A model generated the notes under the pieces. The model ran no database searches and was not told the DNA's origin. It saw only the letters and a list, made by a program, of their open reading frames with translations. DNA of 64,000 bases, taken from NCBI RefSeq assembly GCF_006345805.1, contig NC_042999.1, positions 149,854,001 to 149,918,000 on the forward strand, written 5' to 3'. The translations under genes and the position numbers were made by a program. Within the stretch, counting starts at the first letter, position 1, and each line of letters opens with the position of its first letter. Shown piece after piece: positions 1 through 64,000 of this stretch. The DNA comes from Octopus sinensis (Eukaryota).

Positions 1-1616
1 TAAAAGTTATGAGGAAACAAAGCCGACTCCTGTGCATTTTCCGAAACTCCTCTCCTCATCCTCGGAAAAACTTTTTTACAGCAAATTCCGATATAATCGA
101 TATCTTCCTAATCTGAAGTGTAGTTGTAGAAAATTTCGTCAAAAAAATATCATATTTCTGAAAGTTATGAGGCTACACAGTCGGGTGGGTGCACACTTGT
201 GTAGGTATGCCACATCTACCACGCTATCTAAATATATTCACTCTTGGCCCCTTTGCTGGGGGTATATTTATGTTAGGTTATCATTGAGTGGACGACCTTC
301 AAAGCATGACATAAGGTGACTATAGATTGGCGTCTGTCAAAACATTTCGGATAAACACCCGCTTTTTGTTGTGGTTTAGCTCCAGGTTAATCAAAGGCAT
401 TCCAGTCGTGACCATTCTATATTTTTCCCCAGGAGTAGAATCCCAGGACCAAATAATCTAACATCTTTTTTTCTTTTTTGTTCTCCAAGAAGTGTTTAGA
501 GACCGGGTAGGAGATTTTTTTTTTAATTTACAGCGGCTAAGAAGTAAATAAATATCAAAAAATATATATTAAATTTGTAATTTTATGTCTACATAAATAA
601 AAGGAAATATGAAATCCCAATTCTCTCTCTCTCTCTGTATATATAATTGTTTACATCGTGAAGATGCGGGTTCGTATCCTGCGAGTAGCCTTCGATCTTT
701 TATCTGTTGAAGTGATGTTTTTTTAATCCAGTATATAAGTATATTACACGCAATTATTTATAGATAATACCCACTTCTCACTTGGAGATTCACCCTTCAA
801 AAATATTTCATGTAGTTTCTTTTCCTTCACCACATGGAACATTTTTTTTTTTAAATTTCCGAAAGATAGTAAAAGGAAGCTAATTTATTTGAATAAATTA
901 TATGTGTGTGTGTGTGTGTTTGTATGTATTCAATGTTGTTTTATTACTTGGTGTATCTCATCGTTTAATAAAGTTTGGGAAGTCGCTGTTTTAATTAAAA
1001 TAAAAACAAACTACAATTTACGAAAGTGACTGAACGGAGCGAAAATTCAAAAGGGAAAAAAAGAATCTGAAGAGATCAGTTCCTATCAACACTTTCACTA
1101 ACGATAGTAATAGATTTCTCACATAGCATTTGTAATACAAATCAAATTAATTAATAGATACGCTCGAGATATCTTAGGTAAAGAGAATGTATTGAGAGTG
1201 ACTTGAAGCAGAAAAAACATTTAAACTATTCCGGCCGCTTCACCACCATCAACAGCAACTGACCGGAATGAAAGAGATATCACACGCACCTGATATATTC
1301 CAGTAAAAAAAAAGTTGGTTTTCATCAAAATATACATTATATTTATCTAAAATTTTCAATTCACATACTAGGTTATACTTTCTTCTCTATTTTCCCTTGA
1401 TTTTTTTTATAAGACTTTAAACAGAATCACGATTAGGAGCGGCGTTGTGAAATAACAAGATATGATACATGCATAAGGTCAGAAGCTGTTGCAAGATACG
1501 AATGGAACAGGAGAATTATTTTCAATGACAAAGCTGAATGTTGATCTTAGATTAATTTACGACTATTCTAAATGCAATCATCTGGCTAATCGAAACAGAA
1601 AATGTGAACTTATTAC

Positions 1617-1670
1617 CTGCGATAAAGCAAAAGCGAGTCGGTTGACTTTGAGAAACAGGCGAGAAGCCAT
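1617..1670 (-). CDS. probable first coding exon of an unidentified gene (MASRLFLKVNRLAFALSQ)
   Basis: ATG in context AAGATGG; strong donor CAG|gtaata; CpG-rich surroundings; NRF1-type motif 50 bp upstream. Downstream exons not located. Confidence 0.5.
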
Positions 1671-1720
1671 CTTTCTAGTATAATGACCTTGCACTGAAGT
1701 CAACGAGATTGATTCAACGC

Positions 1721-1731
1721 TGCGCATGCGC
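1721..1731. promoter_or_regulatory. NRF1-type palindromic motif TGCGCATGCGC
   Basis: Exact match to the known consensus, just upstream of the candidate ATG exon. Confidence 0.5.
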
Positions 1732-2515
1732 TTAAGTCTTTTCTCATTTCCCCGCAAACCCGGCTCTGTTTAACCACAGGTGTCATGACAGAAGCCTCTA
1801 GGTGGTCGCTTGATCTGTTAGAAATAGCAGTGAAATCTTCCACTTTTCAAACTATTATCTTTCATGATAATAATAAAAAACCAGAATGGACGCATGGCTA
1901 ATATGGTTCTAGGTTTCCTACGTCCTTGCACACAGAAAAAAGATGGTCACGGCTGGAATGCCTTTGATCATACGTTTGCTTGATTAGGACTAACCTGGAG
2001 TTAAAGGATTAAACAACACCTGAATAGTCACAGTCAACGAGGATGCGTCTGCCTCTATGTGGTCACTCAATTTGCAAAAAATAGCAGCCAAATTTTCCAC
2101 AAATCACAATTATTGTCTTAAAAGAGATATCCTGGATAATGTAGTCATTGGTTTATCGCGCATAAGAAAAATTGGGGATGATCACGGTTGGGGTGTCTTT
2201 GATGATGAAGTTGATCAACGAGGGCTCATCTGCAGTTAAACAGCAGCATCAACACAACAATCAATATGCTTTTATGTGGCCAATCTATCTGCTAGAAATA
2301 GCAACGAAATCTCCCATACATTGCAATCTATTGTATTGAAAATAGTGGTGTGGATAACATGATTTGGGGTTCCCTGCATACAGACAGAAAAAATGGGATG
2401 GCTACGGTTGGAATACCCTTGATTATAAGTTTGCTGATCTCGAGATAAAAACAATAACAATAACTGTTCAATGGTCATAGAAATAATAATGGCCTTATTA
2501 CATAGTGTGCCCAAG

Positions 2516-2765
2516 TCATCATCATCATCGTTTAACGTCCGCTTTCCATGCTAGCATGGGTTGGACGGTTCAACTGGGGTCTGGGAAGCCAGAAGGCTGC
2601 ACCAGGCCCAGTCTGATCTGGCAGTGTTTCTACAGCTGGATGCCCTTCCTAACGCCAACCATTCCGTGAGTGTAGTGGGAGCTTTTTACATGCCACCGGC
2701 ACAGGTGCCAGATGAGGCTGGCAATGGCCACGAAAGGATGGTGCGTTTTACGTGCCACCGGCACA
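2516..2765 (-). mobile_element. SINE-like repeat with RTE-type 3' end and (ATG)n tail
   Basis: Family recurs across the window, e.g. ~9849-10035, 11268-11460, 12655-13085, 28587-28758, 32110-32295, 32723-32892, 35195-35478, 45900-46030. Confidence 0.75.
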
Positions 2766-4148
2766 GAAGTGTACAACAATTATCATTTCTCCTATATACT
2801 CAAGAGTTGTAGTGCTCAGGTGCACTACAGCTCATTAGAAAAGTATAAAAGAGGGCACAGAACTCAGCAACAACTCAAGTAAAGAAAGTCAGCAATGATA
2901 ACTGAAAGATCTGGTCACTATAAGTATCAAAGAAACACACCTACACCGATACAGAATATAGCTAAAAGTCTTCACAAACCTAATAAATGCCAAGCCTCAG
3001 TCTCCGATCACCTTTCCAAGAGAACACGACAATCAACAATAGTCACAACTGCATCTCATTAACTAGACTTCCTATTCAAAGCTAGAAATACTTCAACCAC
3101 AAGCAGTTGCTCACTTTGCAATGTACAAATATGATCCTTACTAGAGTACTGCTCGCATCTAAGATGGAGTAGCTACAATGCACTCTAGTATTCTAGATCA
3201 AACTCTAAACTGTCATAAAAGTCCTTAAACTCATTAATATATTACAGCCTCTAACACATAGTGTTTTAGCATGGATACCACCAAAACATGAGGTAAACAC
3301 TGCATTTCCTGGAAAAATTCAAAGGCAGAAAATTCTTCAGACAAAGCAGAAAGCTCTTGAGATGGGATCACCAATAAACTCAGTGTTTATGGAACAAGAG
3401 GGGTGCAAAATTTAAGAAGCAACTTGTTGGAATATACATGTCTGTGAGGAGACATAAACAAGAATAACAAAAATCTACTATACCAAAAGAACTGGTAAGG
3501 CATACATTACAAGTGTTCTATGAAGAGAACATAAGATTGCTGCATAATTCAACATGAATGTGAAACAACATTAAACATCGCATAAGGTAAATGAAGGTTT
3601 CTCGAGGAATGCTAAGTCATATTCACTTAGTGAGTTTACATATGTGAGGGTGAATTATGATGTTGTTGTCAGCATTAGATGCAGTAAGAGCTAGTTGCAG
3701 CAATATTGGCAGTGATGAATTTCATTGTGTCATAACATGGAGAAGGCAAGCAATAACTTCCTGGTAGCAAGCTAAGCGGAGATAAACTGACCTATTTAAG
3801 GAAATTGCTAGGCTCCACAAAGATATGGAAGGTTTTTCCGCCAAGAGAACATGTGATCCATTTGAACACACCAGGTAGTTTGGCATAATTATTTAAGGGA
3901 CAAATTGTGCCTAAAAACTAACCAATCAGAGCAAATGGTTAAAAAAATGATCTTCATAGCTAAGTGTTCTCTGCTATGTCCAAACAACAACTATAAATAA
4001 AAGGGAGAGAGAATAGTTTGTCATTTATGCTTTTGTCAATCCATTCTGCTACAGTGTCTTTCAATCTCTTCTACTGCTACAACAAAAACTCCATCTCCTT
4101 TAAACAACAAACTGTGTATCACTTCTGCACCCAGTTTCCTCTCATCCA

Positions 4149-4372
4149 TTAACCCTATAGCATTTAAACCAGCCATATCCAGCCAAAATATTCTACTTGT
4201 TTTATATTCAGGCCAGCTAGATCTGGCTTCTCATACCTTACCTTACCATGTCATTCTAAAAATACTCTATTACATCATCAAAATCTCAAAGCTATGAGAT
4301 AATGAATGATAAGTTTAAAACAGTATGAATAAGCGTTACATTTACTGAATAATCTGAGTGCTAAAAGGTTAA
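4149..4372. mobile_element. piggyBac-like MITE
   Basis: TTAA at both ends; imperfect TIRs ccctatagcatt / agtgctaaaagg; non-coding; 224 bp. Confidence 0.7.
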
Positions 4373-4376
4373 AGCC

Positions 4377-4794
4377 TGTAGTGATGCTACTGTGTAAGGT
4401 TCAGCGCGCATGCGCAGAATGGGACTACTTCCGGGTGGCCACCGGAAGTCTTCCCCATGCGCATGTGCGGGAAACTGACCCCTAAGGCCCAGTCAACTCG
4501 ATCACTCTCTCTGGCCATTTCAGCCCTCGTGAACAGACGTGCATTTGGTAGTCTCTGATAACTACGCCGACTTAGCTGCGGACGACATCGAATCACTTCA
4601 ACCAACCAACAAGAAGCTGTACAACAGATTCGGCTGTCGTTTTCCCTTCAGAAATACGTACACCATCACGAATAATAAACGACACTGCTGTCTTTCCCAG
4701 ATAACCTGACTTCGTCTGTTATATTTAACTAAATTGAATGTGACGGGATCGGATCGACACCCCTTCAGTGATACCGATTCCAGATCCTGTTACA
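4377..4794 (+). repeat. 5' LTR (418 bp)
   Basis: tgtagtgat...cctgttaca; differs from the 3' LTR by 3 substitutions and 1 indel on my alignment. Confidence 0.97.
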
Positions 4795-4796
4795 AT

Positions 4797-4806
4797 TGGT
4801 GACCCC
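4797..4806 (+). promoter_or_regulatory. primer binding site, tRNA-Trp
   Basis: TGGTGACCCC 2 nt after the LTR; complementary to the eukaryotic tRNA-Trp 3' end (…GGGGUCACCA). Confidence 0.85.
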
Positions 4807-5169
4807 AAGTAAAAAAAAAAAAAAAGAACAGAAGACGCAGCGAACAGGTTTTGCCAGTTAGAGCACTGAACACTCAGTTTTCACTTTCATTTTTCTTTTC
4901 CTTTCAGGACGGCGAAGGTGCGTACAAACAAAAGTTTTATTCATCGAACTCAGTACACTGAAAAAAAAAAAAGAAACAAGCACACATTATTTTTTTTTCT
5001 TTTCTGTACCTTTTGTTTTTCCTTTGTGCACACACACACTTATTCTTTACTACCCACGAGGTTCACACACACACACACACCAGTACACAAAACACGATTT
5101 TTGATTTGCTTTGTTAGTTCCACGTGTTCTCCACTTCTCGTTCATACCTTCTGCCCCTTTCTGACAAAC

Positions 5170-5918
5170 ATGGCTGCATCAGGTTTGCCTTCATTCACAG
5201 GGGATGCGGGTCTGTGGCTTGCCCAGGTGGAGTCGCATTTTGCCGCACATGCCGTTCCTCCACAGCAGCAGTTGCATCTGCTATATTCGAGTTTGCCTTC
5301 CCGACTCGCCACATCGGTCAGGGATCTCATAATGAGTCCCCACCCTGACGCCACATATGCGTCAGTAAAGGCCGAAATCCTCCGCCACAACATGCGGTCG
5401 GAGGAGAGTCAATTCAATGAGCTGATGGCCGACGAACAGTTGGGGGACAGGACTCCATCCCAGTTCCTGCGCACCTAAAGGAGCTAAGCGGCAACACAGC
5501 AGACGCGCCACTCTTACGGAAGATATTCTTCTCCAGGCTGCCTGCCCACGTGCAGACAATGTTGGCCACGGCACTGGAGTCTGTGTCAGTAGACCAGATT
5601 TCCACGATGGCCGACAAAATATTAGAATTTTCGGGACCATCTCCATCGCGGGGCCTGTACGCATGTACAGAGCCCCCTCGGACACCTTCTCCGACGAAAA
5701 ATTCATTAGCCGAGAAGATCGATGCGCTTACGCAGCGAATCGATGATCTGTGCCGTGCGATCGGGCGCCAACCTCGCAGTCGTAGTTGCAGTGGCTCTGT
5801 TTCCCGTAGTCGGAGTGACTCTATTTCTTGTTCCAGCTGGTGCTGGTACCATTCAAAGTATGCCGAAAAGGCAGAACGGTGTACCCAGCCGTGCACTTTC
5901 CAGCCCTCGGGAAACTAA
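5170..5918 (+). pseudogene. gag: gag, interrupted by a 1-bp deletion near 5473
   Basis: MAASGLPSF..WLAQVESHF..GDRTPSQFLR in frame 1 continues as [33 protein letters not shown] in frame 3 (C-X2-H-X9-C-X3-C). Confidence 0.9.
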
Positions 5919-8900
5919 ATCCGGAGGAGGTGAGCACGTCACCTTCTTCCTTCTCATTTCCCAAAAATCGTACGTTCATTGTAAAAGATCTGGTGTCGAA
6001 GAAATTCTTCATGGTGGACACCGGCTCTTGTTGCAGCATCTGGCCCCTTCGTCTGACTGCAGACAAGCCCAAGCGCTCTTCAATTGTCTTGCATGCCATT
6101 GACTCGTCTCCCATAACCACCTTCGGTCAGATTTCGCTGCGCCTCAACCTTCATCGAGATTTTCAATGGGTTTTCGTCATCGCTGACATCCCGCATCCTA
6201 TTCTCGGCGCTGATTTCTTGGATAGGTTTAATCTATTGGTGGATGTCAGGCGTCGGAGGCTTGATAGCACGACGTCGCTCTCTACGCCGACTGAGAGTTC
6301 CACCAATGCGGTCCTTAGCCCGACATTCTTTGTTGCCACCTATGGAGACGCTTTTCACTCTCTTTTGGCTTCATTTCCGGAGCTAGTGGACATTGCCTTT
6401 CAACCGGAAAAGCCTACCCACTCGACACTCCATTTTATCACCACCACTGGGCCGCCTGTATTTTCGCGCCCACGGCGCCTTGCGCCTGACCGACTGAAAA
6501 TGGCTAGGGCCAAGTTTGAGCACATGCTTCAACTTGGCCTTATACGCCCCTCCACCAGCCCATGGGCGTCTCCCCTTCATTTGGCGCAAAAGGGTGAGTC
6601 TGATTTTCGCCCGGTAGGAGACTATCGACGCCTCAATGCCGTAACACTAGCCGAAAGATATCCAATCAGAAATCTACAGGACTTTACGGCAAATCTCCAT
6701 GGTTGTACCATTTTTTCGAAGGTCGACCTTATACGCGCGTACCATCAAATACCGGTCAACCCAGCCGACGTTCCGAAAACTGCAATCACTACCCCTTTTG
6801 GGTGTTTTGAGTTTTTGTATATGAGTTTCGGTTTGCGGAATGCTACTAGCACTTTCCAGCGTTTCATTGATGAGGTTGTCTGCGGTCTTGATTTTGTGTT
6901 TGCCTATGTCGATGATATACTCATTGCGAGCGACACACGTGAAAATCATCTCCAGCACCTTTCTCAGCTTTTTCAGCGTCTTCGCGCTTATAGTATACGT
7001 ATAAATCCCGATAAGTGTGTTTTCGGACGCTCTTCTCTAGATTTTCTAGGCCATCATATTGATTCGAGTGGAATCAGCCCCCTGTCGTCAAAGGTCGATG
7101 CCATTCAACGCATCGCACCCCCCACTTCCTTGCGCCAGCTCAGGCATTATCTAGGGATGATCAATTTCTACAGACGTTTTATTCCCGGTTGTGCAGATAA
7201 GCTACTTCCTCTCACCAGGCTATTAAAGAACACTCCTAGAAAGGACGGTCAAGTCACCCTCTCTGTTGAGGCACTGACAGCCTTTGAGTCCATTAAGAAG
7301 GAGCTGGCTTCTGTTTCTTTGCTTGCACATCCGGTTCCTGGTGCTTCTCTCTCTTTGACTGTAGACGCATCGGACACTGCGATTGGCGCTGTGTTACAAC
7401 ACACAGTGGATGATCATATTCGACCTCTGACTTTCTTTTCCCGCCAACTGCAACCAGCTGAACGACGATACAGCACCTTTGATCGTGAGCTCCTAGCGAT
7501 CTATCTATCGGTTCGTCATTTCCAGCATCAACTCGAAGGGCGAGATTTTGTGATCTATACGGATCACAAGCCCCTTACGTTTGCCCTGTGTTCAAAAACG
7601 GACAAACTCTCGCCTCGTGCTTTCCGGCACCTGGATTTTATCTCTCAATTCACTAGTAACATTCGACACATACCTGGAAAAGAGAACGTTCCTGCTGACG
7701 CTCTCTCTCACCTTCAAGTCTGCGCCCTTTTGTCTCCTGCTGCTATCGACTTAACTGCCATCTCGCAGGAGCAGCCACCTTTGGCGTCGTTAGACTTAAC
7801 TTCTCCCAAGTTCTCCTGTTGCCAGTTTTCCTACCTTCCGCTTCCGTCAGCCGAAGGCACCATTCTCTGTGATACTTCCACTGGTTCTCCCAGGCCACTC
7901 GTGCCTGAGAATCATCAACGCTCTGTGTTTGAAGCACTGCACTCCTTATCACTTCCTGGCATTGCTGCCACCCTTAAGCTGATCACTGCTCGGTTTTTCT
8001 GGCCGAATATGCGTCGCACTATTACTTCTTGGACATGCACCTGCTCCAAGTGTCAACGGTCCAAGATTCAACGGCACGTTCGTGCCCCGCTTGGACATTT
8101 TCCCCCAACGGAGGCCCGTTTTCGCCATGTCCATATCGATCTGGTTGGACCATGGCCTGTGAGTCGCGGGTTTTCTTATCTGTTAACTTGTGTCGATCGT
8201 TTCTCCCGCTGGCCAGAAGCCATTCCGATAGCAGACATTTCTGCTGAGACTGTTGCGCGAGGCTTCGTTTCAAACTGGATTTCCCGTTTCGGAGTCCCGT
8301 CCAGATTGACTACTGATCGTGGACGTCAGTTTGAAGCTTCGCTATTTCGCGAATTGTCGCGCATTTTAGGTGTGCATCATATCCACACTACCAGCTATCA
8401 TCCAGCGTCTAATGGATTAGTTGAACGGTTCCATAGACAGCTCAAGGCCGCTCTTCGTGCCTCTTCAGATCCACAGTCCTGGATTGAATTTCTGCCAATT
8501 GTGCTTCTCCGTTGTCGGACTGCTGTCAAGGCAGACCTGGGGTTTTCTTCTGCAGAGCTACTGTATGGTACCACACTGACATTGCCTGGTACGATGTTGG
8601 TGCCAGACACTTCCCAGCCCCATGATCCGGCGACCTATGTCGCCAGACTGCGTTCATATTTCTCGAATCTTCCACCCGTGGTTCCCAGGAAACAATCTCC
8701 ACCATCCCATCTCCCACCGGATATGGACACTTGGTCGCATGTTTTTGTTTGGGACGACTCTGTCAAGGGACCACTTGTTTCTCCCTATAAAGGACCTTTC
8801 CGTGTGCTTTCTCGCACACCTAAGGTTTTCACTATTGAAATAAATAGTCATTCGGAGACCGTTTCCGTGGACGACTGAAGAAAGCATACTTTGAGACGTC

Positions 8901-9117
8901 TTCATCTTTTGATGACAACCTTGCCACACCCACCTATGCACCTTTAACAACACCTTCACCTGCAAAAACACCTTCACCTGCACAAATACTTTTGCCTTCA
9001 CCGGCTCCTACAACACCACCTTCGCCGTCAACGGGTGCCCCGAGCACACCGTATATTACAAGATCGGGCAGAACAGTGCATTGGCCCAAGAAACTTTCAA
9101 AGACAATTTATCTTTAA
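5909..9117 (+). CDS. pol: pol polyprotein (protease, RT, RNase H, integrase), reached by -1 frameshift; C-terminus shifted by a 1-bp deletion near 8872
   Basis: VDTGS protease; YVDD RT; DASD RNase H; integrase IDLVGP/TDRGRQF/VERFH. Restoring one C extends VDRLKKAY…[10 protein letters not shown] to TAA at 9115-9117. Confidence 0.93.
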
Positions 9118-9238
9118 CTTTCTTTCAAATTTCTTGTTTTTGTATGATATTATGTACCAAATCTTCTGGGGGATCGGCAAGCCATCTGTTTTTCTGCAGC
9201 ACCACTACAAATTTTCTTGTTTTCGTACTTCCGCACTC

Positions 9239-9247
9239 GAGGGGGAG
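9239..9247 (+). promoter_or_regulatory. polypurine tract
   Basis: GAGGGGGAG, 3 nt before the 3' LTR. Confidence 0.85.
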
Positions 9248-9250
9248 CCA

Positions 9251-9667
9251 TGTAGTGATGCTACTGTGTAAGGTTCAGCGGGCATGCGCAGAATCGGACT
9301 ACTTCCGGGTGGCCACCGGAAGTCTTCCCCATGCGCATGTGCGGAAACTGACCCCTAAGGCCCAGTCAACTCGATCACTCTCTCTGGCCATTTCAGCCCT
9401 CGTGAACAGACGTGCATTTGGTAGTCTCTGATAACTACGCCGACTTAGCTGCGGACGACATCGAATCACTTCAACCAACCAACAAGAAGCTGTACAACAG
9501 ATTCGGCTGTCGTTTTCCCTTCAGAAATACGTACACCATCACGAATAATAAACGACACTGCTGTCTTTCCCAGATAACCTGACTTCATCTGTTATATTTA
9601 ACTAAATTGAATGTGACGGGATCGGATCGACACCCCTTCAGTGATACCGATTCCAGATCCTGTTACA
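9251..9667 (+). repeat. 3' LTR (417 bp)
   Basis: Direct repeat of 4377-4794. Confidence 0.97.
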
Positions 9668-11120
9668 TGCCCATGTGAACAGAGACCTTAAAAATATCTT
9701 CTAGTGCCAACATAACAATCTATTCACATCTAACAAAACCAAAAGAAACACTCTACAACAATGCTGTATAGGACTAAAATCTTCATAAACTTTATAAATG
9801 CTAGGACTCACTCTCTGATCATCTTTTCTAGGGACTCTGTAACTATGTAACCATCATCATCATTTAACATCTGCTTTCCATGCTGACATTGGTTGTATCG
9901 TTTGACTGAAAACTGATAAGCTGGTGGGGGCTGCATCAGGCTCCAATCTGATTTGGCAAGGTGTCTATGGCTAGATGCCCTTCTTAATGCCAACCACTTC
10001 GAGAGTGTAGTGGGTGTTTTTTACATGTCACCGGCACCATTTAAAGTAAACTCTTCCATACTAAGGATGCTGCTGTACTTCATCTCTGCATGCAGGAGTC
10101 AGTGTCTCATCAGGCAGTGCAGCAGCTCTGTAAGTGTTTCGACCCCTTCGACTGCAACACCAGAGCTGCCTGAGGCCACCCATTGTTGTAGGTGACAAAA
10201 CTCCTACCCAACAGCCTAACCTTTGTAGAGTCAGATATTTCAACTCTGGGTCAGATGTCTTCATCATTCCCAATGCTCAAACTTACTGCACCACTCATCC
10301 TCTCTCTTACGCCAAAGCTTCCCGTTTATGTGACACAAAAACACAGCAAAAGATTATTATTGTTATTAATAAGAGAAAAAAAGCATAACTTTATTCAGTT
10401 CTTCATTTATTGACATATTTAGTTCAATTTTACTTCATCAGAAGAGTAACTCTTTCAATGTCCATATTTGTTATTGTTGTTTAGTGTCAGTTCAGTCTTG
10501 ATTTAACTGTTGTAATCATCCAGACAACTACAAGGTGTGATGATTTATCCTTCTTTATTTACGGTTTGTTAAAGCTTTGGATAGAATGCTTCATATTTTC
10601 TCCAATTCTAAGGCAGTGAGCTGGCAGAATTGCTAGCATGCCAAGAAAAATGCTTGGCAGTATTTTGTCTATCTTTATGTTCTAAGTTCAAATTCCACAG
10701 AGGTCAACTTCATCCTTTTGGTATCAATTAAATAAGTACTAGTCGAGCAATAGGGTCAATGAAATCAACTTACCCCCTCCCCACAAATCACTTGCTTTAT
10801 ATCAAAATTTGAAACTGATATTTGCGCTTACTCTCTATTCTCAATTCAAACCTTGCTGAGGTCAACTTTACCTCTCATCTTTTTGAGGAGTGATAAACTG
10901 TACCAAACCAAAGAAGTGGAGATGTTAGAGGGTCAAACAGAATGCCTTATGTTATCTGTTCTGTCCATTTATGTTCTGAGAGCAATGTTGACACTGGTAC
11001 CAAGCTGTACTGGCCCTAAAACAGCAACCTTTTCCAAGGGCAACACATCGGTGATATGGAGAGGGAAGAGCTGCATAAGTAAGAAAAAGCCAGTCTTCCA
11101 CTCATTGTCATCAGTACAAC

Positions 11121-11158
11121 CACCATCACCATCATCACCACCATCATCATCACCAACA

Positions 11159-11200
<42 letters not shown>

Positions 11201-11203
11201 TCG

Positions 11204-11267
<64 letters not shown>
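11121..11267. repeat. compound (CAC/CGT/CAT)n trinucleotide microsatellite, expanded SINE tail
   Basis: Directly visible; abuts the SINE-like repeat starting ~11268. Confidence 0.95.
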
Positions 11268-11786
11268 TTAACATTAATGCTCTATGCTGGCATGGGTCGG
11301 ATGTTTTGACAGGATCTGATGGGTCCAAGGATTGCATCATACTTCAGTGTCTGCTTTGGCATGGTTTCTTTAGTTAGGTGCCTTTTCTAATACCAACCAC
11401 TTTACAATGTACACTGGATGCCTTTTTTCATACTACCAGCCCTTGTGAGGTCACCAGGCAGCATACAAGGCTATGAGCTCTGAGGGAGCAACTTTGTGCA
11501 AGGAGATAAGGAGCAAAAGACGGCTGAAAGTATAAGAGAAGGAGCCAGAACAGAACAGATTTCTTGCTGTAGAGGAGCTACATTATTACACACATTTTAG
11601 AAGAGAGGATGGGAGTGATTGAGTAGAGCCAAAGAGTGAAGTGAGAGTAGGAAATGTCTGACAGTGCTGAGCAGTAGAAAGGTACTGATGAAACACACAC
11701 ACACACACAAATCCCTGCCCAGACCTGCAAAGTCCTGATCAATGGAATCTCACAGAGCTAACATAATGTATGAGTGAAATAAAAAA

Positions 11787-12014
11787 TTAACCTTTCATTA
11801 GCAACCTGGCTGAAACTGGCTCTGGCTCTGTAGTACAAATGTCTTGTTTTCCTAAGTTCTGAATTAAAATCTTCCACCAAGTCTTAGTCACAATTTATGT
11901 TCCTAACACTAGCTTAATGATAACTAGGTTATTTTACTAAATTCTTTGTTACGTCTAAAATAATTGAAAGCAACACAGAGCATCTCAAAATAAATACAGT
12001 AACAAAAGGGTTAA
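11787..12014. mobile_element. TTAA-flanked piggyBac-like MITE (second family)
   Basis: ttaa-cctttc…aaaaggg-ttaa; its 3' half recurs at 36631-36728. Confidence 0.7.
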
Positions 12015-13492
12015 TAACTTTCACTGCATTGAAAAGAAGTAAACATGGATCAATGTGTAAATCTACTCAAGACAGGTAGGGGAGACAACTTCCATCTATT
12101 CATCCATTTTCTCTACCCACCATTCCTGGGAAATTATGGTTGTAGAATCCTCAGGCACTTCCTCTAGAGGGTCCTGTCGAAAACAACTGTCATTACTCTT
12201 TCTGGCTGGATTCTCAAGCATGACCAACCAAGACTATGAATATTAAACAACCCTGTTACTTTTGGCTTACCCCTAGGTCTCTTGCCAGTTGGTTTGGCTT
12301 GAAGAATCCATCTAGCAGTTGTTTCCTGCAACATTCTAATCACATGTCCATAATATCAGGGCTGTGACCTCTTAATGTGAAGTAGTGGCTCAACCAAGAG
12401 AGACTCCCTGATCTCTACAGAGTAAGGTAAAACAATCAAGGAAATATGTAACAATAGAAGCTTCACTGCTGTGGGCTGCAAGTTTAATGCCAATGAATCT
12501 ACCATTTGTTTCAATTATGAAGTGCTTGGAGTTGATTTGTTTATCATCATTTTTATTAAAAATAAACAAAACAAATCCTGTGGTAAACAAGGACAGATGT
12601 ATTTAAAAAATCAGTGACCTTCATAAGTAAGTGAAATAAAATAAATTAAAATCTATTCATTATCATTATTTAACGTTTGTCCATGCTGGCATGGGTGGGA
12701 TGGTTTGACCAGGGCTGACAAGCTGGAAGGCTGCACCAGTCTGATTTGGCATGGTTTCTGTGGCTGGGTGCTCTTCCTAATGCTAACCACTACAAGAGTG
12801 TAAAGGGTGCTTTTACATTCCACTGGCACGGGTGCCATTTGCATGACACCAGTATCTGCCATGACTGCAATTTTACTTGGCTTAATGGATTTTCTTCTCA
12901 AGCACAGCATAATGTCAAAGGTCTCAGTCAGTCATCATTGCCTCTGTGAGGCTCAACACGTGTTTTTCATGTGCAACCAGCATCTGCTACCTTGCTTTTG
13001 TGAGGCTCAATGCTCAAAAGATGCTTTTTACATGCTACCAGCACAGGTGCCAGTTATATGACACCAGCATGATTTCACTGGTCTTGATGGATCTTCTCAA
13101 GCACAGCATATTACCAAAGATCTCAGTCACTATTCATTGCCTCTATAAAAATAAGAACGTGTTCCTATTCTTAATAATATATTCTGACCAGGTAATACAC
13201 ATGAGTTTAGAATGACAACAAGATTTCTTTTTAAGATATATACATTATTTATTTTACATATTTTACAATCATGCTTGATGTTGTAAGTTTGTAAGTGTTA
13301 GCATGTTTTTGTGTCTGTGTGTTCGTTAGGCGTAAAAAGGTACTGACCAGTGAAATGACGATGAGATTTGATTCACAGTTCATGTTGTTGGTATCGGCTT
13401 GGCAACAGATAATAACAGATGGCTTAAGGTAGTTCTTAGAAGAAACTAGAACCCAAGAAACAGATAATTGATTTACCATTTATGAGGTACAC

Positions 13493-14256
13493 TGTAAGAG
13501 TTCTATATCAAGGTATTGCATGTCGCAGTTGAGATTAATTGAATCACTCGTTGTGTTTATCTTCCTCTTGATATGAATATACTTCCAGACATGTTTCTGT
13601 AGCCATTTTCTTCGTGGCGAGAATTTCACCTAACCGCTATAGTTGAATCTGTAGTTGTCTCGTGTACAATTTAAATCTTCGATGTTTGTCGATTGGTTCT
13701 TGCTGCTTCTTCATTATATGTTCTGCTTGGTTATTTTTCTCTAGTTATAGATATCCTGTAACCGTTTTCTTCATGGTGATATTTCACACTAACAGTATGA
13801 GAGGTATCTGTAACATCTTGTATTAATGGTGGTCGCCTGCCTCGAAACTGGAACTTGGTCGAGTATTCTCTGTGTGGTCAGAGACTTAGCTCTTAAAAGA
13901 ACTAAAAGCCTAAGACGAGCTGTGTGGTCAGAGGTTTAGCTCTGAGAAGAACTAAAAACCTAAGACGAATATTCTTCTGAGAAACCTTATTTATAAGCTT
14001 CACCAGGCTCCCAGTGAACTTCAGAAATGGAAAGCTGTGATTGGCTGCTTGGACTATGGCGCGAAAATAAGTCGAGACATTTTGCGCCAAGTTATAACCA
14101 GCGGTGCGAGCATAGTAGAGACCAAGGTGTCAACCAATCGAATTAGTGTTTACAACAAATGTTGAACTAGCCAAAGCTGTTTGTAATCTCGACCGAGGTT
14201 ATTCTTAATACTCTTCTCAAACAGTGAAGATAGCAATGAGAGACGATATTGCTACA
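13493..14256 (-). mobile_element. probable solo LTR of a second family
   Basis: TGT..ACA ends; CpG-richer than the flanks; minus-strand CCAAT (14040-14044) then TATAAA (13990-13995); no TSD found. Confidence 0.55.
13871..13970. repeat. 50-bp tandem duplication (2 units)
   Basis: tgtgtggtcagag…ctaagacga at 13871 and 13921. Confidence 0.9.
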
Positions 14257-17130
14257 CCTCCATGAGGCCTAAAGTTTGAAGATCATGTTTCACTACCCCG
14301 TCCTGCTGTGTCTTCTTGGGTCTACCTTTACCACAGGTTCCCTCCACAGTTAGAGTTCAGCACCTCTTTACACAGCTGTCCTCATCCATATGCATCACAT
14401 GACCATACAAGCACAGTTGTCTCTCTTGCACACTCTCTTGATACCTCTTATACCCAACTTTTCTCTCAAGATGTACATGTACTCTGACATTGCAAATCCA
14501 GCAAAGCATGCTAGCTTCATTTCTTTCAAGCCTACGCATCTCCTCAGCTGTCAGCCCATGTTTTACTGTTGTGTCGCATAGCTGTTTGCACACAAGCATC
14601 ATACAATCTGCCTTTTCACTCTGAGGGAAAGGCTCTTTGTTGCCAGCAGAAGCAGGAGCTCTCTAAACTTAGCCCAGCCTAATCTTATTCTCACACCTAT
14701 GTTTTCGGAGCATCCACCTCTGCTACTAACTTGGTCACCGAGATAATGGAAGCTATCTACTATCTCTAGCTTACTCCACTGGCAGTTGATGAAGTCTATT
14801 TTCTGTACATTTTCGGTGTTTATTGTACCTGTACAGCTTCCATACACAAAATCTATTTTCCCTGTTAACCTTCCTGATATTGCTGCACCTCTTACATATC
14901 CATAGCTTACACCAGGCACATCTTATGGAGTTTCTACTTACACCATTTCTACAGATCGAGCAGGGATATCTACCTGAAGGAATTTGTGATTTGTCTGCCT
15001 TCCTACTTACTATGGATTTTGCTAGGTTAACTTTAAGGCCCTTTGATTCTGGACCTTGCTTCCATACCTGAAATATTTTCTCTCGCTCTGGTAGTGATTC
15101 ATCTATAAGAACAAGGTCATCAGCATAGAGGAGCTCCCAGGGAAAGCCTTCTTAAATTCCTCTGTTATTGCCTGGAGGACAATGATGAACAAGAGGTGGG
15201 GCAAGGACTGATACTTGGTGAATTCTTCACTATACTCATTGTCAACCTTCACGTTACTAACAGTGTTCCTGTACATAGCTTGTACAGTTCTCACCAACCA
15301 CTTGTCTATCCCTAGTTTCTGCATTGACCATCAGATAAGGGAGAGGGGGAACCTGTCAAAGGCTTTCTCCAAATCACAAAAGCCAAGTACGGAGGTTTAT
15401 CTTTGGCTATGCATTTCTGCAGCTACCTTACCAGAAATATAGCATCAGTGTTGCTTCTCTCTGGCACAAAACCAAGCTACATCTCATCTAGACTAACTCT
15501 CTCCCTAATTAGTTGCACTATGACCCTCTCCACAACTTTCATCACCTGATCCAACAATTTGATACTTCTGTAATTATTTCTAACAAAGGCATCACCTTGA
15601 CATTTGTAGCAGTTGACTATGGTACTGCTACATCAGTCATTGGGTATGACTCCTTTGTGAACAACCAGATTTATAATACGGGTGACTAGACCATAACCCA
15701 CACTGCCAGATATTTTAAGCATCTCAGCGGTGATTCCTGATGGGCTGGAGGCTTTCCCTGTCTTCATAACCTTAATTGCTTTATCCACCGAGGTTCTGTC
15801 AATATGGATAGCTGGTCCCTTTGTTGGGTTAACATTTGGCAGACTCTCCTCCTATTCATTCTCCATGTCCAGCAGTCTTTCATAATGGAATTTCCAAGCC
15901 TCTTTCTTTGCAGAATCATTAAATACAAGTGCACCATCATCCATGCGGACACATTCCTCTCTTATGGCCTCACAGTTTTCTCTTGCAATCTGAAACACTT
16001 CAAGTCTTTGGTCCTCATGTCGCTGAACATAGGCAAACTTCTTTTCTACTTCTCCTTTGGCTAGATATACCTGTCTTCTAGCTTCTCTCCTGGTTATCTG
16101 ATACAGTTCCTTGCTACCCCCACTTTTCCCCAGGCCTGTTTCTTTGCTCTATTGACCTTGTCTACAGCATCATTCCACCACCACACCACCCTAGGTCTGG
16201 ATGGTACTTTGCACCAGCCACAGATTTGGTCTGTGGCACTCAGTAAGCTGTCCCACAGGAAATCCCAGCTGCCAGCTATGTTACAAATCTGTAGTTCCTC
16301 CTCCCTCTCATCAAATTTCTCAATTAGGATGCCCTTAAATCTCTGACCACATGCATCCAAATCCTTTTCAAGATTGGTCTGCTTCTTGGCATCCTTCTGG
16401 CCTGGAGTCTAAAGTCACTAATGACTAGTCTATGCTGGTGGTACATTCTTCACCAGGGAAGGTCTTTGTATTTAGGAGCAACCATGCATCCCACTGTCTG
16501 GTGAAAATATAATAGATCTGGCTAGTGTCATCACCTGATTGGTAGGTTATCAGGTGTCTGGCTGGCTTCCTGAAGTTGGTGTTGCAGATCAATAGGTTAT
16601 TCGCATCACAGAACTCCAGTAGCCTTGTTCCCTATTCATTTTGAGAACCAATTCCATGGGCTCTATGTACACCATGGAAGATACCGGGCTGCTCATTGAA
16701 ATCCCAGCCATGAAGAGGAAATTGTCATTTGTCTTTGAGGTAGCCTGCAGAAGAATATCATAAAAGTGGTCTTTTTGTTCATTTGGTAGGCCTGCTTGTG
16801 AGACATAATATAACAATTACCTCTGCCTATTTTGCAAGACTAGCCTGACCTTAAGTACTCTATCACACACTGATTACCTCTATGACTTTATCCACCAATT
16901 TCTCTGCAAGAAGTATGCCCACACCACCTACGCTGTCAGTGTTACCGTCCCAGAAGATTTTATACCTATGTGTCTCTCTTGTAAGGAACTTGGCTGAAGT
17001 TCCTCTCCAACTTACCTCTTGAATGCAACACACATCAACATACCTCCTTTCAAGCATCTCAACCATCTTGCTAGATCTACTGTTCAATGTGCTTACATCG
17101 ACAGTGCCAACTCGGAAAACTGGAAAAGAG
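14257..17130 (-). mobile_element. decayed RTE-clade LINE (APE endonuclease + RT)
   Basis: Fragments VDVCCIQEVSWRG, GGVGILLAEK, LGIDKWLVRTVQAMY, LLFIIVL, YADDL-like, SFHYLGDQVS, GRPKKT; many stops and frameshifts. Confidence 0.92.
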
Positions 17131-17610
17131 ACAAGAGAGGGAACATGGAAAGGAGAGATGATATTCAACACCTGAAAAGGTTTTAACGATTGTTTGATAA
17201 CAGACATGTCACATTAGCTGATCTCACTTTAACCTACCATTATTCAAACATGTTAAAATTGTTGCCCCTATTGGGAGTGAAAGCATTGTCAATGTTGAAA
17301 TTAAGTAAATGAGCTGCTATTGGTTAGTCCATTATAGAGAGAAAGGGGTAGGTGGTTTGTTAATTTACTAAGTAACATATCTTCTTTTGGTGCATGCAGT
17401 AGTGTGGATGATTGCTGCTGATGGTAGTGGGGAGGAGAGAGCTATGCACATCTTCTGGAGCAAAAGCAAGGCAGAGCCTTGTAGGGGTTTCCAGTGTAAG
17501 AGATTTCTGGTACAGGTGTGGGGGCAGGAATGAGTGGGCACAACATGGACAAGTAAAGAAGGCCAGCTTCATCTCAGGAAATAGCAGCCAAGATAGAAAG
17601 ACACTAGTAG

Positions 17611-17612
<2 letters not shown>

Positions 17613-17654
<42 letters not shown>
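17613..17654. repeat. (GA)n microsatellite
   Basis: Directly visible. Confidence 0.95.
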
Positions 17655-17657
<3 letters not shown>

Positions 17658-18286
17658 TCAAAAGACTTTATCATTGGAGAAATCATGGCAAGTATAAGAC
17701 ATGAGTTATAAAACAAGGAGAGAATGTTTTCAAATTTTAGGGAGAGAGGGAGAGATTGCTGAGGAAATCGTGGCAAAGTATGGAAACACATGGGTTATGA
17801 AAGAGGGAGAGAATATTGCAAAAATTTAAAGAATTAAATGAATGAATGAATGAGGAGTGATTAAAACTAAAGAAATACTCTTAACTTAGGTGGTCATTTC
17901 ATGTGGAATAATAGTGTCAGCAGTAGAGCAAGCAATGTGAAATTTTTTTTTTATTGTTTGTAAAAATTAGATAAAGGATAAAAATACTTCCTGAGTCATA
18001 TTGACTCATAAGGATGGTTTCCCAGATTCTTTGGCATATACCCTCACTCCTGGATGGGATGCGAGTCCATCACAGGAAACTTACTTTTGCCAACTGAGTG
18101 GACTGGAGCGACATGAAATGAAATGTTTTGCTCAAGAATATAACACATCGCCCAGTTCAGGCATTGAAACCACAATCTCATGATTAGGAGTCCAATACCT
18201 TAACCACTAAGCCATGTGCCACAACTTGCAAAACTTGGAAACAAAAATAAAGACAAAGAGACAACAGGTTTCAACTTAATTTTATG

Positions 18287-18292
18287 TTTATT
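18287..18292 (-). terminator. candidate polyadenylation signal AATAAA for per
   Basis: Minus-strand AATAAA followed ~25 nt later by gttgtctctttgtctttatttttgttt (downstream-element-like). Confidence 0.5.
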
Positions 18293-19193
18293 TTGTAATT
18301 TACATAATGATACTTAACAAAACAACTGTGAAACAAAGGAGGAAAGTGGCTTGCAGAGATGAACATTACCATACTCTATATACAACTTTTCAACCCCATG
18401 CATTCGTCAAACTTTTATACTCCTTCAACATCGTACTAAAATAAAATATGACATGCCTTGTACCTTCTCCATTATTTTCATGTCATTTTTTTTTCTTTTT
18501 AACAGATTTAATTACAAAATTGTCCTAATGGAGTGAATTAAGTAAACTTGCAGTGAATAATGACTTCACAAAAACAATAAAAATGTTTAAATTTTTGTTT
18601 GGTTTCCATGAAAATTGTATGAATGTTTATGTTTAAACTGATGGCATTAGAGTCAGCAATAGCTTACTTCTAAAGATATAAAATAAGTATTCCTTTCAAT
18701 GAATTTTTTTATAACAAAAATAAATTAAGTTTAGTGTTCGTTTTTTTTAAAAAAACTCTCCTATGCATAAAAGACAGGAAGTAAACAAAACAAGAACTTA
18801 AATTCAAAATAAAAAGAAAAACTCTTTATGAAAGGAGATAGAAGTTGGAAAATCTACCAATTTTGTGAAAGACGAAAGAGTGCAACATTTCTGGGTAAAG
18901 AATAGAAATACAATTCTTACTCTTGTATGTTTCTGTTTTAGAGATAAATAAATAGAACAAAGAAATGCTATTTACATAAATACTTCAATAAGCTCTTCTT
19001 ATATTCAGAGACGTTGAAATTTAAAGGAATTTATTTTACAAAAGTAAGTCTTTCATTTTATAAAAAGATTTCATGCCTCATCCAAGGTTATAAATTCATA
19101 ACACATATTACAGATATGTGTATGTGTATCTGCATGTGTGGGTGGGTGTTTATGTAGATAAATAAATATATATATATATATATATATAACTAA

Positions 19194-19345
19194 TTTTATT
19201 TTGGTTAAGTCAGTCCCCTTGCTATTCTGAGTTCACCTGTGGTGCACAATGTTTTCAAGCAAATTATGACTGCAACTTACCTGAAGACAGTGCACTCGGA
19301 GGCAAAACTCAGAATAGCAACGAGACTGACTTGACCAAAATAAAA
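19194..19345. repeat. foldback/MITE-like element, copy 1
   Basis: 40-bp terminal inverted arms with 3 mismatches, plus inner gtgcac-containing pairing. Confidence 0.85.
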
Positions 19346-19565
19346 AAAAAATACTTGACTATGGTACGGAGTACTCTTTTTTCCCTGATATTTTGTGAGT
19401 GTGTGTGTATATATATACATACACACTCCAAATGATCTGTAACATTTGAACTATTCAAAATATATGTTTATATACTTTACAGCTCTTATATCATTACATA
19501 TACATATATATATATATATATATATACCCATTTAGTGTAGACTGTTGGAATACAATAGTAGAGAA

Positions 19566-19693
19566 ATTTATTTTGGCTGTGTCAGTCCCTTACAGGATCT
19601 ACAGGTAAGTTACAAGTCGTAATTTGCCTGAAAACATTGTGCACTCACAAGTGAAACTCAGAGTAGCAAGAAACTAGCTTGAGCAAAATAAAT
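19566..19693. repeat. foldback/MITE-like element, copy 2, inverted relative to copy 1
   Basis: Reverse complement matches the copy 1 core gtgcacaatgttttca.gcaaatta.gact..aacttacctg. Confidence 0.8.
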
Positions 19694-21615
19694 ACACACA
19701 TGTACTTATCTACGTATAAACACACACACACACATATACATATTTAGTATCACAAGTAAATCAATACCATTGTAAAATCATTTTCATGATGAATACATAA
19801 CGTGTAACAAATAATGAGAAATGGTAACTGTATGGAAATGATAATCCTTTCATTCTTGATAAATATGTTATTCTATGAAGAATTGAAGAGAAAGGAAGAA
19901 TACAAAGAAGCAGCAACAAAGGAGAGCTTTCAGATGTATGTATGTAGTGATAGAAGCAAGCAATTTCATGCTTCTTAGATGGAGAAGTGAACAATGATGT
20001 CAAACTGAAAAGAGCTGAATTATTAAATACACAGCACAAATTGAGGTTTCCTGTCTCTATGACATTTCATAAGTCAATTCAAAAGTAGTCAACAAACATG
20101 AAATTATCAAAGATTTAATACTAACACCTAATACATCTATTAATGTGATTGCCAAGATGTATAACCTAGCTTAGATACCTAGTAACATAAAACTGGTAAT
20201 CACAAGCAAGAAAGAAAGAAATAAGGAGATATTATTTAAATAGCTCATTATAGAAGCTTACAGATTCCAAAGTACAAGGTTTTCCATGTGCTTACTTGAA
20301 TATCTTACAAAATTCAACATTTTATCAAACAGAAGTGCTTCACTTCAAACTGAGATAAAATTTCTGAACGAATTAAAAGCTCCAAGAGCCATGCTCAACC
20401 AAAACAAGTTGAACAATACATAGACAATAAATAATGGAAGTTTAATATAATTTCTATTTGTAAAGTAATTTTTACTTTTTTCAATGAAATACCAGCAAAT
20501 GTGTGGAATGTTCAGACATTATGATCCAGCTGCCAATATGGTTCTAACAATAAGTTAATAACATATAAAAGTTTAATGGATTTATGACAAATTAAAATTT
20601 ACATATTTATAATAATTACAAAGATAAAGAATAGATGTAATTATTTTAAATAAATTAAAGGCAATAAATAAGAGTCTGTATAGATATAGTTAGTGAAATT
20701 ACAATAGAGACTTCAAGAAATTTAAGAGTTTCTCAAGTTCTACAAGATGAAAACTAAACATAACTGAGTAAAGAGTTATCCCTATGAAAAAGTTTCAGAT
20801 TAACTCTTAAAAATAAAAAAATTTAGGACTATTGTTGGATTAATGCCCATTTTTCCCTGCTGGTTGGTTCTGTAATAGACACATAACTGAAACCTCGTTT
20901 AACATTCTCAACAAAACAAGCATAAGTCTTACACAAACACATGTAGTGTACATTTTGTCCAAATAAAAAGTAGACAGTTGCAAATTACTTGTATTCATTA
21001 TCAGACAATTACAGTAAGCAATAAAATATTTCAGATAATGAATTACACAGCTGAAAATTAAATACTAGACGTATATTTATATTTTCTTTTTGAGTCAGTA
21101 TGTTTCTTTAGCTTACTGATGAAAACAATAACAAAAAAAAAATAATAATAACAAAGACAAATGGAAAAAAAACTAAAAAGAAACAGTCATTTCATTTTGT
21201 TGTTAGTCCAACTATAACAGAATCATTGTTGTTGTTATAAAATATTTTCAAATGTTCAATAAATAACAACTACGACAGATATTTTTTTTCGTTTCGTGAT
21301 AATGATTTCCAATTTTTTTTTTTTTTTTTAGTGTGTCTAATTAATAGCATAAACCAAACATATTTACACCAGTAAATGCTATTGATATATATATATGGAA
21401 CGCAAACCACTGTTTACAAAAAATAAAATCAATAATACAACATGATTGAATTCAAGAAAGATGGAAGGGATCAACTGCATCATCAGCCTCAATTTCTTCT
21501 TTTGGAAAGGCCAGACTGGTGAAATTGTTTACAAATAATGAGCACTTTTGACCATGGATTTCATGTGCTTGTATAATTTTCAATGGAGACTGGTCATAAC
21601 TGAATTAGGAAAATC

Positions 21616-22983
21616 TTAAATAAAATCATCCTCCTCTGTCACCGTCGAAAGGAAAAGCTTATCAAAAACGTCTACATTTCGGCAATTATTTGCTGCCTTT
21701 TGTTCTAGTTGAGAAACAAATTTATTGTCTGGTGATGGCATTTCTGAAGAGTTCACTATCATGGGTATAGCATATGATGATGATACTCGTGAATTTACAA
21801 TATTGGATGGTGAATGTAATGAATAAGATGATGACGACGATGGCGAAGAAGCTAGTGGCATGAGAACATCATCTGTAGTCTCATCACTTTGAGATTCAGA
21901 GTTATTGTCTTTGTTAGTGGTTATATTCTCAGTGGAAGAACTATTAGCATTCAAGTCATTTTGGTCCACTGGGGACATTGTTACATCATCAGTTTTAGTT
22001 GGCGCAAGAGATAAATTAACAGGTGATAATGATTCTGAGGGGGAACACGCCATTTCTTGATTCTCTGTTAAACAATTTGTTGTAGTTGTAGTAGCAGAGG
22101 TGATGCCAGCTGAGGTGGTTGCAGAGGTGGTAGTGGCAGAACCGATGGTTGAAAAAGTGATGGCAGTAGTAGAGGTGGGAGTAGAAGGAACAGTGTCCAT
22201 TAATTTCTCACTCTCACTATAATCATACGTAGCAGCAGTAGTTTCAGCATCAAGTGAGTTAGTGTCTTCAATTTCTCCTAACAACGTTTGCAACTGTTCA
22301 TGTACCATGCTTGATTGCGTCAGATTTACCATTCTTCGGCTATCTGACTCCAGAATGCTGTCCAACTCTTTTGATGAAATATGGTAGCCCATCTTAATAT
22401 TCTCATTGAAATCTGCCTTCATGAGCCAATGTGGCTGTTTTGAGGGCCGATTATCAGTCTCCCTCTTTGGTACCCGGAGTGATAATGGAACAAATAATTC
22501 AGAGAAACAATTATAATCAGCTTTCTCCATCAAAGTAGGCTTACTTTCTTCTCCGCTACCATTGTCAGATTCCTTAGAACCTGAATCTGATTCTTTTGAT
22601 GCACCATCAGACTCTTTCAAAGAACTGCCAGCCTCCTCATTGCTTCGTTGGTCACTTGTAGTGAGATAACTTGAATTTTTTGAAGAACTTTCAGAATTAT
22701 CATCATCATTATCACTGGATTCAGTTTTTTCAGAGTTCTGCTGTTCCTTATCTTTACCACTCTCCGTTTTCGCCTCAGTCTTTTCATTTGGTACATTCTT
22801 ATCTTTTACGTCTCTTGCTTCAAAGACAATTATTTCTGTTTCCTCTTCTGTACTAGCTGAGTTTGAAGATTGAGGAGAGTCAGCAACTGCTGACTCATCA
22901 CATTCCTGATCTTTTTCTGACTTGTCGTCTTCGTTTAATTGGGTGGAATTTTCAAAGAATACCAAGAAATCTTCCTCTTCATT
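21616..22983 (-). CDS. per: per exon 21 (last), 455-aa acidic S/T-rich tail containing a second Period_C-like module
   Basis: Poly-T cag acceptor at 22984; ORF 21616-23046; stop TAA. Confidence 0.88.
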   Translation of the reverse strand, partial: NEEEDFLVFFENSTQLNEDDKSEKDQECDESAVADSPQSSNSASTEEETEIIVFEARDVKDKNVPNEKTEAKTESGKDKEQQNSEKTESSDNDDDNSESSSKNSSYLTTSDQRSNEEAGSSLKESDGASKESDSGSKESDNGSGEESKPTLMEKADYNCFSELFVPLSLRVPKRETDNRPSKQPHWLMKADFNENIKMGYHISSKELDSILESDSRRMVNLTQSSMVHEQLQTLLGEIEDTNSLDAETTAATYDYSESEKLMDTVPSTPTSTTAITFSTIGSATTTSATTSAGITSATTTTTNCLTENQEMACSPSESLSPVNLSLAPTKTDDVTMSPVDQNDLNANSSSTENITTNKDNNSESQSDETTDDVLMPLASSPSSSSSYSLHSPSNIVNSRVSSSYAIPMIVNSSEMPSPDNKFVSQLEQKAANNCRNVDVFDKLFLSTVTEEDDFI

Positions 22984-25900
22984 CTGAAAAAAAAGAAAAA
23001 AAAAAAATCGTTTTAGAAAATAATAATAATCAAAAGCAGGAAACAAGGAAACATTTTATTTGAATTTTCTATTAGAATAAAGAAGTGAAAAGAAGTTATA
23101 TAGATATATTTAAATGAAACAAAAAAAACTTTAATTTATGTTCAACACGTTCTCCCTATTAAGTAAAATCTCAAAACAACTCCATGAGACCTGAGAAGTA
23201 ACTAATGAATTGTTTTTGTCTTTCTTTTTTGTTAGAGAACACAAAATATTTGTCATTAACTTAATAATGTAATTAAAGCTTCAATAGAAAGTTCTGTGCT
23301 AATTTCCAATAATACGTGGAATAAGTGAGATTGTTAAAATTGCAATTATTAATTAAATACAGTGGGGATAATGAAAGAAACTTACAATAACTGGTATGTT
23401 ACTATTGATAGTGACTTTGAGATCTTTCAGTTGTTCTTGTACAACTTTTGATTGGTACAAAGTGTTCAAGCGTTCATTGTCTTCTTTTAAAAGATGTTTC
23501 AAAGATTTATGTGGTACAGTGTACTTCATTCGAATATTTGTAGACCAGTTAGTATTCTGCAGCCAAAATGGGTCACGAGGTAAACGTTTATTTTTTCTTA
23601 CACTTCCAGGATCACTAAAAATCTGGAAAAAAAAAAAAGAAAAACAAAATAAGAAAAACAAAAAAAAGAAGTCAATATTTATCTTAACACTTAACATTAT
23701 GAGCTTCAGGTAAACAAACAAAATAATTATAAAAAATATATAACAAAAAAAAAAAAATTTTTTTTTCAGAAAGTTAAAATGTTTGGCAATCACAAGCAGT
23801 CTGTATTTGAAAATTATCAAGATATCCTAAAATTATTTTTAGAATTAAATAGAATATCTTTTATTTAATGCAGGAAATATTACAAAAATAGTCAACGTAC
23901 ATCCGGGCAAGGCGAACTAGTGTTGCAGCTGCCAGTTTCAAGGAGGTACATGAGGGATGAACTAGTTTCCTCTTGAGATGTTGTACTGCAGGAGCTTTCA
24001 GAAATTTTGAGGTTATGTTTACTTAGAGCTCCTTGTAAATTCTAGTAAGAAAAATAAAAACAAAAGGTTAAATACAGGTTGTTGCTATATTTCACAATTA
24101 ATTAAAAAACACAGGTGAAAACTTTGCAACAACTTTTTCAACAATAGTACAATATCTATTGTTGTAAGTAAAATTGTCGAATAATTTATTCAACTTTAAC
24201 TGATACAGACTGTTCAATACACTACTCTAACTCTTGAGTATACTCCCCAACACAACCTAATTTTCAGCAAGAGATTAGACTAGTTTACTTAATACCTTAA
24301 TTCCCCAATGAACCTCTAACAATTCCCAATTGTTACAAAAATGGAATTCTTCTAAAGTAATAACACAAACATAAAATTTACTTCACTCTATCCATTAATT
24401 TTATAATTTAATATTTGTTTTCCCATGCTAGCTTGCCTAAAATGAGAATAAATTTTGAAGCAGGATTTTTATGGTCAGAAGCACTTATCATTAACCCTTG
24501 CCTATTCTCAAGTAAGAGATTTTTATTTCAATGCAATTCGAAAGTGCAGAGCTAGCAGACAATTTTGTAGACAAGAAATGTCAGTGAACTTCACTGTTTA
24601 CAGCACAACCAGAATAATGAGATCATTGTTTGTAACTGAGTTACAACTCAAATATTCAAATAGAGGAGAGAATGATTTAACATTAACTAATAATATAAAA
24701 TCAATTAAGAAAAAGAAAAAGGAAATATTTACCCTTGATGACATCATTGACTCTTTTCTATTTGTATTTGGACCACTACTAGATGTAATCTTGGTTTCTT
24801 GAGATTTACTTTTGGTCAGATTAGCAGTATTATGTGAATATGGAACAGGAGTATTGAATGCATGGAACAATCCAGGGACTGATTGATAGAATCTTCCAAC
24901 AAGTTGTGTTGCTACAAATGGCATACCTTAAATAAACATTTAAATAAGAATGTTATTTTCAAAAATAGTATTAGTAAAAAGAATAAAACATTGCTGGGGA
25001 AGAAATTTAAATTCATATCATTGCTATTATGTTAAACTGATATATGTCCAAATGCGTTTTTTGCAATATTTATTTTTGCTTGCAATAGCCGGTTCTTTTG
25101 GTCAAGCTATCATATCTCCAGCTGCTTTAGATGCCAAGATATCAAAAATTTTCAAAGTGTAGTACAACAGTTTTGCTATGGAATAGTGTAACTATTTTTT
25201 TGTTTTCTGAAAAAGCAATGGTTTGGACTTATGACACTTTTGCATTATAGCAACAATATGAATATTCATGTATGTATGATGTTACTGAGCATGAATGATG
25301 GTGTACACAAAAGTACTGAAAGAAAGATTGGCATTAAAGTATGTAGATGGTAAATAAAAGCATGTGACACATCTAGAGGATTCTAGTTACATAAAGAAGA
25401 GCTCAGAGTTTCAAATAGATGGAACCTTTGAAAAAGGGAGGCACAACCCAACCTGGGCAAATATAGAAAAATGTGTGTAAAATGAAGTTGGTGGTGGCAA
25501 TGGAAAATTAAATGCAAGATATCTATACTGGAGATTCTCTTGACCATTCTGTTGAAATTAAGTTTCCATATAACTGCTCTCCCCATTTTTTCATAACACT
25601 TATCTCCTCACTGTCACTCTTATCATAATGCCTGTGCAACAAGGGATGGCATTGCATTGAATCCATAGATATTCAATGCTCTACTTACCACCAACCTTTC
25701 TTTATCCCTAGCCATGACTCTCTTTCCACTCACTCCTACCACTCATTACTGATATCCATCACTTCCACTCTTACCATTAAGTATCTTTATTTCTATCCAC
25801 CACCCTCCCCCTCCCCCAATTCTATCACCCTGTTTCCCCATCATAATGCACATACTGCTTCTATTCCATCACATTACCAACAATCCTTATGCAGCTGTCT

Positions 25901-28900
25901 CTCACTCTAGCTTTACTCTCTTCTCTTTCAGCCTTTTTCTTTGGTCCTCTTCTCTTTACTTGCTGGGACAAGGCAACAGAGGGAGTGGAAGGTTCTTTCA
26001 GTTTTGCCAGAAACAAAATAACTTCTCTCAAGGGCTGGTGCCACTATAAAATGCACCATGTAGCACTCAAATAGTTTGGCAATAGAAAGGCATCTAGCCA
26101 TAGAAACTGTGTCACAAATGGAATACAGGATTGGGCATGGTCCCTGACATGTCTAGGAGGATAGTAACTGAATAAGAACTAACTTGGAACCAGAACCCAT
26201 GCTAAATTAGAATTGCTCATGCTAATATGTAAAAGTGAACAGGAAACTGATGATAATTTTGTTTGGTGATATATTATAAAGAATTATATAAAGTATGATT
26301 ATCAGAACATTCTAATTACAGTTAATAAGAAATATGTAAATGTTACAATTTTTTTTCATCTCTAATGAATAAACTACTGTATTTTAATGTGTATAAGGAA
26401 CCCCATAAAATTTGGAAAAAGGTTTTTTGTAAGGGATTATAATACTATCCCTATATAAAAAAAAACTCCCATATATTTTTAACCTAATTTTTGGAAAAAA
26501 AAAAGGTTCCTTATACTCGTTAAAATATGGTAATAATCAACTAAAAACATCATTTTCAGTCATATTATACTAGAAGTAATATTTCAAAAGAACTAAATGA
26601 AAGCTGGAATCAAGACAAGGAACAAAAATGTAATCTATGAGATGCAATGGTTGCAAGATTAAAGAGTTGAGTTACCAGTCATAGGTTCAAATCTTACCAT
26701 CACCAGTGTAATTGTTCCTGGGTTCATAACTTACTATTACTAGCACTAGTGTATTTGTTCCTGGGCTCTGCTTGGTAGAAAAGTGTCACTGCTACTTCAC
26801 TGTTGAGAAGTTAACAATAAGAACAATTTCTAATGAAAATGATTCTTTTTCAAACAGTAACAATGTTCCAAAACCCTTAATAGATCATTGGATCACTACT
26901 GGATGCTTCATCTTCACAGAATGTTATGGACAGGTCATCTCACTAAGCTACTGACTGAACACAGAAATTGTAGATATGATGCATGCAATATCTCAACTGG
27001 AGGACTAAACTGACATAACAGATTTAGCACAGTCTTTGATACTTGTTTTTAGAATACATATCTGAATGTATACATACAATCAATCTAACAATAAAATCAT
27101 TCAAACTTTAATATCAGTTCATAATTAAATTAAATAAAAAATAACAAGCCCATAACTTTTCTTGTTCATTATAGAAATAGACAGTAATTTTGATTTTAAA
27201 ACAGACCTTATGAAAATTCTAGTTGTTATAAAATCCATATTTCATACCAGGAGCTCTTTTAGTAGCAGTTAGCAAAATAAAAAATATTCCTTTCTCAACC
27301 TCATAGCTGTGGGAGCTCTTTAGTTTTGTGAGTCACAGTATGAACTCATTTGTGCTGGTGCCATGATAAAATGTACCCAATACACTCTGAAGAGTGGCTG
27401 GCAAACCAAGCAATACGAAGTAAGGTTGAAAGGATTCTTAAGTTTTGTTGCTGCCAAAACTGACTGAGTGAGATGTGGGCTTTCAACCTGTCTAGGAGAT
27501 TGGTAACTCCAAATAAAAACTAACTTGCAATATAAAGAAACATCCAATTCATGCCAGCATAGAAAAATGGATGTAAGATTGTGATAATGATGTTTTTAAA
27601 TATGATATATTCTTTCAATAAAAAGTATAGAAACAGCCCCAAAACATTATTAAAGTTGACATAAAATACTATCTTTACCTGTTTGTGTGTAACAAGGCCA
27701 GTATGTAGTTGGCATAGAAGCAGTTGTAGTATTTTGAGTGTAGTTCATTGAACTAACATTATGAGTGGAATTATTAGATGTCATATGCATTGCAGGATCA
27801 TACTGCAACACTGGAATAGCCTGTTGGAAGTTTTGCTGGAAGGCATTTTGTACATTTGGAAACTGGACTTGGGTGGGATATTTTGAGTAAGGCATATTTA
27901 CAGGATATGTGGGCCGGTAGAACTGAGGATGAAGAGGTGTTTTGTTGAAAATTTGAGATGAACTTAGTTGCTGATTTGTCATTTGAGCTTGTTGCATATT
28001 TGTAGGGTATATTTGAGATTGGTCTAATCTTGGTACTTTAGAAGGTGGATAATCTTCCTGATCAGAGCTGGATAGTTTGTGCCGATTAGGGTGTTGGGTA
28101 GTATTTCTGTTACTGCTATTATCTGAACTTCGACCTCGATCCAACTCAAAAAGACTAGAATCACTGGTAGCTTGCTGCACATATAAGCGCTCCTGTAACT
28201 GCGTATGCATTCGCAAAACTTCCGGCGTTAAACTGACTGGTTGATATAAACTCTGTCCATCAAAAGAAACTGAAGGTGGTGCAGTGGATATAGAAAGTTC
28301 TTTATGTATGTTAAAATCTTCTAAATAATCATCTGCAGGTGGACTGGTTGCATCTCGGGGTTCTTGGTCAGAAACAAGTACCTAAAAGTTGAAAAAAAAA
28401 AAAAAAATGATTATTTTAAAATAAAACTGCTTTGTAGCTTGATATTTAAATTACTGTAATATTTCAAATAATCCTAATGACTGCATACCTCCATATACAG
28501 ACATACACATACAAAAAAGTGGATACATGCATATATGTATCCTCCACATTGTCATCAAATTAACATCCACTTTTCCATGCTTGAACGTAAAAAGCACCCA
28601 CTATACTCTCGGAGTGGTTGGCGTTAGGAAGGGCATCCAGCCGTAGAAACTCTGCCAGATCAAGATTAGAGCCTGATGCAGTCATCTGGTTCGCCAGCAC
28701 TCAGTCAAAATCGTCCAACCCATGCTAGCATGGAAAGCGGACGTTAAACGATGATGATATATATATATATATTTGTAGAAAGAAGAAAACTAAAAACAAA
28801 ATTACAAGGAAAAAGCAACTTACTTTTGTACTGCTTCCAAAGCTTGGTGGATTCAAAATAGGTATATCTACGGGAACAAAATCTGTATCGGCACAGAAAT

Positions 28901-31900
28901 CACTGCAATCTGAAATAATGCAAAATACAAAGAATAAAGAAAATGTAAAATACTCCAGTAAATGCTTTATATACCAACAAATGTTAGTCACAAACTATTC
29001 TCAAAATAAAACAGAAAAAGCAGCCAAACTTCTAATTTATTAAGTTAGAGAATAAACAGAATGTCTTGCACTCAACTTATAGGCACTCAAAGAGGATACC
29101 AACTGCAATCTGAGAGGGACAGTGAAAGCCACAGGCTCAGATCCTTTCCTCCAGATCAAATCTGCTTCAAGTCTACAAGGCTCAAGAGACTGGAACCTAT
29201 CCAGATTTTCAAGATGCTTAAGCTGAGAATACAATATGCTCCCATCCCATGAACAGAACACCAGACCATTACAAACTTAACTTGCAATGACCACTGGTAC
29301 TTGTTTTCAGATGAATGTACAGGAAGGAGATGAAATGGTGTACCTTGTTCAAGAACACAATGTACTACCCAATCTGAAAATTGAGCTCACAAACTAACAA
29401 TTGCAAGCCCACCACCTTAACCACTAGACCAAACCATAATAGAAAAAAAGGGGGAAAAGAAACATCACAAGCCTAATACTTGGGTAAAATGGCAAGCTGA
29501 CAGATTCATTAGCATGCAGGACGTTGTTTAGTGGCATCTTTTTTTTGACTCTTTATGTTCTGAGTTCAAATCCTGCTGAGGTCAACTTTGGAGTTGATGA
29601 AACAAAATACCAGTTAAGTACTGGAATTAATGTAATCAATTTGTCCCTTCTCTTTGAAAAATTGCTGGCCTGCAACAGACTGGAATCCTCTTCAGAGAAA
29701 TGTTGTGATGTCAGTCACTTATAAGCCTTGGATATGGGTTATTATCTTATTTTTCTTGAGAACAGTTCTAGGTCTCAAGAAAAATAATAAGATAATAAAA
29801 AAATTCTTGGATGCCTTTAGTTGAGTTCAATGTATCTCAAGCATGATCTCTCAACCCACATCAAGCTGGGATTTAGCTGCATCTATCTCACTAGTTTAAT
29901 AGGGTTCGCAAAAGCCATGGACACATTGTCCCATCACCCTTGGCTAACTAAAAAAAACAAAATTTTCAAAATACTGATGAAAAGGGATCAAATTTGGTTG
30001 GCACCAGTGTCGAGTTTAGCTGTAATTTCTTTACCTATCATTAATGCTGATAATGTTGTACTTTAATGAAATATTCACAGAGTGGCTTATTTAAGACAAA
30101 ATTCTAAGTTGAAGTAAAAAACAAAAAGCCAAATAAATACATATTTTTTTTGTATTAAATTCAAGACAAAACTTACTCTCTGACTTTACTTGTTTTGAAT
30201 CTTCTTTATCTGAATTATCAGAATGATATGTTTTGGGCTGGCTCAGCAGAAATCTGGAAAATAGAATTGATAAATAGTAATAAAAATAATTACAAGTTTT
30301 AAGATATTTCACGTTCAAAAACTCAAGGAATATATCCAAAAAAATTGTCACGTTATGTCACCATGAATGATCTGCTATTGTATAGTTTATATGAATGTAT
30401 GCTATGATGTTTCGCAGTTGTACCTGTCTGGCAAATCACTCGATCTGAGACTGTGTTTTGAAACTGAAGAAACTGCCTCACAGAAGAGCAATTCTGAAAA
30501 GACAAACTATTAAATTCATTCATTTTTCAAAGTGTTAAAATTTTCATCACACTAACTGCAACCTTGTTGGTTGCTGCCACAGTTCTGCCATGCTAAAACA
30601 AAGAATTGCAGTGGAACTGTCAATGACCAGGTCACAGTGATGTAATGAAAATCTTAACACTTCAATAAATAAAAAACAAATTTAAAAGGTTCTTTCATGT
30701 ATGTATGTGTGTTGACGACGAAAAGTGCTCTAATTACTATATTATGATGATAATATTGTCATCAACAAACCATTGACATAAATCATTTAAAGAATTATAG
30801 GCACAGAAATGGCTGAATGACAAGTTTGCCTCCCAATCACATGGTTCTTGGTTCAATTCCACTGCATGGCACCTTGGACAAGTGTTTTTCAACACTATCC
30901 TTGGGCCAACCAAAGCCCTACGAGTAGATTTGGTAGATGGAAACTAAAAGAACCTGTATGTGTGTGTGTGTGTGCATGTATATCTGTGTTTGTGCTCCAC
31001 CACCACTTGACAACTGGTTTTGGTATGTTCATGTCCCTGTAACTTAGTGGCTTGATAAGAGAGACTGATCAGTACCAGGTACACACACATACACACCATC
31101 ACTGCTTTAATGCCCACTTTTCCATGCATGCTTGCATTGGGTGAATGAATTTTCCATGACTGGATGCCCTTCCTTTTGCCAACTCTCATCTGTTTCCAAG
31201 CAAGGAAATATTTCCCCATGACCAGACATGTTTTCACAGAATATTGGAAATAAATGACACTGCCTGTATGACAGCAACACACATTTAAAACTACTATGTG
31301 ATCTAAAGACAAGGAGGTACATACAAACACATGCATATTACACACACACACATACGCACAACAGGCTACTTTCAGTTTGTCTACCAAACCCACATACAAG
31401 GCTTTGGTTGGCTCAGGATGGACAATGGTGGGAGACACTTGGCAAAGGAAGAACAGTAAATTTGAAAAAAATCCGATAATTTGTAGAAAAGACATTACAA
31501 AATGTGACTATTTACAAATTTAATGGATCAACAGCAACGAAAAACAAAAACAAACTAATGTAAAATCTAGAGTTGCAACTGCAAACAATAAATGCAAATG
31601 GTTTTAAATATTTGTCAATATGGCTGAACGCATTATAATAGTCAGCTAATAAGTTTGATTAAAATATGGATGTTAGTAAAGAGCAGAAAGAGAAACACTT
31701 ACCGCCTAATGTTGTAGGAATAGTTCAGCTGTTCATATGTAACGGATGTGTCTGAGTCAAATTGTAATGGAGGGGAACTGGAGTGTGATACAGCTGGACT
31801 AACATTGCCATCATTCTAATAATAAAATAATAATTTTGACATTGAAATATCTATCAAAAGACCAACAAATTTGCAAGAAAGACTGTTTATATTCATTTGA

Positions 31901-34900
31901 TTAAGCAAATACTGAGATATTTAAGTCAACTTATATGTTAGTCTAGACAGGACAACAGCATTTTAATTAAATGACAGATTATTGGTAATTAACAGAGAAT
32001 ATTAAAATATAATTTCATTTTATTTATTAAAAAAAACGTAATCCTTAATAATGTTAATATGAAATCAAGATAGGGCCTAACTATATATAACTTGTATTTT
32101 GAATACAAGTCATCATCATCATTTAATGTTTATCTTCCCTGCTGGCATGAGTCGAGCAGTTTGACAGGATCAAACAAGTTGGAGGATTGCATCAAGTTCC
32201 AATATCTCTTTTGGCATAGCTTCTACATATGGATACCCTTCCTAATGCCAATTCCCTTACAATGTACTGGGTGCTTTTTCTCTGACACCAGCACTAGTGA
32301 GGCTGCTAAGTAACTAGCAAGACAAAGAAAAGGTCCCTAGACTGATTGGGGTTATAGTATAGAGGGAGGTGGCTTTACACCAGGTGTTGAGAGGTTAAAC
32401 TATGATGGTGGGACAGGCACAGGTGTCTTGCTATAGAGGAGTTACATGGCTATCCAACATTATATAGGAGTGGGTGAAAATAGTAAGAAAAGGGGACAAT
32501 TGTGTTGGTGACAAGTGTCAGAGTATACCCTCAAGATATAAGAAGGTGAGTATAAGAGAGAATATGGAATGAGACGTCTGGTGGTTTGTTGTGCTTGAGA
32601 AGACACGTCAAGCTAAGTAAAATTGTGGCTGTTCATGCACACAGATATGTCTTCTATATCTCTCTCTCAGTTGAGAGATCCTAGTCTTGCAGGCTCATGG
32701 ATGCTGGGGTCATGTTAAAGTATCCAGCACATACACTCTGTAAAGTAGTTGGCATTAGGAAGGGCAGCCAACCCTTGAAACTATGCCAAAGCAGACAAAT
32801 GGAGCCTGGTGCAGCTCTCCAACTGCCAGTTCCAGTCAAACCATCCAACTAATGCTAGCACGGAAAACAGACGTAAAATGAAGATGATGATGGGCAAAGA
32901 ATCAGGAAGAATGTTAAACTGAATTCAAAAAAAAAAAAGGTAAATCAGCAGTAACTGATTAAACTTACCGGACAATATATTACATCATCAACAAAACTAC
33001 CCGCTGTCATAAAACCTTCTTTTGATTGTACTTCTGATCTGCAGGTTTCTAAAAATTAGAAAAAAATTGAATAAAAATATAGGTTGATCGAAACTTTTGA
33101 TAATTTTTAAACAAAATAACTGGTTAGCAGTAATTTCAATAAGAAAATGGGATGACAAGAGATAACCACAAGAGTAGCAGAATTATAATACAAAAAGAAG
33201 TTAACAGATGTTTACTTACCAAAAACAGCTAAAAGATTATTAGTCTCTAAAATTTTACAAACAAAACAGTAAAGAAGATCAGTTAAAAAAGAATCAAATT
33301 ATTTTATATGTTCCATGATTAAAACGAAGTATTTAATCACCATTCACCAATAAATAAAAACCTAAAAATCTGCTACTCACTCCACAATCATTGCCATCAC
33401 TTGTGGTTTCTATTTTACCTTTCTTCAAATAATAGAATGCAAAGAAGGTTTTTCTATAACAATTTACACACATTTGTTTAAATTATTGAGTCAAATGATA
33501 GATACCATGATTACATCCAATAATAATTTTAACTCTAATTTTGACAAAAGGCCAGCAATTAGGGACAAGTTGATTACATTGACACCACCCCCCACTGCTG
33601 ACTGGTAATTATTTTATTGATACTAAAAGAATGAAAGGCAGAATTTGAACTCATGTAAATGGCCATGAGAAATGCTGCTAAGCAGTTTATCCAAATAGCT
33701 AATAATTCTGCAAGTTTGCTGCCTTATAGTCAATAATGATAATGTTGGAGAGAAAGCAATAATTCAAGCTGATAACAGAACAGTCAAGAATATAAGACGC
33801 TAGTTAATATTAGATAGTTCATCCGACATGATGGTGTCACACCAAATGGTTGACAATCATTATCACTGCTACAATAATATGTTTGACAATTTGGCAGATA
33901 TCAACATGCATCAACAAATAATTTGCTTGCAAAGATATTAACAAAAGCTAAAAACAAGTTAGACTAATTTGTCCAGAGTAGCTGCACTAATGAATAGAGT
34001 GTGTTAAAAACATACATTCACCATCAAGTTGTTCTCCTGCTAATGAAAGACAACAGTGATTAACATATTCACATTTGAAGCTACCAGAACAAATTAAGAA
34101 GTCATTGTTGATATGCTTAAGTTAAGTTGTAGAGAGAAAAAAAAATCTTTACTAACTTGTTGTAGATATATTCACCACAAGAGAAGGTGGAGATTTTGCA
34201 ACAGCAGGTTTTTGTTTGCTAAGTGGTTTATTTCTAGCTGGAACAAGGAAAGACTTCTCAGTTGTCTGTTGTAATAGAATTTCTTGAATCATCCGTTGCA
34301 ATTTCTGTCCTTGAATTTGACTTTCTTCAGACAATTTTGAGTAGGAGTTGTTTGTATCCTCATCAAAAACATTAGGATTTTCAGGGATTCTAGTAGAAAA
34401 GAAAGTAAAACAGATATAATTTTTTAAATTTTAAACATACAATGAATAACAACTTTGCTGCTGCAAGACAAAGCAAACCACTCTAGCTATGATGGTTTTA
34501 AGTGGATTTTTAGGAACTATGGTTAAAAATATTAATTCGTAAAATGTAATAAAAATAATTAACTTAAATTATAAAGAAAATTAATGTTATTCTATAGTAA
34601 AGAAGTAGAATAAAAATGGTTAAAAAAATATGAATCCCTCACACACAAAAAAAAAGAAAAAGCTTAAATATAAATTTCTTTGGCTTTAATAATTACTTGA
34701 GTGAAATCAGACTAACAGCTCTCCAGAAGTTGTTACTAACAGGATAACTCTATTTCAAGTTTTATCTACATCATTTAAATTAAAAGTTAAAAACAGCTAT
34801 ACAATAAAATCCTTAATCTCCAAGAAATTAGGACAAAACTTAATAAAAGATTATAAAATATTTACCTGACTACAGTGTGCTGGCCATTTACATCTTCAAG

Positions 34901-37900
34901 TCTTTTGGACCATTGATTGAGAGTAGCTGACCATTCAGTTTCAACATAAACCCAGCTTTGGTTTCGTGTCCGTAAACGGTAGGGCTCACTCTTAAAACGG
35001 AACCCTTGGGTTGACACAACTGAAACAAAAAAGATTACTCATGTAGCAGAATACTATGTTGCCCAGAAAACAAATGAGTTGGTGGACAATTTTGTGAAAA
35101 AGAATTAATGAATCTGTAACATGCTTATATTCTTTGTTTAATGTTGAGCCTCATTGAGGAGTTCCTTTCAAGCATTGGGCCTCACAGAGGCAAACTGGCC
35201 GAGTTCCTTTTGAGTGTTGGGTCTCACAGAGGCAATGTTCGAGACCTTTGGCATTATGTCATGGCAGGTATTGATGTCACACAAATGGCACCCATGCTGG
35301 TGGCACATAAAAGCACCCATTACACTATCAGAGTGGTTGGCATTAGGAAGGGTATCGAGCCATAGAAAACCATGCCAAATCAGACTGGAGTTAGGTGCAG
35401 CCTTCCAGCTTACCAGCCTAGGTCAAACCGTCCAACCTGTGCCAGCATGGACAACGGACGTTAAATGATGATGATGATTCAAAAATGTCTTATCTCTGGC
35501 AGAACTTAGACAAACAATTCCTAGTGAACAGCTTCATGAGCAATGCTTTCAGTTATTTTTTACTTTGAGCACTGACAAAGATTGTTTTTGCTTTCAACAT
35601 GTTGACATTCAACACATAAGCTAAGGCATGCACACACACACAATAGACAGGTATCCTCTCACATTTTAAGAATGTTGCTGTCAAGTGGAGCTGTAGCATG
35701 CAAGTGATTGGTGTTAGGAAGGACATCCAGTTACAGAAACCACACCAAAGCAGGTACTGGAATCTTGTGCAGTCCTCTGGCTTGGCAATTCTTGTTGAAC
35801 CATCCAACCCTTGCCAGCATGGAAAACCGGCGTTAAATGATGAATATTTTTCTCTGGACTTTCCAATCATATAACATGGCAATCAATGACATTGGCTTTG
35901 AGTTACAAGATTTCAAAATTATAGCATAATTTTCAGGAATGTAAAGCTTCTATAACACAACAAATGCTTGTATCAGAAATATTCATATATGATTACTTAG
36001 TGTGTACAAACAAAGTTCCAACAAAATATACCCTTTGTTGGTGGTCTTTATTTGCATACAATTAGAAATTTGCAGAGTCACATATTCTAAGTAATTTGGC
36101 AGCAAATTCAAACAGAATTTTTTGAGGTAGATTTTCTATGGCTGGATGCTCTTCCTGTTGCCAAACCTAACTCACTTTCAAGCAAGGTGATATTTTCTCA
36201 TAGCTAGACATGCGTTTTATAGAAAGCTGGGAGCAAACCTTAATTGTATGATGATGATACTCAGTTATGACCATCATATAATGTCTAGGTGTGGATGCAT
36301 ACAAACACACATGTATACATGAAGCTGTTCACTAGAATAAAAACTGAGAGTTGGTAACATATTTGCCCCAAAATTGAAATATTAGAGAAATACATAATAA
36401 TAGAATAGCATGAAAAAGTCAAGTTAACAAAAGAGAAATGAAGGAAGTTGAGCACACAGATGACTGGAAACTGACCTTTTTGATAAACAGTCTGTAAGTA
36501 CGTCAAATCATCAGGATGATAGAGTTCAAATATAGACATGCCTATTAGATCCTGAGGCAGGAAACCCAGTAAAGTAATTGCACTGAAATAAACAAGAAAA
36601 TAATTAAAGATTCTGCTTTGCTTATAATTTATGATAACTAAGTTATTTTACTAAATTCTTTGTTATATTTAAAGTAATTGAAAGAAACACAGAGCATCTC
36701 AATATAAATATAGTAATGAAAGGGTTAAATAGTGGTAAGCTACTAATACTAATATCTAAACTGAGATCAATATCAAATTTGCATTTATTCCATCCATTTT
36801 TACTGCCCACTATTCATGGGAGAGTTGTTTGAGTAAAGTCCCCAGGCAACCCTTCTATAGGGTTCTATCAGAAGCAATTGTCATTAGACTTTACAGTTGG
36901 ATTACCAAGTGTCACCAATCCTTAACTTCTTTTGGAAGAAAAGGATTTCTTTATTCCACAGGAAACTGGAAGTGCAGGAAGTGTCAAGATCTATTGACAG
37001 GAAATGTCAACAAACACTACCCATGGTGGCAAAGCCACAAATTGCAGTGTCACTGTTTGTAGCTGTAGCTCAGCATAGATTGTAAACATTCGGACATACA
37101 GACAGACACATGCATACACAGACACCCTAGGTACTTTTCAATTTCCATCAACCAAATTCCCTCACCAGGTAATAGTCAGCCTGGAGCTTTAGTAGAAGAT
37201 ATTTGCCAAAGGTGCCACTTAGTGGGACTGAACTCAAATCCATGTAGTTAAAAAACAATCTCCTTAACCACACAGTGATGTCCATGCTACCTTCTATAAA
37301 TTTTATGTCTTGTCGAAAGAAATTTTCGTTTGCCATGCTGTTTACTAGAAAGATCTTACAACACTACTGGTGGTGATAATGAGGGTGATAAAAATTGTGA
37401 CAGATTAGAGGCTGTTTTTACTCACCTGTTACTAATTAAGCTAAGGTTACAATAGAGATTATGAGTGGTTGAAAAAGTGAAGTCTTTGGGCATTGAACAT
37501 CCTGGATAAAAAAAAAAAAAACAATGGTAAAGAAATTAATTCCACTGGATACTTAAATACAATTAACATTTTAAATATTCATTTTTTAAAAAAATATCAG
37601 TCACAATTAGAAAATGCAAAGAAAATGTTATTTTCAGTTTTTAAATCATACGTTCTAAATTTCCCTGTCAGTATTAGATTTTTAAAAAAATAACTGATTA
37701 TTTCTAAATTTAATCCCATTTAAAGTTAAGAAATGTGAATGTTTAAGATGATCTTTGAAGTTATTATATTGTTATATATAAATTAATTTTAAAATCATTA
37801 TAGTCAACAGCTTTAAGGATAAAAGAAATCAATCTTTCAGATTATTAAGGTTTCTCTATAAATACAAATATATATCTTATAATGTGATATGTAACAAAAG

Positions 37901-40900
37901 AGAAGAGTGATATTAAACAAGGGAAATAATTACCAATATAAGCAGACTGGAGTGGTACACATCTTAAGATAAAATGCTTTGTTTTCTTAGAGCTGCCTAA
38001 AATGTTCCTATCCTTTTCTGATGAAGGTGTATCTAAGATCTGTGTGGTAACATTAGCTTGGAATGCACAAAACTTATCTTGTCGCTTCAGGCCATAGCCA
38101 TCGTTCAAATTTTTGTAATATCTAAAACAGAAACAAAATCAACAATGTCATAAATATAATTCCAAGTTTTTGAGTTAGATATTTCAAATATTAACATAAA
38201 TACAGTTGCATATTTAAGGTATTGGAAGGAAGGCTACTCCACTAAATGCATTTCATTTTTGAGCTTATCTCTAGATTCTGGCTTCAACTTCCACAGACTG
38301 ATTTTAATTTTCATCCCTATGACCAGTAATATCATGATCATTTTACATCCTCTTTCCATGCTGGTATGGGTTGGACAGGCTATGACAGTCTAAAACATTC
38401 CTTATTGGGAGCCACTGCTTCTCATTAATTGATTCTTTTACATGTCATTCAGTTTGGTTGCCATGGTCGGACATACTTCCAACTGCCAATCACTTTACAG
38501 AGTGCACTGGGTCCATTTACTTATGATACCGACACAAGACAGCATTAAAAGGACCTCACATTTTCCTCTGCTCATTTACCTATTATTTAACACTGTGTGC
38601 TGGATGCACTTTTATGGTATCAATCCTAGCGAGGTAGTCTTGCTCATCATTCACCTATAGCAGGTGCATGGCAGGTTCCATTGTAGGAACAACATAGGGT
38701 GTATCTTGAGCACAGTAAGAGTGAAGAATATGTTGACCAAAGAGAGAATAGGAGATGGTGTAATGAGAGCAGAAAGGGTATTGTGTGTGTGTGTGTGTAT
38801 GGAAGGTGATAGGAGTGGAAAAGCAGAGGGTGCTCCAATCTAGGGTGTGTGTATTTGCTCAGGTGACTTAAGAGGGAGAGCAAGATATCAGAAAGCCAGA
38901 ATAAGTGGGAGCATGGAAAGAGCAGGTGCTTGATGAGGAAGGCAGTGGTTGGCAATAGCTAGGTGAACAAAGTTAAGAGTGAACAACACAATAAAGGCAA
39001 GAGTAAGTGTTAAGTGACAACAGAGCTATCCCATGGGAGAGAGAATGCTGGCTGGTAGTCCCGCAAGGTAGAGTTAGAGTGTATGGCACTGTGGTTAATC
39101 AAGTGACTGCACTCCCCCCATATTATGTGAAACAGAGCCTAGTATTAAGAAAACAACATGGGTTGGTCAGTTGACACGGTCCAAATCAGAGAGTTACTGC
39201 TCCTAGATGGGTCAGAGGAATGCCTCTTGCCTGAATGGAAAATATGAAACTAAGAGGTCAGTAACTCCAAATAAGAACTGATTTGGATTGTGATGACCTA
39301 TCTAACTCATATCGGTATGGAAAGCAGATATAAAATGGCAATGATAACAATGGTGGCGAAAGCGGTGGTAGCAGTGATGAGAATATTCTTTCATTAGTTC
39401 TGAAGTAAAAGAAGTTTACATTAAGAAACCACAAACAAAGTTTTGGTCAACATAATGATAATTATAAATAATAATATATATATATACACACATATATATA
39501 CTTTAGCTAGTAATGAACGAATACTTTAAAAATTCTTAGAGAATCTGTAAATGTAAAATTTAGTATACCTGGTACAATTATTTATGGATGCTAAGTTCCA
39601 ACAACAACAACAACAATAATCTATTTTTCTAGAAATTTTAATCAGTAAATAAAAATGATTATTATTTAATTTAGAATTTGTTAATCCATTGACCTAATTT
39701 CTCAAAACAACCCATCGGCCCAGTCTGGAAGATCAGTTTAACTAATGAAGAACTGCTATCAATTCTTATTTAAAGAAATAAAATAATATAGGGTTATATA
39801 TATATTTTGAAGTGAAAGTAATTACCTGAGCCGGAAGTATATGGTATTTTCTTTTTGTTTGGCTATAAAAAGAAATGAACAGTTAGTATAATGTGAAGTC
39901 ATCAGAAATATTTTTTAGTGAAGGAAAACACTTAAAACTCATAAAATTAATTAGTATATTATGAAAAATTATTTTTAAACAGATTTTATGGCTAACTGAA
40001 TATAACATATTAAAAGATGAACACATTTTCTATAAAAGAAAGAGCTTTTAACGATGTGACTAAAGCAATATTTAATACACATTTCATACTATTAAAGAAA
40101 TCAGATAATGAATTGTTCACATCTTCATGTGTGTTTACATATGTATTTTATTAATGGAATTGGAAACAAAATAATGTTTTCAAAAACACTCATTTTATAA
40201 ACTAAATGAAATGGATATGTGAAAAGAAAATTCTGAAAAGGTGTATATTACAGACAAATAAAAAAAAAAAAAAATCTCACCTGCTCCACCAGAATCTGCA
40301 TATCGCTTGAATGTATTTTCATTTTTTGATAACATATTATTCACTGTTATAATATCTTTACGAGATGTGAAGCTAGTTAAAAGATGTCCACGCCAGCTAT
40401 CCTGAAACAGAAAAAGAAAAACAAAGTTAATTTCCTATGTAACTGATATGTTTACAAGAATTGATCTATATCAGTGGTTCTCAACCATTTTTCACCAGTG
40501 GATCCCTTTTTTTGCTATTTTATTCTGGTAGACCCCCATAGTCATTCAATGTTTAGAAACTAATTCAATAAATACTTCTTTCAAAATTTCTATTTTGTTT
40601 ATTCACTCAGTCACTTGTATAGGTTGAAGTATGTAAAATGTTAGAGAATAAAATCTAAATGTTTCTTGCAAAACATTACATGGACCCTACTAAGGATCCC
40701 CAATTAACTATTCTGCAAGTGTGAAGCCCCGAAAATCTTAGGATGGATTAATAGGAAGTGGTAGGTCAGAAGAAGGGTGTCTATGGTTGGATGCCATCTC
40801 ATGAAAAAAAAAAAAACACATTAAAAAAATATTCAATGAAACTTACTTTTGGATATCCAAGAAATTTCAGTAGAGAAGCATGTACTGAATCCACTCTGCA

Positions 40901-43900
40901 ATCCAAAGTCACAGCTAGAACAAAAGATCCCTAAGAGAGAAAAAAAGAACAAAAACAATTTAGCTGATTAGGTAAAATTGAGAAAGAGAAAGATCAATAG
41001 AAATTCTTAAAATCTTTTCCTTTTTAGGTAGGAAATATATATTTTTCCTTTAACTTGTTTCAGTCATAGGACTGCAGCACCATACTCAAGAACTGCCTTC
41101 AAGGGTTACTGGATCAACTTTAAACCCAGTCCTTTTTTTTTTGTATTTATGTCTGGTACCTACATTATCAGTCTCCTTTTGTTATTAGATGTAAACAAAC
41201 CAACACTGGTTGTCAAGCACTGTGGACACACACACACATACACAGTAGGTCTAAATGTGAAATCATGTAGTTGAGAAGACAACTTTTTAAACACAATGTC
41301 ATTCCTGCACTTTTATGCATATATATTTTGCTTGCTTCAGTCACTGGACTGCAGCCATGCTGGGGCATGCCATGTTCAAAACTGTCAAAGCATGGAATAA
41401 ACCACGCTTATTAGTTGTTAGGTAACACTAATTGCATCCTTCAGAAATTCCATGCTTTCTATGTCTATCCATCCTTTCTGTTTTGTAGCTCTTTTACTGT
41501 TCACTTTTCTAACATTATTCAGTACTACACATGCACTTTTGGCTTTCACTGTTGTCTTTCTTTATTTGACTTACTACTGCTTTCTATCCCGTCTTTTAAG
41601 CCTTTTCGGACAAGCTGTAGTGCACCTGAGCTTTGTATGCAATAAGCTCATTATTATTATCATCACTCAGAAAAATAAAACAAAGAAATTGAAAAGTAAG
41701 AAAAAACTTACTGGTCGTAGTTCTTCTTCAGCTTCTTTACTCACAGTACCAGTGCTACTGCAATGGTCAACACTATCAGTTGCACTATCTTCAAAGCTGA
41801 ATTTTGAATCATCTTTATTTTCTGGAAAAGGGAAAATAAATACATAAATAAATAATATAAATTACATGGTATTCCTGAAACTAAAAGCAACAAGCATGTA
41901 TCATGTTGAACATCTCAATTTGACATACATATACATAATACTTAATGAAATATATATATATATATATATATAGGCACAACCGGACCTGTTGTACAAATAC
42001 GTTCCTCCTGAAGACATCTATAATTTCACTAACTGCAGTTCTTCCTTTATACTGCTTCCCTTACTCTACAGAACCAATTCATCTGTTATCCATCCTTCAT
42101 CCATTACTACTGTTCTCTCCACCCACATTTTCATTGCTCTGCCTCCTGAGACACTAAATTCTCCTTCCTCCCTCACACCATACATATCTCTGTATTCCTG
42201 CCTCTCTCTTCCCCACCCACTTCTGCAACCCACCCAAACGCATGTATCTCTCTTGACATTCTCGCCCTTCTCTTATCATTTGTATCACTTTCACTATTCT
42301 GCTGCTCCATACTGCCAGTCATCTCCTACTCTCCCCACCTCCCTCAACTCTTGAATCACTGGTCATTCACCATTCACTACATCCACCCTTCAAACCTACC
42401 CAATCTTTACAGTGAGTTGCCTACCTACTGTCTCCTATTCCCAATCTCCCATACTCTCTTGTCGTCTCCATCCATCCAACACATTCCTAATGTTTTCAAT
42501 CACCAGAGTAACTTGGCATTTATTGAAGGATAGCTTCGGAAAACAAGCATAGAAATTTAGGACAAACTTATAGAAATGCTTTGGATAGGCAAAGCTTTAA
42601 ATGAAACAGAAGACAAAAACAGTTAGGTGATAAGAAACATGAGAACCAACCTTTTAACTTCTTCAACTTATCAATGACATGTTGAAGAGCAGACAAGGTG
42701 CCAGTCTTCTTTCCACGTCCTTTTGATGGAGGAAGCATAGATTTAATTTGTTGAATATACGCTTTAACTTTTTCTTTCTTGATTTGCCTAAATTCATTCC
42801 CGGTAACATGCATGCTACTGCAAAAGAGAAAACAGAAAAAAAAAGGGTAATCAAATTAGCCTTTGGTCAATGAAAGAGATTATTTTGATTAAAAAAAGCA
42901 AAAAAAACATTCATCTAATCTTTTTTTTTTTTTTTTACCTTCTACTTGTTTCAATCATTAAATGTGGCCATGCTGGGACACTACTTGGAAGGATTTTAAT
43001 CAAAGGAATTGACCCAAGTACATATATTTTAAGTTTGGGACTTATTCTGTTAGTTTCTTTACCCAAACAGCTAAATTATGGGACATAAACAAACCAACAT
43101 CAGTTATCAAGTAGTGGGGAGGGAAGGAAGGGCAAACACATATCAACATCACTTATATTCATGCATATATAATGCACTTCCATACAGTTTCCACTTATCA
43201 TATTCACTCACAAGGTAGTGATTGGCCCAGGGCTACAATAGAAGATACTTGCCAATGGTCCCAACACAGTAGAAATGAACACAAAACCATATAGTTGCAA
43301 AGCAGGCATCTTAAACCACACAGCCATGCCTGCACCTATATATGGATTCAACAGGTCCCTTCCCACTTTTTTGTTTTACTTGCTGGGTTTTTTGGTTGAG
43401 AGGAAGAGACAATGTTATGGTCTTTGTAGGCACTCATCAGTAAAATTGATGCCATTAATGATCCTCTTGAATCTTTCTCAATCAATGTCAAGAGAAAAGA
43501 CACGAACCAGTGTTGGTATATTCACATCCCTTTAACTTAGCAGTTTGGCAAAAGAGACTGATAGGACAAGTAGCAAGTCTTGAACAAAAAAGTTGATTAA
43601 TTTGACTAAAAATTCTTCAAGGTGGTGTCCCAGCATTGCCAGAGTCTAATGACTGAAACAAGTAAAAGATAAAAGATGTGAATGCAATACTAATTAAGAC
43701 TATCATTAGTACACACAACAGAGAAGTTAAACTGTAAATAAGAAAGTTCATTTAAGACATACCTGCAACCACTTGTTGATGGTTGGTCATCAGTAGTTTC
43801 ACTGCTTAGGGATATGCTTACACTACTAGAACTTCCCCTGAAAATAAAAACAAAAATGACACTTAAGAATATTGAATCACAAAATAATTTCATATTTAAT

Positions 43901-46900
43901 TTGGATGTAATAACATTTAACGTAAACGTTTAAGATTACTGGATCTGTAAAATGCAAACCCAGTTCCTTCATTAATGAATTTTCATTTAAATAAGTCAAT
44001 ATTGATAGCAAAAATATTAGTAAGCAATTTAAAAATGATTTATTACAAAAAAAAAAGAAATATAATGAACGATTCTAGTAATTCAGCTTAAATTTAATGC
44101 TTTCAGATATATTGATTTGATTGATTAATTTAGTTCTTAATTAAAAGCTGGCAGAACCTTCCCTCTCCAAGTTTACAGAACTGTAACTTCAGTAGTGAAC
44201 CTAAGCACATCATCAGAAGACCAAATTTTATCAGCTATATAGACATGGGTTTTAATCATTACTTTTATATAAAATAATTAAGCCTAAAAGTATCAAACCT
44301 ACAATACCTAAAAGTATCCTGATCAGATGCAATTAATCTACAGCACAAACTGTTTATTAAATTGTAACTTAGTATTTGCTATTATTTACATTGGATGAAG
44401 TTTGATAAAACAATTCTGTTAGAAATTATTATAACTGTGTATTGCAAATATAAGTTAGAATAAAAAAGGAATTTGTTTCAGTTGAAAATAAAATAGAAAA
44501 ATATTTTTTATGCTAAGTAAAACTGTGAGCATAAGGCCATTTTAGCAGAATTAATTCAGAGATGACATAACTTCAGAAAGAGAATACACAAACCCCTCAA
44601 GACAAAAAAAAAAAAAAAAAGCGACACAAGTTTGCCTATCACTGAGTCAGAAAATGATAGTTTCAATTCTTACAGAAGAGATTTGAAGTAAAAATAAGCT
44701 AGCGCCTTATAAATGTATATGTAGGCGCAGGTGTGGCTGTGTGGTAAGAAGCTTGCTTCCCAACCACATGGTTCCAGCTCAGTCCTGCTATGAGGCACCT
44801 TGGGCAAATGTCTTCTACTATAGCCTCGGGCCGACCAAAGCCTTGAGTGGATTTGGTTAACGGAGACTGAAAAAAGCCCATTGTATGTGTATATATATAT
44901 GTTTGTCCGTCAGTGTTTGTCCCCACCCCACCATTACTTGACAACCGATGTTGGTGTGTTTATGTTCCCTAAACTAGCGGTTCGGCAAAAGCGACCGATA
45001 GAATAAATACTAAGCTTACAAGGAATAAGTCCTGGGGTCGATTTGTTCAACTAAAGGCGGTGCTCCAGCATGGCTGCAGTCAAATGACTGAAACAAGCAA
45101 AAGAATAAAAGAATATACATAGATATTTTATTTATTCACACGCGCACGCAAAATCTATCTAGAAAACAAAGAACCACAACTCATGAATGTATAAATTGGA
45201 GTTACGTCCCATGTTTACAATAATTTTTTTTTTTTCTATAATTGATTTCATATATTGCAGTGGTTATCTTTTGGGTGATGCACGAAGATCAAATTATTAT
45301 TATTATTATTATATATATCGTACGGAAATTAAAAAAAAGAGTTTGAAAGTTACCCTTCCAATATTCAGTCATTGCATACCTTGTCTTAATAATGATACAC
45401 GAATATAATTTATGACTAAAACAACATCTCAACACCAGTCGCCTAACCCATGCTAGCATGGAAAAATGGACATTAAAAACGAACAAATGAACATGTGAGC
45501 AAACTATAAGTCTATATGCTATATTCATAAAATTAATGAATTTGATGGAGAATGTGAAATTAATCAGAGATTGACAAGCATTAAAAAAGATGGATAAAAT
45601 ACATTCAAACTAGTCTGGATGTTAGAACAGTGGTAAGAAGTAAGGTGATTAGTGGACAGAGATAAGTGAAATTAACAAGTAGTTCATGAAATGTGTAACA
45701 TTGCATTTGAATTTAACAACCTAACTAAATCTCCTAACAACATTCAGACACTAATCTCTTTGCAGTAGATTATATTCAAACTAATCTTTCCACAAGCTTA
45801 ATGTAATCCCACACTGACATCAACTTGTTTTCACTTTCATCAAATCTACAATAACTAAGACTATAATTCTAGATCTCAGACTTAATCAAATCAAGACTAT
45901 CATCATCATCATTCCCATTTAATGCCTGTTTTCCATGCTGGCATGGGTTGGATGGTTCAACAGAAGCTGGCAGCAAGAAAACTGCCCTTCCTAATGCCAA
46001 CCACTTCACAGAAGTTTTTTTTTTTTACATGGCATGAGCATCAATGAGATCACCAGGTTAACTTGCAAGTCAAAACAACCTCAATTCAGGTGAAGGTGTA
46101 CTATTGTGCCAGGTGATGAAAAGTTAAAGTATGATAGAGGGACAGAAACAAGTGTCTAGCAGTAAAGGAGATAAATAGTTACCGCGGTTGGAAAAGTGAG
46201 AGGAAAGAGAGAGAGAGAAGATAGTGGTAAAGATGTGTCAGGGTGAAACCACAAGTTACAGGGAGGTCAGTTTATTAATATTTCAGTTCTAGTGTCTATT
46301 GATCTACATTTGTATTCATGCACATTGATGCAACTGAGCAAGTTGTTTCAATCTACATGTTACTCTGTTTGACACTGGAGACTTAACACTGTCTGCAGCA
46401 TGTTTAAAAAAAGGCAGTGTTTCCTGCTACTATGAGACAGAATTTGAACTCCGAATGTAAAGAACATGAATAGATAATGCAAGGCATCTTGTCTTGAGAC
46501 TAAGAATTTCACTGCCTCTGGCTGGCAGTTATCAATCCTGGAAGAATGAAAAGCAAAATTGACCTCTACAAGATTTGAACTCAGAATGTCATTTCAAATA
46601 CTGCAAGTTACCTCCATCCTTAATATAAACTTAAATATAAGAGATTCCTTTGGAAACCTTAAATTTGTTAAGTATGTAAGAAGATTGAAAATGAACTGGA
46701 GTGTAAGTGGATTCTTTCCATAGAATTAAACTTGTCTATGGAAATCTTGAATTAGAAGAAAGAGGAATACTGTTGATCAGTAGGAAGTCTAGAGAGAAAT
46801 GATGAACCTCAATTTGTAGCTGTTTTTAAGCAATAAACCAAATAAGCTGATAATTAAGAGCATAATGCATTAATTCTATAAGCTAGCTCTGAAATATTAG

Positions 46901-49900
46901 TGATATGTCTCATCTATTGATTAACTTAATTATCAAAGCAATCTTGGTTGTGGTTTATAGCAACAGTGGCCAAACTGCAGCTCTCAAAGCTACCAAGTGT
47001 GACTCCTTAACATCCTACCGACTGGATTTTATAGTATAAAATATAATGAAGAAGACTCGATAAAAGCCTTCAACAAGCAGGCATTAATCAATCTACTTTA
47101 ACAAGTAAAACTATATCACAATATATTTTCTTATTTGTATTGAGTGTAAAATATCATGTGGCTTTTCTTATTAAACAAACTGACTACCCTTCGTTTATAG
47201 TATCTGAGATACAGAAGTGGTTCAAGATGAGCAACAATGAGAATAGATGATTAAACACTACAAACCATGTCAGTATAGAGAGAAGCATGAAATACAATAG
47301 TTATTTTATAGTTTATAAAGAGGTTGCAGAAAGTCTTGAGTTTCAAACACCATTGAAAGACATTACAAGAATAATCAAGTAGCATAAAAATGGATATATT
47401 ACAATGTATAATTAAAATATAATTTAAGAAATCCATCTTTTCAAAAAGTATTTCCTACTATATCTTTCGCTGTACAAAATGCACTGAACAAATTTTAAAA
47501 TAGCTTGGTGAAATTAAGGTAAATTAGTATTCACTGCAAACTCAATGATGACAAGAAGCCAAACAGATTTCTATGGAAATTGAAATAAAACAATTCAAAA
47601 TAGACAAAGCACTAAGAAAAGAAAATTTAATATTGTTTCTACTTTAAAAATGTGTAAATTGATCTAATGCAGATTGAATGAGAAATTAAAACGAAGATTA
47701 ATTATAAGAGAATTGGCATTTCTCATATTATATAACAGCCATCTTTTCACACTAGCAGAGTTAACAAGTCTTTCACATTGTTTTCTATGGTATCCATGGT
47801 TATTTTCCCGACACTTTTTTTTTATTATCAAACTTTCAACAATCGATTTAATATCATGTCCATACCACTCAAATATTCTAATTAATAATATATGATCTCT
47901 TTGCTCACTTAAAAACACATTCTAGCCTTTATGTCTAATATTACACTCTTGATTAGTGACATTTCCCTCTATCATCTTCACAAATGACAAACCATGTTTT
48001 CTCTATTCATATTTCCTTGAAAAACACCCACATGCTTTAGGACAAAAAGACTCTTCTAAATTCAAAAACAGAATAACTAAAGATTATTTAAGAAAAAAAA
48101 ACACAACTAATATCAGATAAAAGATGCATTTGACATTCACAGAACCTAGAATTTTTATATTAGCTTTTTTTTCTTCAAATCCTTAAAAAAATCAATCAGA
48201 GGAGGAAAAGCAAATTATTAAAGTGATTCAATTAATGTTCAGTTTGAACTTATGTAGGCTGATGTCTGCAGGAAAAATCAAAGTGAAAAAGAAATTCCAA
48301 ATGGTTGTAACTTTGGGGAAAATGAGACAGGAAATAAGACAGTGAAGGATATGGTTGGAAGAGACCACAGTATGAATGATAACAAAAGAGAAATAAGTGT
48401 ATTAGATGGGATTGAGTATTTTGTCAGCTCTCAAACTGGTCTGCTTTCTTTCATTTACATTTGTGTAGATGATATAGAAGAGAGGTAATATTAAGAAAAA
48501 TGAAAGCAGCTCATGTCTCTGGGAGACTCAGTGGAATAAGTAAAGATTTACAGTGCAAAAGCAAGATTGTGCATCTTCAATCAAAATTTCTTATTTATCT
48601 TAATACATCAGTGAAAGTAAGAATTAGTGAAAAACTGAACTAGGGAAACAGTCTTGGAAATATTTTAACATGGGATCACTCTAAAACTAAGAAATTAAAG
48701 ATTTCTGAATGACTTATAGAATCATATATAGTTCAAGTTTTGGGATTGGGAAAATGGGAGACTAGTAGATGAAGTGAAAGTGTATAAGTGGAAAACAAAA
48801 AGATGATCACCAAAACAATTTCTGAAAGAAATAAGAAAGAAAAAAACTTGCAAGAAGCCAAACATTTTGGAATCCAGACAATAATCAAACAAAAATAACT
48901 AGCTGAAAAGAAAAAAAAGGACTAGTGGAGAATAGTATGGGCTGTAGATACTGTCTGATGATGTCAGTAGAAAAGAACAGCATAAAGTTTATTTGGTCAA
49001 TAATAACTGGGTACTATAATCTCAATATTAACCTTTGAATAGGCTTGGAACATCAGTAACATACAAATGAATTTCTTAAAATTCTAGAGCAATGCAGATA
49101 ACTATATAACTTGGCAGTCATGGTAGTAGGGACTGATTATAGAAAATAGTTGAAAAGTAATGTTATAAGTGCTGTTATCCCTAAAAATTAGGTTAGCTAG
49201 ACAGCTGTGCAATCTATCTAGAATAATAAATGTACTGTTTACTGACTGGTTGGGTTGCAACTGTACTTTAAGTACACCCACACAGCAAGCAACACAATAC
49301 AGAGAAATGTTTGAAAAAAATTAAGAATACTACTCGCAAATTCATATTAAAAGCTTAAACCAATTTCCAGTTAGATTATTTTTACTTGATTACTATTTAA
49401 CCTTTAGTAAGGAGTACATAAAGATTTATATAACTTATTATATTAATTATAATTATAATAAAATCCAATGTTATATAACAATCTTTCACTGATACTAATT
49501 TGAAAACAATCTAATCAGATTTAAAAGTTTCTATGAACAAAGACTTAGTAGAAGCAATTCTATTTCTCAGAATGAGATGTTAGTAAATTTTGGATTCAGA
49601 ATTTTGCTTTACTTATAACTCCCTATTGTACAGACACATTTCTTTAATAAATTTTGTATGGAAAACTTTTCCATCCTTTACAATATAATTTTCATTACAT
49701 TCACTTCTTAATAATGACAAAATTATTTTTCTAAATTCTTTATTATTTTCAAAATAAATTGAAACAAAGGACAGTGTATTTCAACTGAGATATAGTAACA
49801 AAAAGGTTAATAATAATCTCTATATATATAAACGGCAAAATGATATTGCTGTTGATGTTGATGTACTACTTGACTCAACAGATCTCCTCAAGCATGGCAT

Positions 49901-52900
49901 GTCACCCTACGATCCAAGGTACTTTTGAGTGGACTGGTTATGTGACACTGGTGTAGGTTATGGCTGTGGACTCACTTTATTTGCCAAGTCTTCTCAGTCA
50001 CAGCATACCTCCAGAGGTCTCAGTCTTTTGTCATTGCCTCTGTGTGACCCAACGTTTGAAGCTCATGCTTCACCACCTCATCCCATGTCTTCCTAGGTCT
50101 CTCTCTACCCCGGATTCCTTCCACTGTTTGGGAGTGGCACTTCTTCACACTCTTTTTTCACATAATATGTTTACTTCCTCACATATATCCAATGCCTATT
50201 ATTTTATATTATATGTATGTTCGTCTCTAGCATCATTGTAATTGCTTTATAATTTGCCATAAAAAAATTAACTAAAAGAGTTGACAAACTAACTGAGAAA
50301 TTATAAAAAATGTACAACACTGACCACCTTCAGATTTCAAATTATGGCAAGAACTTTTGATTTCCTATGATTAACAGAATTAATTTTTAGATAGAATATT
50401 AAACAAATCTTTTTTTTTTTAATTATAATGAAATCTAATGTTTAGATATAAAGCAAAATATAACTTTATGTAAAAATAATTAACTTAAAATCATTTTGTT
50501 GTGTATATATTCATTTTTTTATCAATCATTGTCAATGATTCACAAATGTTATCCTAATCAAAAGCTTCAGTTTTCAGGTAAAAAGAAAAAAGAAGAGAAA
50601 AAAAGAGTAACCCGAGTTTTAAGTTTTTATCCCCTTTTTGAGATAATTTGCAGACTTCCAAATTGCTGATAATCTGAAGGACTACTGCAAATGTTATGCC
50701 AACCAAATTCTTTAATTTTTTTGGGAAGAAATATTAATGAAAGAGAATGCTGTGTGCTGAGTTGATGGTGGTTTTCATAACCAGCTGAGAAATTAATGAC
50801 ACATATCCTTTTACCAAGACTTTATAGTATCTATAGTCAAGACATTTAACTCCCAATGCTTGAGTCTGTTCACCAATTTTTAATTGAAACTATCACTGTA
50901 AGAAGTGGGAGGTATGGTAAAAGTCACAAACAAATCATGGGTTTGTGAAGTACTGAGCTTCATTTTTATCATGGAAAACATTCCCTTAATATTCAGAAGA
51001 CATTTGTCCGACATCCGTTTAACATGATATGCACTGGTCCAACAGATTGTAACGGTTTCTGGAAGGAATGACTAGGAGCTGAAGTTTTTATAATATAAAT
51101 GATTGCAAGTTGAACATATTCCATTTCATTCTAGGTAACCAAAATAAAATTTGTTTTTGCAACGGTTGAGTTCATACTACAAATAACTTTTAATAAGTCC
51201 CTTTTTGACCCGAAAACAAAGTTTGAAACTCTTGAAAGTGAAGAGAAGCATACATTTATTTGAATTCCAGAGCCACATCTTTGAAAACCAAGGAGCAATG
51301 TCCCTAAATTATTACATCTTTTTAAACTCTGAATATCTGTAGTTGGTTGTATCGTTAAACTGCAATCATTATTCGTAAAATTTAAAAGTGATTTCTGATA
51401 TTTTCTATTTTATACACAGAATAACTGTCTTCATTATATGTACTCAATGTCTTCTGAAAGTACCACATAAATGGGTTTTCACAAAGTAACTGTGGTATCT
51501 TGACCAGTGTATTTCCTTTAAACTTGCTCAAATTTATCCCAAATTCCATTGCCTAGTTCATTAAAAAGTATGAGTAATAGTGCTTTCTAAAAGGTAGAAG
51601 GCCTCACATTTGACAGATAGGCATATTTGATAAACTGAGCCCACAACACAATTGGTATTATTTTATCAACTTAAGCAGGATGAAAGGCAAACTCTACCTT
51701 GGTTAGACTTGAACTCAGAAAGCAAAGGGATGAAACTTAATCCCACAAGGGATTGTTCAATTTTACTTATTCTGCCAACCCACCACCGTTACGATACAAG
51801 TAATATTGACACTAAAATTCTAATGACAAAGTGGGCTATTTTTTAAGACACTGCATAGCTAGAATGGGAGCTAATTACAACTTACCTCACAGTATCTTCC
51901 ATATTTGTGAAGAGAAAGTAGATATGGACTTGGGATAACACAGATATAAGATCTTTAATAATAACTTAAGTAAATAGTTGAATTTCGTAGGTGCCAGAAT
52001 CAAACCAAGCAGGGAGACAGCTAAAAAAACTGAAAGAGAAAAAAAGTACCTTCAAGTTGTTGTTAAAGGCTAAAAGCATAGGTATAAAAAGACAATATGT
52101 GCTTCAAAATGAAAATCATTTCAAGCTATGAGGAAAAAAATACCAAAATTCTCAGCTGACATTCTCATATAGTTTCAATAACAAATATAATTTAATAAAT
52201 TGAATATTTTAAAACAAACAGAATTTTGTATAAAAGCAAATCCAAAATGCTCAAATCATATTAAACAAAATAAATATTCTATTCAAATTCACTTCAAGCT
52301 TTGACTAATTAACAGAGTAAGAAATTTATATTTCTATCTATTTTTTTATTTTTCATTCCATGTTCAGTTCAAATTTTACCTCTAAATTATGGAATTTTTA
52401 CATCCGAGTGTTTTTAAAAAAGTAACTTTGCATCTTAAACTTTCTCAGCTAATATACATTTCTTACAAATGCACAGATTAATTTCTAAATGTGGGAGGAT
52501 AGGGGATGAGACTATGTGATGTCCTTATTTTCAAGGGCATTAGAAGATAAATGAAATGAAATAGTTCCAACCAAGAATTTAAACCAAAATGCAGACTCAG
52601 CAGTGCTTAAGTTGCTTTATAAATGTAATATTAAGAATAATTTATTATCAAAGGGTTTATCACGAACTTAAGATTCATAAAAATAGCATGCCCAGTGTAC
52701 ACAAACTCTAATCATAATTACAACTTCATTAAAATGCTACATATCATTATCTATACTATAATAAAGCAAGTCTCTTATTAATTAGCTTAAAATATGTAAA
52801 TTTTACTAAAAGAAACCAATTATCAAAGTCTATATTGTCAAAGAAATTCTAATAAATTTCAATTTTAATATATTATAAAGGTTGCTTAATTATTTGCAAC

Positions 52901-55900
52901 ACTACTTTCTACAGACACGTCAGTAAAAGCATTTTGCCAAATTATGTTTAATCTAGCATCATCTGAATTATGTTGATTCCAATCTTTCATATTTGTTGGG
53001 TGATGTTGAAGATGGTAATCTGAAGACTTTTACCTGATTTCTTTGTGAATTCTAATGCGGTATTTGAATGCTAGATATTATTCTGAATTTATTTACTGAA
53101 TGAGTACTATTAGACAAAGGATACAAAGGAAAATTAAAAGTAACATATCAGAAAAATTACACAAATTGAGAAACAAATGTGTACATCTCATTTAGAAACT
53201 AGTAAAAATCTATGGGGCAGTTTTTCTGTAAGTGATAAAAATAAAGGAAACATTCCCCTCCCCTAAATATTGCTCACCCATTTATCTGCATTGTTTAGGA
53301 GCATTTGAGAAGGTTGCCACTGAATAAATTAAGAAAAAAATTAAATATCAAATAATAAAATTTATTGTAATTCAAAAATGTCACCAGTAGTGCATTAGAG
53401 ATTTTAAATATTATTTTAAATACGTTTTAAATACTGGGTGAAGGAAATACATACAACCACACACTACATGATAAAGTGTGCTGTGGTGCTTATGACCAAA
53501 TCTGAAGCATGGTATATGCAGAGTAGTGGACCTGTGAATTACTCTTGCATATCTGAGCAGCTGTTATTGCTCTACCATAACACTATTGCTTCAGCACAGT
53601 TGAACAGGATGTATGCATATATGTATGTGCACTGCAATGATGTAAACATACCAAGAAAACCAATAAGTATTTAGAAACTTTGAGACATGTGATATAATCT
53701 GATTTTAACTGTAAAACTCAAAGTAGATAAAGCTATAAGTAATAGCATGTAGAATGCTGAGTTATAAAAACCCAGGAACCATAAAATGAAAAAAAAAAAG
53801 CCAAAGGGCTTCCAATGAGAGCTGAACTCAAATCTGGGCAGCCTTTGACTTTTCCTATCCAAAGCCTTTTCTTTTTAACGCAGGATTCTACATACTATCA
53901 TTTATAGCTATATCTACGAGTTCCACACTTGAAATTGAATTATACCAACTAATGTGACTACATATAGAGAGAATAGGGTTAAGTGCAAGTTAATATACTT
54001 ATTATTTCAGTTGAACAATAAGGAATAAATTAAATGAGATGAAATAAAAATGATTTCTTACAAAATCAAATAATTTACAAGTCAATTTTTTGAGAAACAA
54101 ACAACAAATTTTCTTTTTCTTTGTTTGAAATTTCAAATTATGCATGAATAGAGTTTACTTCATTGTTCTGTGATCTTAAGGTTTATCTCTCTGCAAGGCA
54201 TGTTGGACTTTTCTATTATAGCCTTCAGGTGACCTTGTAAATGAAATTGGTAGAGGGAATTGTAAGGAAGCTTGTTGCATGTGTGTGTGTGTGTGTGTAT
54301 GTCCATTGTCCATGTTGGTAAGGGCTGGACAGTCATCACAATCCAAGCGCTTGTTTTGAGTTTTGTTTTCTTGGGTATGGTCCCTTGACCACACATAAAA
54401 GAACAGTAACCCAACAAGAACTTCTGTCCATTTTCATTTCGAATATTTATGGCTGGGTACCTTTCCTAACACCAATTACTTAACCAGTGTACTGGGTGCA
54501 TATTTTCATAGCACAAGCATAAGAGAAGTTATGTTCTCCAAAATACAAGACTATAGAATCCTTCTAAACCCTATAATGTCTTTGTACAACCAGCTTGTTA
54601 ATTGTATGTATGAATAGTTGGGTGTGTGAGCATTTCCGCATTCCACATAAAAGCACTGAGCTAAAAGATGGTGTTGTTTGTTGGCATTTCCTGTCAACAA
54701 ATCAGGTGTCTTTCAAAGATATTTGAAATAAAAGATCTCTTGCTTGAAATAGTTAGCGATGGAAAGGGTTTCTGACTCAATATGTATTTGAGTAACTCAG
54801 TGGTTCTCAATGCGGGTGGCACCATCCTTGTGGGGCAGAGAAATGGTCCAGGGGAGTACTGAAGAAAAATGGGGTGATAATGAGGTGGCCAAAAAATATC
54901 ACTGGATGGCAATGACCCCTTTCTTTTTCAATGGCACATTCAGGTTTAGAGAACAGAAAAAAAAAAAAAGAAAAATTTAGTGACAAAGCTGGTCATAAAA
55001 CTACCTAGAAAGCCGAAAACATGACACTGAACAAAAACAACAACAATGACAAGAATAACATCAACAACAATGACAAGAACAACAACAACAAAATGAAAAG
55101 AAAAAAATGAATACATTCCCGCCACTGACCACCTTTGGTGCCAATGCCAAATACATGTGTATGTGTATATGTAAGTGTACATGTATATGTGTGTGTGCAT
55201 ATATATATATAAAGAATTATTTAAATTAAAGAAAAAAATTGAATTAAGAAAAAACATCTAAGTTGGGTTCATACAAATATATAAGTATATGTAGATTTGT
55301 GCACTTATGTTAGAAAATCTTAGGGGGTGGGGGGATTTTGGTTGGAGACGGGGGAAGTTTTAGGTAATTTCTAAGTGCTTGTTTAGGTCAAAACTGTAAA
55401 AATGCTTTTTTTATGTATATTATGGGGATAATTTATGATGAAGGTGAAAGGCGTGAAGTTGGGGAGATATTTTTTAACTGTCACCCCCCTCCCCAAAAAA
55501 ACAAACTAGACAAAAATATTGGTTATTTTTGATTAAAAATACCAGTTTGTGGTATTTAGATATCAGTAATGAGTAAGCAAGAATAATCGAGGAAGAACTG
55601 GTTTCAATTTTAAAGGACATTGAGCTGTGTCCAAAGTTCAAAAAATCATATCAGTATTTTTGATTGCAAAAGAATGGTTCTGATTGCTACCCTGCACTGA
55701 TGAACAAAGACAAAATGTACTTCTTGCTTTCTGCCTAGCTTCTTTCTAAGCAAAGGAACAGACTGAAAATATTGTGAAATACAATTGTTTTTAATTTGTA
55801 GGAGAAAGGGGTACTAGGATTGCGGATTGGGTACCAAGCAGGTAGCAATCTGAAAAAGTTTGAGAACCACTGGTCTAACTCATGCCAACTTGGGAAAATG

Positions 55901-55924
55901 GGTGTTAAATGAAAGAATAAACTC

Positions 55925-55957
<33 letters not shown>

Positions 55958-56473
55958 AGTAAGATAAAAACAGAGAGGATTGAACAAATATTTTTCAAAA
56001 TTTTTTTTTATTGATTAAAATTTCTGTTTTAGAATCTCCACCCACCCATTCAACACTTTAAGCTTAAGATGTTTTCTGTTAATTTAAGTATTTGAAATTT
56101 CAAACTGAGAAAAAGTTGTACAGGATTGAAGACAAAATTTCTACATCTGATTATATTATCAAAAATTAAATCAAAGAGCATCACTTTGACAATGTGTATT
56201 ATCATCACTGATGTAAGAATTTAATATCAAGAAAACTGGACAAAAATGTACCTTATTTCACAATTATCATGTTTGGCTTGCAACAATGTTATAATATACT
56301 TTCTACAACTTATACCAAGATGAAGGTTCCATATTGTCACCACCAGCCTGGCTTGATATAGTTCAACATAAATCAGGAAAGAAAGTTTTTTTTTTTTCAG
56401 TATTGACCAAGAAAATGACTTACCTTAGTGTCGATTCATGGGCCGAATCATAGAGAGAACTTATCTGTGCCAT
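21616..56473 (-). CDS. per: period circadian protein gene, 21 coding exons, ~1466 aa (span of joined CDS)
   Basis: Exons joined by hand: every junction is GT..AG with matching phase and the total is 4401 nt (divisible by 3). PER motifs: PSTSGCSS; IKSMLPPSKGRGKKTGTLSALQHVI; PAS-B LLGFLPQDLIGMSIFELYHPDDL; PAC SEPYRLRTRNQSWVYVETEWSATLNQWSKRLE; TYEQLNYSYNIRRF; LTPEVLRMHTQ; Period_C DPFWLQ..MKYTVP..LLKED..L..Q. Confidence 0.95.
23386..23622 (-). CDS. per: per exon 20, Period_C module 1
   Basis: 237 nt; DPFWLQNTNWSTNIRMKYTVPHKSLKHLLKEDNERLNTLYQSKVVQEQL. Confidence 0.93.
23901..24041 (-). CDS. per: per exon 19 (NLQGALSK...SSSLMYLLETGS...PCPD)
   Basis: 141 nt; phase 0/0. Confidence 0.85.
24733..24926 (-). 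CDS. per: per exon 18 (MPFVATQLVGRF...SMMSSR)
   Basis: 194 nt; phase 1 in matches exon 17; ORF 24598-24924. Confidence 0.8.
27679..28381 (-). CDS. per: per exon 17 (VLVSDQE...SLTPEVLRMHTQLQERLY...Q/P-rich), CK1-binding motif B
   Basis: 703 nt open frame containing ORF 27650-28216; LTxEVLxxHT motif. Confidence 0.92.
28824..28909 (-). CDS. per: per exon 16 (CSDFCADTDFVPVDIPILNPPSFGSSTK)
   Basis: 86 nt; phases fit; gtaagt donor. Confidence 0.88.
30177..30253 (-). CDS. per: per exon 15 (FLLSQPKTYHSDNSDKEDSKQVKSE)
   Basis: 77 nt; completes NIRRFLLSQP. Confidence 0.88.
31703..31815 (-). CDS. per: per exon 14 (…SVTYEQLNYSYNIR), CK1-binding motif A
   Basis: 113 nt; YxQLNY conserved motif. Confidence 0.9.
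32969..33048 (-). CDS. per: per exon 13 (TCRSEVQSKEGFMTAGSFVDDVIYCP)
   Basis: 80 nt; phase 1 in, phase 0 out; gtaagt donor. Confidence 0.8.
34157..34389 (-). CDS. per: per exon 12 (IPENPNVFDE...IQEILLQ...)
   Basis: 233 nt; xPxNxxVF and IxxxLLQ motifs follow PAC in PER proteins. Confidence 0.88.
34866..35019 (-). CDS. per: per exon 11, PAC (VSTQGFRFKSEPYRLRTRNQSWVYVETEWSATLNQWSKRLEDVNGQHTVV)
   Basis: 154 nt; matches the PER PAC consensus ETxWSxFxNPWS. Confidence 0.95.
36476..36582 (-). CDS. per: per exon 10, PAS-B core (AITLLGFLPQDLIGMSIFELYHPDDLTYLQTVYQK)
   Basis: Diagnostic PER PAS-B sequence; 107 nt. Confidence 0.96.
36631..36728 (+). mobile_element. 3' fragment of the 11787-12014 MITE family
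   Basis: Near-identical atgataact..ttattttactaaattctttgtta…gaaagggttaa. Confidence 0.75.
37426..37501 (-). CDS. per: per exon 9, PAS-B start (CSMPKDFTFSTTHNLYCNLSLISN)
   Basis: 76 nt; long poly-T acceptor, gtgagt donor; FSTTH matches the PAS-B FxTxH motif. Confidence 0.9.
37934..38121 (-). CDS. per: per exon 8, PAS-A end (YYKNLNDGYGLKRQDKFCAFQ...ILRCVPLQSAYI)
   Basis: 188 nt; overlaps ORF 37845-38108; splice sites and phases fit. Confidence 0.9.
39826..39862 (-). CDS. per: per exon 7, 37-nt small exon (KQKENTIYFRL)
   Basis: Phase 1 in, phase 2 out; IYFRLR matches the PAS-A FFCR-type strand. Confidence 0.85.
40281..40401 (-). CDS. per: per exon 6, PAS-A (DSWRGHLLTSFTSRKD...)
   Basis: 121 nt; CAG|gtgaga donor; continues the PAS-A frame. 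Confidence 0.9.
40472..40745 (+). mobile_element. hAT/Charlie-like MITE left fragment
   Basis: Starts CAGTGGTTCTCAA (Charlie-type TIR); right TIR not seen. Confidence 0.5.
40847..40930 (-). CDS. per: per exon 5, PAS-A start (GSFVLAVTLDCRVDSVHASLLKFLGYPK)
   Basis: 84 nt, PAS-type LGYP motif, gtaagt donor. Confidence 0.9.
41712..41821 (-). CDS. per: per exon 4 (NKDDSKFSFEDS...EEELRP)
   Basis: 110 nt open in frame; cag acceptor, gtaagt donor. Confidence 0.85.
42651..42817 (-). CDS. per: per exon 3 (SMHVTGNEFRQIKKEKVKAYIQQIKSMLPPSKGRGKKTGTLSALQHVIDKLKKLK)
   Basis: Conserved N-terminal PER helix-like block; 167 nt; splice sites fit the phases. Confidence 0.92.
43763..43837 (-). CDS. per: per exon 2 (GSSSSVSISLSSETTDDQPSTSGC)
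   Basis: ttttcag acceptor, CAG|gtatgt donor, 75 nt, PSTSGC motif. Confidence 0.9.
44724..45115 (+). mobile_element. tRNA-derived-like SINE, near full length
   Basis: A/B-box-like head (gtggctgtgtggtaag…ggttccagctcagtcc) and (AAAAGAAT)n tail. Family fragments at ~30810-31080, 41050-41370, 42935-43330, 43480-43680, 59700-60230, 63140-63300, 63780-63930. Confidence 0.75.
49870..50160 (-). mobile_element. RTE LINE 3' fragment
   Basis: Translates to …KTWDEVVKHELQTLGHTEAMTKD…, the same C-terminus as the 14.3 kb LINE. Confidence 0.8.
54798..55872. mobile_element. non-autonomous hAT/Charlie-like element (1075 bp)
   Basis: Perfect 13-bp TIRs CAGTGGTTCTCAA / TTGAGAACCACTG; 8-bp flanks gagtaact / gtctaact (6/8 match). 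Confidence 0.65.
56424..56473 (-). CDS. per: per coding exon 1 (MAQISSLYDSAHESTL+AG); whole exon 56424-56502 including 5' UTR
   Basis: Acceptor ttgttttag at 56503, ATG in context GCCATGG, donor AAG|gtaagt. Phase 2 matches exon 2. DSAH resembles the N-terminal DSAY of insect PER. Confidence 0.75.
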
Positions 56474-58369
56474 GGCAAAACTTCCGACCAGTTGGGCTGA
56501 TCCTAAAACAAATAAATTCAACAGTATTACAAATCATTGTCATTATTATTATTGTTATACAGGAGATGATTTACATGCAAGACTCATTTATATATTTTTT
56601 TATAATAATAATAAAAAAAAGAAAAATTTTAGGATCTATGTAGAAATTAATACAAAAATAAAACTAATAAATGCAGTGTATTACAACACATTGTTTCCTG
56701 ATGAGTCCCAAGTTGGTCATGATTGAGTAGATCTATGATCAAAGGCAGTCCAACTGTGAACATCCTGTCATTTTAATGTATGCAAGGAACCTAGGATTAC
56801 ATTATCCAATGTGTGTCTTTTCTAAGATAACAGAGTATGATTCGAGGGGGATTTGGCTCTAACACCAAAAAGGCTCCCATGATAACAGATTAGCTTCAGT
56901 TTACTTTTCAGAAAACAGTTTTAACAGCTCAGAAACAACAACAGTACATTCTAGATATAACTTATTTGTGAGATAGGCAGGGTAGACAAAGACATGGCTG
57001 CAAGAACAACACAATGATAAAATCAATTACCCAACATTCAGATGAATGTTTTGTGTATGAACATGAAGTCTTGCTGAGATGATTTTTGTGGTTAGTGTTA
57101 ACAAGAGATTCCTGTGGTGTAAACAATCTTTCATATTTTGGAAAAGGAATGATAACTGTGTGTGTGAAAGAGAGAGGGGGAAGAGAGAAATGGCATGCAC
57201 ACACATACATATGTGTGCACACAGACAATTTAATACTTGGTGGTGGTTTCTAATTAAACTGCGGAATATCCATAGGGGTTAGCTAGCAAAATTAAGTTTT
57301 GTGAGACTTTTTGTCACATTAATCCAAATTTTATGCATAACAATTTTATGCATGCATTTTACCTATACTGAGTATTAGAATTATTCTAATAAGAATTGAA
57401 ATCATAACTAAGCAGCTGTTAAAACTTGGGCTTTAACAAAAATTCTCAGAGAAAAATGTACATCTTATACAGCAAATAGATGATTTCATTTATATCGTAT
57501 TTCCTCCAGTGTAAGGCTTTAATAAACAAACTATAGATAAACATTTTTTTATAAGTGATACAAAAATATGAGAATATATTTACAGATGGTTCTGCAGATC
57601 TAAATGTGCTTCTTTATTACCCTACTAATCTCCCATCATGTCACAAGTTAGAGGAATAGCATCACATTGGATCTGTCAGTATTCAACCCACACCTACCAT
57701 CATCCAATTTTATTACCAACTTCCTCTTGTTCTCACTCTTCCTCTCCAATCATGCACTACTGACATCCATCACTCCAGCTCTCTTACTTTCACCTACTTT
57801 TATCCATCATTATCACTCATTCATTCTCTCACCACTGTTTCTACTCATGCTGTTCTTAATTAATCTTCTTACAAACAGCCAGCATTAAGTTATCACTTTC
57901 TTTACTATCTCTCTCTCTTTCACTCACTTTGGTTCTCCTTTAATCACTCTTCTACTTACCAAAGGACAAGACAAGCCAGAGCTTCTAGTGGACAAATGAA
58001 CACAGACAACATAAGACAGTGAAGGCTAATCTAGCTGACTAACACCGCAATGAATGCACACTCAGTACACTGTACTGGTTCCATGTCATTGTGGTCGGTC
58101 AATGACTGAAGACAACGTAGGGTAGGACATGATGACCTTTCTAGTGCTGATACCATAATAAAATATACTAAGTAGGTTCTGTAAAATTATTAGCAGTAAG
58201 AAGGATAACAGCCATAGAAAATATTGTCAAAAATGGAATATACAAAATATTCTGTATATTCATGTATGTTGAAAATCTAAGCCTCATAAGTGAATAGGAA
58301 TTCCAAACAGGGAAGCAGCATCTGGAGACAAGAGGCCTCTCAAAGTAAATCTATCAAGGGCAAAAGTTT

Positions 58370-58810
58370 TAATTAGCAAGAAAAATCACAAGGCTACTGT
58401 CATCAGGGAGGCAGTCATGTTCAATTTGCAGAAAAGGAGTAGGTAGGAACTCTGCATGAAATGTAAATTGCAGGGGCACAATAGATGCAATTGCAGAAGT
58501 ATAGCAGTAAAAGGAAGATGAAAAAAAAAAAAAAAAGAGAATCAGATGTAGCATAAAAGAGAGGAAATGACACTCATACAAACATGTGATGTATGAATAG
58601 AAGAAGACAGCTAAAGAAACAAGTGCCTAACAAACCAAATGAAAAGAAGCAGTGGAAAAGGAAGGCCAAAGAAGACGTGGAAAGAAGTGCTGAAAGCTGA
58701 TCTCAAGAGATTGACCTCAACGAGGAGATGACAAAAGACCACAACAAATGGTAAGACAATTGGCTCAAGAAAACCTGGCAACCCATGCGATCATGAAAAT
58801 GACGTAAAAT
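58370..58810 (+). mobile_element. internally deleted RTE LINE fragment
   Basis: CSICRKGVGRNS and GKGRPKKTWKEVLKADL remnants, followed by an RTE-like tail. Confidence 0.75.
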
Positions 58811-61800
58811 TGACAATTATCATAATAGCGATTATATGTACACACACACACACATGCATGTGCACACATCTGCACTTGCATGCATGCACACACACACACT
58901 ACCTCTAAAAGAAATACTGTTACCTTCTTTTTTTATGACAGGGGAGAAGGCAGCACCTATGACTTTGACTTTGGCAGGAGGAAATTATTCAAAAACTAGA
59001 AACATGGTCTAAATATTTGCAATGCAGTGTACTTTGCTAAAGGCATCCTAAGGCCAGGTGGTGGTAGAGGTAAACAACCTGGTTAAATCTATTTTAATTC
59101 ACTAAATAAAATTAAGCTTACATTAACCAATTTAATCCAGTTTTGTGTCAAACACAATAGCGTGAGAAGGAAAAAGGACAAAAAAAGTTATTTCTGATCT
59201 ATATATTCATTATTCTCTTAGCTCTCTAATCTTAATAAGAACTTGGAATTTTGTGAAACAAAAGCAAAGTAGTTAAAAATAGACGAAAAAGCTATTTATT
59301 TCGTTTCTCCGTTATATAAAATACAGGTTTAGGAAAGCGGACAGAAAAGAATTATCTAGATTCAATAGACAAAGAAAATAATTCACACTAAGTTCATAAA
59401 TTATTTATTTTTAACTTTCAGCCTGGGAACCTTGTTCTGATAACAGGTTTCTTATGAATGTCCTTTCTTTTTTATTTGGTTACCCGAACATGTGAAAGAG
59501 TGAGCAATGATTGGTAAAGTTTTTCAATTTCCCCTACCCTCCCTCCAAATCTGATGATTTACAAATCAAAGCAGTATCAAACAATAGTCACAAGAAACAA
59601 ATTCAGTTTCAATATATGATATACTCTACATCAAGTATTGAGTACTCTCCATTCATTTATAAACTTTAACATTTGAATGTTTGTGTGTGCGTGCATGCAT
59701 GCATGTATTTGGCACATCTGTATGGTTAAGAAGCTCACATTGCAACATGATTTTGGATTCATTCCCAGTGCGACACCTTGTGCAAGTGTCTTCTATTATC
59801 GTCCCTCCACTGACCAATGCATTGAGAGTGAATTTGTAAGAAAGCCCATCATGTGTGTGTGTGCATGCAAGTTCAACATGTAGCACTGTTAATTCAGACA
59901 CTTTTTTTTTTCTCTCAGAAGTGTATAGGGTTGAAATGTCAAAAGTGTTCTTCCATTTTCCCAGAGTGTCAAACTAATACCCCTCCCTACCAATTTGTTG
60001 TTCTTTTACCTGTCTTTTCTTTTTGTAGATTTTTAAACCATAAACACAGTTTGTATGAGTGTGTCTTTGTGTATGTAAGTCTCCCACCCACTGTTTGACA
60101 GCCAGTGTTGGTTTGTTTACATCCCTGTAACTTAGCAATTTTGGCAAAAGAGACAGAATAGGCACCAGACCCTTCAAGGTGGTAACCCAGTTCTTCACTT
60201 TTTGAAGCACTAGAGCCATGAATATGAATCTAATATCTCAGATTTATCTAATCACAAATTATCCTTAGAGAGAGAATACCCAAAATTGATAGAAATAATT
60301 ATAACAGAGGTTTTAGACAGGAAACGAGAATCTAAATATAGCTATATGCTGTTCAAAGTTAATATTCTTGCGCTTAGTTATAACATATGTGGTTTTATCT
60401 TGGCATGAAATAACCATGTTTGTCTGGATACATTTTGGCACTAAATCAAATATATAATTTATTTCAAACTGACTGACTTTCTTCAACTTTGCATATTTTT
60501 CTATTTAGAAAAAACAAAAAATTTTCAATTCTTTTGCATGAAAGATTTGAAACTGCTGAAAGTTTCCAACTGTAAAAACAACATTCTTGGCACAAGTGAA
60601 AATCAAGATGATAAACTTCATACATGTTAAGTCAAAGTCGTAACTTTTATAAGAGAAAATTATCATACTTGTTCCTCCTTTCAAAACAATGATATTTAAA
60701 AAAGCAATAGCCAAAATTAAACCAAATGACAGAAGATAAAATCATTTCTACATACTGTGTTCAAATTTTGGCACAAGATCAGCAATTTCAGGGAGCGGGA
60801 ATAAGTGAATTACAACAAGCCCAGTACTCATCTGGTACTTGTTAGGAGCAACAAAAGAAATATTCCATCCAGTGAGCTATAGATATCATCAAAATCCTGT
60901 GTATACCAAATGATGTATACATATGGGGAGGTAGTTCAGTTAATCATACAACTTGAATTGTCATCATGAAACTGACAAAGATACCTATCCACAATGTGTG
61001 TGCGTGCGCGTATATATACATTGAAGGCTCTCACCTCTGTAAAACTGACTTCTAGAAACAATATATGCCATCACAGCGTTTATATGCGTGCACATATGGG
61101 CATGCTGTCCAGTCTCCTCCTTACCACTCATACTACACCCACTGTAGCTTCCCCTTGATTCCATTCAATTTTCTTGCTACCTAGAGCCATTTAACTGTTA
61201 GCCATTATTCATTCATTAATTAATTATTGCTCTCTTCACCCACATGACACTGTTCTCCCACCACTGAACCATCAAAGTATTTCCCTTCATGCACTATGCC
61301 TATTTCTGCCCACTTCTTTTCAACACATTTATCAAAACCATAAATAGCAAAATTTCAGCACTGAAATAGCAGCAAATTGCAAATTCTAAAATAAATGTCC
61401 AAATTTGGAAACTAGACAAGCTTTCAAAGCAAAAAAATATTCACATTAAAAGCTAAAAATACAATTTTAATTTGTGAAAAAAAAAAAACGCACATACACA
61501 CACACAATAAAATACTATATGCAGTTAAACGGTTTTCAAATGAGCATGTTTTTAACATCAAAGTAAGAGTATAATTAATCGATTTCCCAAACTGCCAATC
61601 CCATGTTCACACTAATTAATAAACTGTTCACTTAAATCAATCAAACTTTACTTTGGCTGTTGCATGTTATTTCATAGGTTTCAAGGAACTTAATATGCAA
61701 ATAAGTATGAATGTACTTCAAGGGATGCAAAAATAAGCAAAGTAGGCAATTATCGATTAACTAACCTAGCCTTACAGGCCAATACCAGGCAATCAATTGC

Positions 61801-64000
61801 TGATTATCTATAATGTAAATATGGACTGTGTATTGTAATTAATCGCCCTCACCATTTAATGATGCCATGACTTGTGATGGTATAGGGCATTCACTTAAGA
61901 ATTCCTATATTTGGTTACTAAAGCACTGGGAATGAGATTAAATTACACTGATTAGATTATATGTTCTTGGAAATAGGTTTTAATTTATTATATATATTAT
62001 TGAATCCACTGTTTATAGAATTTCTCTGTAACCCATGGTTTTCTTGCTCCAGCATACATGCCTATCAATAAGAACATAATCTGACTTATACCAAAAGGCT
62101 GAAACCAATCATTTAGCAAAATGGCTAATTACTTGGTGCAACCATAGCTGCTTTATTAATTAAAATCCTATCTCTATACGTAACCAACAAAAGTTATTTA
62201 TAAATATCCAGCATAAACATATTTCAAGTAGATGGCATTATCTAAAATTCTTCACCTGTGTATAACCAACATAAACACTTCACTGCAATGTGGAAATGTC
62301 AAGAAGAGATGACATTTCTTTATATCTTTTGATAAAGCATATTCTACTTTGCTTCAATTTTGTTCTTTTTTTTTTATCTCTTTCTTGTAAAGCAATGTAC
62401 AGAAAATGCTAATGTGAAATTAATGGATGTGGTGGAAAGGGGTGGGGAGTCCTTCAATGTGCATGTTTTGAACGTATATCTGAACATGTATTGGCATCAA
62501 CCATTAAGTGCTTGTGTATCAATCTATTTTTTTCAGCTTTGGATACTCAGTTTCACATTAACCAAGGAATAAATACTAAACTATTCATCCAAATAAATTA
62601 ATGTAGTCAGACTATTCTCAAGTATTGCACTGTATTCTACATGACTCAGTGAAGCTGAAGTGAAATTAATCATTACTGATGCTTCACTGAGCAGCTGGCA
62701 TTAACTAAGATCTTTCATCCATAAATAACCAATATAAACACACATGTACACACCATTTGGCTGGCATTAACTAAGATCCTTGAGCTATAAATAACCAGCA
62801 TAAACAGGGAACAAGCACAACGGTCAAGTGAACATGACATCAGTTCATTAGTTTATATATATCATTAGACAATTTTTTATCCATGAAAAATTTTTTTAAA
62901 TAAAATAAAAATTAATGTTTTCTTTACTTCAATTTAATAGTTAAGTAGACAGGCTCCAACTAATAATTTACAAATTAACATTATGAATCCTAAGAACTAT
63001 TAAAGATCTGTAGCACAATATTTATGTTAAATTAATCTAATCAAGGAGCTTCTAAATAGTTGCTCTAACAGTATTCATTATAGTAGTGAAATATCTTTAA
63101 AGCTCAAAACTCAGACATAACTGCGAGGCTAAGAAGTTTAATTCCCAATCATATGGTTTCATGTTCAATCGCACTGCAAGGTACCTTGGGAAGTGTCTAC
63201 TTCTATAGCTCTGGGGTTGACTAAAGCCTTGTAAGTTTGGTAGAGGAAAACAAAGAGGCCCATTGATATATATATATATATATATCTGTATAGGTGTGCT
63301 TGGTGTGTGTTAGTGTCACGTTGCATCAGTATCAGACAAGCGAGAGTTGATGACATGAAGGACAACCGTCCATAGAAAAGAGGCATCAACAAATTTTGTC
63401 CAATCCATGCATGGACAGGTGGATGTCAAAATGATGATAACTCTATATTTTAAGGGTCAAACCAACATACCTGCTGATCAGTTCTATGGAGTTGCTCAAC
63501 AGTTACCTCAACTAGAGTACTCAAAGTCAACATTATCACCATTGTTTTAACATCCATTTTTCCATGCTTGGATGATACTTGATGATGCAGAATTTTTATG
63601 GCTGGAAGCCCTTCCTGTCACCAACACTTGCCAGTATTCAAACAAGATTACACTCCCCTATGGCTGGACATGTTTTCTTTGAAAATTTTCAAAGGAAATA
63701 CACTGTATGATTGTGATACTCATTTTACAAGGATTGCATCAGAAATACAAAATCACACACAAGCATACATATATAGAGAGGGGTTCTTTCTGTTTCTATC
63801 TATCCAATTCTGCATGAAAAGCTTTGGTTGGCCTGGGGCTATAGTAAATGACACTTGCCCAAGGTGTCCTGCAGTGGAAAATAGCCTGAAACCAAGTGAT
63901 CAGAAAGCATACTTCCTAATCACAAAGCTATTCCTGTACATTGTAGAAGAAAAATAATTAAAACGATGTCATTATGCAAATATCCATGAACAGTAGAAAA

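What the first reader, a model, noticed from the sequence alone, without database searches (positions are those of the whole stretch)
22282..23571. PER appears to carry two colinear Period_C (CRY-binding-type) modules
Exon 20 (23419-23571) encodes PFWLQNTNWSTNIRMKYTVPHKSLKHLLKEDNERLNTLYQSKVVQEQLKDL. Buried in the low-complexity last exon (22282-22434) is PHWLMKADFNENIKMGYHISSKELDSILESDSRRMVNLTQSSMVHEQLQTL. The two 51-aa blocks align with no gaps and share P-x-W-L, NI-x-M-x-Y, L-x-x-x-L-x-x-D-x-x-R, L-x-QS-x-x-V-x-EQL-x-x-L (seen in sequence). In mammals the single Period_C region is the cryptochrome-binding domain (established). A duplicated, diverged module could let one PER bind two CRYs or two different CRY types (inference). 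I cannot tell whether this is already described in molluscs.
Basis: partly seen in the sequence, partly recalled or inferred. Interest (0 to 1): 0.8.

Follow-up and report, generated by a model that had tools for sequence, protein, structure and literature searches.

The report
Two CRY-binding-type modules in PER
This octopus clock gene period really does encode two diverged copies of the segment that binds cryptochrome in mammals, but the doubling is an ancient, conserved and apparently undescribed feature of molluscs, brachiopods and ribbon worms rather than an octopus oddity.

Summary
On the minus strand, exon 20 (23622-23386) and the last exon (22983-21616) each encode a Period_C-type core, M1 at 23571-23419 and M2 at 22434-22282. 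The two align without gaps (20/51 identical, z=9.6, 0 of 200,000 shuffles). Each independently hits the mouse PER2 CRY-binding-domain crystal constructs. Both keep the equivalents of Trp1139 and Asp1167, the two CRY contacts that the structure paper names in this region. The exon 20-21 join is in phase, matches the O. bimaculoides gene model, and is read through in a spliced decapodiform mRNA.

The doubling is not octopus-specific. Every complete lophotrochozoan PER I recovered has both modules 220-420 aa apart: 3 cephalopods, 6 gastropods, 6 bivalves, Lingula and the nemertean Lineus. All 17 arthropod PERs have one. M1 and M2 each form near-pure clades, so this was one ancient duplication. 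It covered the whole Period_C unit, meaning the S-rich motif plus the core.

No paper in the searchable library describes it. Binding of CRY by both modules is inferred, not shown. Neither module has the vertebrate zinc clasp. Verdict: real, general in Lophotrochozoa, apparently undocumented, a new variant of a known domain architecture, and of moderate interest.

The parts
23901..24041 (-). Exon 19. It encodes the S-rich motif upstream of module 1 (…SQEETSSSLMYLLETGSCNTSSPCPD), ending at the donor GAT|gtacg.
   Evidence: tblastn with the O. bimaculoides model, 98% identity. The motif is conserved upstream of M1 in all lophotrochozoan PERs and pairs with the motif upstream of M2 in hhalign.
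23386..23622 (-). Exon 20 (79 aa, phase 0 at both ends). It encodes module 1.
   Evidence: Pfam Period_C 43.5 bits; PDB PER2 CBD hits at E=6e-6; tblastn.
23419..23571 (-). Module 1 core (PFWLQNTNW…EQLKDL), equivalent to mouse PER2 about 1137-1189. The Trp1139 equivalent is the W codon at 23563-23565. The Asp1167 equivalent is the D codon at 23479-23481.
22984..23385 (-). Intron 20 (402 bp; gtaagt … polypyrimidine tract, then cag).
   Evidence: The homologous intron (about 800 bp) is seen in decapodiform genomic contigs L002-L007 and is removed in the mRNA contig L010.
21616..22983 (-). Last exon (455 codons plus TAA). It starts with the conserved NEEEDFLVFF motif that follows M1 in all lophotrochozoan PERs.
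22546..22719 (-). S-rich acidic block SSDNDDDNSESSSKNSSYLTTSDQRSNEEAGSSLKESDGASKESDSGSKESDNGSGEE. It is the most conserved element of the last exon and the upstream half of the second Period_C unit. It is probably a phosphorylation cluster (inference).
   Evidence: 93% identical between octopus and decapodiform, against 25-32% for the linkers. The core 'S(D)LTPSD.RS.EEAGSSLKESD' is conserved across molluscs, Lingula and Lineus. It aligns to the M1 upstream motif.
22471..22506 (-). FSELFVPLSLRV motif immediately upstream of module 2. It is specific to the M2 unit.
22282..22434 (-). Module 2 core (PHWLMKADF…EQLQTL). The Trp1139 equivalent is the W codon at 22426-22428. The Asp1167 equivalent is the D codon at 22342-22344.
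   Evidence: It is 55% identical to the decapodiform M2, inside an exon whose flanks are 25-32% identical.

Best explanation
The window holds the 3' half of an Octopus period gene. Its protein carries two paralogous copies of the whole Period_C unit, each made of an S-rich acidic motif, a linker, and a core of about 60 aa.

Shown:
- The two units arose by one internal duplication that predates the split of molluscs, brachiopods and nemerteans.
- Both have been kept under purifying selection ever since.
- Both sit in the same spliced mRNA.

Inferred:
- Each core is a short helical docking peptide for the photolyase-homology region of a cryptochrome.
- It would bind like the N-terminal two-thirds of mouse PER2-CBD. 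The invariant Trp (PER2 Trp1139) would insert into the cleft beside the CRY serine loop and secondary pocket.
- The following helices would run towards the CRY C-terminal helix, where the invariant Asp (PER2 Asp1167) would pair with the conserved Arg.
- Both cores would target the same surface, so one PER chain should engage two CRY-family molecules, or use either site alternatively. It could not clamp one CRY twice.
- The different flanks suggest the two sites differ in affinity, regulation or partner. M1 is followed by DEE.DY.FF. M2 is preceded by the phospho-motif and LFVPL.
For: - Homology of M1 to M2. The homology extends to the upstream motif: hhalign 98.8%, E=5e-17, 118 columns.
- Homology of each module to the PER2 CBD.
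- The Trp1139 equivalent is invariant in 59/59 modules and the Asp1167 equivalent is kept in 56/59. Eight positions (P1137, W1139, Y1153, L1164, D1167, Q1178, Q1185, L1189) are conserved in at least 80% of the modules pooled across M1, M2, arthropods and vertebrates. The roles of these residues come from PMC4157330. My numbering is self-consistent because it places D1206, C1210 and C1213 correctly on P0009.
- Two modules occur in every complete lophotrochozoan PER: Octopus x2, a decapodiform, Haliotis, Patella, Tritonia, Plakobranchus, Nucella, an unnamed gastropod-like transcript, Pinctada, Potamilus, Saccostrea, Mizuhopecten, Mactra, Mya, Lingula and Lineus. An unidentified genome, L011, also has both.
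- One module occurs in all 17 arthropod PERs, including tick, horseshoe crab, ostracod, moth and planthopper.
- M1 forms a near-pure NJ clade (17/18) and so does M2 (16/18). Within-protein M1-M2 identity (26%) is no higher than between species (25%).
- Same transcript: a 5,362-nt RNA-derived contig carries an uninterrupted 1506-aa ORF. The O. bimaculoides model XP_014779392.1 uses the same junction.
- M2 is a conservation island.
- Reciprocal weakening suggests partial redundancy. M1 is weak in Mya (5.6 bits) and Mactra (18 bits) and undetected in Tubulanus. M2 is weak in Patella (16 bits) and Lingula (22 bits).
Against: - No binding data exist for any invertebrate module.
- In mouse, alanine blocks in the N-terminal half of the CBD (the part the modules correspond to) do not abolish CRY binding. 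Mutations in the C-terminal loop and loss of the CXXC zinc clasp do (PMC4157330). Neither M1 nor M2 has that loop or a CXXC (seen in sequence).
- M2 alone is below Pfam's gathering score.
- Arthropods that have both mCRY and dCRY manage with one module.
- Which copy is the orthologue of the single arthropod/vertebrate module is unresolved. Sequence distances are equal, the tree places M2 nearer arthropods but with weak bootstrap, and the flanking motifs can be read either way.
Confidence: 0.6

Rival explanations
1. M2 is a subfunctionalised copy that no longer binds the repressor-type mCRY. Instead it docks a different partner: another photolyase-family protein (light-sensitive dCRY/L-CRY, 6-4 photolyase) or an unrelated clock protein (TIM, CLOCK-BMAL1, a kinase or phosphatase recruited together with the adjacent phospho-motif).
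For: M1 and M2 have group-specific residues kept across phyla. M1 has Trp at the PER2-1145 equivalent (15/18), Pro1156 (15/18) and Lys1165 (15/18). M2 has Ser at 1156, acidic residues at 1161-1162, and Pro1179/Val1182. The conserved flanks differ. The extremely conserved S/acidic block is coupled only to M2. Nudibranchs and oysters have four or more CRY/photolyase genes (PMC6180908; PMC5224872).
Against: The positions shared by all bilaterian CBD cores, including both named CRY contacts, are as well kept in M2 as in M1. Reciprocal decay of M1 or M2 in different lineages fits redundancy better than distinct essential partners.
Confidence: 0.25
2. M2 is a relic. It is an old duplicate drifting inside a low-complexity tail, with no function of its own, and its similarity is retained only by chance or composition.
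For: M2 scores below Pfam's gathering threshold. It lies in a fast-evolving S/T-rich exon. It is weak in Patella and Lingula.
Against: M2 has been retained with the same signature for more than half a billion years in three phyla. It is 55% identical between octopus and decapodiform, against 25-32% for its flanks. The similarity is far beyond composition, with z=9.6 in a unique register. In heterodont bivalves M2 is the better-preserved copy.
Confidence: 0.07
3. Annotation or assembly artefact. The last exon belongs to another gene or paralogue, or is an alternative terminal exon never joined to exon 20, so no single protein has both modules.
For: I could not find RNA evidence for this exact species. 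The O. bimaculoides model is a computational prediction and is even misnamed 'serine-rich adhesin for platelets-like'.
Against: A spliced decapodiform mRNA contig reads PAS through M1 to M2 in one ORF. The splice sites are canonical and in phase. The sequence across the junction (…PVI|NEE(E/D)DFL.FF) is a motif conserved directly after M1 in full-length PERs of many species, including cloned cDNAs such as Tritonia AWY10931.1 and Haliotis QOL70672.1.
Confidence: 0.03

Closest known systems
Mammalian PER1/PER2 CRY-binding domain (mouse PER2 1095-1215; PDB 4U8H, 4CT0, 6OF7; Pfam Period_C PF12114)
   Same: Both M1 and M2 align to PER2 about 1133-1197, covering the Trp1139 anchor helix, the Asp1167 salt-bridge position and helix 3. 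Both follow an S-rich motif, as the vertebrate core follows 'TSKYFGSIDSSE'. Both lie C-terminal to the PAS and CK1-binding regions.
   Different: Vertebrates have one copy at the extreme C-terminus. The octopus modules lack the second clamp arm (Asp1206) and the CXXC zinc ligands (C1210/C1213), which dominate binding in mouse. The octopus has two copies 244 aa apart.
Arthropod PER C-terminal module (e.g. Plutella, Laodelphax, Ornithodoros, Tachypleus, Darwinula)
   Same: The core signature is the same (P-x-W … Y … VL-x-x-D … Q-P-x-x-V-x-x-Q-L-x-x-L) and the zinc clasp is likewise absent. An S-rich 'SSFYSSF.KT' motif lies upstream.
   Different: There is a single copy in all 17 sampled. Mean identity is about 27-28% to either M1 or M2, so neither octopus copy is clearly 'the' orthologue.
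PER of other lophotrochozoans (Crassostrea/Saccostrea, Mizuhopecten, Haliotis, Tritonia, Lingula, Lineus)
   Same: The two-unit architecture is identical, with the same flank motifs. The octopus gene is an ordinary member of this group.
   Different: Published descriptions list only PAS/PAC/HLH and at most one Period_C. The second unit has not been pointed out in any paper I could search.

Membership tests
PERIOD clock protein | Tandem PAS-A/PAS-B, followed by the CK1-binding motifs, upstream of the C-terminal region | tested here: met
   The window exons thread colinearly onto full-length PERs P0109 and P0226, including PAS-B (AITLLGFLPQDLIGMSIFELYHPDDL; WVYVETEWS) and the 'SVTYEQLNYSYNIRR' and 'SLTPEVLRMHTQLQERLYVQQ' motifs. 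P0109 hits Pfam PAS_11/PAS_3.
Pfam Period_C (PF12114) | HMM match at or above the curated gathering score (25 bits) | tested here: met
   Module 1 exon: 43.5 bits, E=4.3e-11, profile positions 92-151.
Pfam Period_C (PF12114), second copy | HMM match at or above the curated gathering score (25 bits) for module 2 on its own | tested here: not met
   Last exon alone: 20.9 bits, E=3.7e-4, profile positions 2-150. Homology is nevertheless established by BLASTP to M1 (E=1e-12), by PDB PER2 hits (E=5e-3) and by hhalign (98.8%). In Pinctada the M2 region is the best-scoring Period_C stretch.
PER2-type CRY-binding domain (structure-defined) | Anchor Trp (PER2 Trp1139) in the 'P-x-W-L' helix | tested here: met
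   W is present in both window modules and in 59/59 modules compared. Its role comes from PMC4157330.
PER2-type CRY-binding domain (structure-defined) | Asp1167 equivalent that forms a salt bridge to the CRY C-terminal-helix Arg | tested here: met
   D is present in both window modules (KEDNE, ESDSR) and in 56/59 modules overall. Its role comes from PMC4157330.
PER2-type CRY-binding domain (structure-defined) | C-terminal clamp arm (Asp1206) and the CXXC zinc ligands (C1210, C1213) | tested here: not met
   There is no CXXC or aligned segment after M1 or M2 in the window, nor in any invertebrate module. These features are described as conserved 'throughout vertebrates'.
PER2-type CRY-binding domain (structure-defined) | Physical binding to a cryptochrome PHR domain | not testable with these tools
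   No complex prediction or wet assay was available. No CRY gene lies in the window.

The most novel reading that the evidence does not exclude
The two units have subfunctionalised. One module holds the repressor-type mCRY. The other, coupled to the ultra-conserved phospho-motif, recruits a different photolyase-family protein such as the light- or moonlight-sensitive dCRY/L-CRY. PER in molluscs, brachiopods and nemerteans would then be a scaffold that physically joins a light sensor to the core repressor. That wiring is absent from both the fly and the mouse clocks, and it could bear on circatidal or circalunar timing in marine lophotrochozoans.
Probability: 0.15. Interest if true: 0.85.

Novelty: new variant of a known kind. 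Interest (0 to 1): 0.55.

Why it matters
How PER and CRY assemble sets the period and repression strength of animal clocks, and all the structural knowledge comes from mammals, which have one CBD with a zinc clasp. A second, independently conserved CBD-type unit in a whole superphylum implies a different PER:CRY stoichiometry, or an extra partner, in the clocks of oysters, snails, cephalopods and their relatives. These are the animals used to study tidal and lunar timing. The finding gives precise, mutable targets for testing this: two Trp and two Asp codons, and a phospho-motif. It also shows that standard Pfam thresholds hide the second unit, and that several orthologues are misnamed in public databases.

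Tried and rejected
- Word-indexed protein search with the 534-aa C-terminus was swamped by low-complexity words and gave only 3 last-exon ORFs.
- The same tool with a PAS-exon chimera gave no hits. With a module alignment it gave only short vertebrate exon ORFs. It cannot retrieve full-length PERs.
I used a cephalopod module profile instead.
- The first tree script never returned. The second used a Kimura correction that produced NaNs and a meaningless comb tree, which I discarded. The Poisson-distance NJ tree is the one I used, and its bootstrap support is weak.
- I tried to decide which copy is the orthologue of the single arthropod/vertebrate module from distances, the tree, flank motifs and Pfam profile coverage. 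The lines of evidence conflict, so I left the question open.
- A literature search for 'Period_C' alone returned mostly 'period c' footnote noise. A six-term search was also uninformative.
- P0227 turned out to be a genomic read-through ORF, not a transcript.
- The structure paper's text lists few PER2 contact residues (one search found none by pattern), so only Trp1139, Asp1167, Asp1206 and C1210/C1213 could be mapped.
- I did not run AlphaFold on the isolated modules. The CBD has no hydrophobic core and is ordered only on CRY, so a monomer model would not be decisive.
- The organisms behind L011 (ERZ25767047) and L012 (GCA_022702875.1) could not be named. No annelid PER was positively identified.
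Full report
**1. What is in the sequence**

Exon 20 runs from 23622 to 23386: …ttttccag|ATT … GTT ATT|gtaagt, 79 codons, phase 0 at both ends. The last exon starts at 22983 (…ttttcag|AAT GAA GAG) and ends with TAA at 21616-21618. The join is therefore in frame and uses canonical splice signals.

I threaded the Octopus bimaculoides model (P0226/P0108, XP_014779392.1) and a full-length decapodiform PER (P0109) onto the window with tblastn. This gives a colinear chain of exons from 43836 down to 21616. One short PAS-A exon between 40285 and 38132 was not located, which is irrelevant here. The window is 85-98% identical to O. bimaculoides exon by exon, so it comes from a congeneric Octopus.

**2. 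Is the similarity more than chance?**

Yes.
- Ungapped, the two blocks share 20/51 identities and 31/51 positives. The BLOSUM62 score is 103, against a shuffle mean of -37 (sd 14.6). That is z=9.6, with 0 of 200,000 shuffles reaching it.
- When M1 is slid along the whole last exon, only this one register scores above zero.
- BLASTP over 58 aa gives E=1e-12 with no gaps.
- Nucleotide identity is only 78/153, and third positions are no more alike than first positions. The duplication is therefore old.

**3. What the modules are**

M1 hits Pfam Period_C at 43.5 bits, above the cut-off of 25. The last exon alone hits the same profile at 20.9 bits (E=3.7e-4), which is below the cut-off. The joined C-terminus gives two stretches.

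Against all PDB sequences, M1 finds the three mouse/human PER2 CRY-binding-domain constructs (4u8h_B, 4ct0_B, 6of7_B) at E=6e-6. M2 on its own finds the same three, and nothing else credible, at E about 5e-3.

I numbered the alignment from PER2 Trp1139. This numbering correctly places Asp1206, Cys1210 and Cys1213 on the mouse-like fragment P0009, so it is self-consistent. On it, each module spans PER2 about 1133-1197.

According to the PER2-CRY2 crystal structure paper (PMC4157330):
- Helix 1 inserts into a hydrophobic cleft, and Trp1139 is buried beside the CRY serine loop and secondary pocket.
- Helix 3 packs on the CRY C-terminal helix.
- Asp1167 forms a salt bridge with CRY2 Arg501.
- Asp1206 and the zinc ligands C1210/C1213 lie further downstream.

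Both window modules keep the Trp (PFW, PHW) and the Asp (KEDNE, ESDSR). Neither has anything resembling the downstream clamp arm or a CXXC.

**4. The decisive comparative result**

The word-indexed protein search could not reach full-length PERs. It did yield last-exon ORFs from other cephalopods. Their genomic contigs show a module-1 exon about 800 bp upstream of the module-2 exon in a decapodiform.

An exhaustive HMM scan of 1.84 billion representative proteins, using a cephalopod M1+M2 profile, returned 118 hits. Many full-length PERs had two matched stretches. I mapped every module locally with an HMM that also includes vertebrate sequences, and named the proteins from cluster records. The result was as follows.

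| Group | Taxa | Modules |
|---|---|---|
| Cephalopods | O. bimaculoides, the window, a decapodiform | two |
| Gastropods | Haliotis, Patella, Tritonia, Plakobranchus, Nucella, one unnamed (gastropod-like) transcript | two |
| Bivalves | Pinctada, Potamilus, Saccostrea, Mizuhopecten, Mactra, Mya | two |
| Brachiopod | Lingula anatina | two |
| Nemertean | Lineus longissimus | two |
| Arthropods (17 PERs) | including Ornithodoros, Tachypleus, Darwinula, Plutella, Laodelphax | one |

The two modules lie 220-420 aa apart in every complete lophotrochozoan PER. The apparent exceptions are these:
- The Mytilus coruscus model and P0216 are truncated and end before M2.
- In the nemertean Tubulanus, only M2 is detectable.
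- An unidentified genome (L011) also has both units, with M1 split by an intron.

Vertebrate PERs have a single C-terminal CBD (stated in PMC4157330). I did not scan full-length vertebrate PERs myself.

**5. One ancient duplication of the whole unit**

In a 63-column alignment of 59 modules, mean identities are:
- M1 to M2: 25%. Within the same protein it is 26%, so there has been no homogenisation.
- M1 to arthropod: 27%. M2 to arthropod: 28%.
- M1 to vertebrate: 27%. M2 to vertebrate: 26%.

A Poisson-distance NJ tree recovers an almost pure M1 clade (17/18) and an almost pure M2 clade (16/18), with M2 nearer the arthropods. Bootstrap support is weak. An earlier tree was invalid and is disregarded.

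Profile-profile comparison of the extended M1 and M2 regions from 16 species gives 98.8% probability, E=5e-17, over 118 columns. It pairs the upstream 'EE-T-SSSL…' motif of M1 with the 'EE-A-GSSL…' motif of M2. So the duplicated piece was the whole Period_C-like unit, not just the core.

Parsimony favours a duplication on the lophotrochozoan stem (one gain) over an older duplication with losses in arthropods and vertebrates. The evidence on which copy is the orthologue of the single outgroup module is contradictory, and I leave that open.

**6. Constraint**

Between octopus and the decapodiform, identity along the C-terminus falls into islands:

| Region | Identity |
|---|---|
| M1 | 76% |
| S-rich acidic block | 93% |
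| M2 | 55% |
| Linkers and S/T-rich tail | 25-32% |

Eight positions are conserved in at least 80% of the modules pooled across all four groups: P1137, W1139, Y1153, L1164, D1167, Q1178, Q1185 and L1189. Trp is invariant (59/59) and Asp is kept in 56/59.

Each copy also has its own conserved characters:
- M1: Trp at the 1145 equivalent, Pro1156, Lys1165, and the downstream DEE.DY.FF motif.
- M2: the upstream LFVPL motif, acidic residues at 1161-1162, and Pro1179/Val1182.

In some lineages one copy is eroded while the other is intact. M1 is eroded in Mya, Mactra and Tubulanus. M2 is eroded in Patella and Lingula. That pattern is what partial redundancy would produce.

**7. Same transcript?**

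- The decapodiform protein P0109 is a 1506-aa ORF that runs uninterrupted for 4,521 nt on a 5,362-nt contig assembled from run SRR27666065. The octopus gene spans more than 20 kb with 21 exons, so this contig must be spliced mRNA. It reads …MPVI|NEEDDFLIFF… straight through.
- The O. bimaculoides Gnomon model uses the identical junction.
- The motif spanning the junction is conserved after M1 in cloned cDNAs of other molluscs (Tritonia AWY10931.1, Haliotis QOL70672.1).
- I found no RNA evidence for the window's own species.

**8. Mechanism: shown and inferred**

Shown:
- There are two homologous, constrained Period_C units in one protein.
- The two named CRY-contact residues are retained in both.
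- The vertebrate clamp and zinc finger are absent.

Inferred:
- Each core docks on a cryptochrome PHR domain in the manner of PER2 helices 1-3.
- Both would address the same CRY surface, so a PER chain would bind two CRY-family molecules, or either one alternately, possibly with different affinity or regulation.

Caveats:
- In mouse, the N-terminal half of the CBD is not by itself critical for binding.
- Arthropods with two CRY types have one module.
- No invertebrate binding data exist.

I put about 0.6 on the combined statement. Within that, I put about 0.9 on the evolutionary and architectural part and about 0.55 on 'both bind a CRY-family protein'.

**9. Known or new?**

- The oyster clockwork paper mentions only the PAS domains.
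- The nudibranch paper mentions HLH, PAS and PAC.
- The 2025 dTIM/PER coevolution paper did not mention a PER CRY-binding domain in the passages retrieved.
- No paper in the 8.3-million-paper library contains 'two Period_C', 'second CRY-binding domain' or similar phrases.
- At relaxed thresholds Pfam shows two stretches in 5 of 7 lophotrochozoan PERs. The feature is therefore visible to anyone who looks, but at gathering thresholds it usually collapses to one.

I rate it a new variant of a known kind. The octopus gene itself is an ordinary member of a lophotrochozoan-wide architecture that seems not to have been pointed out.

**10. Verdict**

The duplication is general rather than octopus-specific, which lowers the surprise for this locus but raises its biological weight. 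Interest is 0.55.

Noticed in passing
window 22546-22719 (-): The S-rich acidic block SSDNDDD…SDQRSNEEAGSSLKESDGASKESDSGSKESDNGSGEE is the most conserved element of the last exon. It is 93-100% identical between octopus and decapodiform, and its core 'S(D)LTPSD.RS.EEAGSSLKESD' is kept in gastropods, bivalves, Lingula and Lineus. It looks like a multi-site CK1/CK2-type phosphorylation cluster with a T-P site. Its function is unknown.
   Followed up: partly
P0108 / P0114 (orthologues, not in window): Public names of orthologues are wrong. The O. bimaculoides PER C-terminal model XP_014779392.1 is called 'serine-rich adhesin for platelets-like'. Plakobranchus PER GFO22066.1 is called 'cationic amino acid transporter'. 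Several others are labelled 'uncharacterized' or 'hypothetical'.
   Followed up: no
window 4918-8878 (+): A 1016-aa uninterrupted ORF with protease, reverse-transcriptase, RNase H and integrase-like motifs lies about 13 kb downstream of the PER 3' end, preceded by a Gag-like ORF. It is probably a recently active LTR retrotransposon. I did not analyse it further or reproduce it.
   Followed up: no
L011 7957-8142 and 8952-9137: In an unidentified ENA genome (ERZ25767047), module 1 is split by an intron between '…FRLPTPNREEV' and 'LLRADRMAL…'. This is within a few residues of where vertebrate PER genes split their CBD core ('…YQLPSR' | 'DL..VLKED', seen in fragments P0019 and P0103). In cephalopods M1 is a single exon. 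A shared intron position could help decide which copy is the orthologue of the vertebrate CBD.
   Followed up: partly
P0158 (Mya), P0132 (Mactra), P0190 (Tubulanus), P0131 (Patella), P0118 (Lingula): The two modules erode reciprocally in different lineages. M1 is nearly lost in heterodont bivalves and undetected in Tubulanus. M2 is weak in Patella and Lingula.
   Followed up: partly
window 43762-43836 and 42652-42822 (-): The N-terminal exons encode '…DDQPSTSGC(R/S)S…', conserved in all lophotrochozoan PERs ('PSTSGCSS'). This resembles the beta-TrCP phosphodegron 'TSGCSS' known from mammalian PER1 (from memory, not tested). A bHLH-like remnant follows (KEKVKAYIQQIKSMLPP…LSALQHVIDKLKKLK). Pfam bHLH_PER hits Pinctada and Lineus weakly.
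   Followed up: no
window 21619-21675 (-): The extreme C-terminus 'VDVFDKLFLSTVTEEDDFI' is another conserved island (58% identical to the decapodiform). It has counterparts in other molluscs ('MDDVFEKLF…', 'IEDIIMSKVFVP…', 'LFEGLFITMFNE…'). Its function is unknown.
   Followed up: no
window 40285-38132 (-): One short PAS-A exon, corresponding to decapodiform 'NQKEKVIYFRLR', could not be located by ORF or tblastn scans. The Ef donor (phase 1) and the Eg acceptor (phase 2) are incompatible without it.
   Followed up: no
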